Shown here piece by piece: positions 1-64,000 of a DNA stretch of 64,000 nt; positions within the stretch are counted from its first letter, which is position 1, and the number at the start of each line of letters is the position of its first letter. The notes under the pieces are model-generated. The model made no database searches, was not told where the DNA came from, and was given only the letters and a program-made list of their open reading frames with translations. The DNA lies in NCBI GenBank assembly GCA_963745075.1, contig CAVUWV010000024.1:64001-128000 (forward strand), read 5' to 3'. Source of the stretch: Candidatus Hydrogenedentota bacterium (lineage in GTDB: Bacteria > Hydrogenedentota > Hydrogenedentia > Hydrogenedentales > SLHB01). The position numbers and the translations under genes were made by a program.

Positions 1-2008
1 TTCTGGGCGGTGCCAACAATCCCCTGAAAGTCTGGGGCGTCGTCTACACGATGAATCTGGACCGCGAGAACATCGACGCCTATCTCACCGAGCTGGACGT
101 GATCAACCTTTGGACTTGGCACGCCAAAGACATCCCGCAGATTCGGGAACACGTTACGGACGCCCACCAGCGATTTCCCGAAAAGCCCATCGTTCTCGGT
201 TTGTATCTTTATGACTACGGCGACAATCGCCGGATGCCACTCGATTTGCTTGCAGAACAGTGCGATGCTGCGCTCGAACTGGCCCGTTCCGGCAAGATTC
301 AAGGCATCGTGTTCTTAACGATCACCGACGATCCGGCTACGGTAGGTTGGGCAGCGGATTGGGTTGAAACGTCAAGAATACGCCGCTTGGGACGGGTCAA
401 CCGTCTGAGCCGCCAAAGGAAACCGCCGTGCGCCTGGATGACGGCTCCAACTGGCGGTTCCTGGGTGGGGATTGGTCCCAGGATGCGGAGGGTGTCATTC
501 GTCCGGCCAACGTGCGGAACCTGCATAGTCGCGCATTCAACCTCGACCATGCCTACGGCGATTTCACTGCCGAATTCGAATTCAACGGCGACTACCGCGA
601 AACCGGCACGGGAAGCGCTGGAATCATTCTTCGGGCGCAAGACGCCAACCATTTCTACTTCGTCTACTTCCCCTGGGGCGGGCAGCAACTGCGCGCCAAA
701 CATTTCTGGGCGGCGATCGCAAAAGTCGACGGCGACGGGTATATCCGCCATCTCGCTGCCGAATGGGTGCCGGGACTGCCGAGCGAAACGGACCGGTGGT
801 ACCAGGTGAAGGTGGAAGCAGAAGGACCCCACATCCGCGTATGGGTGGATGGATTTCGATCTATGGAAGTCACCGATGACACCTACGCAGCGGGCCGGAT
901 CGGTTTGGCCGGGTACGGGTGGTACGCCTTTCGCAACGTTCGCATTCAGGGTGCCGAGGTTGAATCCACCGAGTGGATCGAGACCGGCCCGATTCCGCAG
1001 CACACGTTTACCGTCGGCTTGTCGAGCGACCAGATGCCCAGCGGGTGCATCGCACCCAATGGCGACGTGATTCTCGCCGCGGGGAATGTCCTGGTCCGCT
1101 CGACGGACCATGGCCGCACGTGGGATACGCCGGAGACCCTGCCGGATACACTCGGTACCGTCACGGACTACGGGAATGGGATGTTTGCGTCCGGCGACCG
1201 GCTCTTCGTGATGATCTACAACGCGCAGGAGTCCGTGGGTAAACCCGTGCCGGATATCTCATTGTCCGAATCCATCGACAATGGGACGACCTGGTCCGAT
1301 CCGGTCCCGGCGGAGGTCGCGGGCGAATGGCCGTCGTATCCCAAGAATCTTGTGCCTTACGGACCGTTGACGGAGAATTCGGACGGGGTGTGGATGCGCT
1401 TCCTGCTCGGCGGCGTTAAGCTCGAAAACGATCCGTTCACGGATGTTCGCACCTGGGGCGCGATTCACGCCAAGGCGTTCGTCATTCGCAGCACGGATAA
1501 GGGCGAGAGCTGGTCGGCGCCTATCGAACTGGACCGTCCCTCATGGGTAGGGGTCGAGCGGGGGACCATTCCGGGGTCGCTTGATTTCACTGAGCCGACC
1601 GCCGTCGTGATGGGCGACACCGTGACGGCGCTGATTCGCCCCGTCTACAGCCCGTACATGTGGCAATGCTGGTCCTACGACGGCGGCGCTACGTGGGATG
1701 CAGCGAGGCGCGCCACATTTCCCGGCTATGCGCAGTCCATGGTCCGTACGAGTTCCGGCGCGATTCTTTGCGCGCACCGCTATCCGCATTACGCAGTCAA
1801 TGTCAGTCGTGACCGCGGATTGCATTGGGACGCGGGGACGGTCATTGACTACCCAGTATGGGCGATGGGATGCCTTCTCGAGGTCGAACCGGATATCGTG
1901 TTGTCGACGTACATGAACGCGGAGCGTAGCCAACCCCTCCTCGCTCAACTCATCGCCGTGACGCCGACGGGAATCCGACCGGTCGTGCGGAACAATTCTC
2001 AGCCCTGA
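1..2008 (+). CDS. 5'-truncated multidomain protein: uncharacterised alpha/beta domain + DUF1080-like lectin module + Asp-box (BNR) beta-propeller; one frameshift at ~367
   Basis: Frame open from base 3 (LGGANNPLKVWGVVYTMNL...WAADWVE). The 428..2008 frame opens at 368 after a TGA at 365, and GAA/AAC share one A (one base missing). DUF1080-like 'WYQVKVEAEGPHIRVWVDG...GRIGL'; five Asp-boxes (STDHGRTW, SIDNGTTW, STDKGESW, SYDGGATW, SRDRGLHW). Confidence 0.7.
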
Positions 2009-2265
2009 TCGCCCGGAACCGGCAAGGGATCGCCGGTCATAAGGCCAAGCGACGTGCGGAACCGGTTGGCCAAGGGCAAGGTTTCTTCGCGGTATGGGGA
2101 CTTGTTGAAGAAGCCACGATTCTGATCCGGAATCACGTGCAGCATCGCCCGGTTTCCCCGTCGCGTCAAATAACCGGATGTTGTTTCAGTCGCGCCATCG
2201 GTAGCATTGTAGTGGCCGCGAGCGAACGTAGGACGATTTCGGGGCGCCAGAAGGGAGATGGCTTC

Positions 2266-3243
2266 ATGAACGGCGAGAATCCAATCGGACGACGGATTTT
2301 TCTGGGGAGCGCCTGTGCTGCCGCCGCGTCAACACTGCTGCCGTCCGGTGTTGAAGCGGCGGAGGAGGGCGCGTCCAACATCCCGCCTATCCCGATTGTG
2401 GATACGCACGTACACTTCTGGGATTCCAAACACCTCCGTTACCCGTGGCTTGACAAGTCCGAACTGCTCAACCGCCCGTACCTTCCCGCAGACTATACCC
2501 AGTCGATTGAGGGCGTGAACGTCGAACGGATCGTATTCGTGCAAGCCGCGTGTATCCCCGAACAGGCGCTCGTCGAAGTCGACTGGGTCACGGAACTGGC
2601 GAAGGACGATTCGCGCATTCAAGGGATCGTGGGATCGGCGCCCTTGGAGTTGGGCGACGCCGTGTTGCCCATTCTGCAATTCATGGCGAAGAACCCCCTC
2701 GTTAAAGGCATCCGGCGGTACGTCGCGGGAGAAACGGATATCGAGTTTATTCTGCAACCCGGCTTCGTGCGCGGCGTACTCCATCTTGCGTCGGTGGGAT
2801 TCACCTGCGACTTGGGAGTTCGCCGCGAGCAGCTCCCTGCCGCTACCGAGTTGGCGCGACGATGCCCCGGCGTGCGATTCATGCTCAACCACATCGGCGT
2901 ACCGGACATCAAGAATCACCAACTCGATCCGTGGCGCGAACACCTCCGTACGATGGCCGCGTTGCCCAACGTCTCCTGCAAGCTTTCCGGCGTAGCAACC
3001 GCCGCCGACCATGATAACTGGACCCCGGAGGATCTCAGGCCCGCCATCGATCACGTCATTGATTGCTTTGGATTCGACCGGACCGCCTTCGGCAGCGATT
3101 GGCCCGTCATGCTTCAGGCCACGACCTATCCCCGCTGGATAGAGACCGTTGGGCAATTGACCCGCGGTTGCTCGGAGCGTGAACTACGTCTATTGTTCCG
3201 CGGCACTGCAGAGCGAGTCTACGATTTGAATGTTCGCGGCTGA
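2266..3243 (+). CDS. Amidohydrolase_2 family, L-fuconolactonase-like sugar lactonase, with Tat signal
   Basis: DTHVHFW, LNHIG, KLSG and FGSDWP motifs; GRRIFLG twin-arginine leader; GGGAG upstream of ATG 2266. Confidence 0.85.
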   Translation: MNGENPIGRRIFLGSACAAAASTLLPSGVEAAEEGASNIPPIPIVDTHVHFWDSKHLRYPWLDKSELLNRPYLPADYTQSIEGVNVERIVFVQAACIPEQALVEVDWVTELAKDDSRIQGIVGSAPLELGDAVLPILQFMAKNPLVKGIRRYVAGETDIEFILQPGFVRGVLHLASVGFTCDLGVRREQLPAATELARRCPGVRFMLNHIGVPDIKNHQLDPWREHLRTMAALPNVSCKLSGVATAADHDNWTPEDLRPAIDHVIDCFGFDRTAFGSDWPVMLQATTYPRWIETVGQLTRGCSERELRLLFRGTAERVYDLNVRG

Positions 3244-3377
3244 GCTGTTTTGGGTATGGCATCGGTCTTCTTGGTTTCGAAACGGCTAGTGCTATCCGAT
3301 TCCGGCCCGAAGTCACGACCGCGCCACCGTAGTGGTGGGCATCCGCAAAAAAAAACAGATTCCGCCAGAGTCACAAA

Positions 3378-3454
<77 letters not shown>

Positions 3455-3467
3455 AAATGAAGGCGAC

Positions 3468-3496
3468 AGTTTAGCATAGTGGGTTGGTCGGCGCAA
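3468..3496 (-). promoter_or_regulatory. Sigma70-type promoter of tRNA-Pro
   Basis: Minus strand TTGCGC-17 nt-TAAACT with extended TG, 13 nt upstream of the tRNA. Confidence 0.6.
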
Positions 3497-3763
3497 ACTC
3501 GATGTCGCTTGGTGCGTACGCGAAACGGCCGTAACACGGCAAAACGGCAGACCGTATTGCTCGGGTGGTTATCCGGGTAGCTGGTTCGCAATGATGCGGA
3601 GGCTGCCGGCCAATAGCCGTGACTCGTCATTATCTGCCTCTTCGTCTGTTAGCGGTTTGCCTTCCTGGGGCTAGGGTGACTACAATTCCACTCCGCTTCG
3701 CAAGGGTATCGGGGTGGAGTCACGAGACAGCAAAACGCACGAAATGAGGGGAGAATAACTTTC

Positions 3764-4822
3764 ATGGCAGGGAAATTCAGGGCGGCGATGATTGGCTGTG
3801 GCGCGATTGCAGAGCGGCTTCACGTGCCCGACTATGCGGTGTGCCCGGAAGCGGAGTTGGTCGCACTGTGTGACGTGGCTGCGGGAAAGGCCGAGGCCTT
3901 GGCCCAACGCTACGCTCCGGAAGCGCGCGTCTATACCGACTACAAGAAAATGTTGAAAAACGAGCAGCTCGACGGGGTCACGATCGCGCTGGCGAACACG
4001 CTCCATGCGCCCGTAACGTTGGATGCGCTGAAAGCCGGGTGTCACGTGTTTATCGAAAAGCCGATGGCGGCGAGTTCGGCGGAAGCGCAACGGATGATCG
4101 ATGCCGCGAAGAAGGCGCGCAAATTGCTCATGGTCAACCAGACCCAGCGCCGCTTGGGCGTTCATCGCAAGGCGCGGGAAATCGTCGAGAGCGGCGTGCT
4201 CGGGAAAATCCTTCACGTCACCGGCATGTTCGGTCACGAAGGTCCCGACCACTGGAGCGCGGAAAGCAAGTGGTTTTTCCAGAAGGACAAGGCCCGGTTC
4301 GGCGCCATGGCCGACCTCGGCATTCACAAGGCCGATGTCATTCGATACATCACTGGCAAGGAAATCGGCGAGATCTCCGCGTTTACGGCGATCCTGGAGA
4401 AGACGTGGGGTGATGTCGAAGACAACTTCGTCTCGTGCTTCAAATTCACCGATGGCACCGTGGGAACGCTCTGTTCGTCTTGGACCATCAAGGGTATGGA
4501 TGCCAGTTATACGATCCTTCATTGCAGCAATGGTACGCTCCAAGTGGCGCTCCAGGAGGAGAAACCACTGGTTGCGCGTCTCATGAATCCGGAGTGCGAA
4601 ATCGTTTTCGACGTCCCGGCGCCATTGAACGATTATCCCGGTTCCTGGGGTTGCGACGTAAGCGGCGGTTTTGTGCGCGCGGCGATGGGGCTTGAGCCCC
4701 CATTCTGCACGGGCGAAGAAGGCAAGAAATCACTGGAAATCATCCTTGCCGGAGAGAAAGCCGCCCAAACGGGGCGTACCGTCAAATTGAATCACTCAAA
4801 AGTGAAGAGACGCATCGCCTAG
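3764..4822 (+). CDS. Gfo/Idh/MocA family oxidoreductase (cytoplasmic)
   Basis: IGCGAIA Rossmann motif, HVFIEKPMA, DLGIHKAD; GGGGGAG RBS. Confidence 0.92.
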   Translation: MAGKFRAAMIGCGAIAERLHVPDYAVCPEAELVALCDVAAGKAEALAQRYAPEARVYTDYKKMLKNEQLDGVTIALANTLHAPVTLDALKAGCHVFIEKPMAASSAEAQRMIDAAKKARKLLMVNQTQRRLGVHRKAREIVESGVLGKILHVTGMFGHEGPDHWSAESKWFFQKDKARFGAMADLGIHKADVIRYITGKEIGEISAFTAILEKTWGDVEDNFVSCFKFTDGTVGTLCSSWTIKGMDASYTILHCSNGTLQVALQEEKPLVARLMNPECEIVFDVPAPLNDYPGSWGCDVSGGFVRAAMGLEPPFCTGEEGKKSLEIILAGEKAAQTGRTVKLNHSKVKRRIA

Positions 4823-4848
4823 CGATCGGCGCTCGGAGACTGAATACT

Positions 4849-5935
4849 ATGGAACATTTAACCGTCAGGTTGGGTAATCGATCGTACCCGATCTATCTAG
4901 GTGAAGGGGCCCTCAGCGCCTTGCCCCGCGTGCTATCGGATTTGAGCGCGTACGGAACCGTTGCTATTGTCACAGACACGAATGTGGCGCCCTTGTACGC
5001 TGACAAGATTGCGGACTTGGTTCAGCAGTCGGATATATCGGCAAAGGTCTGTACCATTCCTGCCGGCGAAGAACATAAACGCATCGAACAGATCGACTAC
5101 TTGTGCGGGGAATTCCTGGCCGCGGGCCTCGATCGGTCGAGCGTTGTCGTAGCGCTGGGGGGGGGCGTGGTAGGCGATGTGACCGGCTACGCGGCGGCGT
5201 CCTACATGCGCGGCGTCCGGCACGTGCAGGTACCGACCACGATTGTGGCGCAGGTGGACAGCAGCGTAGGCGGGAAGACGGGTGTGAATCATGCGCGCGC
5301 CAAAAACATCATCGGCGCGTTCCATCAGCCTTCGGCGGTGGTGGTCGATCTGCGTCTTGCTCAAGACGCTGCCGGAACGGGAACTGCGCGCTGGCCTCGC
5401 CGAGGTCATAAAGCACGGCGTGATTGCGGATGAAATCCTCTTTACGTATCTGGAAGAACAAGTGGAATCCATCCTTGCGGGTGCCTTACACGCCCTTCAG
5501 TATCCGATTAAGCGATCCTGCGAAATTAAGTCGACCATCGTGGCCGCTGACGAGCGGGAACATGGGCTCCGTGCGAATCTGAACTACGGACATACCTTCG
5601 GTCACGGGATCGAGGCCGCTTCGGACTACACGAAGTTTCTCCATGGGGAAGCAGTCGCCTTGGGTATGGTTGCCGCGGGTGCGCTTGCGAAAGATCTTGG
5701 TTTGGTGGGCGACGCCTTTGTGGACCGTCAACGCGCATGCATCGCCTCCTACGGACTTCCGGTGTCATGGCCGGACATCCCCGTGGATCGCGTACTCGAT
5801 GCCATGCGGCATGATAAGAAGGTTCGCGCGGGCGCCATGAAGTTTGTCGTTGCGGACGAGATCGGCCATGTCGTGCAACGGACGGAAGTGACGACCGGCC
5901 AGGCGCGAGCTGCACTCGAAACCTTACGCGGATAA
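4849..5935 (+). CDS. aroB: 3-dehydroquinate synthase, split by a +1 frameshift at ~5350-5358
   Basis: ALGGGVVGD, VPTT, DSSVGGKTGVN and KNIIGAFHQP in ORF 4849; LKTLPERE..AGLAEVIKHG, LNYGHTFGH, LHGEAVALG and DKK in ORF 5291. Confidence 0.93.
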
Positions 5936-5965
5936 GCCCGCACCGAAACGGGAAGGAGTAAGCCG

Positions 5966-6799
5966 ATGGCCTTTGGCGGTGACAACGCAGAGAGCTATTA
6001 CGACGAAGGTCTGACCGCTGCCATGAAGGGCGACATGATGCGCGCGATCCAATGCTTTGACAAGGCGATCCGGATGGACAACACGTTTTCGGCCGCCTAC
6101 CATCAGCTCGGCAAAGCGTATTTACGAATCGGACGCGCTGAACAGGCCGTAGATTTGCTCCAGCAAGTGACCAACCGGCGTCCCGATCAGATTCCGCCCC
6201 GGCTGGATCTCGGCTATGCGTATTTGAGCTTGAACCGTATTGGGGAAGCGCGCCAGCAATTCGAACAAATTTTGGCGGCGGAGCCGTTGAATCCGCGCGC
6301 CCAATTGGGGCTGGCGCATGTCAACTTCGACGAGGCAAACTGGGACGCGGCGATGGAACAGGCGCGCGCCGCCCTTGCGAGCGGCGGCAAGAACTTTTCC
6401 GCCTTGTTTCTCCTGGGACGCGCCGCCAAGTTGGCCGGCGATACCCAACTGGCGCAGGATACCTTGGAATCGGCGGACAAATTGCTCAAGAAATCCATCG
6501 AATTGAACCCCGATCAACCGGAGGGGCATTTCCTTCGTGGCGAAGTGTGTTTCGCGCGCGAGCAATTCTCGACCGCCCTCGAGAATTACCGCGCTGCCGA
6601 CGACCGCACGGATGGCAAGAATCCGGATCGCCTGTATTCGGCGTTCGGCGAGAATTTTACGCAGTTGGACATCCTGGCAAAAATGGGGTTCTGTTACCAG
6701 CGGTTGGGCAAGAGCGATCGCGCCCGCGAGTTGGGGGAACAGATCCTGAAACGGGATCCGAATCACAAGATCGGGCAGTCTTTGGTGAGTGCCGACTGA
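5966..6799 (+). CDS. Tetratricopeptide repeat protein
   Basis: Repeated TPR-like helices (AYHQLGKAY..G, LDLGYAY..L..A...F, AQLGLAHV, HFLRGEV); AAGGAG RBS. Confidence 0.88.
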   Translation: MAFGGDNAESYYDEGLTAAMKGDMMRAIQCFDKAIRMDNTFSAAYHQLGKAYLRIGRAEQAVDLLQQVTNRRPDQIPPRLDLGYAYLSLNRIGEARQQFEQILAAEPLNPRAQLGLAHVNFDEANWDAAMEQARAALASGGKNFSALFLLGRAAKLAGDTQLAQDTLESADKLLKKSIELNPDQPEGHFLRGEVCFAREQFSTALENYRAADDRTDGKNPDRLYSAFGENFTQLDILAKMGFCYQRLGKSDRARELGEQILKRDPNHKIGQSLVSAD

Positions 6800-6843
6800 C
6801 CTATCGGCGCGGCTGATTCGAAACGGAGCGGGTGAAACGATCG

Positions 6844-7479
6844 ATGGGCGAAGTCAACGTCCAGCTAGTGCGCGAGTTCTTCGAACTGAACATGTTTCAG
6901 GTCATGACGAACTGGCAGCAGGGAACACGCTTCCGCGCGGGAGAACACAGCGGTCAGTTGTTCGTCCAGAACACCGTTCCCGGAATGCCGCGCGATTTAC
7001 CGTTCTTGCTGAATCCGGCAGATGTGGCCGCGATCGAGCGTGCCGTCATCGAGGTTCGCGCGTGGCACGGCGACCGCTTCTATCCATCGGTTATCGAGGC
7101 GAATCCCGTTCTGTATCAGTTCGCTTCGAGCGATTCATTGTCGCTCGCCGCCGAAGTCTTCGGTGGTTTGCCCTTTACAACTATTCTCATCGTTTCGGAG
7201 CTTCCTGCGGGAATCGAACATCGGTCGCGTTCCCTCGGCCTGTTGCAGGAATCGGGGATCGGGCATGTTGTGGAGTTTCCCAGCGTCCTGCGCGAACTCG
7301 TGTTGAAGGTCGACGAAGGCGGTCATTATCCTGCTTCACAAACGCTGCAAACGCTGCGCCTGTTGAAGCGATATCGGCTCGTGCGAAATCAACAGATGGA
7401 ATTCGCCTTTGCGGCGGAGGCGCCCATACCCGAAACGCCTCCGCGGATTGATACGACGGAAGTTCCTGACGAAGAGTAG
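6844..7479 (+). CDS. Conserved hypothetical protein, degenerate PD-(D/E)XK nuclease-like fold
   Basis: N-terminal helix 'EVNVQLVREFFELNMFQV', then 'GQLFV' and 'AVIEVRAW' in the positions of the PD and ExK motifs. Start chosen at ATG 6844; GTG 6832 is an alternative. Confidence 0.6.
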   Translation: MGEVNVQLVREFFELNMFQVMTNWQQGTRFRAGEHSGQLFVQNTVPGMPRDLPFLLNPADVAAIERAVIEVRAWHGDRFYPSVIEANPVLYQFASSDSLSLAAEVFGGLPFTTILIVSELPAGIEHRSRSLGLLQESGIGHVVEFPSVLRELVLKVDEGGHYPASQTLQTLRLLKRYRLVRNQQMEFAFAAEAPIPETPPRIDTTEVPDEE

Positions 7480-7499
7480 CCGGTGAAAGGGAGGCGCGT

Positions 7500-8081
7500 A
7501 TGTCCGATCCGCGATACCAGCAAACGCAGTACATGATCCGCCGAAAGGTCTTTAAGTTGGTAGGAGCCGCATTTCATATTTACGACCCGGCGGGCAACGT
7601 CTTGTTCTACTCCAAGCTCAAGGCGTTCAAGCTCAAGGAAGACATTCGGCTGTACGCCGGCGAGGATATGTCCGCGGAACTGCTTTGCATCAAAGCGCGG
7701 AATATTATCGATTTCAGCGCCGCATACGACGTCGTCGACGCCCAAACCGGCGAACGCGTTGGCGCGTTGAAGCGCAAGGGATTCCGGTCCATGCTGCGCG
7801 ACGAGTGGATTATCATGAACGCGGCGGACCAGGAGATTGGAACGCTTCAGGAAGATAGCATGGCCATGGCGCTGCTTCGCCGATTCCTTACGAATCTCAT
7901 TCCCCAGTCCTTTACGGGCACGGTCAATGGGGTCCCTGTTTTCAATTTTCACCGGCATTTCAATCCCTTTGTGCTCCGGATGGATATGGACTTCTCGCCC
8001 GATACCCAGGGCCTACTGGACCGTCGGTTGGGTCTTGCCGCAGGTGTGTTGGTGTCTGCGATAGAGGGCCGGCAGGAATAA
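7500..8081 (+). CDS. LURP-one/scramblase (tubby C-terminal-like) family protein
   Basis: YMIRRKVFKL, KLKEDIRLY, YDVVD...GALKRKG.RS.LRDEW and LDRRLGLA; GGGAGG RBS. Confidence 0.8.
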   Translation: MSDPRYQQTQYMIRRKVFKLVGAAFHIYDPAGNVLFYSKLKAFKLKEDIRLYAGEDMSAELLCIKARNIIDFSAAYDVVDAQTGERVGALKRKGFRSMLRDEWIIMNAADQEIGTLQEDSMAMALLRRFLTNLIPQSFTGTVNGVPVFNFHRHFNPFVLRMDMDFSPDTQGLLDRRLGLAAGVLVSAIEGRQE

Positions 8082-8216
8082 GGTTCTTCGGAACCGGGTT
8101 ACCTTGAGGATCGAGCTTCTCGTGTGCGTCGGGCAGGAAGCCGTCAACCAGCCCCGGATGTATTGCCAATTCACGCGCGGCATATAACCGCCAATACGAC
8201 GATGACAGGTAGTGCC

Positions 8217-9485
8217 ATGAAGAAACGTGTTTTGTTCCGCCGGTTCGGCTACACGCTGCTCGCGCTCGTGGCCGCATATTTTGCCCTTCGTGAACTCAAG
8301 CATCAGGCCGTGGACTGGTACGCCCAGCGCTACTACGTGCGTACCGCCGCCTTCCCCGGGACGGTCCAGCCGGACCAGATCTGCTTGACCTGGTCCCAGG
8401 ATCCGCGCACGACGCAGACGGTTCAATGGCGGACGGCGCCCTCGGTTGAAGAAGGCGTCGTGCAGTATCGTATCGGAGATGGGGACGCGGCGGCCGTCCA
8501 GAAAGTGGATGCCATTCACACCGACGTGGAAGATGCCCTGCTGAAAAACGACCCGATCAACAGCCGGTTTTCGGCGACGATCGAAGGTCTGGAACCGTCA
8601 ACAACCTATTCCTATCGCGTCGGGAGTCCCGCCAACGACACATGGAGCGACTGGGCTGATTTCACCACCGCTCCCGACGGCACGAAACCTTTCTCCTTCA
8701 TCTATCTTGGCGACGCCCAACGCGGTCTCGGGGCGTGGGGGTCGCTCATGGACAAGGCCTATGCCGCGCATCCGGAGGCGGCCTTCTACGTCATCGCGGG
8801 CGATCTGGTCAACGACGGCGGCTGGCGCAACGAGTGGGATCACTTCTTTCGCGCGGGGCAACAAATCTTCAGCCATCGTCCGCTCGTGCCGGCAATCGGA
8901 AACCACGATTACGACTACGACGAGGTTCCGCGGTTATATCAAGAGCTGTTGACCTTACCCGAGAATGGCCCCGAGAGTATTCCGTCAGAGCGAAGCTATT
9001 CTTTTGAGTACAGCAACGCCCTGTTTATCGTGTTGGATTCCAATCAGTCGGCACGGGATCAGGCGGAATGGCTGGAGGACGTACTGTCCAAATCGAATGC
9101 AACGTGGAAGTTCGCCGTCTACCACCACCCCGCATATTCCTCCGCACCCCACCGGGACAACGCGGATGTGCGCAACATCTGGGGCGCGTTGTTCGACAAG
9201 TATCATCTCGATCTTGCGTTGCAGGGACACGACCACGCCTACCTGCGCACCTACCCCATGCGGGGCGGCGAACGCGTGGATTCACCGGCGGACGGGACCA
9301 TCTACATCGTGTCCGTTTCCGGCACCAAATTCTACGATCAAGCCGATCGCGACTATGCGGAAGTGGCCTTCCCGAACGTGATGACTTACCAGACCATCGA
9401 TATTGCGACGAATCCAGATCGTCTCTCCTATCACGCCTACGATGGAGACGGGAAAGTCCGGGATGAGTTTGTCATCGAGAAGTAG
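8217..9485 (+). CDS. Purple acid phosphatase-like metallophosphoesterase with N-terminal anchor and FN3-like domain
   Basis: GDAQ, AGDLV, GNHD, HHP and GHDHAY motifs; GLEPSTTYSYRVG; N-terminal hydrophobic helix. Confidence 0.88.
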   Translation: MKKRVLFRRFGYTLLALVAAYFALRELKHQAVDWYAQRYYVRTAAFPGTVQPDQICLTWSQDPRTTQTVQWRTAPSVEEGVVQYRIGDGDAAAVQKVDAIHTDVEDALLKNDPINSRFSATIEGLEPSTTYSYRVGSPANDTWSDWADFTTAPDGTKPFSFIYLGDAQRGLGAWGSLMDKAYAAHPEAAFYVIAGDLVNDGGWRNEWDHFFRAGQQIFSHRPLVPAIGNHDYDYDEVPRLYQELLTLPENGPESIPSERSYSFEYSNALFIVLDSNQSARDQAEWLEDVLSKSNATWKFAVYHHPAYSSAPHRDNADVRNIWGALFDKYHLDLALQGHDHAYLRTYPMRGGERVDSPADGTIYIVSVSGTKFYDQADRDYAEVAFPNVMTYQTIDIATNPDRLSYHAYDGDGKVRDEFVIEK

Positions 9486-9506
9486 AGTCGCTTGATCCCC
9501 GCCCGG

Positions 9507-10463
9507 CTATACACGCGGCGCCAATAGCAGCCCACCTACCAGTACCACATCTTCGCCGAGCGCGCACGGCACGATTTCATATCGTTGCCGATAGGGTCCA
9601 AACACGATATCGTCCACGTGCTTCCGGATTGGGTCTAACAGAATATCGCCCATGAGACTGACGCCTCCGCCCAGTGCGATCCGCTCCGGATGGATCAGCG
9701 TAATGACGTTGGACAACGCAATGGCGACCGTTCTCGCTATTCGGTCGATTGCTCTGGTCGCAACGGTATCGCCTTCGCGTGCGGCATCCGCCAGTAAACC
9801 GCAGGTGATTCTCGACGGATCGTCATTCGCCAGCCGGGCCAGGGGCGTGCCGGGTTCGAGCGACGAAAGTGCGCGCAGACGTTTCTCGATGGACCATCCC
9901 GAACACAAATTCTCCAGCCTTTCCACCGCGCCAGGTGTGGACGCGGTAAAGTCCGGCACATAGGTGTGACCGATCTCCGCCGCGCCAAAGCCCTGTCCAT
10001 CATGAAGCCGCCCGTCGATCACAAAGGCGCCCCCAATGCCGCTACCGATGTTCATGTAACAGAAAGTTCCGGTGCCTTTCCCCGCGCCGCAGCAGTACTC
10101 CGCCCAACCCGCCGCGTTTGCGTCGTTCGCTACCACCGTCGGCATACCGAACCGATCTTCGAACCATTGCTTCAACGGAAAGCCTGACCATCCACCGACT
10201 TGATGGGATACCAAAGCCGTTCCCGCCAGGCTGTCCACCGGCCCGCCGAACCCGATGCCCATGCCGGATACCTTCCAACCCTCCGCTTGGGCTTGTGATT
10301 GCAGCCGGGGGACCGATTCCTCGAACCAGGTGAGAATGGATTCGGCTCCTGCTGCAGAATTAGCTGCACCCCGTTCCTTTTCTAAGATTTCCCCGTCGGC
10401 TCGGCCTAGGGCGGCTTGAAGCTTGGTGCCTCCGATTTCGATTGCCAGTACCGTGTTGCTCAT
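9507..10463 (-). CDS. ROK family sugar kinase
   Basis: EIGGTK, GIGFGGP, NDANAA, GSGIGG, AEIGHT and GGGV motifs. Confidence 0.92.
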   Translation of the reverse strand: MSNTVLAIEIGGTKLQAALGRADGEILEKERGAANSAAGAESILTWFEESVPRLQSQAQAEGWKVSGMGIGFGGPVDSLAGTALVSHQVGGWSGFPLKQWFEDRFGMPTVVANDANAAGWAEYCCGAGKGTGTFCYMNIGSGIGGAFVIDGRLHDGQGFGAAEIGHTYVPDFTASTPGAVERLENLCSGWSIEKRLRALSSLEPGTPLARLANDDPSRITCGLLADAAREGDTVATRAIDRIARTVAIALSNVITLIHPERIALGGGVSLMGDILLDPIRKHVDDIVFGPYRQRYEIVPCALGEDVVLVGGLLLAPRV

Positions 10464-10483
10464 GACAAGTCCAAGCCGGTTGG

Positions 10484-11677
10484 CTACGCGCTCAGTATGT
10501 CGGATTTGACCACGGACGTTGGCCGGCCAAGCACGGCGGCGAGGTCAACCTCGGGCAACGACGGCGTTGCGGTGACTATCTCACTCTTCCCATCTGCGGA
10601 CAGGATAAACGTATCCTCGGACTTTACGCCCACGCCGGACGGATTCCACGCAAACGCGTGACCAAACGATACATCGACGCCCGAGATCTCCTTGACCGCT
10701 TTGGACCATGCCTTGTCGAGGATTGGAAATGGTTCGCCCGGCGCGCCCTTGGCCGTGCGGGCCGAGTATCCGGTGGTTCCGCCTTGGTGATGGTTGTGCC
10801 ATTCGTTTTCCGGGAATCCCATATCCTTGTACGCGGCACGACAGGCGTCGAACACATCCCCCAACGTTTTGCCCGGCTCGGACGCCTCCTGCATGAGGGC
10901 ATCGACACCACAGACCCGCCGATACGCATCGTGAATGTTTACCGGAATGTCGCTAACCTGTTTGAACCGGGTGATGGACGCGATCAGCCCTTCGCGGAAA
11001 AAGCAGCCCACCACCATGACGTAGCCTTTGACCGTCTTCTCTTTGAGCGAACCGGTCGTAAGCGGTCCCGCCGTGGGCAAGGGGTGACGGAACTGGGCAA
11101 TCCGATCGTCTGCCGCGATCAGCGCCACGGGAACCATGCACCGTCGTTTTGCGCCCTCCGCAATCAGGACCGCAGCGATATCTGCCTCCGCCATGCCCGG
11201 TTTGACGGCGTCGAGTGTGGCCATCATCGCATCCGCGGCCAAGGCGCCAAGCTTGCGGTATTTCTCCATCTCGCCTGGCGCCAACAAGGCGCGAAGGTAC
11301 GTGAGATCCTCATTCACGTTTGCCCCAAGTGCCCCGTCGTCGGACACGAGATTCCCCGTGAATTCCTTCCTCACGACGCTGGCAGGGTCGTTCGCAAACC
11401 ACAGGAAGTTCTTGGAATCGCATCCCAGGGCCTGGAGTTCCTCCGCCATGATGCGCGATTCTTCGATGGTATTGCCGACGAAATAAACGCTTCCATCTTT
11501 TGTCACGAATAATGAATTCGCACCCAAATCGGATGCGAAGTTTACGTAATTCCGCTTTCCGCCGGTCGCCATGGCAAAGTTATCGACCCGGGACAGCAAA
11601 ATGCCATCGTATCCTCGCTCCCGGAGAAAGGCCTGGAGCAACGCCACACGTACCTGAAATAGTTCGACCTCCGTCAT
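10484..11677 (-). CDS. M24 (pita-bread) fold protein, HHQGG/WNPS type; catalytic role uncertain
   Basis: Creatinase-like N-domain, then ASITR, HHQGG, AWNPS and KSED at the M24 motif positions; GGAGAAGG RBS before ATG 11677. Confidence 0.75.
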   Translation of the reverse strand: MTEVELFQVRVALLQAFLRERGYDGILLSRVDNFAMATGGKRNYVNFASDLGANSLFVTKDGSVYFVGNTIEESRIMAEELQALGCDSKNFLWFANDPASVVRKEFTGNLVSDDGALGANVNEDLTYLRALLAPGEMEKYRKLGALAADAMMATLDAVKPGMAEADIAAVLIAEGAKRRCMVPVALIAADDRIAQFRHPLPTAGPLTTGSLKEKTVKGYVMVVGCFFREGLIASITRFKQVSDIPVNIHDAYRRVCGVDALMQEASEPGKTLGDVFDACRAAYKDMGFPENEWHNHHQGGTTGYSARTAKGAPGEPFPILDKAWSKAVKEISGVDVSFGHAFAWNPSGVGVKSEDTFILSADGKSEIVTATPSLPEVDLAAVLGRPTSVVKSDILSA

Positions 11678-11722
11678 GATTCCTTCTCCCAATCCGCTAT
11701 TCCCGGAACAGTGTTCCAGCCT

Positions 11723-12778
11723 TCAGTCGCCGACCCGCTTGAAGGCGCTAAGCGTACGCCACGCACAATTCTCCCACGTATATTCCATTGCCCGCCGCCG
11801 CGAAAACGCAACCTGCTGCGCCCGTTCCTGAGGAGTTTCCTGAAGCACGCGGCGAATCGCCCCGATCAAAGAAGCGGGGTTCTCGTGATTATAGTAGACC
11901 GGGAAGTTCCCCGCGATCTCGGGAATTCCGCCAACTCGCGGCGTAATGACCCGCGCGCCCCCACGCATCGCCTCGAGAATCGTAATGCATGCCCCCTCGT
12001 GCAAGGACGTGCAAATGAATGCGTCGCTGTGTTGCATGAGACCCGCTATCTGCGGAATGGGGCAGCGATGAATGCGCAGCACCCGCGACCCCCAGTCGTC
12101 CGGCTCGGTATGGTCCGGGCGGCCCAGCACCACGAGATGATGCGGAATCTCGTCTTTCAGGCGCTCGAACGCTTCCAGTAAGAATTGCAGGTGTCCGCGA
12201 TGGCGCGTATCTCCGGACGTGATCAAGTAGGGTTGTTCGGCGATGGTGTCATGCGCAACGTCCAATCCAGGGTCCGCGCCGGGCGGCGCCACCACGACCC
12301 GGTCCATGGGCACGCTCAAAAGACTCAACAACTGTCTGCGCAAACACTCCGACGGGGCGACAAAGACTTGGGCCCGTGTGGAGATTCGTTTCATGTCGCG
12401 AACCAGCGGAGGCGTCCGCCACCCGCCGGCTTTTCCCGCTTGCTCGAGGAAGCTTAAGTCCAGCGCGTAAGGCACCACCGGTACCGCGGTGACCATGCCT
12501 GCCGTTTGCAGCGGCGTATACACCAGATCGACTTGAGCGCGCTTTGCCGCGCGATCCAGATTCTTCTCGATAGGGGCATCGTCAATTGCAGCCGATCCGG
12601 GTTTGCCCACAAACACCCGATCCCATCCGGGATACGACTCGTGATTGTTCGCATCCGTGAAGAGGGTGAAATGACTGTCCGGCTGGATGTCTCGCATCCG
12701 GACCAGGACATTCCGGAGGTACACGTCCTCTTCGTCATACCCGGGTTCCAATGTCGTAATATTCACGCCCACGCGCAT
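11723..12778 (-). CDS. GT4 family glycosyltransferase (GT-B fold)
   Basis: VAPSE, PPGAD, 'SLHEGACITILEAM' (ExxxxxxxE motif), GGIPEI and YTWE. Confidence 0.85.
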   Translation of the reverse strand: MRVGVNITTLEPGYDEEDVYLRNVLVRMRDIQPDSHFTLFTDANNHESYPGWDRVFVGKPGSAAIDDAPIEKNLDRAAKRAQVDLVYTPLQTAGMVTAVPVVPYALDLSFLEQAGKAGGWRTPPLVRDMKRISTRAQVFVAPSECLRRQLLSLLSVPMDRVVVAPPGADPGLDVAHDTIAEQPYLITSGDTRHRGHLQFLLEAFERLKDEIPHHLVVLGRPDHTEPDDWGSRVLRIHRCPIPQIAGLMQHSDAFICTSLHEGACITILEAMRGGARVITPRVGGIPEIAGNFPVYYNHENPASLIGAIRRVLQETPQERAQQVAFSRRRAMEYTWENCAWRTLSAFKRVGD

Positions 12779-12811
12779 ACGTTTACCTCTTCGAAACAGG
12801 ACAGATTCCGG

Positions 12812-13204
12812 CTACTTGACGTAACCGAGGTGGGCCAACGGTTGGGGAATGGTATTCTTTCTGGAACCACTCATGACGCGATCTCGATCGCCGACACCGG
12901 CGCTCACCAGGGCAGCCAATGCCCGCTCCGCTGCTGCGGAAATCGGATCGGACGGGTCAACTTCGTGCACCACGGCATCGCAATCCGGCAACGGCACCGT
13001 TCCCGTAGTAACAAGCACGATAACACCGTTGCGGATCAAAACCTCGCAAACCAGAGTCCGGGACGTCAACGAACCAATTCGCTGCGCGAGCCGCTCATCG
13101 ACGATTTCCACCCGGTGTCCGACGGCTACCAGTCGATCCCCGAGTTCCCGTGCCACAGCGACGGTGTCGTTTCCCTGCAAATATATGGTCAGCCCGTTTC
13201 TCAT
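12812..13204 (-). CDS. Reduced adenylyl-sulfate kinase (CysC)-like protein lacking Walker A, 130 aa
   Basis: GLTIYLQG..VAREL..RL...GHRVEIVD...VCEVL.RNGVIV...LGYV follows the CysC scaffold but has no GxxGxGK(S/T); GGAG RBS; lies just downstream of sat. Confidence 0.6.
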   Translation of the reverse strand: MRNGLTIYLQGNDTVAVARELGDRLVAVGHRVEIVDERLAQRIGSLTSRTLVCEVLIRNGVIVLVTTGTVPLPDCDAVVHEVDPSDPISAAAERALAALVSAGVGDRDRVMSGSRKNTIPQPLAHLGYVK

Positions 13205-13311
13205 TCCGCTTACTCCATCGCAATGCGAATTCGTTTGCCACAGCGTCACGCCGATCCATCGGGCTCGCCGCCGGGTCCGTCCGCCTGCGCGCTGTTTCTG
13301 CGCAGACCGCC

Positions 13312-13320
13312 ATTCTACCA
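13312..13320 (-). promoter_or_regulatory. Extended -10 element (TGGTAGAAT), putative promoter for cysC-like/GT4/M24/ROK
   Basis: Minus strand TG-G-TAGAAT about 108 nt upstream of ATG 13204; no clear -35. Confidence 0.4.
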
Positions 13321-13547
13321 AAACTATGGACGGAAAACGCACACGAAACTTCTACAGAATTCGGCTAAACGCGCGAAATTGTAGAGTTTGTTGCGCTTAC
13401 AACGGAATTCTCACACGCACCGGACGTTGGATCCGTAACCCAAATCCGCTCTATGGTTTCGCACGTCGATCCGAGCACGTTGTGGTTTCGCAGAACGCGT
13501 GTGGGAATTCCTCAGCAATGCGCCCACGGAAATTTTCCAAATGCGGA

Positions 13548-14936
13548 TTACAGCGCCCGGCCCTGAAAATCCGAAGGAATTGGCGCGTTCAAAAGGTTCA
13601 GAATCGTTGGCGCGATGTCCATAATCTGGAGGTCCGATCGCTCCTCACCACCTCGGCCGGTCCGGTCGTCCATTACAAAAATGCCGTCGAAGTCGTGATT
13701 GGCGTCATCCGGACCCGTGTCATTGCGCTCCGCAAAAATGTGTTGGACGCCCACCGTCCCCAACGCTCGGTAAGAGAGATCGCCAAAATATACAATCAGA
13801 TCCGGTGGTACGCCATTTGTTTTCCGGTAGTGGCGTTCCGGTATCAACACGCGGTTGTTCATCGGGGTGCCGTCTGGGCCCGCCATCGATTCGAGTCTCA
13901 ATGCGAGTTCCGCGCGGCGTTGTTCATATTCCGGCTTTGGAATGATGCCCCGGGGTTCGCGGCCCGAAACATTCATGAAAACGCGGGCGCAATAACCACC
14001 GGTGCTCCAGGCTCGGGTGTGATCCCAGTCGATGGTGCAGTCTTCGATCCGGTAAGGTTGTTCCGGGACCGACTCGAGACGCAAGTACCCTTCGTTCATG
14101 AGCCACTGATTGACGTAAACGCCCCCGGCCATCGGTTTCGCGCCATGATCTGAAACGACGAGAACCGCCGTATCATGACCCGCGTGCGAAACAAGGTCGC
14201 CGATCCGCCGGTCGACAGATTCGTAGTATTCCCGAAACACGTTCTCGAAGCGGTTCCCGGGCTCGAACCGGGGATGATTGGGATCGCAGAACCGCCAGAA
14301 TCCATGGTGCAACCGGTCCATACCCATCTCGACGACCATAAAAAAGTCCCAAGGCTTGGTCTCCATCAAGTAGCGCGCCGTGTCGAACCGGTTTTCCATC
14401 AACCCATAGATTCGTTTCAACAGACCGGTTTTGTCGTCGGTTCGGAAATCGCCCACGTCGAGGTGATACGCGCCGACGGACCGGGCGATTTCCCTTTTGA
14501 GTGATTTCGGATAGGTGAACGCAACTTCGGTATCGGGGGCGAGGAACCCGGAGACGAGGCATCCGTTCAGCGGTTTCGGCGGATAGGTCTGCGGCACACC
14601 GACAACGACGGACTGCAAACCATGGCGGGACAGAATGTCCCATACCCGAGGTTCACGAATCGTTGTCGCGTCCAACGTCGCCAATGGGCCATACGTGTAG
14701 TCGCGGCGATTGCGGAACCCATAGCATCCCAGCGTTCCGGGGTCTTTGCTGGAGAGCATGGAGGCCCACGCCGGTACCGTAATGGGCGGGTCCGTGCTAC
14801 GAAGAAGGCCCCGGCAGCCGTTGGCTGCCAGGGCCTGAAGATTCGGAAGATCGAAGCGGTTCGGGCCGAAAACAAAGCGAGGCGCTGCACAATCGAGACC
14901 AATTACCAGGACACGTTTCACGCGTCCACCGGCCAT
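13548..14936 (-). CDS. Alkaline phosphatase superfamily phosphodiesterase/nucleotide pyrophosphatase-like protein (COG3379 type)
   Basis: IGLDCA, PPITVPAW (Thr nucleophile), DRLHH, VSDHG and ANH motifs; no signal peptide; ATG directly follows the sat TAA. Confidence 0.88.
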   Translation of the reverse strand: MAGGRVKRVLVIGLDCAAPRFVFGPNRFDLPNLQALAANGCRGLLRSTDPPITVPAWASMLSSKDPGTLGCYGFRNRRDYTYGPLATLDATTIREPRVWDILSRHGLQSVVVGVPQTYPPKPLNGCLVSGFLAPDTEVAFTYPKSLKREIARSVGAYHLDVGDFRTDDKTGLLKRIYGLMENRFDTARYLMETKPWDFFMVVEMGMDRLHHGFWRFCDPNHPRFEPGNRFENVFREYYESVDRRIGDLVSHAGHDTAVLVVSDHGAKPMAGGVYVNQWLMNEGYLRLESVPEQPYRIEDCTIDWDHTRAWSTGGYCARVFMNVSGREPRGIIPKPEYEQRRAELALRLESMAGPDGTPMNNRVLIPERHYRKTNGVPPDLIVYFGDLSYRALGTVGVQHIFAERNDTGPDDANHDFDGIFVMDDRTGRGGEERSDLQIMDIAPTILNLLNAPIPSDFQGRAL

Positions 14937-16091
14937 TTACTCAGCTCCCTGTGCCCACTTGATCAGTACTTTTGCGACTTCGGGACGGCTGAATTCCGCC
15001 GGCGGCATCTCACCCGCCTTCAGCATCTCTCGTACTTTCGTCCCGCTCAGGAATACGTGATGTTCCTTGTCGTGAGGGCACGTCTTGATGCTGGCCATAT
15101 TACCGCAACGCTTGCAGAAGAACGAGTGGTCGAAGAAAAGCGGTGTGATCCCGATTTCGTCGGGATCGAATTCGCTGAATATCTGATGGGCGTCGTAGGT
15201 TCCGTAAAACTTGCCTACACCCGCATGATCGCGCCCGACGATAAAGTGGGTGCAGCCGTAGTTCTTTCGAATGATGGCGTGCATGATGGCCTCTTTCGGG
15301 CCCGCATACCGCATGTTCACCGGCATCAGCGAAAGCATGGTATGGGCTTTCGGATAGTAATCTTCGATGATCGTCTGGTAACACTCCATCCGCACCGAGC
15401 CGGGAATATCGTCGCTCTTCGTAGTGCCCATCAGCGGGTGGATCAGGAGTCCGTCGCAAATCTCGAGTGCACATTTTGTGAGATACTCGTGCGCCCGGTG
15501 AATAGGATTGCGCGTTTGAAAGGCGACGATCCGGTTCCAGCCGTGATGCTCGAAGGCTGCCCGCGTTTGTTTCGGCGTGAGCGCGAATTCCTGGAACTCG
15601 ATCTCGCGCGCCTTCAATACGTCCAGGTCGCCCGCCAGGAACACATCACCGAGGCCCAGGGTATATGCGACACCGGGATGGGAGTCATCGGTCGTTCGAT
15701 ACGTCTTCTCCGCGATCTCCCGATGGTCGACGGTGAACTTCTCTGCCAAATGCAGGATCGCCGCGACTTCGCCGAGGTCGTCTTCAATAGCGATCTCTTT
15801 GTCGACCTCAAACTTCGCGGCCTCGTCGGAGCTGACCGACAGAAGTATCGGAATCGTCCACGGAATCCCCGGGCGCAGGTGCATCGTGTCCAGCACGCTT
15901 CGCGTCTCAGCTTCATTCATGAATCCCGTCAACGGACTGAAGATTCCCTTGCCGATGCAGTCAACGTCGAATGCCGCGTAGGTATCAACTTTGATCCGCG
16001 GCAAACTAGCGGCTTTGGCCTTGGCGGCTTCCAGAGCCGAGCCACTCAGAATGCGGTCCACAAGCTGACCGCCATGGGGTGCGATGGACAT
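14937..16091 (-). CDS. sat: Sulfate adenylyltransferase (ATP sulfurylase)
   Basis: PHGG.LV, SPLTGFM, FQTRNPIHRAHE, YAGPKEA, IVGRDHAGVG, LSGTKVR and FSRPEV. Confidence 0.97.
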   Translation of the reverse strand: MSIAPHGGQLVDRILSGSALEAAKAKAASLPRIKVDTYAAFDVDCIGKGIFSPLTGFMNEAETRSVLDTMHLRPGIPWTIPILLSVSSDEAAKFEVDKEIAIEDDLGEVAAILHLAEKFTVDHREIAEKTYRTTDDSHPGVAYTLGLGDVFLAGDLDVLKAREIEFQEFALTPKQTRAAFEHHGWNRIVAFQTRNPIHRAHEYLTKCALEICDGLLIHPLMGTTKSDDIPGSVRMECYQTIIEDYYPKAHTMLSLMPVNMRYAGPKEAIMHAIIRKNYGCTHFIVGRDHAGVGKFYGTYDAHQIFSEFDPDEIGITPLFFDHSFFCKRCGNMASIKTCPHDKEHHVFLSGTKVREMLKAGEMPPAEFSRPEVAKVLIKWAQGAE

Positions 16092-16173
16092 AGTGAGCCT
16101 CCGTAAACGGGTTTAGGGTGTTGCACCGGTTCCATGACTTCGCCCGGAATTCGGAGCGAGACGTGAAAGCCGA

Positions 16174-16202
16174 AGTGTACCAGCTTGCGCGTCCGGACTC
16201 AA
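16174..16202 (-). promoter_or_regulatory. Sigma70-type promoter of sat
   Basis: Minus strand TTGAGT-17 nt-TACACT with extended TG; GGAGG RBS before the sat ATG. Confidence 0.6.
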
Positions 16203-16447
16203 GTGGCGTGGGGACGGTAAGTCTGTAACACGCGTTTCACCCTGCAAAGTTACTGGTCAGAAACAGTAGAGGATGTTTGAAAAGAGCAGGAGTGTGTAAA
16301 TATCATGGAACTGCGAAGTCTTTGTGGCTGGGCACTGCACCTTCCCCGTTCTCAGCCACGCGAGTATTGGTCCGTGATATTGGGAACCATCAACCGATCG
16401 GCCCGCCGTATCGCAGTCAAAGGGTCGGTTTTCTTGGGGACACCGGA

Positions 16448-18076
16448 ATGGAAGAGTCGTCGCGAGACGAACTTGTACGCGAAATTGAACGGCTAAACGC
16501 GCGGCTGAATGACGCCATATCAGAGTCCGGCGGCGGCGGTGAACCGTTCGACCGGGAACGGTTTTCTAAAGTTCTTTCGCATATAACCGACGGTGTCTAC
16601 GTCTACGATCGGGATCTGCGGATTATTTATGCAAATGGCGCGGCGGCCGCGTTCACGGGATCAACGGTGGACGAACTGCTCCACCGGCGTCCGCTGGACA
16701 TCTATCCCTCGATGGAGGACACCGACTTCTACAAGGCCTACCTGCGCGTCATAGACACGGGCCGTCCCGAGGTCGTCGAAGCGCCTTTCGATTTCCCGGA
16801 CGGCCGCTCGCGCTGGTACGAAGTCCATATCTACCCGTTGCCGGATGGCCTGCTGGCTATCGCGCGCGACGTTACCGAACGCGTGCGACGCGACGAGGAG
16901 CGCACCCGCATTCAGGCGCAGATTCTCCAGGCGCAGAAACTGGAGAGTCTCGGCGTGCTGGCCGGCGGAATCGCCCATGATTTCAACAATCTACTGATGA
17001 GTGTGCTGGGCTATGCCAACCTGGCGCTCTCCGATATGCCCGCGGAATCTTCGGCATACGAGAGCATTCGCCAGGTGGAATTGGCAGCCCGCCGGGCCGC
17101 CGACCTCTGCAAACAAATGCTGGCGTATTCGGGTCGTGGGCACTTCGTCGTACAAGCAGTCGACCTGACGCGCCTCGTCGAAGAGATGAGCCACCTGTTG
17201 ACACTGGCCAAGTCGAAGAATGCGACGTTGAAATACAGTCTCGCTTCAAGCCTGCCGCGAATCGACGCCGATGCTACGCAATTGCATCAAGTCTTGATCA
17301 ATTTGGTTACCAACGCGTCAGACGCGATTGGCTGCAACAACGGCGTTATCAGCGTTACGACCGGCGTCATCGACTGCGACGAGGCGTATCTGGACGACCT
17401 GTACATCGATGAACCCCTGCGCCCGGGTCGCTATGTATTTCTCGAAGTGAGTGACGATGGATGCGGGATCGACAAAGATGTTCGCCCCAAAGTCTTTGAA
17501 CCGTTCTTCACGACGAAATTCACCGGTCGCGGTCTTGGATTGGCCGCCGTATTGGGTATCGTGCGCGGGCACCACGGTGCGGTGAAGTTATACAGCGAAA
17601 CCGGACGCGGCACGACGGTCAAGGTGTTGCTTCCGGTGAACGAAGGCGTGCCGCAAGGAGCGCTTTCGCAGGGTACGGTCGAAAAGATGTGGGCTGGCCA
17701 GGGCACGATTCTGATCGTTGACGATGAAGAGTCCGTGCGCAACGTGACCCGTGCAGCCTTACGGCGGGTGGGGTTCAAGACCCTTGAAGCGTGCGACGGT
17801 CAGGAAGCCTTGGAACTGCTCGCGGCGAATCAGCAGGAAGTCCGGCTCGTGTTGCTCGATGTGACCATGCCGCGGATGGGTGGAGAAGAGACCTATCGCA
17901 AGATCCGTCAACTCTCGATCGACATCCCGGTCATCCTCTCAAGCGGTTACAACGAAGAGGATGCTACCGGTCACTTTAATGGAAAGGGGCTTTCGGGGTT
18001 TATCCAAAAGCCGTATCGTCCGACCGATCTTATTGCCAGGATACGGAGTTTGTTGGGCGAATCGGAGTCCCCGTGA
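16448..18076 (+). CDS. PAS-domain hybrid sensor histidine kinase with C-terminal receiver (CckA-like architecture)
   Basis: PAS (DGVYVYD..IIYANG), AHDFNNLL H-box, NLVTNA, DDGCG, PFFTTK, GRGLGL; receiver ILIVDDE...LLDVTMP...KP. Confidence 0.93.
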
Positions 18077-18080
18077 TCCT

Positions 18081-19109
18081 TCAGTTGACCGCGCGCGTAA
18101 ATGCCTCGACCGCCCGGCTAAGTCCGTCGTCATCCACATCCAAATGAAAGACGGCGCGCAGACGCGTCGGGCCGACCGGCACCGCGTAAACGCCTTGTTC
18201 GGCGATTCGGCCAACAAGGCAGTAGGCGTCCGGCACGTCGACGAAAACGATGTTCGTTGGAGAATCCAGGGGGAACGAAATCGCGGGAACTTCTTTCAGC
18301 TTGGACCGGAACTCCCGGGCCCGCCGGTGGTCGTCCGCAAGCCGGTTTACATGATGCTCGAGCGCGTGAAGCGCCGCCGCCGCGAGAATGCCGGCCTGCC
18401 GCATTCCGCCTCCCAGCATTTTGCGGTAGCGGTGCGCGCGATGGATGGTTTCCCGGTCGCCGGCGAGTATCGAGCCAGCCGGCGCCCCCAACCCTTTTGA
18501 GAAACAGAAACTGACGGTGTCGCAAAGGCGAACGTAATCAGCTAATGGGATACCCGAAGCAACGACCGCGTTAAAGACGCGCGCGCCGTCACAGTGCATG
18601 CGAACCCCGTTTTCGCGGGCAATGGCCCCGATGGCCTTTACCGTTTCGAGCGGATAGAGCGCACCGCCTCCACGGTTGGTCGTATTTTCAATGCCGACCA
18701 CCGTCGTGTTCGAGAAATGATGGTCGTCGTTACGGACGATTGCGGCCGCGACCTCATCCGGATTCAGAATCCCGCACGCGCCCCCCAACGTTTTCGTCAT
18801 GACTCCCGCGACCATGCCCAGCCCTCCGGATTCATAATTGAAGGGATGCGCGTCCCGGTGCAGGATTACGGTGTCGCCGGGCTGGGTTTGCGATACAAAT
18901 GCCAGCAGGTTTGCCATCGTGCCCGACGGCACGAACAGCGCGGACTCTTTGCCCGCCAATTCGGCCGCGCGTTGTTGCAGCCCGTTAACCGTGGGATCTT
19001 CGCCGAAAACGTCGTCGCCAACCTCGGCGCCAGCCATCGCATCCCGCATGGCGGGCGTGGGCTTTGTGACCGTGTCACTCCGCAGATCGACTGGTTTATT
19101 GCTGCCCAT
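18081..19109 (-). CDS. ltaE: Low-specificity L-threonine aldolase
   Basis: [48 protein letters not shown] and GGGMRQAG. Confidence 0.95.
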
Positions 19110-19111
19110 GG

Positions 19112-20989
19112 TTACGCCGTCCTTTGCGCTGCCGTCCGTGCCAGTTTCTCCATGTGTATGTGGAGTGCGGCAATGTCACTCGCTCGCACCCCCGGAACGC
19201 GGGCGGCCTGTCCGAAATTTACCGGACGAATCTGGTGTAGTCGTTCACGGCTCTCGACGGGCATGCCCGGTACGACATGGAAATCGAAATCCTCAGGAAT
19301 GGGCCGGGCTTCGGAAGCGCGGAATCGCGTCACGTCGCGCTCTTGGCGTTCGATATACCCCGCATATTTCACCTGAATCTCGACCTGCTCCGCTTCTTCA
19401 AACGTGAGTTGCTCGGACGGGGCGCATACGCCCCACACGTCGTCGATGCGCAATTCGGGACGGCTGAGCAATCGCGCTGCGGGCTGCGGTTCCGCCATCG
19501 GGGCGGCGCCGCGTGCGGCAAGCAGTTTTTGAATCGTGGCATTCGGTGAAACGATGGTCGATCGAAGCCGCAGCATTTCACCGTGGATGCGGTCCTGCTT
19601 TGCCCGCACTTGTTCCGAGTACGCGTCGCCGAGAATTCCATACTTCGCCAAGCGAACGTCCGCATTGTCATGACGCAGGAGCAGCCGGTACTCTGCGCGC
19701 GATGTGAACAGACGATACGGTTCCAATACGCCGCGGGTGACGAGGTCGTCGACCATTACGCCGATGTAGGCCTCGCTCCGTGCAATATATAACGGCTCCT
19801 CGCCGCGAATGGAGCGGATTGCGTTAAGTGCCGCAAATATCCCCTGGCCGGCAGCTTCCTCATAGCCCGACGTACCATTAATTTGGCCGGCATGGAACAA
19901 CCCGCGAACCCGCTTGGTTTCGAGCGTCGGCTTCAACTCCGTCGGCTGCACGAAGTCGTACTCCACCGCGTATCCCGGACGCACCATCTTCGCCTCTTCC
20001 AGGCCGGGAATCGTTTTGAGCATGGCCAGTTGTACGTCTTCGGGAAGACTGGTCGAAAGTCCGTTGACGTAAACCTCCGGCGTATTCAGTCCCTCCGGCT
20101 CGAGAAAGATCCGGTGCTGGTCCTTATCCGCAAATCGAAATACCTTGTCTTCGATGCTGGGACAATACCGCGTTCCCGTCGCGCCAATTTTCCCTGTAAA
20201 CATGGGAGATCGGTCCAGATTCGCCTGAATGATATCGTGGGTGCGTTGGTTCGTTGACGTCAACCAGCACATGACCCTGTTCGGGTCGAACCCCTCAAGC
20301 GGAGTCGAGAAGGAAAACGGCCGGGGCCGTTCGTCACCCGGCTGCTCGGTCATGACGCTGTAGTCGATGGTGTCACAATGAAGGCGCGGACAGGTCCCGG
20401 TTTTCTGGCGGTTAATTTGAAACCCGAGCCGCCGGTAGGTGCTGGACAGCGCTTGCGCGGGTATTTCGCCGGCCCGGCCGCCCGGTACGTCGCACATGCC
20501 GAAATGCAGTTTCCCGCCGAGAAACGTCCCCGTGCAGACGATCACCGCGCGGGCGCCGATTTCTTCGCCGTCGACCGTAATCACGCCGGCGACCGCGTCG
20601 TTGCGGACCACGAAGTCCTCGATCAGCACCGCGTAAAGGGTCAGCCCCTCCTGGTTTTCGCAGACGCGCTGCATATCTTTTTGATAGGCTTCCCGGTCGG
20701 CTTGGGCGCGGGGCGAATGAACGGCAGGACCCTTCGACTGGTTGAGCATCTTGTATTGAATGCCCGTCCGGTCGATACAACGCCCCATCTCGCCGCCGAG
20801 CGCGTCCACTTCACGAACCACCTGGCCCTTGGCGATCCCGCCGATCGCGGGGTTGCAGCTCATCTTGCCGATCGTGTTGACGTCCATCGTCGTCATGGCA
20901 GTGCGCAATCCCGAACGCGCACATGCCAGCGCCGCTTCAATTCCGGCGTGACCGGCGCCGACCACGATGACGTCAAAATCCCGATTCAT
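19112..20989 (-). CDS. mnmG: tRNA uridine-5-carboxymethylaminomethyl modification enzyme
   Basis: [48 protein letters not shown] and TSRAEYRL. Confidence 0.98.
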
Positions 20990-21072
20990 GATTTGCCTGC
21001 GTCCTGTGTGGGTGTGATTGCGGAATGCTGCGAATGCAGCCTGACACCGACGGTTAAGAAAAGCAGAGGATA

Positions 21073-21675
21073 TCAGAATCCGATCGCGCGGAACAAACGT
21101 GCAACGAGACCCTCTTTCCTCGGTGGGATTGGCAGTTCCCGTGCGTTTTCAAGGATATTGGCGCGGTTCAATCGCCGTCCGACGGTTTCCCACCGTGACC
21201 GGTGCGAAGGATGGGCAAGCAGCGGGACATAGCCCAGATCCACGTAGACACGGATGGCCGCGTCGCGCCAGTCGTCCGTGACCAGACGATGCGTTGCGAA
21301 ACCCTCGCGCTGGCTATAGCGAATGGCTTCCACCGTGAGCAGTTTTCCGAGCCGTTTCCCCTGGTGTTCCGGGAGGACACCCACCATGTGAAGATAGCCG
21401 ACCCCTGGATCGGTCGATTCCACCCAAGCCGCCAACGTCCCCACCACTTGACCCTCGTGCTCCAGGACCAGAATGCGCTCGGGACGAAAACACGGGTGCC
21501 CGAGAAGGTTCCGCGTGACACTGTCGGCGGTCGCGCTTCCCAGATCGGAAATCTCGTAGATGGCCGCCAGCCCTTCTTCATCTCCCGGCTGAAACGAGCG
21601 CAGCCGGTATCCCTCGGGCAGAGGAACATCCGGTAAACCATCGACCCCGGTTCTTTCCATCTTAAGTTGCGACAT
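21073..21675 (-). CDS. GNAT family N-acetyltransferase
   Basis: [16 protein letters not shown] acetyl-CoA motif [12 protein letters not shown] motif B. Confidence 0.88.
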
Positions 21676-21835
21676 GCGCGGAAATCGTAGGCCGGTTTTC
21701 GGGAGGAAATCAAGTCGTCAAAAATCTATAATCACACCTTTCAACGTTTCAGGAGATTCAACGGATTGTCGACCACTGCTTGCGTTCTTCAACATCTTTT
21801 CAGTATTAGATTCTGTTTGCTATTGGTTTAATACT

Positions 21836-22348
21836 ATGATTATCGGCGTTATCAGCGATACCCACGGCAACCGCCGCATGATGCACGAAGTTGCCGATTA
21901 TTTGCGCGCCCGGCATGATGCCAAGTTGCTCTTTCATGTCGGCGACGACTACGCCGATGCTGAGGAACTCGCCATGGCCGGCCATCCGATCAAAATGGTT
22001 CCCGGCCTGTGGTGTCCCGCGTATGCGAATCATCGGATCCCGAACGCGATTGTTGAACACGTGGACGGCATTACCATTTCCGCCGCACATGCCGAAAGAG
22101 ACCTGAGAGCGCGCGAATTGGCCGCGACCGTTGTGCTGACGGGGCATACCCACGTGGCGCGAATCGAAAAACTCGGCCACTCCGTCCATTTGAATCCCGG
22201 ACACCTCAAGAGCAAGCTCGACCGCGGCGAACGCCCGTCCTATGCCGTCATCACTACCCGCGAACAGGACATCGAAATCGCGATCCACGAGTTGACGGGA
22301 CAAGTACGGGAAACCCGGTTCTTTCAGCGGGTAGAGCTTGCCGAATGA
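21836..22348 (+). CDS. YfcE-like small metallophosphoesterase
   Basis: IGVISDTHGN, HVGD, GHTH and NPG motifs. Confidence 0.85.
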   Translation: MIIGVISDTHGNRRMMHEVADYLRARHDAKLLFHVGDDYADAEELAMAGHPIKMVPGLWCPAYANHRIPNAIVEHVDGITISAAHAERDLRARELAATVVLTGHTHVARIEKLGHSVHLNPGHLKSKLDRGERPSYAVITTREQDIEIAIHELTGQVRETRFFQRVELAE

Positions 22349-22486
22349 TCCCGCACATTGAAACGGGAAAAAACGATTCGTGGTATGCTGAAACGGCGAT
22401 AGTGGCCCTGGAACGAGTGGATACCGCGTCGAACGGCACGCGGTCGCAAATGAGATAACGTCCATTTATTTCGAGTGGGGGAAACG

Positions 22487-23455
22487 ATGAAATCCGACCT
22501 GCGTCAAACGGCGATGGCCGCGAGCCTCGGCATTGCCGTCGTCATGCTCGCCGGAAAGTTAACCGCGTACTTCATCACCGGCAGCGCGGCAATCCTTTCC
22601 GACGCCGCGGAGTCCGTCGTGCACATCGCCGCCACCTCCGTCGCCGGTCTCAGTCTCTGGTACGCGCGTCAGGAGCCCAACGACAAGCATCCTTACGGCT
22701 TCGGCAAGGTTGCCTACTTCTCGGCGGGGTTTGAAGGGGCCATGATTCTTTCCGCCGCCGCCTACATCTATTACTCCAGCATCCGGGAACTGATCCTCGG
22801 TCCGGAGTTAAAACACCTCGGCATTGGTATCATCATTACCGCCGTCCTGTGTCTGATCAATCTTGCGCTTGGTCTTTTCCTTGTCCATGTGGGCAAGACT
22901 CGCAACGCCCTTATTCTGGTCGCCAACGGAAAACACGTGTTGACCGATATGTGGACCAGCGCCGGGGTGGTCGTCGGCGTGCTCATCGTGCAGTTGACCG
23001 GCCTGCTTTGGCTGGACCCAATCGTTGCCATTCTGGTGGCGACCAATATCCTGCGGGAAGCCGCTGCGCTGATCTTTGGCTCATTCTCCGGACTTATCGA
23101 CAAGGCCGATCCGGTACAAACGCCCAAAATTCTCGAATGCCTAAAGCGTGCCATCGCCGATGGACGAATTACGGGATTCCATCAATTGCGACATCGGCAA
23201 AGTAACGACGTGATGTGGATTGAAGTCCACATGCAAGAACCCGGTGATATGCCCACCGCCGAGGCCCATGAGAAAGTCACCGGTGTCGAAGAGTCGATCC
23301 GGGGGCTTTTTCACGAGTTTACGGTGCACATCACCACGCACGTGGAACCCGAGCATCACGACGCGGCACATCCCGAAGGTCATCCCGGACTTCCCGACCC
23401 TTACTCCGGAGCCGCTCCCAATCCGGAAGATCGCGAACAACCACAACAATCGTGA
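22487..23455 (+). CDS. Cation diffusion facilitator family transporter
   Basis: SDAAESVVH, HPYGFGK, HVLTD, DPIVA and THVEP; about 6 TM helices; His-rich tail. Confidence 0.92.
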   Translation: MKSDLRQTAMAASLGIAVVMLAGKLTAYFITGSAAILSDAAESVVHIAATSVAGLSLWYARQEPNDKHPYGFGKVAYFSAGFEGAMILSAAAYIYYSSIRELILGPELKHLGIGIIITAVLCLINLALGLFLVHVGKTRNALILVANGKHVLTDMWTSAGVVVGVLIVQLTGLLWLDPIVAILVATNILREAAALIFGSFSGLIDKADPVQTPKILECLKRAIADGRITGFHQLRHRQSNDVMWIEVHMQEPGDMPTAEAHEKVTGVEESIRGLFHEFTVHITTHVEPEHHDAAHPEGHPGLPDPYSGAAPNPEDREQPQQS

Positions 23456-23481
23456 GCGGTGGATACAGATCCCGCGTTGCC

Positions 23482-24817
23482 CTAATCGATCTGGATCACG
23501 GTATCCGCGTCTCCTGCGAGCGCCGGAGTCCGTTCGGGCCCAACTTCACCGATCGTGTCAGCCGCTGGCTCAACAGGACCGAACGATCGCACCAACACGG
23601 CACGATGACCCAATAGCCACACCAGCAGCGCCGCCACATCGAGCATGATGAGTGCCGCGATCGCTGCCCCCGGCCGATCCGAGCCCGAAGGCTCGATGGG
23701 TCCAAATCAGCGCCGCCCCGCCCAGGACCGGCAACCGCAAAGTCTCCAGCAAGAGCGCCCAGCGTTTACCCTCCAGCAACCCGCCGATGCAGACGAGCGT
23801 CATCACGATCAGACCACCCACGCCGGCCCGTTCCGTCCATTCCATCGTGGATTCCTTCTTCAGGAAGGACGTTGCAATGATGATCGTTGGGATGAACTGA
23901 ACGAGAACATACACGCTGAGGCTGACCGGCACCTTCGGGTCGTACTTCTGGTAGAACTCGCGCCGCAAGTACGCAGGCGACCCCGCCTTCTCGAGTCCGG
24001 CCGGACGCCATGCCGGTTTCATAAACCACACCCGGAGTTTGTCCCGCCAGTGCGGCGCTTTCCACGCAAGTTTGGCAAGGTCAATCCAGTAATGAATGTT
24101 GGCCCAGACCGGGTTCCAACTCCGGAGCGGAGTCGCCGTACCGTAAATGGGCTCTTCCTCTTCCTCCTTAAACGTGCCGAAGAGCCGGTCCCATACGATC
24201 AGCATTCCGCCGTGATTCCGATCGATGTACTTCGGGTTCTTCGCGTGATGGACACGATGGTGGGACGGCGTATTGAGCACCCACTCTAACGGCCCCAACT
24301 TGCCGATGGTGCGCGTATGTATCCAGAACTGGTAAAGCGTGTCCACCGACGCCATGACGATGAACATTGCCGGCGGAAAACCGGTTAATGCGAGGGGCAA
24401 ATAGAAAATCCAGAAGAAGCAGCCCTGAAAGACCCCCTGCCGCAACGCCACGCTCAGGTTGTATTCTTCGCTCTGGTGATGGGGGATATGCGACCCCCAC
24501 ATAATGTTGACCTCGTGGCTGGCCCGGTGCGCCCAGTAATACATGAGATCGTAAAAGAGCAGACACGCAGCCCACGCCACAGTGGATGCCATGGAAATGT
24601 CCAGTATCCGGTGGTGCTTGTACAGGTACAGGTAACCGACGAAGACCACGGATTTGAGAAACGCCCCGCCCACCTGGTCCAGCGTGCCCATGCTCAAATC
24701 GTTGATCGTGTCATTGAACCGGTAGTTCGCCCGCCGTTGAATCCAACTGACGAACCATTCCACCCCAATCAGGAGGAAAAACACGGGGATCGCCATCTCA
24801 ATGAGATTCGGTACCAT
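23482..24817 (-). CDS. Sterol desaturase/fatty acid hydroxylase superfamily, alkylglycerol monooxygenase-like; probable C-terminal frameshift at ~23667-23671
   Basis: His boxes HRASH, HIPHH and HHRVHH; HHQSEEYNLSVALRQ; WDRLFGTF. Removing one G from the G5 run gives a final TM helix AAIAALIMLDVAALLVWLLGH ending at TAG 23482 (the ORF track ends at 23570). Confidence 0.85.
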
Positions 24818-24874
24818 GATCGGTCACCTACCTACCCTCAAACACACACCACCTGCGCACGGTCTCCACCTCCC

Positions 24875-24903
24875 ATCATATCGCGCCCGGACCTAACGGT
24901 CAA
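24875..24903 (-). promoter_or_regulatory. Sigma70-type promoter of the desaturase-family gene
   Basis: Minus strand TTGACC-17 nt-TATGAT. Confidence 0.7.
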
Positions 24904-25150
24904 TAGAACGCCATAAAGGTATATATGCCCAGGCGGCGCGCCGGCATTCCGTCCATTGCAACGTTGATCGGTGGGCTGTTTTGGCGTATACCCAACACGT
25001 CGACGTTGGCGTTCATGTCCGTATCGCGGGGGCGGTTTGGATGGAATTCGCCAAGAAGGATCGGCGTCAGGGGGACTCCGGAAAAAGTGGTTGCGCAGTG
25101 CAGTGGATTGCTCCGCACCCGACCCCGGGACACGACAAGGGGGGATTCTC

Positions 25151-26782
25151 ATGTTTAACGGTCTTTTCCACATTCCCGAGCCAAAGAACGAACCCGTTCT
25201 CGAATATGCACCCGGTTCGCGGGAGCGAGACGAACTCAAGGCCAAGCTCCAGGAACTGCTCGACAACCCGACCGAAGTTCCAATGATTATCGGCGGAAAA
25301 GCGCAGCAGGCCGACAGCGTCGCCGAGATGCGGTGCCCTCACAATCTCCAACAGCGTTTGGGCGCCTACCACGTGGCCAACGCGTTCCATGCGAATCAGG
25401 CTATCGAGGCGGCCAACGTGGCCAAGAAAGACTGGTCCGAAATGCCATGGGATAATCGGGCGACGATCTTTCTCAAGGCCGCAGAATTGTTGGCCACAAA
25501 GTACCGACAGACCCTGAACGCGGCCACCATGCTGTGCTTGAGCAAGACCCCGCACCAGGCGGAAATCGATTCGGCCTGTGAACTCATCGACTTCTGGCGG
25601 TTTAACCCACACTTTATGACGCTCGTGTACGACGACCAGCCCAAGTCTACGCCCACCTTGCTCAATTACATGGAGCACCGGCCGCTCGAAGGGTTTGTCT
25701 TCGCCATTACGCCGTTCAACTTCACCTCGATTGCCGGTAACCTGCCGACGGCGCCCGCATTGATGGGAAATGCGGTCGTATGGAAACCCGCGTCGTCCGC
25801 CGTGTTGCCCGCGTATTTCATCATGAAGATCCTCGAGGAGGCGGGCTTGCCGCCAGGGGTGATCAACATGATCCCCGGTCCCGGCCCTGCCATCGGGCCA
25901 ACCGTCCTGGACCACCTAGACCTCGGCGGCATCCACTTCACCGGCAGCACGAAAGTCTTTTCGACGATTTGGCTGGCCGTCGGGTCCGACATCCGCAAAT
26001 ACTATTCGTATCCGCGCATTGTCGGCGAGACGGGCGGCAAGGATTTTATTGTTGCCCATCCATCCGCCGACTTGGCGGCCCTTGCGACCGCGCTCGTCCG
26101 CGGCGCCTTCGAATACCAGGGGCAGAAGTGCTCGGCGTGCAGCCGTGCCTATGTCCCCGATTCTATGTGGCCCGCACTCCAGGAAAGACTGCTTGCCGAT
26201 ACGGCGGAAGTGCACATGGGCGATATCTGCGATTTCACCAACTTCATGGGCGCCGTCATTGATCAAAACGCGTACGAGAGCATAACGGGCTATATCGAAT
26301 ACGCCAAGAGCAGCCCCGATCTGGAAATCATCGCGGGCGGCAAGCATAGCAACAAAGAAGGCTATTTCATCGAGCCAACCATCGTGCTTTCCAAAGAGCC
26401 GAAGTCGCGACTCATGTGCGAGGAAATCTTTGGGCCGGTGCTGACGATTTACGTCTATCCCGAAAAGGAATACAGCGAGACGCTCCGCCTTTGCGATAAG
26501 ACGAGCCCCTATGCGCTGACCGGCGCCATCTTCGCGCAGGATCGCCGGGCCGTCGTCGAAGCGACGCGTGTGCTCCGTCATGCCGCCGGGAACTTCTACA
26601 TCAACGACAAGCCGACCGGCGCGGTGGTTGGACAGCAACCCTTCGGCGGAAGCCGCGCTTCGGGTACCAACGACAAGGCCGGGTCCTGGATTAACCTCGA
26701 ACGGTGGATATCGCCACGAACGATCAAGGAGAACTTCCTGCCGGCGACGGACTTTCGGTACGCCTACATGAAGGAAAACTAA
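25151..26782 (+). CDS. pruA: L-glutamate gamma-semialdehyde (P5C) dehydrogenase
   Basis: NEPVLEYAPGS, QAEIDSACELIDFWRFN, PFNFT, FTGST, GETGGK, YQGQKCSACS, EEIFGP, NDKPTGAVVGQQPFGG.R.SGTNDKAG. Confidence 0.95.
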   Translation: MFNGLFHIPEPKNEPVLEYAPGSRERDELKAKLQELLDNPTEVPMIIGGKAQQADSVAEMRCPHNLQQRLGAYHVANAFHANQAIEAANVAKKDWSEMPWDNRATIFLKAAELLATKYRQTLNAATMLCLSKTPHQAEIDSACELIDFWRFNPHFMTLVYDDQPKSTPTLLNYMEHRPLEGFVFAITPFNFTSIAGNLPTAPALMGNAVVWKPASSAVLPAYFIMKILEEAGLPPGVINMIPGPGPAIGPTVLDHLDLGGIHFTGSTKVFSTIWLAVGSDIRKYYSYPRIVGETGGKDFIVAHPSADLAALATALVRGAFEYQGQKCSACSRAYVPDSMWPALQERLLADTAEVHMGDICDFTNFMGAVIDQNAYESITGYIEYAKSSPDLEIIAGGKHSNKEGYFIEPTIVLSKEPKSRLMCEEIFGPVLTIYVYPEKEYSETLRLCDKTSPYALTGAIFAQDRRAVVEATRVLRHAAGNFYINDKPTGAVVGQQPFGGSRASGTNDKAGSWINLERWISPRTIKENFLPATDFRYAYMKEN

Positions 26783-26950
26783 GAGCGTGTTTCAAAAGTG
26801 GTCTCGCGCGATTTGAGAGACTTGCCACAGATGTAGCGCAGGCGTCCCCGCCTGCAAAATCTCGGACTGAACCCCAAAGAATGCAGGCGGGGATGCCTGT
26901 GCTTCATCATTCGATACGACTAGCCGATATCTTACTTTTGAAACACCCTA
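26783..26950. mobile_element. 168-bp non-autonomous MITE-like element with 17-bp imperfect TIRs and TAA target-site duplication
   Basis: Left end GAGCGTGTTTCAAAAGT, right end ACTTTTGAAACACCCTA (15/17 inverted match). TAA flanks both sides (26780-26782, the pruA stop, and 26951-26953). No transposase inside. Confidence 0.75.
26831..26907. repeat. Inverted doublet (REPIN-like) of GTAG-type REP, family A
   Basis: ATGTAGCGCAGGCGTCCCCGCCTGCA (26831-26856) and inverted TGCAGGCGGGGATGCCTGTGCTTCAT (26882-26907), 23/26 identical. Confidence 0.8.
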
Positions 26951-27188
26951 TAAGAATCTTCTCGGAATCTGCCGGCGTCGTCTGAGACCTCGGCTTGTAA
27001 TCACCGTATTTGGGAACGTTGGCGCGACGAGCCGCCGACCCCGGCATGCGATCAAATACACATTGGATATGCAACGTTAAAATATTCAAGCACATAGACT
27101 TGTAACGAATCTCTCTTCAGAATGTAGAACTACCCGGGGGCAATAAAAAGGGCAAACTGGGCGATGAGCCCGAACATGGAGAAGTAGT

Positions 27189-27290
27189 ATGGATATCCAG
27201 GCTCTTTTGGATCAGATCTTCGCGTTCATCATGCAATTGATGGATCTCATTCTCGGCTTCATGGGGTTTCGAGGGGGACGCGACGAATAA
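27189..27290 (+). CDS. Small 33-aa amphipathic hydrophobic peptide (below the ORF-track cutoff)
   Basis: MDIQALLDQIFAFIMQLMDLILGFMGFRGGRDE*; GGAG RBS 7 nt before ATG; sits alone in an intergenic gap. Confidence 0.6.
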   Translation: MDIQALLDQIFAFIMQLMDLILGFMGFRGGRDE

Positions 27291-27377
27291 TTGACGATAC
27301 TCCCGAACGCCATCCGGTGCAAGGCAATGGCTAGACGGTATCGGATGGGGACGAACGGGTGTGTTACCTCGAATTTT

Positions 27378-27415
27378 GGGTTACGCCGTCCGCACGGAAA
27401 TGGGCGGCGTAACCC
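27378..27415. terminator. Strong GC-rich hairpin (terminator or transcript-stabilising)
   Basis: GGGTTACGCCGTCC / GGGCGGCGTAACCC 14-bp stem with one G-U pair; weak U-tail on +. Confidence 0.45.
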
Positions 27416-27532
27416 TTCCTGCTGTCTGCTCATTCCTCCCACTTGCCAATTCGAGGTCCGATTGGGTGACAATAGCGTCTTGAGATACCGGTTTCTTGAT
27501 TCTTGGCGAAAATGGTCCTCAGGAGCGGCGGT

Positions 27533-28995
27533 ATGAGCACGATTCTCATGGTGGTTGTGTTGGGAATGTTACATGCGCAACCGGACGCGGCGAAACCCGC
27601 AACATCCAATGCATCCCCCGAAGCTTGGCGCGCCAAAGTCGGGCCCGACACCGCGCCTGAAACAATCGAGCCCATCGAAGCGCCCTTTGACATGCCCCAA
27701 CTCACGCGGCCTGAATTCCCTGATCGCGTCGTCACCATCACCGACTACGGCGCCGTGGGGGACGGGGTCGCGAAGAACACCGAAGCCATCCGCGCCGCGA
27801 TCGAAGACTGCGCGAAAGCGGGCGGAGGCATGGTGCGCGTACCCGGAAGGAACGTGGTTGACCGGCGCCATCCACCTCGAAGAGCAACGTCAACCTCCAG
27901 CTGGACGCAGGCGCCGTCCTGCGCTTCTCAACCGACCCCGCCGACTACTTGCCCGTCGTGTTTACGCGCTGGGCCGGGTTCGAGTGTTACAACTACTCGC
28001 CCCTCATCTACGCTCGCGACTGCGAAAACATCGCCATCACCGGTCCAGGAACCATCGACGGCAACGGCAAGCAGTGGTGGTCCTGGGAACCGCGCCAGCA
28101 GCCTACGGCCACGCGCATGTACGAAGACCAAATCCTGAAAGGCGTGCCGCCGGAGGAGCGCGTCTACGGGACGGTCGAAGACGGGCTGCGTCCGCAACTC
28201 ATCAGCCCCATCAACTGCCGGAACGTGTTACTCGAAGGGTTTACCATTAGCAAGCCCGGCCCCTTCTGGACCATCGACCTCGTCTATTGCGACCACGTCA
28301 TCGTGCGTCGGCTGCGCGTATTCACCGAAGGCGGGCCCAACACCGACGGCATCAACGTCGATTCCTGCACCAACGTGCTCATCGAGCATAACTTCCTCAA
28401 CACCGGCGACGACTGCATCTGTATGAAGTCCGGCATGAACGAGGACGGCTGGCGCGTCGGCAAACCGACCGAAAACGTGGTCATTCGCTACAACCGCACG
28501 GCAAAGGGCCACGGCGGCGCGGTCTTCGGCAGTGACATGAGCGGCGACATCCGCAACGTCTACGTCCACTCCTGCGTCTACGACGGCACCCAGATGGGCA
28601 TCCGCATCAAATCTACCCGGGGCCGCGGCGGCATCGTCGAACGCCTCTGGTTCGAGAACATCGACATGAATGATATCCAGCACGAAGCCATCCAGATGTC
28701 CACCGCCTACCGCGCCTGGATGGCCACCACCGAAGGCAAAGCCCCCATTTTCCGCGACATCACCTTCCGCAACATCCACGTCGACGGCGCCAGAAATGCC
28801 GCGAGCATCGAAGGCCTACCCGAAGCACCTATCGAGGATTTGCGCTTCAAGGACATCGTCATCAACGCGACAAACGGTTTCCGTGCCAAATTGGTCAATG
28901 GCATCGTTTTGGATAACGTTGCCGTGACCGCCGAGAAAGGCCCCGCATTTCAGTGGCAAGACTGTAAGCACGTATCTGTCGACGGAAAGAAGTAG
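27533..28995 (+). CDS. Secreted GH28 glycoside hydrolase (polygalacturonase family); two +1 frameshifts at ~27843 and ~27878
   Basis: Signal peptide; ITDYGAVGDG..NTEAI..AI; PEGTWLTGAIHL in a second frame; KSNVNLQL then NTDG, GDDC, GHGG and RIKS in a third frame. Confidence 0.9.
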
Positions 28996-29031
28996 AGGGT
29001 CACAATCCAAGGTGCGCCCGCAGAGGACTCG

Positions 29032-30483
29032 TCAGTAGTCCTCGCCATTCAGACTCCGAATCACCGACTGTTGCCACGCAATCAACACTTCCTTCATCGC
29101 CGCCACGCGCTGGCCCTGTGCACTTGCGACGTCATTCGCCTCTTCGGGGTCGGATTCGAGGTTGAATAACTCCAGCGTAAATTCATCGTCCGAATCCTTC
29201 TTCGGAATCCGGTGCAGTTTCCACGGCCAGTCGAGCCATGCCGCGTGACCCGGGAGGTCCTCTTCCGAATACGTTGTCTTAATCTCGCCCGCGTCCAGGC
29301 ACAACATATCCGGATGGGCTACTTCCTTTCCCGCCTGTTGCGCGTCGTAGAGTTCCTGCATCAGTTTGTCGCTGGGCGTGCTGATGCCTTTCGCGGGGTA
29401 GACCCAGAACCCCATCGGCTCGGGGCGCTGGTCCATCTCGCCCGCGATGAGCGGGGCGAGGCTGATACCGTCCAAGGTCGGCTGGTCCTTCATGCGGATT
29501 CCGAGGAGATCGAGCAGAGTGGGGTAGATGTCCTCCGTGGTGCAGGGCACCGCCGTGGTGCGCGGCGCGGGGATTTGCTCCGGCCATTCGAGAATGCCCG
29601 GCACGCGCAAACCGCCTTCGTAGAGCTGGCTCTTATACCCGCGTCCGCCGGTCGCGCTGACTTTCGGCAGACCGCCGTTATCGCTGCAGTACCAGAGAAT
29701 CGTGTTGTTCGCGATGCCGAGCGTCCGCAATTCGTCGCGCAACGTGCCGAAGGCCCGGTCCATGCCCGTGACCTCGCCGTAGTAATTCTGAAACTCGGCA
29801 TCTTCGTCTGGATACAACGCCCGCAACTCGTCCGTCGCCTGGTGCGGCTTGTGAGGCGAACCGAACCAGACCACCGCCAGGAACGGCTGTTCGCTACCCG
29901 CATACTTTCGAATGAAATCCAGCGCTGCATCCGCCGTTACCATAGAACTCTCGCCGGGATGCGGTTCCGCTACGCCTTCCCGGCTCAGGATCGGGTCGTT
30001 GTCGAAAAAGTTCGGCGCGGAGAGCCATTCGTCGAATCCGCTCGCGTCGGGATTCACGGGACTGCCCTTCTCCACGGGACCGAGATGCCACTTGCCGAAG
30101 TGGCCCGTCACGTATCCCGCGCTCTTCAGGGCTTCGGCGATCGTGTATTCCTGCGGACGCAGCGTGTACCCCCAACTGAAACAACCAAACCGGTTCGGAT
30201 GCCGTCCCGTCATCACGCTGCCGCGCGTGGGGGAACAGACTGGCGCCGCCGCGTAAAACCGGTCAAACCGCAGTCCGGCCGCGGCCGCCGCATCGAAGTT
30301 CGGCGTCTGCAACACCGGATGCCCATAGTACGCCATGTCGCCCCAGCCCTGGTCGTCCGCCATGCACAGGACGATATTCGGCTGCGCGGCCGATTTGCGC
30401 GCAAGATCGGTCGTTGCGCACCCCGCTGCGAGACAGCCGCTGGCTACGGTCGTTCCAATGAATTCGCGACGGCTGAGTTTCAT
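29032..30483 (-). CDS. Formylglycine-dependent sulfatase (S1) with Tat signal and possible lipobox
   Basis: MKLSRREFIG...LAAGC; PNIV..MADDQG, CSPTRGS.MTGR, GKWHLG, SDNG and YEGGLRVP. Confidence 0.95.
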   Translation of the reverse strand: MKLSRREFIGTTVASGCLAAGCATTDLARKSAAQPNIVLCMADDQGWGDMAYYGHPVLQTPNFDAAAAAGLRFDRFYAAAPVCSPTRGSVMTGRHPNRFGCFSWGYTLRPQEYTIAEALKSAGYVTGHFGKWHLGPVEKGSPVNPDASGFDEWLSAPNFFDNDPILSREGVAEPHPGESSMVTADAALDFIRKYAGSEQPFLAVVWFGSPHKPHQATDELRALYPDEDAEFQNYYGEVTGMDRAFGTLRDELRTLGIANNTILWYCSDNGGLPKVSATGGRGYKSQLYEGGLRVPGILEWPEQIPAPRTTAVPCTTEDIYPTLLDLLGIRMKDQPTLDGISLAPLIAGEMDQRPEPMGFWVYPAKGISTPSDKLMQELYDAQQAGKEVAHPDMLCLDAGEIKTTYSEEDLPGHAAWLDWPWKLHRIPKKDSDDEFTLELFNLESDPEEANDVASAQGQRVAAMKEVLIAWQQSVIRSLNGEDY

Positions 30484-30688
30484 TTCTAAACCCCCTTCGT
30501 TTCTTGCGCCAATCATCTGACCGATCCGTCGGATCTGCGCATTCGGTTCCGCAGTTGGCATCGTCTTCGACAGCATGTAAGATGGTCCCTAATCTTGGCG
30601 GCCGCAATCAAGCGCAACCATTCGCGGAGCGGAATGCATTGGGCGGTAGCAATCTCCAAAAGCCGCGCGACCAATAGGGGAGATTCGA

Positions 30689-32680
30689 ATGACGAAAGCG
30701 ATGGCGATTCTGGCGACCTGCTTTGTGGTGATCCTTGCCGCCCACGCCGAGGATAATCAGCCGCTCGACCCGGTCATGACCGACGGCACGACCGATGCCG
30801 GCACCTATCGCATCAAGCCCGATACGGCCATTTCCGGCGTTTACGGCACGTGGACCGTTACCTACACCGTGGGTTCAAAAGGTATTGCCGAGGGTGGTGG
30901 AATTCGTGTGCAACTCCCCGACGAAATGCACGCGGGACCACGAAACAGCGCCGACCGCTTGCAGACCGTCGACCCCGCGGCCGACCACTATATCACCGGG
31001 TCCTGCTCGCGCAAGGACGTGGAGTTGCACACGTTGGTCGAGCACGAAGTCGAAAACGAACTCGTAAAGAACGCCAAGCCGTCTCTCGACGGTCGCTTCG
31101 AGCGCTACGTATTCGTCGTACGCGCGCAAGTGACGCACGGCGCATTGCAGGAAGGCGATACCATATCCGTCGTCTACGGCGACACAAGCGGCGGCAGCCG
31201 CGGCTATCGTGCGGGCGAAGTATCCACGTCGTCCTTGCCGGTGTTGCTGGCCGTGGACGCCGATGGCACGAATTCGTTCCGTCTCCATACCGCGCCGCCC
31301 ACGCTGCGCATCGATCCCGGACCCGCGGCACTCATGCTGCTGCATGCGCCGTCGCAGGCGGAAGCCGGCCGACTCACGCGTATCCTCGTTTCCCTGCTCG
31401 ACGCCGAAAACAACCCGGTACACCAACCCGGTCGCGTTCGAGTCAGCGTGGATTCCGGCGAAGCGAAAGCGCCGGAAATCGTGGACGTGCCCCCGAACAA
31501 GGGCTACGCTGAGTTCGAAGTGACGCCTTCCACCACCGGCACGCTGCGTCTGCACGCCTGGGCCGATGACCAAAATCTAAGCGCAATCTCCAATCCCTGC
31601 CTTGTCTCCAAACAAATGCCGGAAATGCAGGTGCTCTGGGGCGAGTTGCACTCCCATTCCCACTACAGTTGGGACGGCGTCGGCTACGACAACTTCGACT
31701 ACGCGCGTTATACGACCGGCCTCGACTTCTATGCCATGACCGACCACTCCAACGAACCCGATCCCCAAGGGACGAAGGGTCTGTATTCGGGAATCTGGGA
31801 CGAGTACAACAAGAAGACGGAGAAGTACAACGATCCGCCGGCGTTTATCACCATCCACGCCTACGAGTGCTCCTTCGGCACGCCCTACGGCCATCACAAC
31901 GTGTTCTTTCGCGGCGAACCGGGAGCACTGTTGAATCCGCAAACCGCGACGCTCCCCGAATTGTGGAAGGCCTTGGAAACAGGTAGTGCGTTGACGATCC
32001 CTCATCACACGGGCAAGTTCCCGAAGAACATCGATTTCAGCGTTCACGACCCCGAGCTGCGCAGGAATTTCGAAATCTACTCCGGACACGGCCTCAGCGA
32101 AGCCTACAATCCGGACCATCCGCTGTCCTTTGAACACAGTTGGTTCACGTCAGATTCGGTCAGCAAGAAAGAGCCGTCCTACGCCCAAGACGTGTGGGCC
32201 CGTGGCATCTACCTTTCCACCGTGGCCTCGTCGGACGACCACCGCGCGCAGCCGGGTAAGCCCTTCTATGGTCTCACTGCCGTTCGTGCCACGGATCGAA
32301 CTCGCGACGCCGTCTTCCAGGCCTTGTACGACCGCCGCACCTACGGGACCACCGGCGCCAAGATTATCCTCGACTTCACGCTTAACGGCCAACCCATGGG
32401 CTCCATTCTGGATTCCGCCGACATCGCCAAAATCCAGATACAAGCGATCGGCACGGATATCATCTCCAGCGTAGAACTTCTCCGCCACCAACCCGGGGAG
32501 GATGCTTTCACCGTCATCCAATCCTGGGAACCCGATGCGCTCGAGTTTTCGGGCGGGTTCGTAGACGAAGCCTGCGCCCCCGGCAGCGTGTACTACATGC
32601 GGTTGCGCCAGGCTAACGACATCGGAGGCCGCATTGTTATGGCGTGGTCCTCGCCCATCTGGATACGAGGCAACGGCTAA
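30689..32680 (+). CDS. Secreted PHP-like metallohydrolase (DUF3604 / CehA-McbA-like)
   Basis: Signal peptide; WGELHSHS..S.DG, TDH, GHHN, IPHH, EIYSGHG, SSDDH, RRTYGTTG and AWSSPIW. Confidence 0.8.
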   Translation: MTKAMAILATCFVVILAAHAEDNQPLDPVMTDGTTDAGTYRIKPDTAISGVYGTWTVTYTVGSKGIAEGGGIRVQLPDEMHAGPRNSADRLQTVDPAADHYITGSCSRKDVELHTLVEHEVENELVKNAKPSLDGRFERYVFVVRAQVTHGALQEGDTISVVYGDTSGGSRGYRAGEVSTSSLPVLLAVDADGTNSFRLHTAPPTLRIDPGPAALMLLHAPSQAEAGRLTRILVSLLDAENNPVHQPGRVRVSVDSGEAKAPEIVDVPPNKGYAEFEVTPSTTGTLRLHAWADDQNLSAISNPCLVSKQMPEMQVLWGELHSHSHYSWDGVGYDNFDYARYTTGLDFYAMTDHSNEPDPQGTKGLYSGIWDEYNKKTEKYNDPPAFITIHAYECSFGTPYGHHNVFFRGEPGALLNPQTATLPELWKALETGSALTIPHHTGKFPKNIDFSVHDPELRRNFEIYSGHGLSEAYNPDHPLSFEHSWFTSDSVSKKEPSYAQDVWARGIYLSTVASSDDHRAQPGKPFYGLTAVRATDRTRDAVFQALYDRRTYGTTGAKIILDFTLNGQPMGSILDSADIAKIQIQAIGTDIISSVELLRHQPGEDAFTVIQSWEPDALEFSGGFVDEACAPGSVYYMRLRQANDIGGRIVMAWSSPIWIRGNG

Positions 32681-32682
32681 AC

Positions 32683-32704
32683 GTAGCGCAGGCGTCCCGC
32701 CTGC
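32683..32704 (+). repeat. REP family A single copy
   Basis: GTAG-C-GCAGGCG-TCC-CGCCTGC, 3 nt after the stop codon at 32680. Confidence 0.75.
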
Positions 32705-32726
32705 TTCTTGACGTAAGGAGACGACA

Positions 32727-34037
32727 ATGCACAACGAGATCACGCGACGGACCTTCGTCGGCACTGGTGTTGCTGTGGCAGTGGGTGCGGCCACATCCCG
32801 ATCCGCGACTGCACAAGCAGCAAGCGCGAACGACAAAGTCCGCCTGGGTTTCATCGGCGTAGGCAACCGGGGCAGCCAGTTGTTGGACGCCTTTCTTGAA
32901 CAGCCCGACATGGAAGTCGCCGCGATCTGCGATATCTATCAACCCTATGTGGACCGCGCGAAGAAGAGATTGGGCGACGGGGTGACCCCGTATACCGATT
33001 TTCGCAAGCTCATCGATAACAAAGACATTGATGCGGTGGTCATCGCGACGCCCGACCACTGGCACGCCATCCAATGCATTACCGCCTGCGACGCCGGAAA
33101 GGACGTCTACTGCGAGAAGCCCCTGTCCATCACCATCCACGAAGGACGCCGCATGGTCGAGGCCGCGCGCCGCAACGATCGCGTGGTCCAAGTCGGCACC
33201 CACCGGCGCTCCTCACCGCTCTATCACCGCCTGGCGGAAATCGTGCAAAGTGGCAAGATCGGCTACGTCACCGTGGCGCGCTGCTACCGTTTAAGCAACA
33301 TGTACCCCGACGGCATCGGTAAGATGCCCACTTCGGAACCGCCCGCCGATCTCGATTGGGACATGTGGCTCGGCCCGCGCCCGTTCCGTCCCTATCAGGA
33401 CAACATCTGTCCCTACAACTTCCGCTGGTGGCGACAGTACTCGTCGCAAATGGGGAACTGGGGCGTCCACTACCTCGACGCGATCCGCTGGATGACCGGT
33501 GAACTCGCCCCTGCGTCGATCTGCGCCATGGGCGGCCGGTTCGTAGTCGACGACGACCGCACCATCCCCGACACGTTGGAGGCCAACTTCCAGTTCGCGT
33601 CAGGCCGTCTCGCCATCTTCGGACAATACGAAGCCAGCGGCGCGCCCGCCATGCGCAAGGGCGAGGTCGAACTGCGCGGAACGCTTGGAACGGCATATTC
33701 TTCGGGCCCGAGCTTTGAGATCGTCCCCGAGCGCGGCGGCCAGTTCCAGGATTCCGAGCCCCGCATGGAACCGATAGCCGACAAGGATTCAGGCAGCAAT
33801 GCCGACCTGACCGCGATGCACGCCCGCAACTTCCTGGATTGCGTGAAGTCCCGTGAAAAGCCCAACGCAGACGTCGAAATCGGTCACCGGTCCACGAGTT
33901 TCAGTCTGCTCGCGAACATTTCCTTGGCCACACAGTTACGCCTCGAATGGGACGCCGAAAACGAAATCATCACCAACAGCAAAGAAGCCAACGACCTGCT
34001 CCACTACGAATACCGCAAGCCGTGGACGTTGGCATAG
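32727..34037 (+). CDS. Tat-exported Gfo/Idh/MocA oxidoreductase
   Basis: TRRTFVG; IGVGNRG, ATPDHWH, DVYCEKP, WDMWLGP and NWGVHYLD; AAGGAG RBS. Confidence 0.92.
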   Translation: MHNEITRRTFVGTGVAVAVGAATSRSATAQAASANDKVRLGFIGVGNRGSQLLDAFLEQPDMEVAAICDIYQPYVDRAKKRLGDGVTPYTDFRKLIDNKDIDAVVIATPDHWHAIQCITACDAGKDVYCEKPLSITIHEGRRMVEAARRNDRVVQVGTHRRSSPLYHRLAEIVQSGKIGYVTVARCYRLSNMYPDGIGKMPTSEPPADLDWDMWLGPRPFRPYQDNICPYNFRWWRQYSSQMGNWGVHYLDAIRWMTGELAPASICAMGGRFVVDDDRTIPDTLEANFQFASGRLAIFGQYEASGAPAMRKGEVELRGTLGTAYSSGPSFEIVPERGGQFQDSEPRMEPIADKDSGSNADLTAMHARNFLDCVKSREKPNADVEIGHRSTSFSLLANISLATQLRLEWDAENEIITNSKEANDLLHYEYRKPWTLA

Positions 34038-34051
34038 GCGAAGGTATAGTG

Positions 34052-35746
34052 ATGAATTCAGAGACAGCAGGGACGACAGAGACAGCAGGGACGACAGGGA
34101 CAGCAGGGATAGTAGTGACGACAGGGACGGCAATGACTACAACGGGGGTGGCGGCTGGGCGGATACCTGGCCCGCGCGGCTTCCTGAGTCGAGCATTCCG
34201 CTCGACTATCCCATACGTCCTATTGGTCCTATATGTCCCATTCTTCGCCGCAGCCCAAGATCTACCATCCAACACCCTCGATCTCGTCATGCGTAGCCGC
34301 GCCGAGACCCCTGAAGGCCGGCTCGACTTCACGTACAAGACCGTCCATTGGGACCCCAAAAAGACCGCCATCATCGTGTGCGACATGTGGAATACCCTCC
34401 GCGCCGACGTGGTAGCCGCGCGAGTGGGGGAGATGGCCCCGCGCATGAACGAAGTGCTGAACGCCGCCCGCGCCCGCGGCGTTACTATCGTTCACGCGCC
34501 CAGCGGCTGCATGGACTACTACGCCGATTGGCCCCAGCGCAAACGTTGTTTGGACGCGCCGAAAGTGAAGACGGTCGTTCCCCTGCAATGGAACGCCCTG
34601 AACCCCGACCGCGAGCCCCCCTTACCCATCGATGACTCCGACGGCGGTTGGGAAGGCAATGTAGTTGAAGGGCCGCCACCGCAAACCCACGAGCATGACG
34701 CCATCAAGATTGCGGACGAAGATGCCATCGGCGAAGGCGCGGAGATCTATCCCTACCTCGTCCAGCAGGGCATCGAGAATGTCATTCTTCTCGGCGTGCA
34801 CACCAACATGTGCGTGCTGGGCCGCCCTTTTGGCATTCGCCAAATGGTCTACCTCGGCAGGAACGTGGCCCTCATGCGCGACATGACGGACACGCTGTAC
34901 AACCCCGCAATGCCGCCGAAGGTCAGCCACGTGCGCGGTAAGGAACTGGTGGTGGAACACATCGAGAAGTACTGGTGTCCGACCTTCACCAGTACCGACC
35001 TGTTGCACAAACCGGCCTTTCGCCTCGCCGAGGACAAGCGGCCGCACGTCTCGTTTATCGTGAGCGACGACCACTACGACGCCGACAAAACACTGCCGCG
35101 TTTTGCTCAGCGTCTCCGCGAGAAACATGGCGTCTACTGCACCGTTCTTCACGGCCAGGGACAGCCGGATATTCCGGATCTCGCCGAACTGGAAACGACC
35201 GACGCCGTGGTTATTCTCGTTCGTAGGCTCGGCCTTCCCTCGGACCAAATCGCGGCCATCCGCGACTACGTCAACCACGGCGGCGCCGTCGTAGGCCTCC
35301 GCACTGCCAGCCACGCCTTCAAGATGAACTACAAAGATCCCCCGGGCTTCCAGGTTCCCGAAGACCATGCAGAATGGCCGGACTTCGACGCAGAAGTTCT
35401 GGGCGGTAACTACCACAATCACGGCCCGAACGAGCTCGGGACGGACGTGCAAATCGTTCCCGCGATGAAGTCCCACCCCATACTCGCGAATATTCCGTCG
35501 GACACTTGGCACAGCACCGGTTCCCTCTATTTCACAAGCCCCGTTACCAAAGACGCCACCGTTCTTATGATGGGTTCCAACGGGAAGCAGACCGAACCCC
35601 TCACGTGGGTGCGGGAACACGACGGCGGACGGGTCTTCTACAGCGGCCTGGGCCACCCCGACGATTTCAATCAACCCGAATTCATCACGCTGCTGACCAA
35701 CGCGATTTTCTGGGCGATGGACAAACCTTCCCCCGAAGCCGACTGA
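34052..35746 (+). CDS. Isochorismatase-like (cysteine hydrolase) domain fused to ThuA-like domain, probably secreted
   Basis: IIVCDMW, HAPS and GVHTNMCVLGR; GLRTASHAF, LGGNY..H and RVFYSGLGHP. The start is uncertain because the N-terminus is repeat-derived. Confidence 0.82.
   Translation: MNSETAGTTETAGTTGTAGIVVTTGTAMTTTGVAAGRIPGPRGFLSRAFRSTIPYVLLVLYVPFFAAAQDLPSNTLDLVMRSRAETPEGRLDFTYKTVHWDPKKTAIIVCDMWNTLRADVVAARVGEMAPRMNEVLNAARARGVTIVHAPSGCMDYYADWPQRKRCLDAPKVKTVVPLQWNALNPDREPPLPIDDSDGGWEGNVVEGPPPQTHEHDAIKIADEDAIGEGAEIYPYLVQQGIENVILLGVHTNMCVLGRPFGIRQMVYLGRNVALMRDMTDTLYNPAMPPKVSHVRGKELVVEHIEKYWCPTFTSTDLLHKPAFRLAEDKRPHVSFIVSDDHYDADKTLPRFAQRLREKHGVYCTVLHGQGQPDIPDLAELETTDAVVILVRRLGLPSDQIAAIRDYVNHGGAVVGLRTASHAFKMNYKDPPGFQVPEDHAEWPDFDAEVLGGNYHNHGPNELGTDVQIVPAMKSHPILANIPSDTWHSTGSLYFTSPVTKDATVLMMGSNGKQTEPLTWVREHDGGRVFYSGLGHPDDFNQPEFITLLTNAIFWAMDKPSPEAD
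34063..34243. repeat. Two facing arrays of degenerate 9-bp repeats (GTCC-N5 type)
   Basis: Nine units GACAGCAGG/GACGACAGG-like at 34063-34143 (GTCC-N5 on the minus strand) and four units ATCCCATAC GTCCTATTG GTCCTATAT GTCCCATTC at 34208-34243. Confidence 0.8.
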
Positions 35747-35803
35747 GGTTTTCTTGCGCGAATACGCCCCTGCGGCCAACTGAAACCGCTTCAGGTCGAG
35801 TTA

Positions 35804-35839
35804 GTCTATACTGTCCATCCAGTCCATATCGTCCATTTC
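35804..35839 (+). repeat. 9-bp tandem repeat, 4 units
   Basis: GTCTATACT GTCCATCCA GTCCATATC GTCCATTTC. Confidence 0.75.
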
Positions 35840-35962
35840 ATCGCAGACACGACAAGTTGAAGTCCTCTTCACGCTCGGATAAGATCAGCGTTTCTCGGAA
35901 TTCCCCCGGCTACAACCGGATTTCGCGTATCATTTGACCAATTGCACGAAGGAGTTACGACC

Positions 35963-37054
35963 ATGGCAGAGCGCGTGTATAACTTTTCAGCCGGCCCGGC
36001 GACCTTGCCGTTGCCCGCCCTGGAGGAGGCCCAGAAGAATCTCTTGGTATATCCGGGGGCTGGCGCGTCCGTCATGGAAATCAGCCACCGTTCCAAGCAG
36101 TTCGCCGAGGTTTTGGCGGGAGCGAAGGAAAACGTCCAGAAACTCCTGAACCTGCCCGACAACTACAAGGTGTTGTTCGTTCAGGGCGGCGCCTCGTTGC
36201 AATTCTCCATGATTCCCATGAATTTCCTGGGGCAGGGGGAGGGTGCCGACTATATCCTCACCGGCTCGTGGGGCAACAAAGCCATCAAAGAAGCCAAGAA
36301 ACAAGGCGATGTAAGCATCGCGTGGAATGGAAAAGACGAGGGCTTCAACCGATTGCCGCAGCAGGATGAATTGCAACTGAATCCCAAGGCCGCCTATTGC
36401 CACTTCACGTCGAACGAGACCATCGAAGGCGTCGAGTTCCTCGTCGAACCCGAAACCGGCGATGTGCCTCTGATATGCGATGCGTCCTCAGACTTTCTGT
36501 CGCGGCCCTTGCCCATCGAAAAGTACGGCCTCATCTACGCCGGTGCTCAGAAGAACATCGGTCCCGCAGGCGTGGCCCTGGTAATCATCCGCGACGATCT
36601 CTTGGAATTGGTGCCGGAAGGCCTGCCGTCCGTGCTTGATTACAAGCTCACCGCCGAGAATGACTCGCTCTATAACACGCCACCGTGTTTCGCCATCTAC
36701 ATGGTCAAATTGGTGACCCAGTGGCTATTGGACGAAGTCGGCGGGTTGGACGATGTCGCCAAGTTGAACAAGAAAAAAGCGCGTCTGCTCTACACCACCA
36801 TCGACGGCAGCGGCGGGTTCTATAAGGGACACGCTCAGAAGGAAGCCCGCTCGGTCATGAACGTGACGTGGCGGTTGCCCAGCGAAGAACTCGAGGCGCA
36901 ATTCGTCAAAGAAGCCACCCAGGCCGGTCTCCACGGTCTGAAAGGCCACCGTTCCGTGGGCGGAATCCGCGCGTCGATCTACAACGCCATGTCCGTTGAA
37001 GGCGTCGAAGCCTTGGCCGACTTCATGACGGAATTTCGCGCCAAGAACTGCTAA
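35963..37054 (+). CDS. serC: Phosphoserine aminotransferase
   Basis: YNFSAGPATLP, SVMEISHRS, QGGASLQF, NETIEG, YAGAQKN.GP.G, NTPP and GHRSVGGIRASIYNA; AAGGAG RBS. Confidence 0.97.
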   Translation: MAERVYNFSAGPATLPLPALEEAQKNLLVYPGAGASVMEISHRSKQFAEVLAGAKENVQKLLNLPDNYKVLFVQGGASLQFSMIPMNFLGQGEGADYILTGSWGNKAIKEAKKQGDVSIAWNGKDEGFNRLPQQDELQLNPKAAYCHFTSNETIEGVEFLVEPETGDVPLICDASSDFLSRPLPIEKYGLIYAGAQKNIGPAGVALVIIRDDLLELVPEGLPSVLDYKLTAENDSLYNTPPCFAIYMVKLVTQWLLDEVGGLDDVAKLNKKKARLLYTTIDGSGGFYKGHAQKEARSVMNVTWRLPSEELEAQFVKEATQAGLHGLKGHRSVGGIRASIYNAMSVEGVEALADFMTEFRAKNC

Positions 37055-38022
37055 TGCAGTAGATGTTTCGCCGCCGCGAGTCCGGATAACGCCGCGCCTT
37101 CCACGCGAGGCCCCCCGAACGCGTCTCCCGCGAAGGCAATCGGCGCCGGTTGCGCCGTGTAGACGCACGGCGCCGGGTACACCCGTGTCGGCTGACTGTA
37201 CCGCCAGCGATGGACCTGGGAATCGACCACCTTGGCACCGAGCCACGGCTCCGCCGCCCCTATCAGCACTTCCGCCACCGACGCCGGATCTTCGTCGAAA
37301 TACTGCCGTGAAAAGTTCGGGTTTCCGTGGATCGTCACGTTGTGGTGGCCGGGTGAAATGCCCTTCGTTTCGTTGTCCGCCATCCATGCGATTCGATCGT
37401 GAGGCATGCGTATACCGCCCGGATCGGGAATCTTGCTCGGACCGTCCAGCGTGACAAGCACGGCGAAACAAGGGTCGTATTCGATCTGGTCCAAGGCGGC
37501 CTTGGCGTCACTCGGGAGCGTCGTTCCGCCGGCTTCCAGTATCTCCAACGATTGAGGCACGGGCGGCGTCAGGAGGAGACGTTTGCCCGAAAGCGCCTGA
37601 CCCTCGGCAGTCTGTAGCTTCCAACAACCTCCGTCGACGGAAGCAGCGGTCACGCCATCCGAGAGATGAATATCCAATCCTTTCGCCAGGTATTTCGGAA
37701 TAGCCGTCATGCCGGAAACGCCGCAATACCGGGGGTATCCATCCGGTTGGATGAAGCCGTCGCCGCTGGCAAATCCGTGGCCCCATTCGCGAGCGATACC
37801 CCGAGCGGCCCACTCGTCGACCAACTCCTTGAACCGGGGATCCTGTGCGGTGAAGAATTGTGCGCCGTGGTCGAAAACGCCGTCGCCCACGCGGCGCGTA
37901 GCCATGCGGCCGCCGACCCCGCGCGCTTTGTCCAGCACGACGACCATCTGCCCGTTTCTTTGCAACTCTTGTGCCGCGAGCAATCCCGCGATTCCCGCTC
38001 CAACTACAATACAATCGTGCAT
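37051..38022 (-). CDS. Renalase-like FAD/NAD(P)-dependent oxidoreductase
   Basis: VGAGIAGL, DKARGVGGRMATRR, FDHGAQFFT, HRWRYS and AGD...VEGAALSG. Confidence 0.9.
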   Translation of the reverse strand: MHDCIVVGAGIAGLLAAQELQRNGQMVVVLDKARGVGGRMATRRVGDGVFDHGAQFFTAQDPRFKELVDEWAARGIAREWGHGFASGDGFIQPDGYPRYCGVSGMTAIPKYLAKGLDIHLSDGVTAASVDGGCWKLQTAEGQALSGKRLLLTPPVPQSLEILEAGGTTLPSDAKAALDQIEYDPCFAVLVTLDGPSKIPDPGGIRMPHDRIAWMADNETKGISPGHHNVTIHGNPNFSRQYFDEDPASVAEVLIGAAEPWLGAKVVDSQVHRWRYSQPTRVYPAPCVYTAQPAPIAFAGDAFGGPRVEGAALSGLAAAKHLLH

Positions 38023-38185
38023 AGTTCCCTGATTCCTGCCGCCAAAGTTTCTTTGCTTCGCCAAAAAACTGTCCGCACTATGCCAGATCGTTCATGCGGA
38101 AAGGTAGATACTGACCCGAGAACTCCTCCCGTAACGCCATCCATAGACCGGAGCCGATTGCTACTTCGCGGCTGAGTTTTCTCGA

Positions 38186-38695
38186 TCACCGATTCATGTA
38201 CCATACGGTTGCGTTCAGCACGCCGGCAAACGCAACCCATGCCAGATACGGTGCTATGAGGGCGGCCGCGGCATTTCGGATTCGTGCGAACGCGACCAAC
38301 GTCGCGAGAATCAGCAGCCACAGTCCGATCAATTCTACCAGTGCTGCGCCGGGACTCTGCAGGCCGAAGAAGAGTACCGACCACATCAAGTTCAGGGCTA
38401 ACTGGCAAACCCACAGTCCCAGGGGAACTGCACCCTTGCGAATGCCCGACCGAAGATACACGAGCCATGCGGCCACGGCCATGAGAAAATAGAGCACCGT
38501 CCATACCGCGCCAATCACGCTGCCCGGCGGGGTCCAGGCCGGCTTGGCGATCGTCTGATACCAGGTATCGACAGAACTCGACGTGGCAATGCCGCCGACC
38601 GCCGCCGCTCCGTAGCTCATCGCGAGGAATGCGACCAGCATCGCACCATTTCGGATCAATTCTTCGGTTCGCTTCACGTCGCCCTTTTCAGCCAT
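38186..38695 (-). CDS. tspO: TspO/MBR family tryptophan-rich sensory protein
   Basis: WYQTIAKPAWTPP, VWTVLY, QLALNLMWS.LFFG and PYLAWV.FA. Confidence 0.92.
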   Translation of the reverse strand: MAEKGDVKRTEELIRNGAMLVAFLAMSYGAAAVGGIATSSSVDTWYQTIAKPAWTPPGSVIGAVWTVLYFLMAVAAWLVYLRSGIRKGAVPLGLWVCQLALNLMWSVLFFGLQSPGAALVELIGLWLLILATLVAFARIRNAAAALIAPYLAWVAFAGVLNATVWYMNR

Positions 38696-38728
38696 AGCGC
38701 GGATACCTCGCAATTGCTGGTGCGCCTG

Positions 38729-41700
38729 CTATCCCTCGTTCCACGCTGGAAGTGAAACGGTCGCCTGATAATTCGAATAATTATAGAGGGGGTTCCGTTC
38801 CGGCTTGTACAGCCGGCCATCCTTCGGGGAATCGTCTTGCGTGTACACCCAGATTTCGTGCGGGATCCCAAACGACCACTTCATCCCGGCAATCGCCCGT
38901 GATGTCAAGCACCGCATTGCACATATCGGGATGGCCGTCGGCGGGGAATCGAACCACGCGACGCCCGCGACCGTCGTACATCCCGCCATAGGTCACATTG
39001 GGCGACAGGACGAAGAATTCCTCATCACGTCCCGTCCAGTTGATCGGCAAACACATGCTCCCGTGTTGTACCGGTTCAAAGTCGTAGTAAACATCGCCGT
39101 TCGCGTCGTAGAAATGAATGATGCCCTGGTTGCCCCAGAAGTTGATGGACACGGTTTCCAGTCCCGGAAGATCATCGCGAAAGTTCGCCACTGCCGGATT
39201 CTGAACGTGGCCGAGATAGTGATGCTTGATTACGTTCCCCTGCGTATCCACGAAGAACATGCCTTCGTCGCTCGCCGCACACATGACCCGGGGGCTGTCG
39301 TCGGGCCCGTTGTACCGCACGATCGCAACGCCGTCCGCGTGGTCGTGCATCGTGTCGTCGAGAGTCCACAGCACACGGCCGTCGGGTGCGTACAACGAGT
39401 ATCCGATGGCGAGTTCCTGCTTCCCGTCTCCGTCGATGTCGTAGGCGAACGGGTAATGGCCGGTGTTGCAGGCCCCTTGCCACTCGACCTCCAAGCGGTC
39501 GGTCAACGCCCAGAAATTAAGATAACGGTCCTTCAGGATGATGTCGCTCGCGCGTCCGACCCCACGCAGGTCGCAGAAATAAATGCTGTCGCCCAGAATG
39601 CGGGGGAACTTGTTGTAGGGTTCCGGCGTGGGCGCAGGCATCAAAGGCGTCGGCTGCTTGTATTTCGTTTTGCCCGTCGCCCCGTCGGCCACGACGATTT
39701 CCATGTTCATGCAATAGACGACTTCGTTCGTTCCATCCCCATCCAGGTCGTGAATTTGAAATCCAACGTCGTTGGTCAGGTTGTCTTTCCACGGGTCCGG
39801 CTCGCCAATCTGCCAAAGCATGTCTCCGTCGAAGGTCATGGCCGTCAAACAACTCAACTCACTGTTCCGGTCTTTTGGCCCGTGATGAAGCACCTGACCG
39901 ATCAATACGTCGATCTGCCCGTCGCCGTTCAAATCGCCAAACCGAAGATTACGTCCAACCCCGAAATCCCGCGTGGTAACGCTTTTCCAGAGCACGGGCT
40001 TGGGATTCTCCGCCTGCAACCGCTGTTCCTCGGCTTCCCGTGCGTGCTTCTCCTGCTGAAGCGCTTCAAAGGAGGCATCATTCGTCGTCACGGTTACGTG
40101 TGTATACCGTGCAGGAGGATCCGACATCAGCCCAATTCCGCCCCGCGGAAAGCTGTCGTCTTCCGCCACTAGTGTCAACGTGTCATTCATCGATGCAGTT
40201 ATCCGAGCACCGCGTGCTGTAACGACGGCGTCGAAATACTTGCCGGGCTTCCACGCGAAAGTCTGCTCCGCCAGCACCATTTCCGCAGGCGTACGAAACG
40301 CCGTCGCGTCTTGGACGCGAAGCAGGACCGCCCGTTCACCCTCCACGCCGAAAAAGTAGTAGTTCCGGTCGTTGTGCATGCGGAATGTGACACCGCTCCG
40401 GCCTTTGTCGTCATCCGGCGCGAACCGCACCGACACGGTGTAATCGGTCCAGAGCGGGTCTCCCGTGGTGACCAGTGGGTGCGTGTGTTTTGACTTATTG
40501 CGGTACGTCTGGGCGAGCACGGCGTCTTCGTTCTCACGGATTACCTTCCACGCAAGTTGCGACGCGGGGGATGATGTAAACGCGGAGACCGACCATCCCG
40601 CTTTGGGTTCTGTTTCCCGGACGTAATGGTATTCCGCGTGGGCCCCGACCACGCCGAACAAGTTGCCCGGCGAAAGTCGATCAAATCCATCATCCAGTAA
40701 CGTGACGTTTTTTGACTCGACTTTACCGACGGCGTCGGCGGGATCGGATTCAGTATCCGGAACGACCGCACCGGCAAGCAAAGCGATCGCGCGATTCATT
40801 TCACAATCCGGGTTGCCGCCATCCAATTTACCCCAGTTGCCTTGCGCCGAAGCGAGCACCAGGTTGAGACTCGGAATGATAACCGAGCAGTTCCCGCCGA
40901 ACCCGATAGACATAAACGTGTCGGCCGGTGCGTCCGGCCACGTCATCGCGTCCGGGTGAAGCCGCCCTTTGCCGTTGAACCACCAATTAAATCCGTAAAT
41001 GCCCGCGCCAAACTTCGTGAAGTGGTCGGAGCCTCCACCGTACGAGCCGATGCCGAGGTAATCGTTCGTGTCCGCATCTTTTGTGTGCGGCAGGTCGAAC
41101 GGCGTCTGCGGTTTCATGTACTCATCGAAGAACCGGGCGGGGAGCACTTGCCGTTCGCCCCATTTGCCACGGTTCAACCAGAACCAGGCAATTCGCGCGA
41201 AGTCCCGCACCGACGCTTTGAGTCGTCGTTTCTCTGCGATGAAGTGCAGGCCATCTTCCAGTTGAAGAGCCCCGAACCGCTCCGGCACCGCAGCAATCGC
41301 GTCTGGATCGCCCTGAAACACTTTGTCGAACAGCGTCTTTTGATAAAGCTGAATGGCGAAATCGTTGTACGCCCACGCCGCGCCGGGCGGGTCGGGCCGT
41401 GCGTAGCCGCTCGTCATGGCGCCGAGATGACGAAACGTGATCCCCTGATCTTTGCCTATCAGCGGCCACCCGAACTCGATGATGGGCTGGTCGACGCTCT
41501 TTACCTTGCCTTCCTGGATGGTGAAGAAGAGCAGGGTACTCAGTACTGGCTTCGCCGACGAGAGCCAATCACTTCGTTCCGCCTGGTCCCCCCAGGTCTT
41601 GACCACATAGCCGTCTTTTACAACACATCCCCGACCGCCCAATGCCGATGCCAACGCATCCAAAGCGTCCGCGTCCATGCCCGCCTCCTGGGGCGTGTGC

Positions 41701-41801
41701 GTCTCCCAGTGCTCGCCTGGAAAGTGATTGGCGCGCGCAGCGACGTTAACGGCAGCGACTACGAGTAGCGACAACAGCAGACGAGGCACTTCGTCAGTCA
41801 T
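38729..41801 (-). CDS. Secreted fusion: beta-lactamase-like serine hydrolase + DUF1080-like lectin module + PL11 (rhamnogalacturonan lyase)-like beta-propeller; +1 frameshift at ~38863
   Basis: Signal peptide; SSAK (SxxK) and YND; W.DY.V.V..., RGGIGL; repeated D.NGDG..D/E Ca-binding motifs and HDHADG. True C-terminus WDP-HEIWVYTQDD...NYSNYQATVSLP lies in the 38729 frame. Confidence 0.75.
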
Positions 41802-41867
41802 TTCCTGGATTCCTTTCTCAACGGGGATCGTTACAAACCGGTGCGCGAATCGATCGTAGTGGACGGC

Positions 41868-43394
41868 CTATCGTCGCTGCGTCTTCGTAAAGTCCATGTA
41901 ACGCGTCGAACCGACTTGGGATTCGTGGAGCGTGACCGAGTAGTCGCCATTCTTGGTATGGGCTTCGTAGGTTCGTGTTTCCACCGTCGGTGAGGGTGGG
42001 GCGTTGTCTGATTGCAACAGTTCGGTCAATACCCGGCCGTCCACACCGTCCGGCACCGGAACGCCGGCCAGCGCACAGATGGTTGGCATCATGTCAATGT
42101 TCCCCGTCGGCGTGTCGCTGACCTTACCTTGCTTGAATGCGGGCCCTGCAACGATCAGCGTGTTATGGATGTCAAAAGGACTGGAGGTCCCGTGGCCGGC
42201 CACGCCGGGCAAGTCGGTCGTTCCCTTCCATCCGTGCTCGTTTGCTGCGTCCGACCAGTTTGCGTCCACCAGAATGTCTGGCGCGCGATCGTGGTCGAAG
42301 TGGGCCAGTCCCAACGACAGTGTCCCGGGCACGCTGCCCTGGTCGCTGCTCGGTTCCTTTCCCCGCGTGAAAATGGCGCCCACCCAATCCGCGTGCTGCA
42401 AGACTTCGACAATGTTCTCGATGCGGCCCGCGTCGTGGTTTTCCACGTAGATACACCCGTCAACGACAATCACGTCCGTGGAACTCGCGCTGGCTTTCAA
42501 ACCCTTCTCCACCAGGAACGGCGCCAAACGAGTCTTGCCGGTATGCGTCGAGAATCCGTGATCGGACGTCACAATGATGTTGGTCTTGTCGAGAAGCTCC
42601 TCGTGCTCGAGCGCGCCCAGGATTCGCCCGATCTCCGAATCGACTGCCTTCAGCGCCTCGAGCGTCACCGGATCCCCGATCCCTTTGGCGTGCGCGGTAT
42701 GGTCCGGATCGGATAACCACATGGTTGTAACGTCCGGGTGAATCTTCTCCAGGCCAAGTTTCAGATACGCGTCGACGATCCAATGGTTCTGCTCCGCATT
42801 CGGGTATGCTTCCTCAGGCACGGGACCGAGGACCTCATCGATGTGCGCGTGCCGTGATTCAGGAAGCGTCAACTCCACGTTGATGATCCCCGCGCCTTTC
42901 GCGAGATTGTTCAACAGATACGCCGAGCCCGGCGAGCCGGAACTGACGGCGAGGAGCGTCTTGCCATTTTCTTCCAGGACTTCGCCCAGGGTCGGGCGCG
43001 TCACGAGCCGCTCATCGATGCCGTCGGCGATGCGCATGAGTTTGGTGGCGCTTCCGGTGCTCAAACCGCCGCTCGGTTCGACGCTGGGAAAATACACGGT
43101 ATTCCCCATGAGCCCGTGCTTGGCAGGGTAACAGCCCGTTGCGAGCGAGGTCGCATTCACCCGTGTGAGCGTGGGGAAGACGGAATGGTTGTTGGTGCAA
43201 ACGACGCCCCGTTGGCCCAGCGCGTACACGTTGGGCATGATTTCCGGCGTCACGTAGTCGGGCCGGCAGCCATCCAGCACGATTGTCAGCACGCGGTTTG
43301 CGCCGGGTGTTTGTGCGTTTGCCGGAGCGAATGCAAAATTCGAAACAGCGAGGAGTATTGCCGTAAGTACCGTGCGGCTCAGGAATCCATGCAT
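41868..43394 (-). CDS. Secreted alkaline phosphatase superfamily (nucleotide pyrophosphatase/phosphodiesterase-like) protein
   Basis: Signal peptide; VLDGCR, FPTLTRVN, PDHTAH, TSDHGF and GHG. Confidence 0.88.
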   Translation of the reverse strand: MHGFLSRTVLTAILLAVSNFAFAPANAQTPGANRVLTIVLDGCRPDYVTPEIMPNVYALGQRGVVCTNNHSVFPTLTRVNATSLATGCYPAKHGLMGNTVYFPSVEPSGGLSTGSATKLMRIADGIDERLVTRPTLGEVLEENGKTLLAVSSGSPGSAYLLNNLAKGAGIINVELTLPESRHAHIDEVLGPVPEEAYPNAEQNHWIVDAYLKLGLEKIHPDVTTMWLSDPDHTAHAKGIGDPVTLEALKAVDSEIGRILGALEHEELLDKTNIIVTSDHGFSTHTGKTRLAPFLVEKGLKASASSTDVIVVDGCIYVENHDAGRIENIVEVLQHADWVGAIFTRGKEPSSDQGSVPGTLSLGLAHFDHDRAPDILVDANWSDAANEHGWKGTTDLPGVAGHGTSSPFDIHNTLIVAGPAFKQGKVSDTPTGNIDMMPTICALAGVPVPDGVDGRVLTELLQSDNAPPSPTVETRTYEAHTKNGDYSVTLHESQVGSTRYMDFTKTQRR

Positions 43395-43434
43395 GGTCGC
43401 CTATCTCCCAGACCCCTGCGCCGCGCGAACGACC

Positions 43435-43872
43435 CTACACGCGCAGGTGGTCGGCTTGCCAATCCTTAACCAGCTTCTTGATGTCGTCCGATTTGGTGAG
43501 CTTTTCGTCAAGCGCTTTGCGTACAAGGTCCGGCAGTTCCGCGTCGGAGGCAAATCGCAATCCAATCAACTGCGGAAGGGTCAGCGTTGGGATCTTCCCC
43601 GCCAACTCGGCCGGCAGCACGCGTTCGAGCCGAAGTCGCATCTCCAGTCGAATGACCCGATCCTGCACGCGGACCGAGTACATACGCATGCGAAACATAA
43701 TGCCGAGGACGGCGAATACGATCAACAATGTGGCCAAGAGCGAAAAGATGGGACCAAAGGAAACAGAAACGATCGACAAAAGGGCCGCCACGAGAAGCAT
43801 CACGGTAATCACATAGAGGCTCTTATCAACGGACTTGTGGTTTACGTAGTTCTGTGTGGTCTGCTCGGCCAT
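43435..43872 (-). CDS. Small two-TM membrane protein (DUF6526-like)
   Basis: QNYVNH..., two TM helices, VQDRVIRLEMRLRL, QLIGLRFASDAEL and W.AD.LRV. Confidence 0.75.
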   Translation of the reverse strand: MAEQTTQNYVNHKSVDKSLYVITVMLLVAALLSIVSVSFGPIFSLLATLLIVFAVLGIMFRMRMYSVRVQDRVIRLEMRLRLERVLPAELAGKIPTLTLPQLIGLRFASDAELPDLVRKALDEKLTKSDDIKKLVKDWQADHLRV

Positions 43873-43898
43873 GGTTCTCCGTTCCTTCTCGGTTTTGA

Positions 43899-45023
43899 TT
43901 ACCCTGCGTCAAGCGGCTGCACCGGCTCCTCGAAATAGTGATGAAAGCGACGGGGAAGACGATGATAGTGGTCGTCGGCCATCGCGCTCCACGGATCGCG
44001 CGAGTTGTACGTATCCCAGAACAAGACGGACTTCCCGTCCAAGTCGCCGCGGCGCGCATCGTGAACCAACGCGGCCAACGCCTTCCCAGAGTAAGTTCCA
44101 TCCAAGCGAATATCTTCAGTATCCCGCAACAGCCGGATGGCCGCCATTCCTTCCTCAGTGTACAAGGCATACTGCGTCCCAAAGAAATCCTCCCGCAGGC
44201 TGTATTCCGCGAACGACCGTTCGCATGTCGGAAAAGCCGGATCGGAGGACCGCAGAAATCGCACGGTTTCCATGGCCAGATTCCGCATTCGCTCCGGATT
44301 CGCCAGTTCCGGGTCGATCACCCGAACCGGAATCACACGCGTGTCCAACCCCGCTGCTTCCAGGCCGATCGTAAGCCCTACGGCGGTCCCCATGCTGCCG
44401 ACGGCAACATAGATCGCATCCGGCTTCTCCATAGCGGCCTCGGCAATTTGATCGCGCAATTCGAACGCCGCGTTTACGATACCGGCGACACCCAGTGGCG
44501 AGGAACCGCCCGGCGGTATAAGCATCGGCTTACGTCCGGCGCGCAGCCAGTGGCGCACGACTTGATGGATCGTCCCCGCCGTCAGCAGTCTTCGGTTCGC
44601 GTATTCGTGCAATTCCGCACCGCAATGATGCCCCAGCAGCAAATTCCTCCGCAACGACCGCGAATTGGGTTGCGGGAGAAACATCGAGATGCTGCGGAGA
44701 CCGACTTCGCGCGCGTAAATTGCCGTCGCCAAGGCGTGGTTCGAGCCCGTAAACCCGAACGTCAGGACTTCCTTTACACCGTCTCGAAGCGCCTTGCCGA
44801 GCAGGAACTCCAGTTTGCGCACCTTGTTGCCGCCATACGTGCGACCGCTTAGATCGTCCCGCTTGATGTCGAAGCGATCCAATCCAAGCATATTGCCGAG
44901 ATTATGACATTGGGAAATGGGGGTTGGAAACTCGCCCAGCGGGACGTGGGGAAGGTGATTCTCCAACTCGGGATATTCTCGAAACAGAGGCAGGCGTGAA
45001 CGACTGTCGACGCGCGTGGCCAT
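43899..45023 (-). CDS. PLP-dependent D-cysteine desulfhydrase/ACC deaminase family protein (desulfhydrase-like residues)
   Basis: PTP, KRDD, YGGNKVRKLEFL, SNH, PPGGS and GSMGT; LDGTYSGK has Ser where ACC deaminases have Glu. Confidence 0.88.
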   Translation of the reverse strand: MATRVDSRSRLPLFREYPELENHLPHVPLGEFPTPISQCHNLGNMLGLDRFDIKRDDLSGRTYGGNKVRKLEFLLGKALRDGVKEVLTFGFTGSNHALATAIYAREVGLRSISMFLPQPNSRSLRRNLLLGHHCGAELHEYANRRLLTAGTIHQVVRHWLRAGRKPMLIPPGGSSPLGVAGIVNAAFELRDQIAEAAMEKPDAIYVAVGSMGTAVGLTIGLEAAGLDTRVIPVRVIDPELANPERMRNLAMETVRFLRSSDPAFPTCERSFAEYSLREDFFGTQYALYTEEGMAAIRLLRDTEDIRLDGTYSGKALAALVHDARRGDLDGKSVLFWDTYNSRDPWSAMADDHYHRLPRRFHHYFEEPVQPLDAG

Positions 45024-45040
45024 ACCGCCGCAACGACGGA

Positions 45041-45688
45041 CTATCCGTTGTCCTGGAAGAAGGACCGCACCCGGGACCAAACATACCAGGAAATGGCCCG
45101 CGCATCTTTCGGATCGACTTCGGAGAAACGCACGCCAATCCGGTGAATCCCCGTTCCGGGTTCCTTCTCCTCCGAGTGCACGATCTCGCCACACACCCGC
45201 AACTCGGGATCTTCCGTCATCTCTAAACTTACCCGCGACCGCCCGTTCTGCCCAATCGGTCCCGTCGTTTCAATATAGGCGCCGTTGGTGCTGAGATTGA
45301 GAAGTCTGCCGATTACGGGGGTCGGAAGCCCGTTCGCCTGGACAGTCAACGCGATATCGGTAGGCACGCGCAGCCTCGTTCGCAACTCTTCCCGGTTCAG
45401 ATTCGCCGCGCGCAACAGGACGATTTCGTGCAACGACTCCGGCGACGCAGTAAGGACGCGCGCATAGTAGCCGGCCACGCCTTTTGATTCCGCTTTGTCA
45501 AACTCCAAAACGACGCCGGCGCCGTCGCGAGGCACTTCCGGCACGACACAGTGGCATCGCACCACCCGCTCCCGGACATCCAGGATCTCGGCCGGATAAC
45601 GGTCTTTACCCACACGAACGTAGCCCTGGCTACCCTTACGGATATGTCCGGACAAGGATTGGGACATGGTTTGCTCGATTTCGATCAT
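45041..45688 (-). CDS. PilZ domain protein (c-di-GMP receptor candidate)
   Basis: RTRLR (RxxxR) followed by NLSTNG ([D/N]xSxxG), and GVRF; start 45688 or 45667. Confidence 0.8.
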   Translation of the reverse strand: MIEIEQTMSQSLSGHIRKGSQGYVRVGKDRYPAEILDVRERVVRCHCVVPEVPRDGAGVVLEFDKAESKGVAGYYARVLTASPESLHEIVLLRAANLNREELRTRLRVPTDIALTVQANGLPTPVIGRLLNLSTNGAYIETTGPIGQNGRSRVSLEMTEDPELRVCGEIVHSEEKEPGTGIHRIGVRFSEVDPKDARAISWYVWSRVRSFFQDNG

Positions 45689-46171
45689 TCCGAATGTTTC
45701 ACACTCTCCGCATAGCCTACCACGACTTGCCGTCAAAACTCCAGTAAATGTCGAAAGTCCTTTTGCCCTCGCTCCGGAGGCCGGTTTACTGTCATTTCTC
45801 CAACTTCTCCAACTCCCGGTTTGTGCTCGGACAAGTCCGTGTCCAGAAACGCACGGTTTTCCGGCAACAACATTTCTAGGCCTGTGACACGATCGATCTG
45901 CACCACAAGTTCGCTGCTCGTGAACGACAAGACGTGACCCCCTTGTGTGCGCAACCCGAAATCGCAATCGGGGTTGCCAGTAGTACACAGAGGATCTCCG
46001 CTCTTGTCATGTAAAGTCTTTCCTGCGTTGGGTTTGACTGCCTACCGTCGTCGTGAGTGTAACCAACCCTTGCGCAGCGACGCAACGGAGGCCGCTTGTC
46101 CTATCCTGCCGCGCGGCGTTATCATGTATACGGGTCCGCGCGAGGTTCGTCCTTGCGAAGAAGGATTTGAA

Positions 46172-46909
46172 GTGGTGACAGCAGTCCAGCGCGTCGGATA
46201 CGTCGTATCCGATTTACATATGTTTTCCAAGCGGTCGACGTGGGCCGATCATCTCGATGACATGTACCAGGCCGCTGCCGATGCGGATGTGTTCATTCTC
46301 GCCGGAGATACCTTCGATTTCCGCTGGACGACCCTGGGTTCCATCGACGCGACCGTCGATGCGGCCATTGCCTGGCTCCGGGATTTCGTCGATAAATTTC
46401 CTACCTGCCACTTCCACTTCATTCTCGGAAACCACGATAACCTGCAAGTCTTTATCGAGGCCCTCTCCGAACTCGCCGCCGTCACGGAAAACCTCTCCTG
46501 GCACCCGTATTACCTCAAGATTGGGGACAGCGTCTTCATTCATGGTGATGTCTCGGACCGTAAGATGGACGCGGACGACCTGGAACAGGCGCGCGACGAA
46601 TGGCGCTATGACGAAAAGACTCGCCATCCCATTCTGCACCACCTCTACGACTGGGCCTTGAACGTCAATCTCCATCGTGGGGCCCAGGCCGTTCGGTATC
46701 CGAAGAAACTTGTCGCCCGCCGCGTGATTGCCTATCTGGAAGACGTCGGGTTAGGCACGCTGAACGGCACGCGACACGTCTACTTCGGCCACACCCACGA
46801 AGCCATGTCGAATTACCGCTACCGCGGCCTCGTGTTTCACAACGCCGGCTCCCCCATGAAAGGCCTCGAGTTCAACATCCTCCGCGTCGAACTTGATGAA
46901 GACGTTTAG
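46172..46909 (+). CDS. Calcineurin-like metallophosphoesterase (LpxH-like fold)
   Basis: SDLH, AGDTFD, GNHD, HGD, FGHTH and NAGS; GTG start inferred after AAGGA. Confidence 0.8.
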   Translation: MVTAVQRVGYVVSDLHMFSKRSTWADHLDDMYQAAADADVFILAGDTFDFRWTTLGSIDATVDAAIAWLRDFVDKFPTCHFHFILGNHDNLQVFIEALSELAAVTENLSWHPYYLKIGDSVFIHGDVSDRKMDADDLEQARDEWRYDEKTRHPILHHLYDWALNVNLHRGAQAVRYPKKLVARRVIAYLEDVGLGTLNGTRHVYFGHTHEAMSNYRYRGLVFHNAGSPMKGLEFNILRVELDEDV

Positions 46910-46934
46910 AATCTCTGCAGACCGATGATAGGAC

Positions 46935-46964
46935 GTCCGTGTCGGTCCGTGCGCGCCCGTGCAA
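46935..46964 (+). repeat. 10-bp-period degenerate repeat (CCGTG core), 3 units, between convergent genes
   Basis: GTCCGTGTCG GTCCGTGCGC GCCCGTGCAA. Confidence 0.45.
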
Positions 46965-46967
46965 GTC

Positions 46968-47789
46968 TTACTTCGTCCTGCCGCGACTATTCCCCTTCGT
47001 TCGCCCTCTTGGTTTCGCTTTGGGTTTCGCGCGCGCCCACCCCTTCGGCTTTTCCTTCCGCTTGGGTTTGGGAACGGGCTGGCTCGTCTTCGGCGGTTTT
47101 CGATCGCCCTTTTTCATGATGAAGAGGTAATTGAACCCGCGCAAGAAGTAGTTGCCTTGGACGGCCTCGGTATGCCAATGCCGCCGCTTCATCGTCCGGT
47201 TGTGGCGGACCACACAGACGACGTCCACCGGCTCAAAGTACTGCTCCAACATGGCAAACAGCCGGAACCCGATCGGTTGGAAGGGCTGCTTCTTCTTCCA
47301 CGAGTCGCTCACGTAAAGCCCCACGTACCGGCGGGGGCGCAGCACCCGATGCATTTCCCGAATCACCGCGCGCATGGCTTCGTAGTACTCGCCCGTCGCC
47401 GCGTCCAACTTGCCGATGCAGGCCGGATCGTCGGAATACTCGAGATGGGTGGAGTAGGGGGGATCGACGAAGACGAAATCCGCTTTCTCCGTCTCCAGCG
47501 GCAACTTTCGCGCGTCCGCGCGGAAGATGTCCTCGCGAACCGGCGCGATATCGTACCCCAACGCACGCCGGTTCAGATCGCGCGCCACGTCGAGTGTCGT
47601 CCCGCTGCCGCACATCGGATCGACCACGAGGTCCTTCTCCCGCGTATACCGCTGTAAGAGATTCCAGATCACAAACGAGGGCGTGGCCCCCACATAGGCC
47701 TGGTCCCCCTGCATCGTGTCGCCGTAATGCTGCGACGGATACTCCCACAACGTCGTGGTTTGAATTGTCAGCGAAGGTTTCTTGTGCAT
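46968..47789 (-). CDS. Solitary SAM-dependent amino-methyltransferase (N4C/N6A DNA or RNA) with Lys/Arg-rich tail
   Basis: DPMCGSGTT (motif I) precedes FVDPPY (motif IV); basic tail PKPKRKEKPKGWARAKPKAKPRGRTK. Confidence 0.82.
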   Translation of the reverse strand: MHKKPSLTIQTTTLWEYPSQHYGDTMQGDQAYVGATPSFVIWNLLQRYTREKDLVVDPMCGSGTTLDVARDLNRRALGYDIAPVREDIFRADARKLPLETEKADFVFVDPPYSTHLEYSDDPACIGKLDAATGEYYEAMRAVIREMHRVLRPRRYVGLYVSDSWKKKQPFQPIGFRLFAMLEQYFEPVDVVCVVRHNRTMKRRHWHTEAVQGNYFLRGFNYLFIMKKGDRKPPKTSQPVPKPKRKEKPKGWARAKPKAKPRGRTKGNSRGRTK

Positions 47790-47844
47790 CGGGGGATCAT
47801 AGCACCTGCGCATGGTCCACTACGACGAAAAATATCTGGCTCAT

Positions 47845-47866
47845 GTAGCGCAGATGTCCCGCCTGC
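47845..47866 (+). repeat. REP family A degenerate copy
   Basis: GTAGCGCAGATGTCCCGCCTGC, 20/22 identical to the 32683 copy, 4 nt beyond the stop of the minus-strand gene ending at 47870. Confidence 0.7.
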
Positions 47867-47869
47867 AAC

Positions 47870-48931
47870 CTATAGTTTCAGCCTGACCTCTTTCCCTTTC
47901 TTCGCGCTCTCATAAATCGCATCCAGAATGCCAATCACCTGCAACGACTGCTCCGCCGGCACCGGCGACGGCTTTCCCTTCGCCACGGCTTCCGCAAACG
48001 CCATACACTCCAACATGTGCGCTTCACCCGTTCCCGCGCTGCGCAGCGTGATGTCCATGTGCTGACGCGTCTTGTTGCTCGTCACCTGGATCGTGTTGTT
48101 CGGCCAGTGGGCGCCGCCCTTGTCGCCGTACAACCACATCTGCATGTCCTCATCCGTGGGATCGAAGGGATGATTCAAAAGCCAGCTGACCTCCAGCACC
48201 AGCGACGCGCCGTTCGCGAACCGCACAAACGCCGCCGCGCACTCTTCCACGTTCCAGGTCTTGGGAATCCGGTCGCCCCAATCGCTGTATGCCCCCGGCA
48301 ATTTGCGCAACCGGTCATGCGTCGTTCCCGATACCGTGACCGGTTTCGGATTACCCATCATCCACAACGTCAGGTCGAGGATATGCGTGCCGATATCGAT
48401 GCACGGTCCGCCGCCCGCGTGTCGTTTCTCCACCAGCCCCGGCCGCGTCGGCGCACCCGACCGCCGCAACATCCAGCTTCGCGCGTGATACACGTTGCCG
48501 AGAATGCCCTGGTCGATCTCCGCCTTCAACGCCCGCGACGCGCCTTCAAACCGGAAATGCTGCGCCGTCATAAGCAGCTTCTTCGCCTTGTCCCGCGCCG
48601 CGATCATTTTGCGGATGTCGCCCGGCCTAGGCGCCAGCGGCTTCTCACAGATCACATGTTTGCCCGCGTTCAATGCCGCAATCGACAGCGGCGCGTGGTA
48701 CATGTTCGGCGTGCAGATATCGATGATGTCGATATCCTTGTCGCGAAAAAGATCCGCCGGCTTCGTATACAACCGGGTGACCCCTTCGCGCTGCCCGACC
48801 TCCTTCAAAATCTTCGGCGAAACGTCCGCCAACGCCACCAACTCCGTGTACGGGCTCTCCTTCCACCCCGGAAAATGCCGGCACGCAATCCCGCCGACCC
48901 CAATCAATCCAACTCTCAACGTCTTGGCCAT
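47870..48931 (-). CDS. Gfo/Idh/MocA family oxidoreductase (cytoplasmic)
   Basis: IGVGGIA, CTPNMYH, HVICEKP and GGGPCIDIGTHILD. Confidence 0.92.
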   Translation of the reverse strand: MAKTLRVGLIGVGGIACRHFPGWKESPYTELVALADVSPKILKEVGQREGVTRLYTKPADLFRDKDIDIIDICTPNMYHAPLSIAALNAGKHVICEKPLAPRPGDIRKMIAARDKAKKLLMTAQHFRFEGASRALKAEIDQGILGNVYHARSWMLRRSGAPTRPGLVEKRHAGGGPCIDIGTHILDLTLWMMGNPKPVTVSGTTHDRLRKLPGAYSDWGDRIPKTWNVEECAAAFVRFANGASLVLEVSWLLNHPFDPTDEDMQMWLYGDKGGAHWPNNTIQVTSNKTRQHMDITLRSAGTGEAHMLECMAFAEAVAKGKPSPVPAEQSLQVIGILDAIYESAKKGKEVRLKL

Positions 48932-49024
48932 ACCACACCACGTCCTTTCTAGCTTGAAAATGGATTCCCCAATCGCAGAGACGCGATCATCGTGGAGAAT
49001 CGCGGGGATTTCAAGCAGGAATTG

Positions 49025-49053
49025 TTGACGCCCCTTTGCAACCCTACTATAGT
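49025..49053 (+). promoter_or_regulatory. Near-consensus sigma70 promoter
   Basis: TTGACG-17 nt-TATAGT, 55 nt upstream of ATG 49109. Confidence 0.75.
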
Positions 49054-49108
49054 GAGAACAGGATGGCCTTGCTCTTAATCACGGGCGAGTTGTGGGAAAG
49101 GAGTGCAC

Positions 49109-49462
49109 ATGGCGGAAATCGATCAAAGTCAGGCCCGGACCTGGGCGATGTTGGCACACCTATCGACGCTCTGCGCTTTTGTCGGTGTACCGTTCGGACA
49201 TATTCTAGGACCACTCATTGTCTGGCTGGTCAAGAAGGACGAGTTTCCCTTCGTCGATGACCAGGGCAAGGAGGCGTTGAATTTCCAGATTTCCTTGACC
49301 ATCTATGGGATAGTCTCCGGCATCCTCTGTATCGTGCTAATCGGTTTTGTGTTTCTTCTTGTTCTGTTCATCATGGATCTGGTCTTGACGATCATGGCCG
49401 CCGTCGCCGCGAACCGTGGCGAGTACTACCGGTATCCCCTGACCATACGGTTTATCTCCTGA
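49109..49462 (+). CDS. DUF4870 family membrane protein
   Basis: WAMLAHLS, GPLIVWL.KKD..PFVD.QGKEALNFQIS and G.YYRYPLTIRF; AAGGAG RBS. Confidence 0.9.
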   Translation: MAEIDQSQARTWAMLAHLSTLCAFVGVPFGHILGPLIVWLVKKDEFPFVDDQGKEALNFQISLTIYGIVSGILCIVLIGFVFLLVLFIMDLVLTIMAAVAANRGEYYRYPLTIRFIS

Positions 49463-49463
49463 G

Positions 49464-50234
49464 ATGCTCCTGAAACTCATAGCTTGCGAAGTTTTCACCC
49501 GCGAAATCTGTCACTGCGTCGCGACGAGCCCCCACGTGATCGATCTCGAATTCACGCCCAAAGGCGCTCACAACGAACCAGCCTACTTACGCAACCTGCT
49601 CCAGAAAAGCATCGACGCCGCCAACGCGTCCGAAAAGGACTACGACGCCATCGTCCTGGGTCTTGGATTGTGTGGCAACGCGACCGTCGGGCTCGTGAGT
49701 CACGGGGCCCCGCTGGTCATTCCCCGCGCCCACGACTGCTGCACGCTCTTCCTGGGCTCGAAACAGCGGCAACAGGAGCATTTCGGCGATTCCCCGAGCC
49801 AGGCCTTTAGTTCGGCCGGGTATCTCGAACACGGCGGCGATTTCGTGCGCGAAGCGGAAGGGGTGAAGCAACAGTCCGGGTTTGACGTGCCGTTCGAAGC
49901 TTTCGTCGAGCAGTACGGCGAAGAAAACGCCAAGTATCTCTGGGAAACGCTCCATCCCAACTATCCTCAAGACGGCCACGTGGTGTTCATCGAGGTGCCC
50001 GAGTTCAAGCATTTGGGGTACGCCGAAGAATGCCGGCGCAAAGCCGAAGCGGAGGGCAAGAAGTTCGTCGTCCTTGAAGGCTCCATGGATCTGGTGCGCA
50101 AGATGGTGGACGGCGATTGGAACCACGGCGACTTCCTTGTCCTCCAACCCGGCGAGGCGATTGCTGCCGTCTACGATCACGATGAGGTCATCCGAGCGGC
50201 GAAGCCCGACCCCGGCGAGACTCCCGGAGAATAG
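49464..50234 (+). CDS. DUF1638 family protein (Cys-rich)
   Basis: LIACEV, GAHNEP..L, GLCGN and PRAHDCC.LFLGS. Confidence 0.82.
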   Translation: MLLKLIACEVFTREICHCVATSPHVIDLEFTPKGAHNEPAYLRNLLQKSIDAANASEKDYDAIVLGLGLCGNATVGLVSHGAPLVIPRAHDCCTLFLGSKQRQQEHFGDSPSQAFSSAGYLEHGGDFVREAEGVKQQSGFDVPFEAFVEQYGEENAKYLWETLHPNYPQDGHVVFIEVPEFKHLGYAEECRRKAEAEGKKFVVLEGSMDLVRKMVDGDWNHGDFLVLQPGEAIAAVYDHDEVIRAAKPDPGETPGE

Positions 50235-50299
50235 TCCGTCGGTTTGAAGAATTTTTTGCGCCCGCCTGACACTTTCTTGACAAGTTCACTCGCGATCCA

Positions 50300-50353
50300 G
50301 TCCATACTGTCCATATAGTCCATATAGTCCATATAGTCCATACCGTCCATCGA
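50300..50353 (+). repeat. 9-bp tandem repeat, 6 units (GTCCATATA consensus)
   Basis: GTCCATACT, GTCCATATA x3, GTCCATACC, GTCCATCGA. Confidence 0.9.
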
Positions 50354-50396
50354 ACCCCAAAATACTTCGCATGGACCAATCACAGGAGGTAGGACA

Positions 50397-52108
50397 ATGC
50401 ACGCACTGGATTGGCGGTTGCACGGGATCTCGGTCGCTGCGCTCTGCGGCCTTTTGCTCTTTGTCTCTGCGGCCCTCGCACAGGAACCTTTCACCCCGGA
50501 CGCACCCGTCGCCGTCGAAAAAGTCGCCCTATTCAAGAACGGTCTCGGTTACTTCAACGCGTCCGCCGTGTTGCCCGACGGCGCAACGTCCGTCCGTCTC
50601 GGACAACTCCCCGTCCCCGCCTACGGAACGTTTTGGGTAGGCTACCCCGAAGACGTGAAACTGCAATCCCTCATCACGGGGATGGAAGAATACGACGAGC
50701 ACCAGACCGCGCAGTCCATCGCCGACATGTTGCGCGCCAACGCTGGGAAGCACGTCACACTACGGCTCGCGAACGAAGGGGCTGAGTTAATACAAGGCGT
50801 CCTCCTCGTACCCGACCGTGACGCGAATCCTTTCCCGGAGAATAATCCCTACTTCATGGGTGGCCGGCCGCCGACGCCGCAGAACGCGCCGTATGTGCCC
50901 AATCCAGGTTCCGGCAGCTTGATCCTGGTCCAGACGGACAAGGCAACCTTCGCGGTCAATCCCAATTCCGTAATAAGCGCGTCGTTCGACGGGGCCGACG
51001 CTGCTACGGACGTGCCAATCCATCGCAAACGCCCGGCCATCCGCGCGGAATTGGCCGAACCCGCCGCCGGACAAAAGGTGTCCGTGAGCTACCTGGCCCG
51101 CGGCATCACCTGGTCGCCCGCCTACCTTATTGATCTCTCCGAGCCGGAGACCGCGCATCTCAGCGCGCGGGCGCTGGTCATCAACGAAGTCGCCGACCTC
51201 GATAACGTCGAACTGGAACTCATCACGGGGTTCCCCAATATAAGATTCAGTGACGTCGTCAGCCCCGTCGCCCAAAGCCAGCGCCTTGCAGATTTCCTGC
51301 AAGCGCTCGTCAACGGGGCCAGCACCTCGGACGGCGGTCGCAACGTCATGGTGCAGCAAGCGATCGTATCAAATGGTGCTTTCTTCTTTGACTCCTCTAA
51401 CGCCGTCCCGCTGCCCTCGTATTCGACTGCGGCACAAGGCACCGTTTCGGAGGATCTATTCCTCTACCCGGTGAACCGTCTCACGCTGAAACAGGGCGAG
51501 ACCGCCTGGATCCCACTCTTCACCGTCGACGTGCCCTACGAACACATCTATACGTGGAGAATCGATGATTTCCTCGACGCGGAAGGCCGGTACCGCAACC
51601 AACCGGAATCGCCGCGAACGGTGCGATGGCGGAAGAGGTCTGGCATTCGTGCCGCATTACGAATACCCTGGACATGCCGCTCACCACCGCCTCCGCCGAA
51701 TTCGTCACCAAGGGCGCCTTTACCGGCCAGGATATCTGTTACTACACCGCGCCCGGCGCCAAAACGACCATCCATATCAATCGCGCCATGAATGTGGTCG
51801 CGGAACAGACGGAAACCGAGGTGGACCGCACGATGAACGCCTCAAATTTTCACGGCTACGCCTACGACCTCGTGACGCTCCACGGCGACCTTCGCGTCCG
51901 CAACCGGCAGGACAAGTCCGTGAACCTCGAAATCACGAAGGAACTCTCCGGCAAAGTCCTGCAAAGTGCCCCGACTGCCAAGGATGTGCAGACCGGGAAA
52001 GGCCTGAAGCAAACCAACCCCAAACACGTCCTGACCTGGGAAATCGAATTGACCGGCGGCGAAGAAACGAACCTCTCGTACGACTACCAAGTCTACGTAC
52101 GCAAGTAG
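50397..52108 (+). CDS. Secreted DUF4140/DUF4139-like protein; frameshift at ~51612
   Basis: Signal peptide; VALFKNGLGYF, SYLARGITWSPAY and L.L.TG.P; continues in the 51626 frame (EEVWH...LTWEIELT.GEE..L.Y.Y). Confidence 0.78.
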
Positions 52109-52143
52109 GCGTCCATCTCCCCCGGAGGGAAGCTGTATCGTGG

Positions 52144-52278
52144 CCCACTGGGAGCGCCAGGCTCCAGCCTGGCGGGGTTCGGAGCGTACACCCGCCACGA
52201 ATCTTCAACGGTGATTGCGTAGCCTCGATGAACTCGCGCGGAAACTTTTCCAGGCTGGAGCCTGGCGCTCCCAGTGGG
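52144..52278. repeat. Inverted doublet (REPIN-like) of GGAG-type REP, family B
   Basis: Perfect 29-bp inverted repeat CCCACTGGGAGCGCCAGGCTCCAGCCTGG (52144-52172 / 52250-52278); each arm is itself a hairpin. Confidence 0.88.
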
Positions 52279-52399
52279 GCTCGCTCCCCTTGACAGTCTA
52301 AGCGCGATCGCCCTGTCACCCGGATTCGAATCCCGGCGCGCCCTCCGGTAAAATGTAGCTCATACCGCAAGGCAAATGCCCAACGAAGGAGGACGACCG

Positions 52400-52624
52400 G
52401 TGACCGAATATCAGCCCATTCCGCAATGTTTGGCGTGCGAACGCGATTCCGACGCAACGCCCCTGATCCCGTTGGAGTACCAGGGTGCGAAGACGTGGAT
52501 TTGCCCGCAGCACCTGCCAATTCTCATTCATCACCCCAGCCAGCTCATTGGCAAACTCGCGGGCGCCGAGAATCTCCGGCCTGCGGATCACGACGATCGA
52601 CCGATCCGCGACCGGAAATTCTGA
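52400..52624 (+). CDS. Small putative zinc-binding protein (CxxC...CxxH)
   Basis: AAGGAGG RBS before GTG 52400; CLAC...WICPQH.PILIH.P. Confidence 0.7.
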   Translation: MTEYQPIPQCLACERDSDATPLIPLEYQGAKTWICPQHLPILIHHPSQLIGKLAGAENLRPADHDDRPIRDRKF

Positions 52625-53055
52625 TCGATGCGGACGGCTGCCCCGTCAAAGACGAAGTCTACCGCGTTGCCAAATGCTACGGACTCGCGGTCAAACTCGT
52701 CGCGAATTCCTGGATGCGCATTCCCGAACAGGATTGGATAGAACTGGTCGTTGTGGACGACGGTTTTGACGCCGCCGACGATTGGATCGCCGAACACGTG
52801 GGGGAGAGCGACATCGTCGTTACCGCTGACATCCCCTTGGCGGCGCGATGTCTGAAGAAGGGCGCCGCGGTCGTGGGTCCCAAGGGCCGGGTATACACGG
52901 AAGCCTCCATTGGTGACGCCCTCGCTACCCGCGAGATCCTGTCCCACATGCGCGAACACGGAACCATGACCGGCGGCCCCGCCCCCTTCACCAAAGCCGA
53001 CCGCTCCCGCTTTCTCCAACGCCTCGACGAACTCGTCCACGCAAAACGCCGCTAA
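52612..53055 (+). CDS. YaiI/YqxD (DUF188) family protein; start codon not visible
   Basis: ILIDADGCPVKDE, DAADDWI, VVTADIPLAA and GGPAPF...DRSRF; no ATG/GTG/TTG immediately before PEILID. Confidence 0.85.
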   Translation, partial: PEILIDADGCPVKDEVYRVAKCYGLAVKLVANSWMRIPEQDWIELVVVDDGFDAADDWIAEHVGESDIVVTADIPLAARCLKKGAAVVGPKGRVYTEASIGDALATREILSHMREHGTMTGGPAPFTKADRSRFLQRLDELVHAKRR

Positions 53056-53068
53056 GACCGCGGGCCTT

Positions 53069-53097
53069 CCACTGGGAGCGCCGGGCTCCAGCCCGGC
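53069..53097 (+). repeat. REP family B single copy
   Basis: CCACTGGGAGCGCCGGGCTCCAGCCCGGC, differing from the 52144 copy only by a compensatory A-T to G-C stem pair. Confidence 0.85.
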
Positions 53098-53225
53098 GAA
53101 AAGTCGGTCTTCAGGGCAATTGCTAGCCCTTTTTTTCCGATTCAGGTAATAGAACGTGGTGAACCACCCGCATCACCCCGCACCTTTTGACATAAGATCG
53201 GCTTCCTTGCGGATTCAACCTTGCT

Positions 53226-54002
53226 ATGTCAATCACCATGAAACACTGGCGTAAACAACTCGGAGTACTGACCGCAGTAGTCCTGGTTTCCGTCTGTGTC
53301 TACGCCGGTTACCAGGCAACACATTTCATCGCCCGCCAACGTCTCTTGCATGCCTCCTACGCCCCCGCGCCCGAAGGGATGGTCTTCGTCCCACCCGGTT
53401 ACTTCACTCAGGGCACCAACGACCCCTCCGCCGAACCCGATGAACGGCCCGCGCGCCAAGTCTTTCTCCCCGGTTTCTATATCGACAAGCACGAAGTCAC
53501 CAATCGGGAGTACAAAGCCTTCAAGCCGGGCCACACCTACCCCGAAGGCGCAGACGACTTACCGGTAACCAAAGTCCTCAAGTCCGATGCGGAAGCCTTC
53601 GCCCGATCCGTGGGCAAGCGCCTCCCTACGGACGCGGAGTGGGAGAAAGCCGCTCGTGGTACCGATGGCCGTACTTATCCGTGGGGCGACGATTTCGATT
53701 CGACGCGCTGCAATGCGGGACTGAGGAAACCTAAACAACCCGTTGGATCCTATCCCCAAGGCGCGAGCCCCTACGGTTGTCTCGACATGAGCGGCAACGT
53801 TTGGGAATGGGTCGCGGACACCTACCAGGATCCCGGCTGGTTTGCCGCAGATCGAGGGACCGAACGCGGGATTCTCCGCGGGGGCGCGTCGGGCTATGGC
53901 CCAATGCAAGCCCGCACCACCTATCACGGATTCGAGGCGCTCGAAACCACCTGTAACGACGTGGGTTTCCGTTGCGCGAAGGATGCGGAACCCCTGCCGT
54001 AA
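53226..54002 (+). CDS. Membrane-anchored FGE-sulfatase (SUMF1-like, C-type lectin fold) domain protein
   Basis: N-terminal TM; EVTN..Y..F, RLPTDAEWEKAARG, YPWG, DMSGNVWEW, RGG and GFRCA. Confidence 0.88.
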   Translation: MSITMKHWRKQLGVLTAVVLVSVCVYAGYQATHFIARQRLLHASYAPAPEGMVFVPPGYFTQGTNDPSAEPDERPARQVFLPGFYIDKHEVTNREYKAFKPGHTYPEGADDLPVTKVLKSDAEAFARSVGKRLPTDAEWEKAARGTDGRTYPWGDDFDSTRCNAGLRKPKQPVGSYPQGASPYGCLDMSGNVWEWVADTYQDPGWFAADRGTERGILRGGASGYGPMQARTTYHGFEALETTCNDVGFRCAKDAEPLP

Positions 54003-54113
54003 CGCGCGCTTTGGATTTGCCCGCCTCCAAATGCAATACTACGTCCCCGTGTTCGATTGAACACCTGACACACAATTCGCCACGGCTGCGCGCGATTCAT
54101 CACAGGGAGCCCG

Positions 54114-55634
54114 ATGAAAACACACACGGTCAAGGTCTACCGGTCCAAGGACACGTTGGCCAAAACCGATCAACTCGCCTGGAAGCTCGCCGCACTCGCG
54201 ACCGACCACGCTCCCCTCGACCCCGCTGCGTCGGGAATGGTGGTCAACCGGATCATCGACAACGCCGCCGTCGCCCTCGCCGCCATCAACCGCCAACCGG
54301 TGGCGAATGCCCGAAGCCAGGCGCTGGCCCATCCGTGCGAAGATGGCGCCCAAGTCTTCGGCATCTCAAATGACCAGAAGTTCGACGCGGAATGGGCGGC
54401 CTGGGCCAACGGCACCGCCGTCCGCGAACTGGACATGCACGATACCTTTCTCGCGGCCGACTACTCCCATCCCGGCGACAATATCCCGCCCATCCTCGCG
54501 GTCGCCCAGCAGTGCGGCGCGCGCCGTCGACTTACCGGTGAAGATCTCGTCCGCGGCATTCTGGTCGGTTACGAAATTCAAATCGATCTCGTGAGGGGAA
54601 TCTGTCTTCATGAGCATAAAAAGGACCACATCGCCCACCTGTGCCCGGCGCAGGCCGCGGGAATCGGGGCCTTGCTTGGTCTCGATGCCGACACGATCTA
54701 CCAGGCCATTCAGCAGGCCGTCCACGTTTCGTTTACTACGCGGCAGTCCCGCAAAGGCGAAATTTCCAGTTGGAAAGCTTACGCACCGTCCCACGCCGGC
54801 AAACTCGCCATCGAGGCCGTAGACCGCGCCATGCGGGGCGAGAAAAGTCCGTCGCCGATTTACGAAGGCGAAGACAGCGTGCTGGCCTACATGCTGGATG
54901 GTCCGAACAGCCGGTACGATGTCCCCCTGCCCGAGCCCGGCGAGCCCTTGCGCGCAATTCTCGAGTCCTACACCAAGGAACATTCCGCCGAATATCAGTC
55001 GCAGGCCCTGATTGATTTGGCCTTCCGCATGCACGAACGCATTCGTAATCTTGACGACATCGAGTTTATCGTCATCCACACCAGCCACCATACCCACTAC
55101 GTGATCGGTACCGGCGCCAACGATCCCCAGAAGATGGATCCCAACGCCAGCCGCGAGACCCTCGACCACAGCATCATGTACATCTTCGCCGTGGCGTTGC
55201 AGGACGGCACATGGCACCACGTGGACAGTTACGCGCCCGAGCGTGCGTCGCGCCCGGACACCGTAACCCTCTGGCACAAGATCAGTACCTGTGAAGACCC
55301 GGAATGGACCCGCCGTTACCACACCGCCGATCCCAAAGAGAAAGCCTTCGGTGGCCGGGTCGAAGTCCAATTCAAGAACGGGGACACACTCGTCGACGAA
55401 CTCGCCGTGGCCAACGCCCACTCCCTGGGGGCCCGGCCCTTCGAACGCAAGGACTACATCCACAAGTTCGCGACGTTGACCGAAGGCATCGCGTCCGAAT
55501 CCGAGCGGAATCGCTTCCTCGATCGGGTGCAATCACTGCCCGGACTTGATGTAGACGCCTTCCACGAGTTAAACGTACAGGCTGACGCCGTTGACCTGAA
55601 GCATGCCGAGCGCGACTCACGAGGGGTGTTCTAA
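54114..55634 (+). CDS. prpD: MmgE/PrpD family protein, 2-methylcitrate dehydratase-like
   Basis: [45 protein letters not shown] and RETLDHS; GGGAG RBS. Confidence 0.85.
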
Positions 55635-55635
55635 T

Positions 55636-56040
55636 ATGCGGACGCGAATGCGGAGAAGAGGGCGATACCGGAGAAACATTCCCGTTGGTCCCATCGCCGC
55701 GATTCCGGGCGTCGTGATGGCGGTGTTTGTCATTATTTTCGGTGTCTTCTGGACCATGTCGGCTCGTTCGGCGGGCGCTCCGGGCATCTTCACGTTGTTC
55801 GGGATTGGATTCGTGGTTGTCGCAATCACCGGCCTTGCCTCCGTGGTGGCGGCAGCGTTGAAAGTTGGTTCGCGGGTCACCTCGTCGTACGAAGAAGAAG
55901 ACCCCGTGGTTCTCTATCGACCTGAGCCAGAAAAGCACAAGACTGAACACGCACCGCAAGTTTACCGCGAATGTTCCTATTGCGGTACGCGCGTTGACGC
56001 AGATGAAAACCGCTGTCCAAACTGCGGAGCAGGAATCTAA
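55636..56040 (+). CDS. Small two-TM protein with C-terminal zinc ribbon
   Basis: Two hydrophobic helices; CSYCG...CPNCGA. Confidence 0.72.
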   Translation: MRTRMRRRGRYRRNIPVGPIAAIPGVVMAVFVIIFGVFWTMSARSAGAPGIFTLFGIGFVVVAITGLASVVAAALKVGSRVTSSYEEEDPVVLYRPEPEKHKTEHAPQVYRECSYCGTRVDADENRCPNCGAGI

Positions 56041-56044
56041 TCGA

Positions 56045-57382
56045 ATGAAGAAAGACACAGAATCGTCGCCTCGCAAACGAAACCTCACACGTCGTGGATT
56101 TCTCAAGACCACGACGGCCGCGGCGACCGCCCTCGGTTTTCCCACCATCATCCCGGCCTCCGCCCTGGGTGCGGACGGATATACGGCCCCCAGCAATCGC
56201 ATCACCATCGGTTGCGTCGGCGTCGGGGGCCAGGGTTCCAGCAACATGCGCGCGTTTATCGCGCAGCCCGACGCGCAGGTCGTTGCGGTATGCGACGTCG
56301 ATGCAAACCATCGGGCCGGGGCCAAGAAACAGGTCGAAGACAATCAGGGGGGTGTCGGCTGCGCGGAGTACCCCGATTTTCGGGAAGTCCTCGCGCGCGA
56401 CGATATCGACGCCATTTCCATCGGCACGCCCGACCACTGGCACTCCGTGATCACTGTCGCTGCGGCTCGCGCGGGCAAAGACATCTACTGCGAGAAACCC
56501 GTATCGTTGACCGTCGCGGATGGTCGCGCGATGTGCGACGTCGTCAAGCAGTACGGCCGGGTGCTCCAGACTGGAACCTGGCGTCGCTCGCGGGAAGGAT
56601 GCCGCCGCGCGTGCGAATTGGTTCGAAGCGGCTATATCGGCGATCTGCAAACCATTCACATCGGCGTGCCCAAGGGCTACGCCATTCGTGGCGGTGACTA
56701 TGGCGCCAACACCCCGCCGCAACCGGTCCCCGATGGGTTCGACTACGACATGTGGCTGGGCCCCGCTCCCTGGGCGCCGTACGTGCCGGGGCGCTGCCAT
56801 TTCAACTTCCGCTGGATCATGGATTACTCGGAGGGCTATATCTCGGACTGGGGCGCCCACTACTACGACATCGGACAGTGGGGCAACGGCACCGACCGCA
56901 CGGGTCCGGTCGAAATCGAGGCCACGGGCAAGTTTCCCGAGGACGGCCTCTACGACGCCCCCATCGAACACCGTATTGTGTTTACTTACGCCAACGGCGT
57001 CAAGATGATTTCCACCGCCACCGAAGACACTTCGCAATGGGGCATGCGTTTCGAGGGGAGTGACGGTTGGTTGTATGTGGAAAGCGACACCATCAAAGCG
57101 TATCCTGAGAAGATTGCCGAGGCGACTGTGGGGCCCAACGAGGTCCGGTTGTACGCGAGCGACAATCATCACGGGAACTTTCTGCACTGCGTGAAAACGC
57201 GGGAAGAAACGGCTGCCCCCATCGAAATCGGGCACCGTTCCGCATCCGTCTGTCACGTCGGCACCATCGCATTGCTGCTCGGGCGCGGGCTGCGCTGGAA
57301 CCCCGACGTCGAGCGGTTCGTAGACGACGAAGAGGCCAACCGGTTCTTGTCGCGCTCCATGCGGGCGCCCTGGAACCTGTAG
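56045..57382 (+). CDS. Tat-exported Gfo/Idh/MocA oxidoreductase
   Basis: TRRGFLK; GVGGQG, TPDHWH, YCEKP, YDMWLGPAP and DWGAHYYD. Confidence 0.92.
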   Translation: MKKDTESSPRKRNLTRRGFLKTTTAAATALGFPTIIPASALGADGYTAPSNRITIGCVGVGGQGSSNMRAFIAQPDAQVVAVCDVDANHRAGAKKQVEDNQGGVGCAEYPDFREVLARDDIDAISIGTPDHWHSVITVAAARAGKDIYCEKPVSLTVADGRAMCDVVKQYGRVLQTGTWRRSREGCRRACELVRSGYIGDLQTIHIGVPKGYAIRGGDYGANTPPQPVPDGFDYDMWLGPAPWAPYVPGRCHFNFRWIMDYSEGYISDWGAHYYDIGQWGNGTDRTGPVEIEATGKFPEDGLYDAPIEHRIVFTYANGVKMISTATEDTSQWGMRFEGSDGWLYVESDTIKAYPEKIAEATVGPNEVRLYASDNHHGNFLHCVKTREETAAPIEIGHRSASVCHVGTIALLLGRGLRWNPDVERFVDDEEANRFLSRSMRAPWNL

Positions 57383-57438
57383 AAGACAAGAGAAGGGAGC
57401 GCGCCGGGTGTCGGATACCCGGCGTCGAGGAGATCACC

Positions 57439-58791
57439 ATGACGACGAAAAGGAAGAAGCGAACCGGCGAATTGGGTTCCGGACTGAACCGGCGCCAGTT
57501 CATGAAACGGAGCGCGCTGGCCGCGGCCGGCGCCGTCGGGTTTCCGTACATCGTACCGGCATCCGCGCTTGGGCTGGACGGAACCGTGGCGCCGAGCAAC
57601 CGGATTACCATGGCGTCCATCGGCGTCGGTGGACAAGGCACGGCAAACTTGCGCGCCTTTCTCGGACAGGCCGATGCCCAGGTGTTGGCCGTTTGCGACG
57701 TGGATTGCAGCCACCGCGACAACGCGCAAAAACTGGTCGAGGAAACCTATTCCGCGCAGATGCAGAGCGGCCAGTACAAGGGCTGCGATTCCTACAATGA
57801 CTTTCACGAGGTTCTGGCCCGCGACGACGTGGACGGCGTCTGCATTTGTACCCCCGACTTCTGGCACGCCGCCATATCCGTCGCTGCCGCCGAAGCGGGC
57901 AAAGACATGTATTGCGAGAAGCCCTTGTCCTACTCCGTCGGAGAAGGCCGCGCCGTCGTCAACGCGATGAAACGGTATGGCCGCGTGTTTCAGACGGGTA
58001 GTCACGAGCGCAGTCGCAGCAATGCCCGGTACGCATGCGAACTCGTGCGTAATGGAAGAATCGGCAAACTGCACACCATTCATATCAATATGCCGATTGA
58101 TAACCACGGACCTATTCCTAATCAACCACCCATGCCCGTTCCGGACGGTTTTGACTACAACTTCTGGCTTGGTCCCCGGCCCTGGGCCACGTATACCGAA
58201 AAGCGCTGCCACTTCTTCTTCCGCTACATTCTCGATTACTCCGGCGGGGAAGTGACCGACCGCGGCGCCCACATCATGGATATCGGACAATTGGGTAATG
58301 CCACGGATCATACGGGCCCCACGTCCATCGGTGGTTGGGGTAAATTCCCGCGGGACGGTCTGTTCAACACCGCGATGGACTACGAATTCACCTTCGAATA
58401 CGCAAACGGCGTGAACATGAACGTCAAATGCATCGGCCCGCGCGGCGTGAAGTTCGAAGGTACCGATGGCTGGGTATTCGTTCACATTCACGGAGGCAAC
58501 TTGGAAGCCGAGCCGGCGTCCCTGCTGAAAGAAATCATCGGACCCAACGAGGAACACCTCGGCCGCAGTCCCGGACACCATCGGGATTTCCTGAACAACG
58601 TAAAGGTGCGCGGCGAATGCATGGCCCCGCCGGAAGTCGGCCACCGCACCGCCACTATGTGCAACATCGCGAACATCGCCATGCGATTGCGGCGAAAGCT
58701 ACAGTGGGATCCCGACAAAGAACAGTTCATCAATGATGCCGAAGCCAACAACATGTTGATGCCCTCCATGCGGGGGCCGTGGCACGTTTGA
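57439..58791 (+). CDS. Tat-exported Gfo/Idh/MocA oxidoreductase (tandem paralogue)
   Basis: NRRQFMK; GVGGQG, TPDFWH, YCEKP, WLGP and DRGAHIMD; GAGGAG RBS. Confidence 0.92.
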   Translation: MTTKRKKRTGELGSGLNRRQFMKRSALAAAGAVGFPYIVPASALGLDGTVAPSNRITMASIGVGGQGTANLRAFLGQADAQVLAVCDVDCSHRDNAQKLVEETYSAQMQSGQYKGCDSYNDFHEVLARDDVDGVCICTPDFWHAAISVAAAEAGKDMYCEKPLSYSVGEGRAVVNAMKRYGRVFQTGSHERSRSNARYACELVRNGRIGKLHTIHINMPIDNHGPIPNQPPMPVPDGFDYNFWLGPRPWATYTEKRCHFFFRYILDYSGGEVTDRGAHIMDIGQLGNATDHTGPTSIGGWGKFPRDGLFNTAMDYEFTFEYANGVNMNVKCIGPRGVKFEGTDGWVFVHIHGGNLEAEPASLLKEIIGPNEEHLGRSPGHHRDFLNNVKVRGECMAPPEVGHRTATMCNIANIAMRLRRKLQWDPDKEQFINDAEANNMLMPSMRGPWHV

Positions 58792-58823
58792 GTAAACGGC
58801 CAGTGAGGGAAGGAATGATAACC

Positions 58824-60815
58824 ATGATTCAATCGGAAACAAAAAACGGGCGAATGCGATCCGTCGTGCTTCGGGGGATTCTTGTCGTGACACTCGCGTT
58901 TGCGATGACCGGCGTGAAGGCCCTTGCCGACGATTCGCCCACGCTCGAGGAAGCCCTGAAACAAATTCGCACCTATGAGTTTGGGCAAAGCCGTGAAATG
59001 CTCAGTGTCGTCAACGACCTGTGCAAGTCTTCCTACGGCTCCCCACAGACCCGTAAGGTCATCGAGCAGAGTCTCCTAGATGTGCTCGGGTCGGACGCGA
59101 CGTACGACTGCAAGGATTTCGTTTGTCGCGAGCTATACATCATCGGGACCGACGCCTCGGTGCCGACACTCTCGAAGATGCTTACCGACGAGAAATACTC
59201 GGACATGGCACGCTACGCCCTCGAGGGTATCGAAGGCGACGCCGCTGACGGCGCCCTCCTTAAAGCGCTCGGTACCACCAAAGACCGCATCCAGATAGGC
59301 ATCATTAATTCCATTGGCGTGCGCGGCCAAGCGGGTGCGGTCCCCGACCTCGCCGCGCTGCTTGACAACAGCGACGCGGAAGTCGCCAAGGCAGCCGCCA
59401 ATTCGCTCGGAAAGATTGGCGGAAAGGAAGCCGCAGACGCGCTTGCGAAAGCCCGTCCAAACGCTTCGGACCAGGTGAAGCCTATGGTAACCGTCGCCTA
59501 TCTCCTGTGCGCGCAGAAATATCTCAAAAACGGCGACCGTGACGCCGCGAAGGCAATCTTCACGGAACTCAACAACGACACCGAATCCCGGCAGACGCAT
59601 ATCGCGGCCGTGGAAGGTTTGGTGGCTGTCGACGGTGCGGAGTCCTTGCCGATGTTGCTTGGATCGCTGAAAGGGACGGACCCCGGGATGCAAGCTATCG
59701 CCGCAGGCGCCCTGCGGACGCTGGAAGGGCCCAGCGTGACGACGGCCTTGGCCGACGCGCTTCCGAGTCTTGATGCCCACGGCCAGATGGTCGCCCTGTA
59801 CGCTTTGCGTCAACGTGCGGACCGGGCCGCCTTACCGGCCGTCACCGCGGCTGTGAACAGCGCGGATCCCGACGTTAAGATTGCCGCCCTCGAGTCCCTC
59901 GCCACCGTCGGCGGTGCATCGTCCGTCCCCTTGCTGGCCGGGCTCATCGTGTCGGACGATGCCGAAGTTGCACGTGTTGCCCAGGCAACCCTCGCAGCGT
60001 TGCGTGGCCTGGATGTGGACGGCGTTATTGTTGACTCCATGGGATCCGCTGCGAGCCCGGCCAAAGTTAACTTGATCCATGCGTTGGCCACGCGGGGCGC
60101 CGTAACGGCGGTTCCGAATCTGCTGCAAACCGCGGCGGACGCGGATGAAGCGGTACGCCAGGCTTCGTTTGAGGCGTTGGGAGACTTGGCGAGCGATCAG
60201 GAATTGACGAGCCTCCTGAGCCTGCTGGTCCAGATGAACGGCAATCCCACGCAGACCCCTGCCGAAAACGCGGTTGTCGCCGTAGTTCAGCGGAGCGATT
60301 CCACTTCGCACGGCACGCAGGTTATCTCACGCGCCATTACCGGTCTGAAAGGCAAACCCCAGGTTCGCGCGTCCCTTGTCCGTGTTCTCGGTCGTATCGG
60401 CGATCCGGCCGCGTTGGCACAGTTGCGGGAACTCGCTGCTAACGCGAAGGACGAACCGGTTCAGGACGCTGCGGTGCACGCGCTTGCGGACTGGCCAACG
60501 GCGGAAGCGATCGACGATCTCCGCAAGATGGCCGCCGATTCTCCGAATGAGACTTACAAATCCCTCGCCTTCCAAGGTTTCTTGCGATTGCTACGGCAGG
60601 GCGGAGACCGGCCGATTGACGATACGCTGAAACTGTACGAGGAAGCCTCCAAACTCGCCTCGAATGCCGACCAGAAACGGTTGGTCCTCGCGGGGCTCGC
60701 GGAAGTCCACGATGCCCGCGTGCTCGCATTGGTTGAACCCTATCTCAACGACGACGAGGTGAAGGCAGAAGCCGCGCAAGCTGCCGAGCAGATCAAGAAG
60801 AATACCCAAGGTTAA
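58824..60815 (+). CDS. Secreted HEAT/armadillo-repeat protein
   Basis: Sec-type signal ending ALA-DD; repeated AVP.L..LL...D.EV..AA..SLGKIG units; start 58815 or 58824. Confidence 0.85.
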   Translation: MIQSETKNGRMRSVVLRGILVVTLAFAMTGVKALADDSPTLEEALKQIRTYEFGQSREMLSVVNDLCKSSYGSPQTRKVIEQSLLDVLGSDATYDCKDFVCRELYIIGTDASVPTLSKMLTDEKYSDMARYALEGIEGDAADGALLKALGTTKDRIQIGIINSIGVRGQAGAVPDLAALLDNSDAEVAKAAANSLGKIGGKEAADALAKARPNASDQVKPMVTVAYLLCAQKYLKNGDRDAAKAIFTELNNDTESRQTHIAAVEGLVAVDGAESLPMLLGSLKGTDPGMQAIAAGALRTLEGPSVTTALADALPSLDAHGQMVALYALRQRADRAALPAVTAAVNSADPDVKIAALESLATVGGASSVPLLAGLIVSDDAEVARVAQATLAALRGLDVDGVIVDSMGSAASPAKVNLIHALATRGAVTAVPNLLQTAADADEAVRQASFEALGDLASDQELTSLLSLLVQMNGNPTQTPAENAVVAVVQRSDSTSHGTQVISRAITGLKGKPQVRASLVRVLGRIGDPAALAQLRELAANAKDEPVQDAAVHALADWPTAEAIDDLRKMAADSPNETYKSLAFQGFLRLLRQGGDRPIDDTLKLYEEASKLASNADQKRLVLAGLAEVHDARVLALVEPYLNDDEVKAEAAQAAEQIKKNTQG

Positions 60816-60821
60816 GACAAT

Positions 60822-60852
60822 TCGGCGGGGCGTGCCCGGCGCGCCCCGCCGA
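60822..60852 (+). terminator. Putative intrinsic terminator after the Gfo-Gfo-HEAT unit
   Basis: TCGGCGGGGCGTGC-CCG-GCGCGCCCCGCCGA hairpin starting 7 nt after the stop; pyrimidine-rich but not poly-T tail. Confidence 0.55.
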
Positions 60853-61017
60853 GCCTTCCCTCTTCGGAAGATTGGACGCTACCCTGTAAATTCCTCCTTC
60901 CGTTTCGGTACTATACCCCCGTCCGACCTCGCGTCCTCCGCCGGGGATCTCTTCAATCTTCGTCTTTCACGCGGTCGGTGACTACTGTGCCGCCTCGTTC
61001 AGCAGCGATGGGAATCG

Positions 61018-62872
61018 ATGATAGGTCTGTCCTTTCTTAAGAAGCGTCTCACGCGATTTCAGGGAATCCGAAGCGCCATCGCAATCGCCGTCATTGCGTT
61101 CCTACTCACCGCCACCTCCTTGCTCGTCGGGCGCGTTACGGACGACTACTACTGGGGGGCCGTGTTCGTCGGTTCGCCAGGACTGCCAGAAATCGACAAT
61201 GCGACCTTTGACACCTTCTCCTTCGGCAAGGGGACGCCCGAAGAGCACGAAGCCTATCTCGCCCGGGGGCTTGTCCCCTGGTGGTCCGACCCCGCATGGA
61301 AGATTTCCTTTTGGCGTCCCGTCGCCTCGTTGAGTCACTACGTCGATTTCACCCTCTGGCCAAACCAGACATGGTTGATGCATCTCCACAGCATGCTGCT
61401 TTACGGAATTCTGGCCTTCGCCGTGACCCGGCTCTACCAACGGCACCTGTCTCCGCCATGGGTGGCCGGTCTCGCCGGCCTCCTGTTCGCGGTCGATTCC
61501 GCGCACGGCCTTTCCGTGAGTTGGCTGTCCAACCGCAATGCCATACTCTCCGCCATGTTCGCCGTGTTCGTTCTTCTCGCCCACGACAGTTGGCGCCGGA
61601 GGATGAAGCGTTCCCGCGCGGTTCTGGCCGGCCTGATGCTCATCCTTGGTTTGTGGTCCGGCGAAGGCGCCGTTGCGGTCGCTGGCTACCTTTTCGCCTA
61701 CGCCTGCTTCATCGAAAAGGGCTCGTGGAAGGCCCGGCTGGCGTCATTGGCGCCGTATGCGATCATCATCCTGATTTGGCGCGGCCTCTATTCCGCCCGC
61801 GGCTACGGCGTCACCGCCTCCAGTTTCTACACCGATCCCGTCTCCGATCCGGCGGGTTTCGTCATTGCTCTCATCAAGTTCTTTCCAGTATTGCTCTATT
61901 CCCAGTTCGCCTTCCCGGACCCCATCTACCATACGCTTCTCCCGCCCCTTTGGACGGGGATGTATATCACCTTTTGCGCCGGCGTCGCCGCCCTTCTCAC
62001 GTGGTTGTTCTGGCCGCTCCTTCGCCAAAGCGACGCCGCGCGGTTCTACGCGGGAGGCATGGCCATGTGCGCCATCCCATACTGCTCGTCCGTTCCCCAG
62101 TACCGCCTGCTTATGCTCGTGGGCATCGGCGGAATGGGGTTGCTCGGCGCGTTTCTGGGTGGCGTTGCCGACCGGGAATCGTGGTTCATTGCCGGATCGC
62201 GTTCGCGTTTGTCTCTACGCCTAACGGCGGGGTTCCTCGTCGTACTCCACCTGATTGTTTCTCCGATCATGCTGCCGGCCAACGCCTACTCCATGCACTA
62301 CGTCGGCGAAATTGTCGATGTCAACAACAATACGCTTCCCAAGGACAAGGATCTTTCCGACGACCGGCTCATCATTCTTAACGCCACCGGGGACATCATG
62401 TACGCGATGCTGCCCCTGATGCGCTCGGCACTCGGCCAGCCCATCCCGCGGTCCATGTGGGTTCTGTACAGTGGCAACCGCAAAATCATCGTACACCGGC
62501 CTTCGATTGATACGCTCGAACTCTCCATTCCAGACGGCTGGATGGAATACCCCTGGTCGTTTTTCTTCTGCCGATTGCCCGAATCGGCGATGAGCGCAGG
62601 GCAGATCATCGATACCGATGGACTCCGCGTCACCGTTCTCGGTGTGAACAAAGACGGAACGTCCCATCCATGTCCGATTCCAATTCGATCGCCCCCTCGA
62701 GGACCCGTCCATGCGTTGGTATACGTGGAGAGACGGCGGCTATCGCCCCTTCGAATTGCCGCCAGTAGGTAAGACCACCATTATTCCCGAACTCCCACTC
62801 TCAACTGCCATTCAGCAGATTGTCTCATCGCAGCTCAAACTGTGGCTTTCTTTCCTTCAAACCTCTTCGTAA
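61018..62872 (+). CDS. Polytopic membrane protein, possible GT-C fold glycosyltransferase; +1 frameshift at ~62658
   Basis: DDY after TM1, FWRPVASLSH loop, about 10-12 TM segments. Corrected C-terminus GRPIHVRFQFDRPLEDPS...PPVG... ends at TAA 62870-62872. Confidence 0.6.
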
Positions 62873-63140
62873 AGATCCCCCAAGTTCACTGTTGTGACTT
62901 CGACCGGGATTCTGGGCCATTCTACAGCCACTTCCAGTCCGTACTTTTCGGCCATGGATTTGATTCAAGCGCCTCTGCCGTGTTACCATCTTTCGAGTTT
63001 TGAGGGAAATTATTGACGAGAATTCGGAATAAGATGCAGCCATTTCGTCCCTCATTAAACCGATTCTACCTCGTTCGCCATGGCTTTACTCCACAAGATA
63101 TTGTATACTGTCCGACGTAGAGCCCCCTCATAACGTAGAA

Positions 63141-63171
63141 TTGTAACGGCGGGCATCCAATAAAGTATAAT
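63141..63171 (+). promoter_or_regulatory. Candidate promoter for the FAAL operon
   Basis: Perfect TATAAT at 63166-63171 in an AT-rich gap; TTGTAA with a long 19-nt spacer. Confidence 0.4.
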
Positions 63172-63520
63172 TTAGGATACGGATCATGGAGTCTAACGCG
63201 TCTTTTCCTCAGCGTTTGGCACGCCAGGACAACGCGCACATCATGCCCGCAATTGAGCAGTCACATTCGAGTGGGCGGGGGGCTCTTCAACGGATATATC
63301 TTAAGCTATCAGTTGCAGTTACACGTAGGGTAAGACGAGCGGGCGGTGGCGGCACACTACGGGGAATCTGAGAGGGTTTCGCACGGCGGAAACCCTCTGA
63401 AACGGACGGTGGTCTGATGAGGTACCGCCGGTGTGTGTATATCTTCGTGGGATCGACTAGTTCACTTGTGGCCAGGATTCCCTGGCGACGCCCTATTCGT
63501 CGAATTGGGAGAATCTTCCC

Positions 63521-64000
63521 CTGAGTAAGTCACAGAATTTTATCGATGTCGTTCGAGAACGGGCGGTGAGTGATCCGGATCGGGTCGTCATTGGCTTTAT
63601 TGGCGAAAGTGATCCTTCAAGCCCGCTCCTCACCTACCACACCCTGGATTCGCGCGTTCGCGCGATTGCTTCTTATCTGCAATCCGTCAGCAAACCCGGG
63701 GATCGCGCACTGCTGTTCTTTCCTCCCGGCAATGATTTTAGCATCGCGTTTTACGCCTGTCTTTATGCCGGTATCGTCGCGGTGCCCGCCTATCCTCCGC
63801 GACCGGGCCGTACCCTCGGCCGTTTACTGGCCATGTTTTCGGACGCCGAAGCTTCGGTGGTGTTGACCCGCAGTGAACATCTCAACGGCGCTAAGGCCCT
63901 CTTAGCCAATCACCCCGCGTTGGCCGGCCTACACTGGGTGGCGACGGATACGTGTGCGTCCGATCCGGACGCGTGGCGTCATCCCGATACGACGTCGCAA
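63521..64000 (+). CDS. Fatty acyl-AMP ligase (FAAL) N-terminus, 3'-truncated by the window edge; probable CTG start
   Basis: Frame open from 63461 to the window end: NFIDVVRERA..DPDR...LTY..LD.R.RAIA..LQ...PGDRALLFFPPG.DF..AFYACLYAGIVAVPAYPP...HW.ATD. Not in the ORF track because it has no stop in the window. Confidence 0.85.
   Translation, partial: MSKSQNFIDVVRERAVSDPDRVVIGFIGESDPSSPLLTYHTLDSRVRAIASYLQSVSKPGDRALLFFPPGNDFSIAFYACLYAGIVAVPAYPPRPGRTLGRLLAMFSDAEASVVLTRSEHLNGAKALLANHPALAGLHWVATDTCASDPDAWRHPDTTSQ

Follow-up and report, generated by a model that had tools for sequence, protein, structure and literature searches.

The sat gene of the window, that is, the whole 64,000-nucleotide stretch of the Hydrogenedentota contig that was analyzed, and the gene of the alkaline phosphatase (AlkP) superfamily that directly follows it are a bacterial variant of a gene cluster that has been described from archaeal genomes. 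We lean towards the view that the AlkP enzyme acts here, as part of a variant of that archaeal cassette, as a pyrophosphate-removing helper of the ATP sulfurylase, and that the APS and PAPS derived from the Sat reaction are used elsewhere. Pyrophosphate hydrolysis is the only biochemistry for the gene in this slot in the available portions of the published work, and this interpretation did not figure in an earlier, sequence-only reading of the locus. The six minus-strand ORFs of that reading, with their lengths and intervening gaps (0, 343, 33, 45 and 20 bp), were borne out on recheck, and the features of the locus are as follows.

14937..16091, minus strand: sat, ATP sulfurylase, with profile scores over the curated cut-offs
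13548..14936, minus strand: NPP-clade member of the AlkP superfamily ("type I"), cytoplasmic, assigned by PF01663, motifs and fold
13312..13320, minus strand: extended -10-like element TGGTAGAAT, a possible but weak internal promoter, noticed by eye in the 343-bp gap
12812..13204, minus strand: kinase-dead CysC descendant, lacking Walker A and lid
11723..12778, minus strand: GT4-family glycosyltransferase, a conserved neighbour of sulfate-activation genes across the order
10484..11677, minus strand: M24 (pita-bread)-fold protein lacking two Asp metal ligands, a lineage-level neighbour
9507..10463, minus strand: ROK sugar kinase, a lineage-level neighbour outside the conserved unit

The Sat protein matched PRK04149 and TIGR00339 above the curated cut-offs (540/387 and 434/323 bits, respectively) and was the sole, single-copy ATP sulfurylase found in the assembly, in which a profile search matched no cysD-type PF01507 domain. 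The AlkP enzyme scored 135 bits with PF01663 (cut-off 23), and its residues D15, T53, D207, H211, D263, H264 and H414 were invariant in 30 close homologues. Among 150 representatives of the family, counting the rows that cover each column, the six metal ligands were kept in 89-97%, and position 53 was Thr in 109 and Ser in 12. The roles of these ligands, which we take to be those of the NPPs, were assigned from NPP motifs together with a profile search against the PDB. The top fold matches of the enzyme were NPPs; a search of the PDB with the single sequence gave 0 matches, and the profile search gave only weak matches to NPPs and the phosphonoacetate hydrolase PhnA. As judged from these residues, the enzyme keeps the two-metal, Thr-nucleophile site of the NPP type. 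It is 11-17% identical to Xanthomonas NPP (2GSN/7MW8), ENPP4-7 and PhnA, and differs from NPPs and PhnA in being cytoplasmic and in carrying the family-specific motifs GFRNR and DDANH. The family to which it belongs comprises 5,304 unannotated clusters at 50% identity (E<=1e-30), and a homologue from Pyrolobus fumarii is 39% identical to it. The closest homologues that carry a name come from Candidatus Hydrogenedentota, which places the genome most probably in this phylum. Another PF01663 gene is located in the window (41868-43394, minus strand), and its product has a signal-peptide-like N-terminus; since this product gave no blastp match to the enzyme encoded at 13548, it belongs to a different subfamily.

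The published counterpart is the sulfate-activation cluster of the Thermococcales, represented by TON_1704-1707 of T. onnurineus and PYCH_17520-17560 of P. yayanosii (PMC8268124, PMC9653972, PMC4463584). In both arrangements, a gene for a cytoplasmic type I phosphodiesterase of the NPP family and a gene derived from cysC come after sat, and full-length identity and motifs place the same enzyme family in the same slot: the AlkP enzyme is 41-42% identical, over 461-465 residues, to the product of the same-slot gene in archaeal loci with the Thermococcales layout. Slot and family thus suggest that the AlkP gene is orthologous to TON_1705/PYCH_17550. As far as the available portions of these papers go, TON_1705 has been measured as a pyrophosphatase (Lee et al. 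2009, via PMC8268124, PMC9653972 and PMC4463584), with a kcat about 14,000-fold under that of Ton1914 of the same strain (table in PMC9653972), and its pyrophosphate hydrolysis could be a promiscuous activity. The two arrangements also differ in several respects. The archaeal cassette contains an intact cysC, whereas the slot is occupied here by the dead kinase and the intact cysC lies on another contig (C1); the DHH pAp phosphatase, the CopG-like gene and TauE of the archaeal cassette are missing, with neither of the first two present among the ORFs of 9507-16091; and a GT4 gene follows here. A literature search, whose queries omitted the motif of the C-terminal tail described below, returned no paper on this tail or on the cassette in Hydrogenedentota.

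The linkage of sat to the AlkP gene, proposed from the window alone, proved to be real and conserved in relatives, and in other lineages the two genes are fused. Of 101 phylum genomes, 47 contained the AlkP gene (E<=1e-60), which was found in 36/36 genomes of the window's own family, 8/9 of a second family, 0/53 of ten other families and 2/2 outlying genomes. By coordinates, sat and the AlkP gene are close neighbours in 37 of the 44 phylum genomes that contain both (35 within 800 bp and two with slightly wider gaps). The 47 phylum loci cut out around the AlkP gene, which come from 46 genomes and are in many cases bounded by contig ends, contained sat in 36 cases, GT4 in 32, the dead kinase in 25, the M24 gene in 10, ROK in 3 and an intact cysC in 3. 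Outside the phylum, the best 80 of 595 GTDB-wide loci yielded 61 distinct ones once 14 rows from within the phylum, and 5 more that were duplicates or probably also belonged to it, had been left out; sat and/or an intact cysC was present in 20 of the 61, and neither was found in the other 41 within the fetched DNA, which included some short contigs. Among the best 80 of 544 metagenome loci, retrieved with an archaeal-type alignment, 51 contained sat, 51 cysC and 50 a tail-bearing ORF. In 27 proteins chosen for length or context, Pfam revealed fusions of the types Sat-AlkP (4), AlkP-pyruvate kinase-Sat (1), CysC-AlkP (2), NTP transferase-AlkP (1), AlkP-pyruvate kinase (1), AlkP-GT2 (1) and AlkP-methyltransferase (1, of ambiguous type). 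The fusions with pyruvate kinase, one of which also includes Sat, and with the NTP transferase are those of P0216, P0255 and P0213.

The genome itself provides outlets for APS and PAPS. An intact stand-alone cysC (TIGR00455, 287 bits) is located on contig C1, cysH lies directly downstream of a sulfite reductase gene, and four P-loop sulfotransferase domains (PF13469) were detected. A search for aprA in the assembly, which is 89.7% complete, gave no match. The cysC, cysH, sulfite reductase and sulfotransferase genes contradict the proposal of a PAPS-independent module, and since Sat is the sole ATP sulfurylase and the pathway genes lie elsewhere, a complete pathway outside the locus explains sat. 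One of the PF13469 domains belongs to a PKS-type gene that begins at the right end of the window (63566 onward; G000:C24:127566-135155) and whose 2529-aa product likely consumes PAPS, since its last 800 residues comprise KR, carrier and sulfotransferase domains; another long ORF with a sulfotransferase domain lies at C31:329967. Across the 101 phylum genomes, sat was found in 86, cysC in 96, PF01507 in 72, PF13469 in 98, the membrane pyrophosphatase in 97 and the family I pyrophosphatase in 36; an intact cysC is present elsewhere in 34/36 genomes of the window's family. The stand-alone cysC often lies about 1-2 kb from a PF13469 sulfotransferase gene (for example in G089, G061, G025, G074, G014, G010, G058 and G099), unlike the cysC of the window's genome.

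The 130-aa CysC-like ORF had no match in the profile libraries, and the suspicion that it encodes a pseudo-kinase was confirmed by its relatives: 0 of 31 sequences contained the Walker A motif GxxxxGK[ST], and the proteins are about 70 residues shorter owing to deletion of the lid region. The model of a relative's copy (L029) supports an APS-kinase fold and descent from this kinase. The ORF is, therefore, a kinase-dead descendant of the operon's cysC. It differs from the domain resembling APS kinase at the C-terminus of fungal ATP sulfurylase (residues 393-511 of yeast 1J70) in being free-standing, of bacterial origin and provided with a tail. In relatives, the DTPxFAAEK motif of the dead kinase is invariant, and the protein also carries an acidic-helix tail with the motif RLxxLGY; both are degenerate in the window's protein, which ends in LAHLGYVK. 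Column identity of the dead kinase was 0.86 in the tail versus 0.50 in the core. The tail is a mobile module that occurs on intact CysC as well as on the dead kinase, in cis on AlkP enzymes (20 of the 150 representatives) and on small ORFs, including a small upstream ORF in the Thermococcales cassette, where the equivalent tail here is on the dead kinase. In an 11-row clade with a support of 97, to which the window belongs, the tail has degenerated or been lost; the catalytic residues of the window's AlkP enzyme are intact. A tail-versus-no-tail comparison of residues was considered as evidence of co-evolution and dropped, since clade membership confounded it (a quick tree gave 3 changes). All genomes of the genera in which the tail has decayed or been lost (g1, g3 and g22) carry a family I pyrophosphatase and most intact-tail members of the family do not, a pattern that probably reflects one event and is therefore not evidence of a link.

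An intact-motif tail protein adjoins GT4 in 7 of 27 cut-out genomes without a type I AlkP hit, belonging to five families. The tail thus has a role that does not require the type I enzyme and, because tail and GT4 persist without that enzyme, acting as a plug for it cannot be the tail's sole role. A type II AlkP paralogue (C11:41067-42647, locus L002) carries the RLxxLGY tail in cis and has a GT-like ORF directly after it. Type II AlkP was matched in 100/101 phylum genomes (E<=1e-25), with a few of these matches accounted for by the type I gene or further paralogues alone, and is thus near-universal in the phylum and commoner than the sat-linked type I enzyme.

The GT4 protein matched PF00534/PF13692 and contains the E-x7-E donor motif (E261 and E269); among 51 orthologues, position 261 is acidic in 49 and position 269 is Glu in 42. 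Its N-terminal GG is replaced by DE, and both the GG and the basic pyrophosphate-binding motif are variable across the 51 orthologues. That GT4 might be a pseudo-enzyme was rejected in view of its acidic donor motif, which is largely retained. GT4 was found in 89/101 phylum genomes, 49 of which lack a type I AlkP hit; in these 49, it lies within 3 kb of sat in 36 and of cysD in 9, beside cysC in 1 and elsewhere in 3, so that it accompanies sat, cysDN or cysC in 46/49. The cysD-cysN(C) genes beside GT4 were confirmed by NCBIfam in 3 of 9 cases and recognized by layout in the remainder, and eight of these nine genomes belong to one genus. An in-place replacement of sat could keep the GT4 neighbourhood without any functional link. 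In L248-L256, which are from genomes without a Sat match, cysD-cysN(C) is divergent and adjoins the same GT4, and the C-terminal kinase-like domain of CysN scored weakly against APS kinase models. The odd part of the system is this persistence of the dead kinase and GT4 beside sulfate-activating genes even where the AlkP gene was not found.

The M24 and ROK genes had been regarded as parts of one unit with the preceding genes, which the low occurrence of M24 (10/47 loci) and ROK (3/47, all from one genus) does not bear out. The M24-like ORF matched the M24 profile weakly, and two Asp metal ligands that are present in the PepP-like paralogue of the same genome are missing from it and from 17/17 orthologue rows. 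The ROK kinase scored 181 bits with PF00480, over the cut-off, and reached no substrate-specific NCBIfam cut-off. The idea that the two halves of the locus are separable did hold: five relatives have GT4-M24-ROK (G040 and G085) or GT4-M24 (G005, G047 and G002) at a distance from sat-AlkP, which makes the right-hand genes a block that can move. The promoter candidates proposed for each half fared less well, since a consensus scan of the minus strand was empty and only the weak element in the 343-bp gap was recognized by eye. The gap between the AlkP gene and the dead kinase is shorter than 50 bp in most relatives with a dead kinase and 100-400 bp in a few.

If the AlkP enzyme does serve Sat, Sat would produce APS and pyrophosphate, and the AlkP enzyme would hydrolyze the latter via a phospho-Thr53 intermediate, thereby pulling forward a Sat reaction that is unfavourable. 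The CysH and sulfite reductase encoded elsewhere would draw on the APS for assimilation, and the stand-alone CysC would turn it into the PAPS that ordinary P-loop sulfotransferases use. Within the operon, cysC would have lost its kinase residues, likely once the second cysC took over, and the dead kinase may persist in the majority of relatives because its C-terminal motifs, now decaying in the window's clade, serve a non-catalytic function; GT4 would be an old neighbour, and M24 and ROK passengers. Several observations weigh against this scheme. The genome already encodes two pyrophosphatases, one of family I and one of the membrane type, and across the phylum the family I enzyme showed no clean complementarity with the AlkP gene (families f3, f5 and f9 have neither). 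The low kcat of TON_1705, which in the part of PMC9653972 available is compatible with promiscuity, the orthology argument from slot and family, the 41 of 61 extra-phylum loci (from the best 80 of 595) with neither sat nor cysC in the fetched DNA, and the existence of CysC-AlkP and AlkP-GT2 fusions all count in the same direction, and pyrophosphate removal leaves unexplained the invariant Tyr of the tail and the type II paralogues beside glycosyltransferases. If the scheme holds, a pyrophosphatase coupled to Sat would be widespread within a very large unannotated family, a result of use for annotation and no surprise.

A doubtful alternative makes the AlkP enzyme a non-canonical sulfotransferase, in which the sulfuryl group of PAPS supplied by the stand-alone CysC would move to Thr53, then to the Tyr of RLxxLGY and finally to other AlkP or sulfatase-like enzymes that sulfate surface glycans. 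Agl30 and Agl31 (VNG1056C/VNG1057C) of Halobacterium salinarum, which share the AlkP-superfamily core, act as glycan sulfotransferases in vivo (PMC11980604) and are a precedent for the superfamily, but they are sulfatase-like and the window's enzyme is NPP-like. The mobility of the tail, its occurrence in cis and in 50 of the 80 archaeal-type loci, and its conservation above that of the kinase core fit such a relay, as do the glycosyltransferase, flippase and sulfatase-family genes of some extra-phylum loci and, in the portion of the literature available, the lack of an identified sulfotransferase in P. yayanosii. On the other hand, the tail has decayed in the window's own clade beside an intact AlkP site and persists in seven genomes without a type I hit, P-loop sulfotransferases occur in 98/101 phylum genomes, and pyrophosphate hydrolysis is the only activity measured for the slot in the available part of PMC9653972. 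A related and unlikely version takes ATP sulfurylase, the tail-bearing dead kinase and GT4, in place of sat-AlkP, as the conserved core of the phylum, with the dead kinase as a free-standing carrier and its invariant C-terminal Tyr taking the sulfuryl group from activated sulfate and passing it to type I or type II AlkP-fold enzymes, which would sulfate a GT4-built glycoconjugate without a P-loop sulfotransferase. Were the tail tyrosine to carry sulfate, a new chemistry of sulfation would extend over both bacteria and archaea.

NPPs cleave phosphosulfate anhydrides, and the NPP fold and metal site, together with the fusions of AlkP to both Sat and CysC, would also suit a phosphosulfatase that, gated by the tail protein, hydrolyzes APS/PAPS to cap or proof-read the activated-sulfate pool. 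This is quite unlikely, as an APS hydrolase fused to Sat would set up a futile cycle and the identity to solved NPPs is low. The interpretation originally given to the locus, a module that does without PAPS and whose AlkP enzyme moves sulfuryl or adenylyl groups from APS to a sugar built by GT4/ROK, draws on the sat-AlkP coupling next to a dead cysC and on the presence of GT4 in 32/47 phylum loci. At the genome level it is largely refuted and as a whole highly improbable: an intact cysC exists elsewhere in this genome and in nearly all those of the family, ROK is confined to one genus, GT4 stays with sat or cysDN where the AlkP gene was not found, GT4-M24-ROK stands apart from sat-AlkP in two relatives, and the partner outside the phylum is an intact cysC. 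From that interpretation, the sat-AlkP link, the pseudo-kinase and the separable halves are kept, and PAPS independence and the membership of ROK and M24 are given up.

Elsewhere in the window, a single gene on the plus strand (4849-5935), which is presumably 3-dehydroquinate synthase-like judging from its motifs, is split into the overlapping frames 4849-5433 and 5291-5935 by a frameshift or an assembly error.
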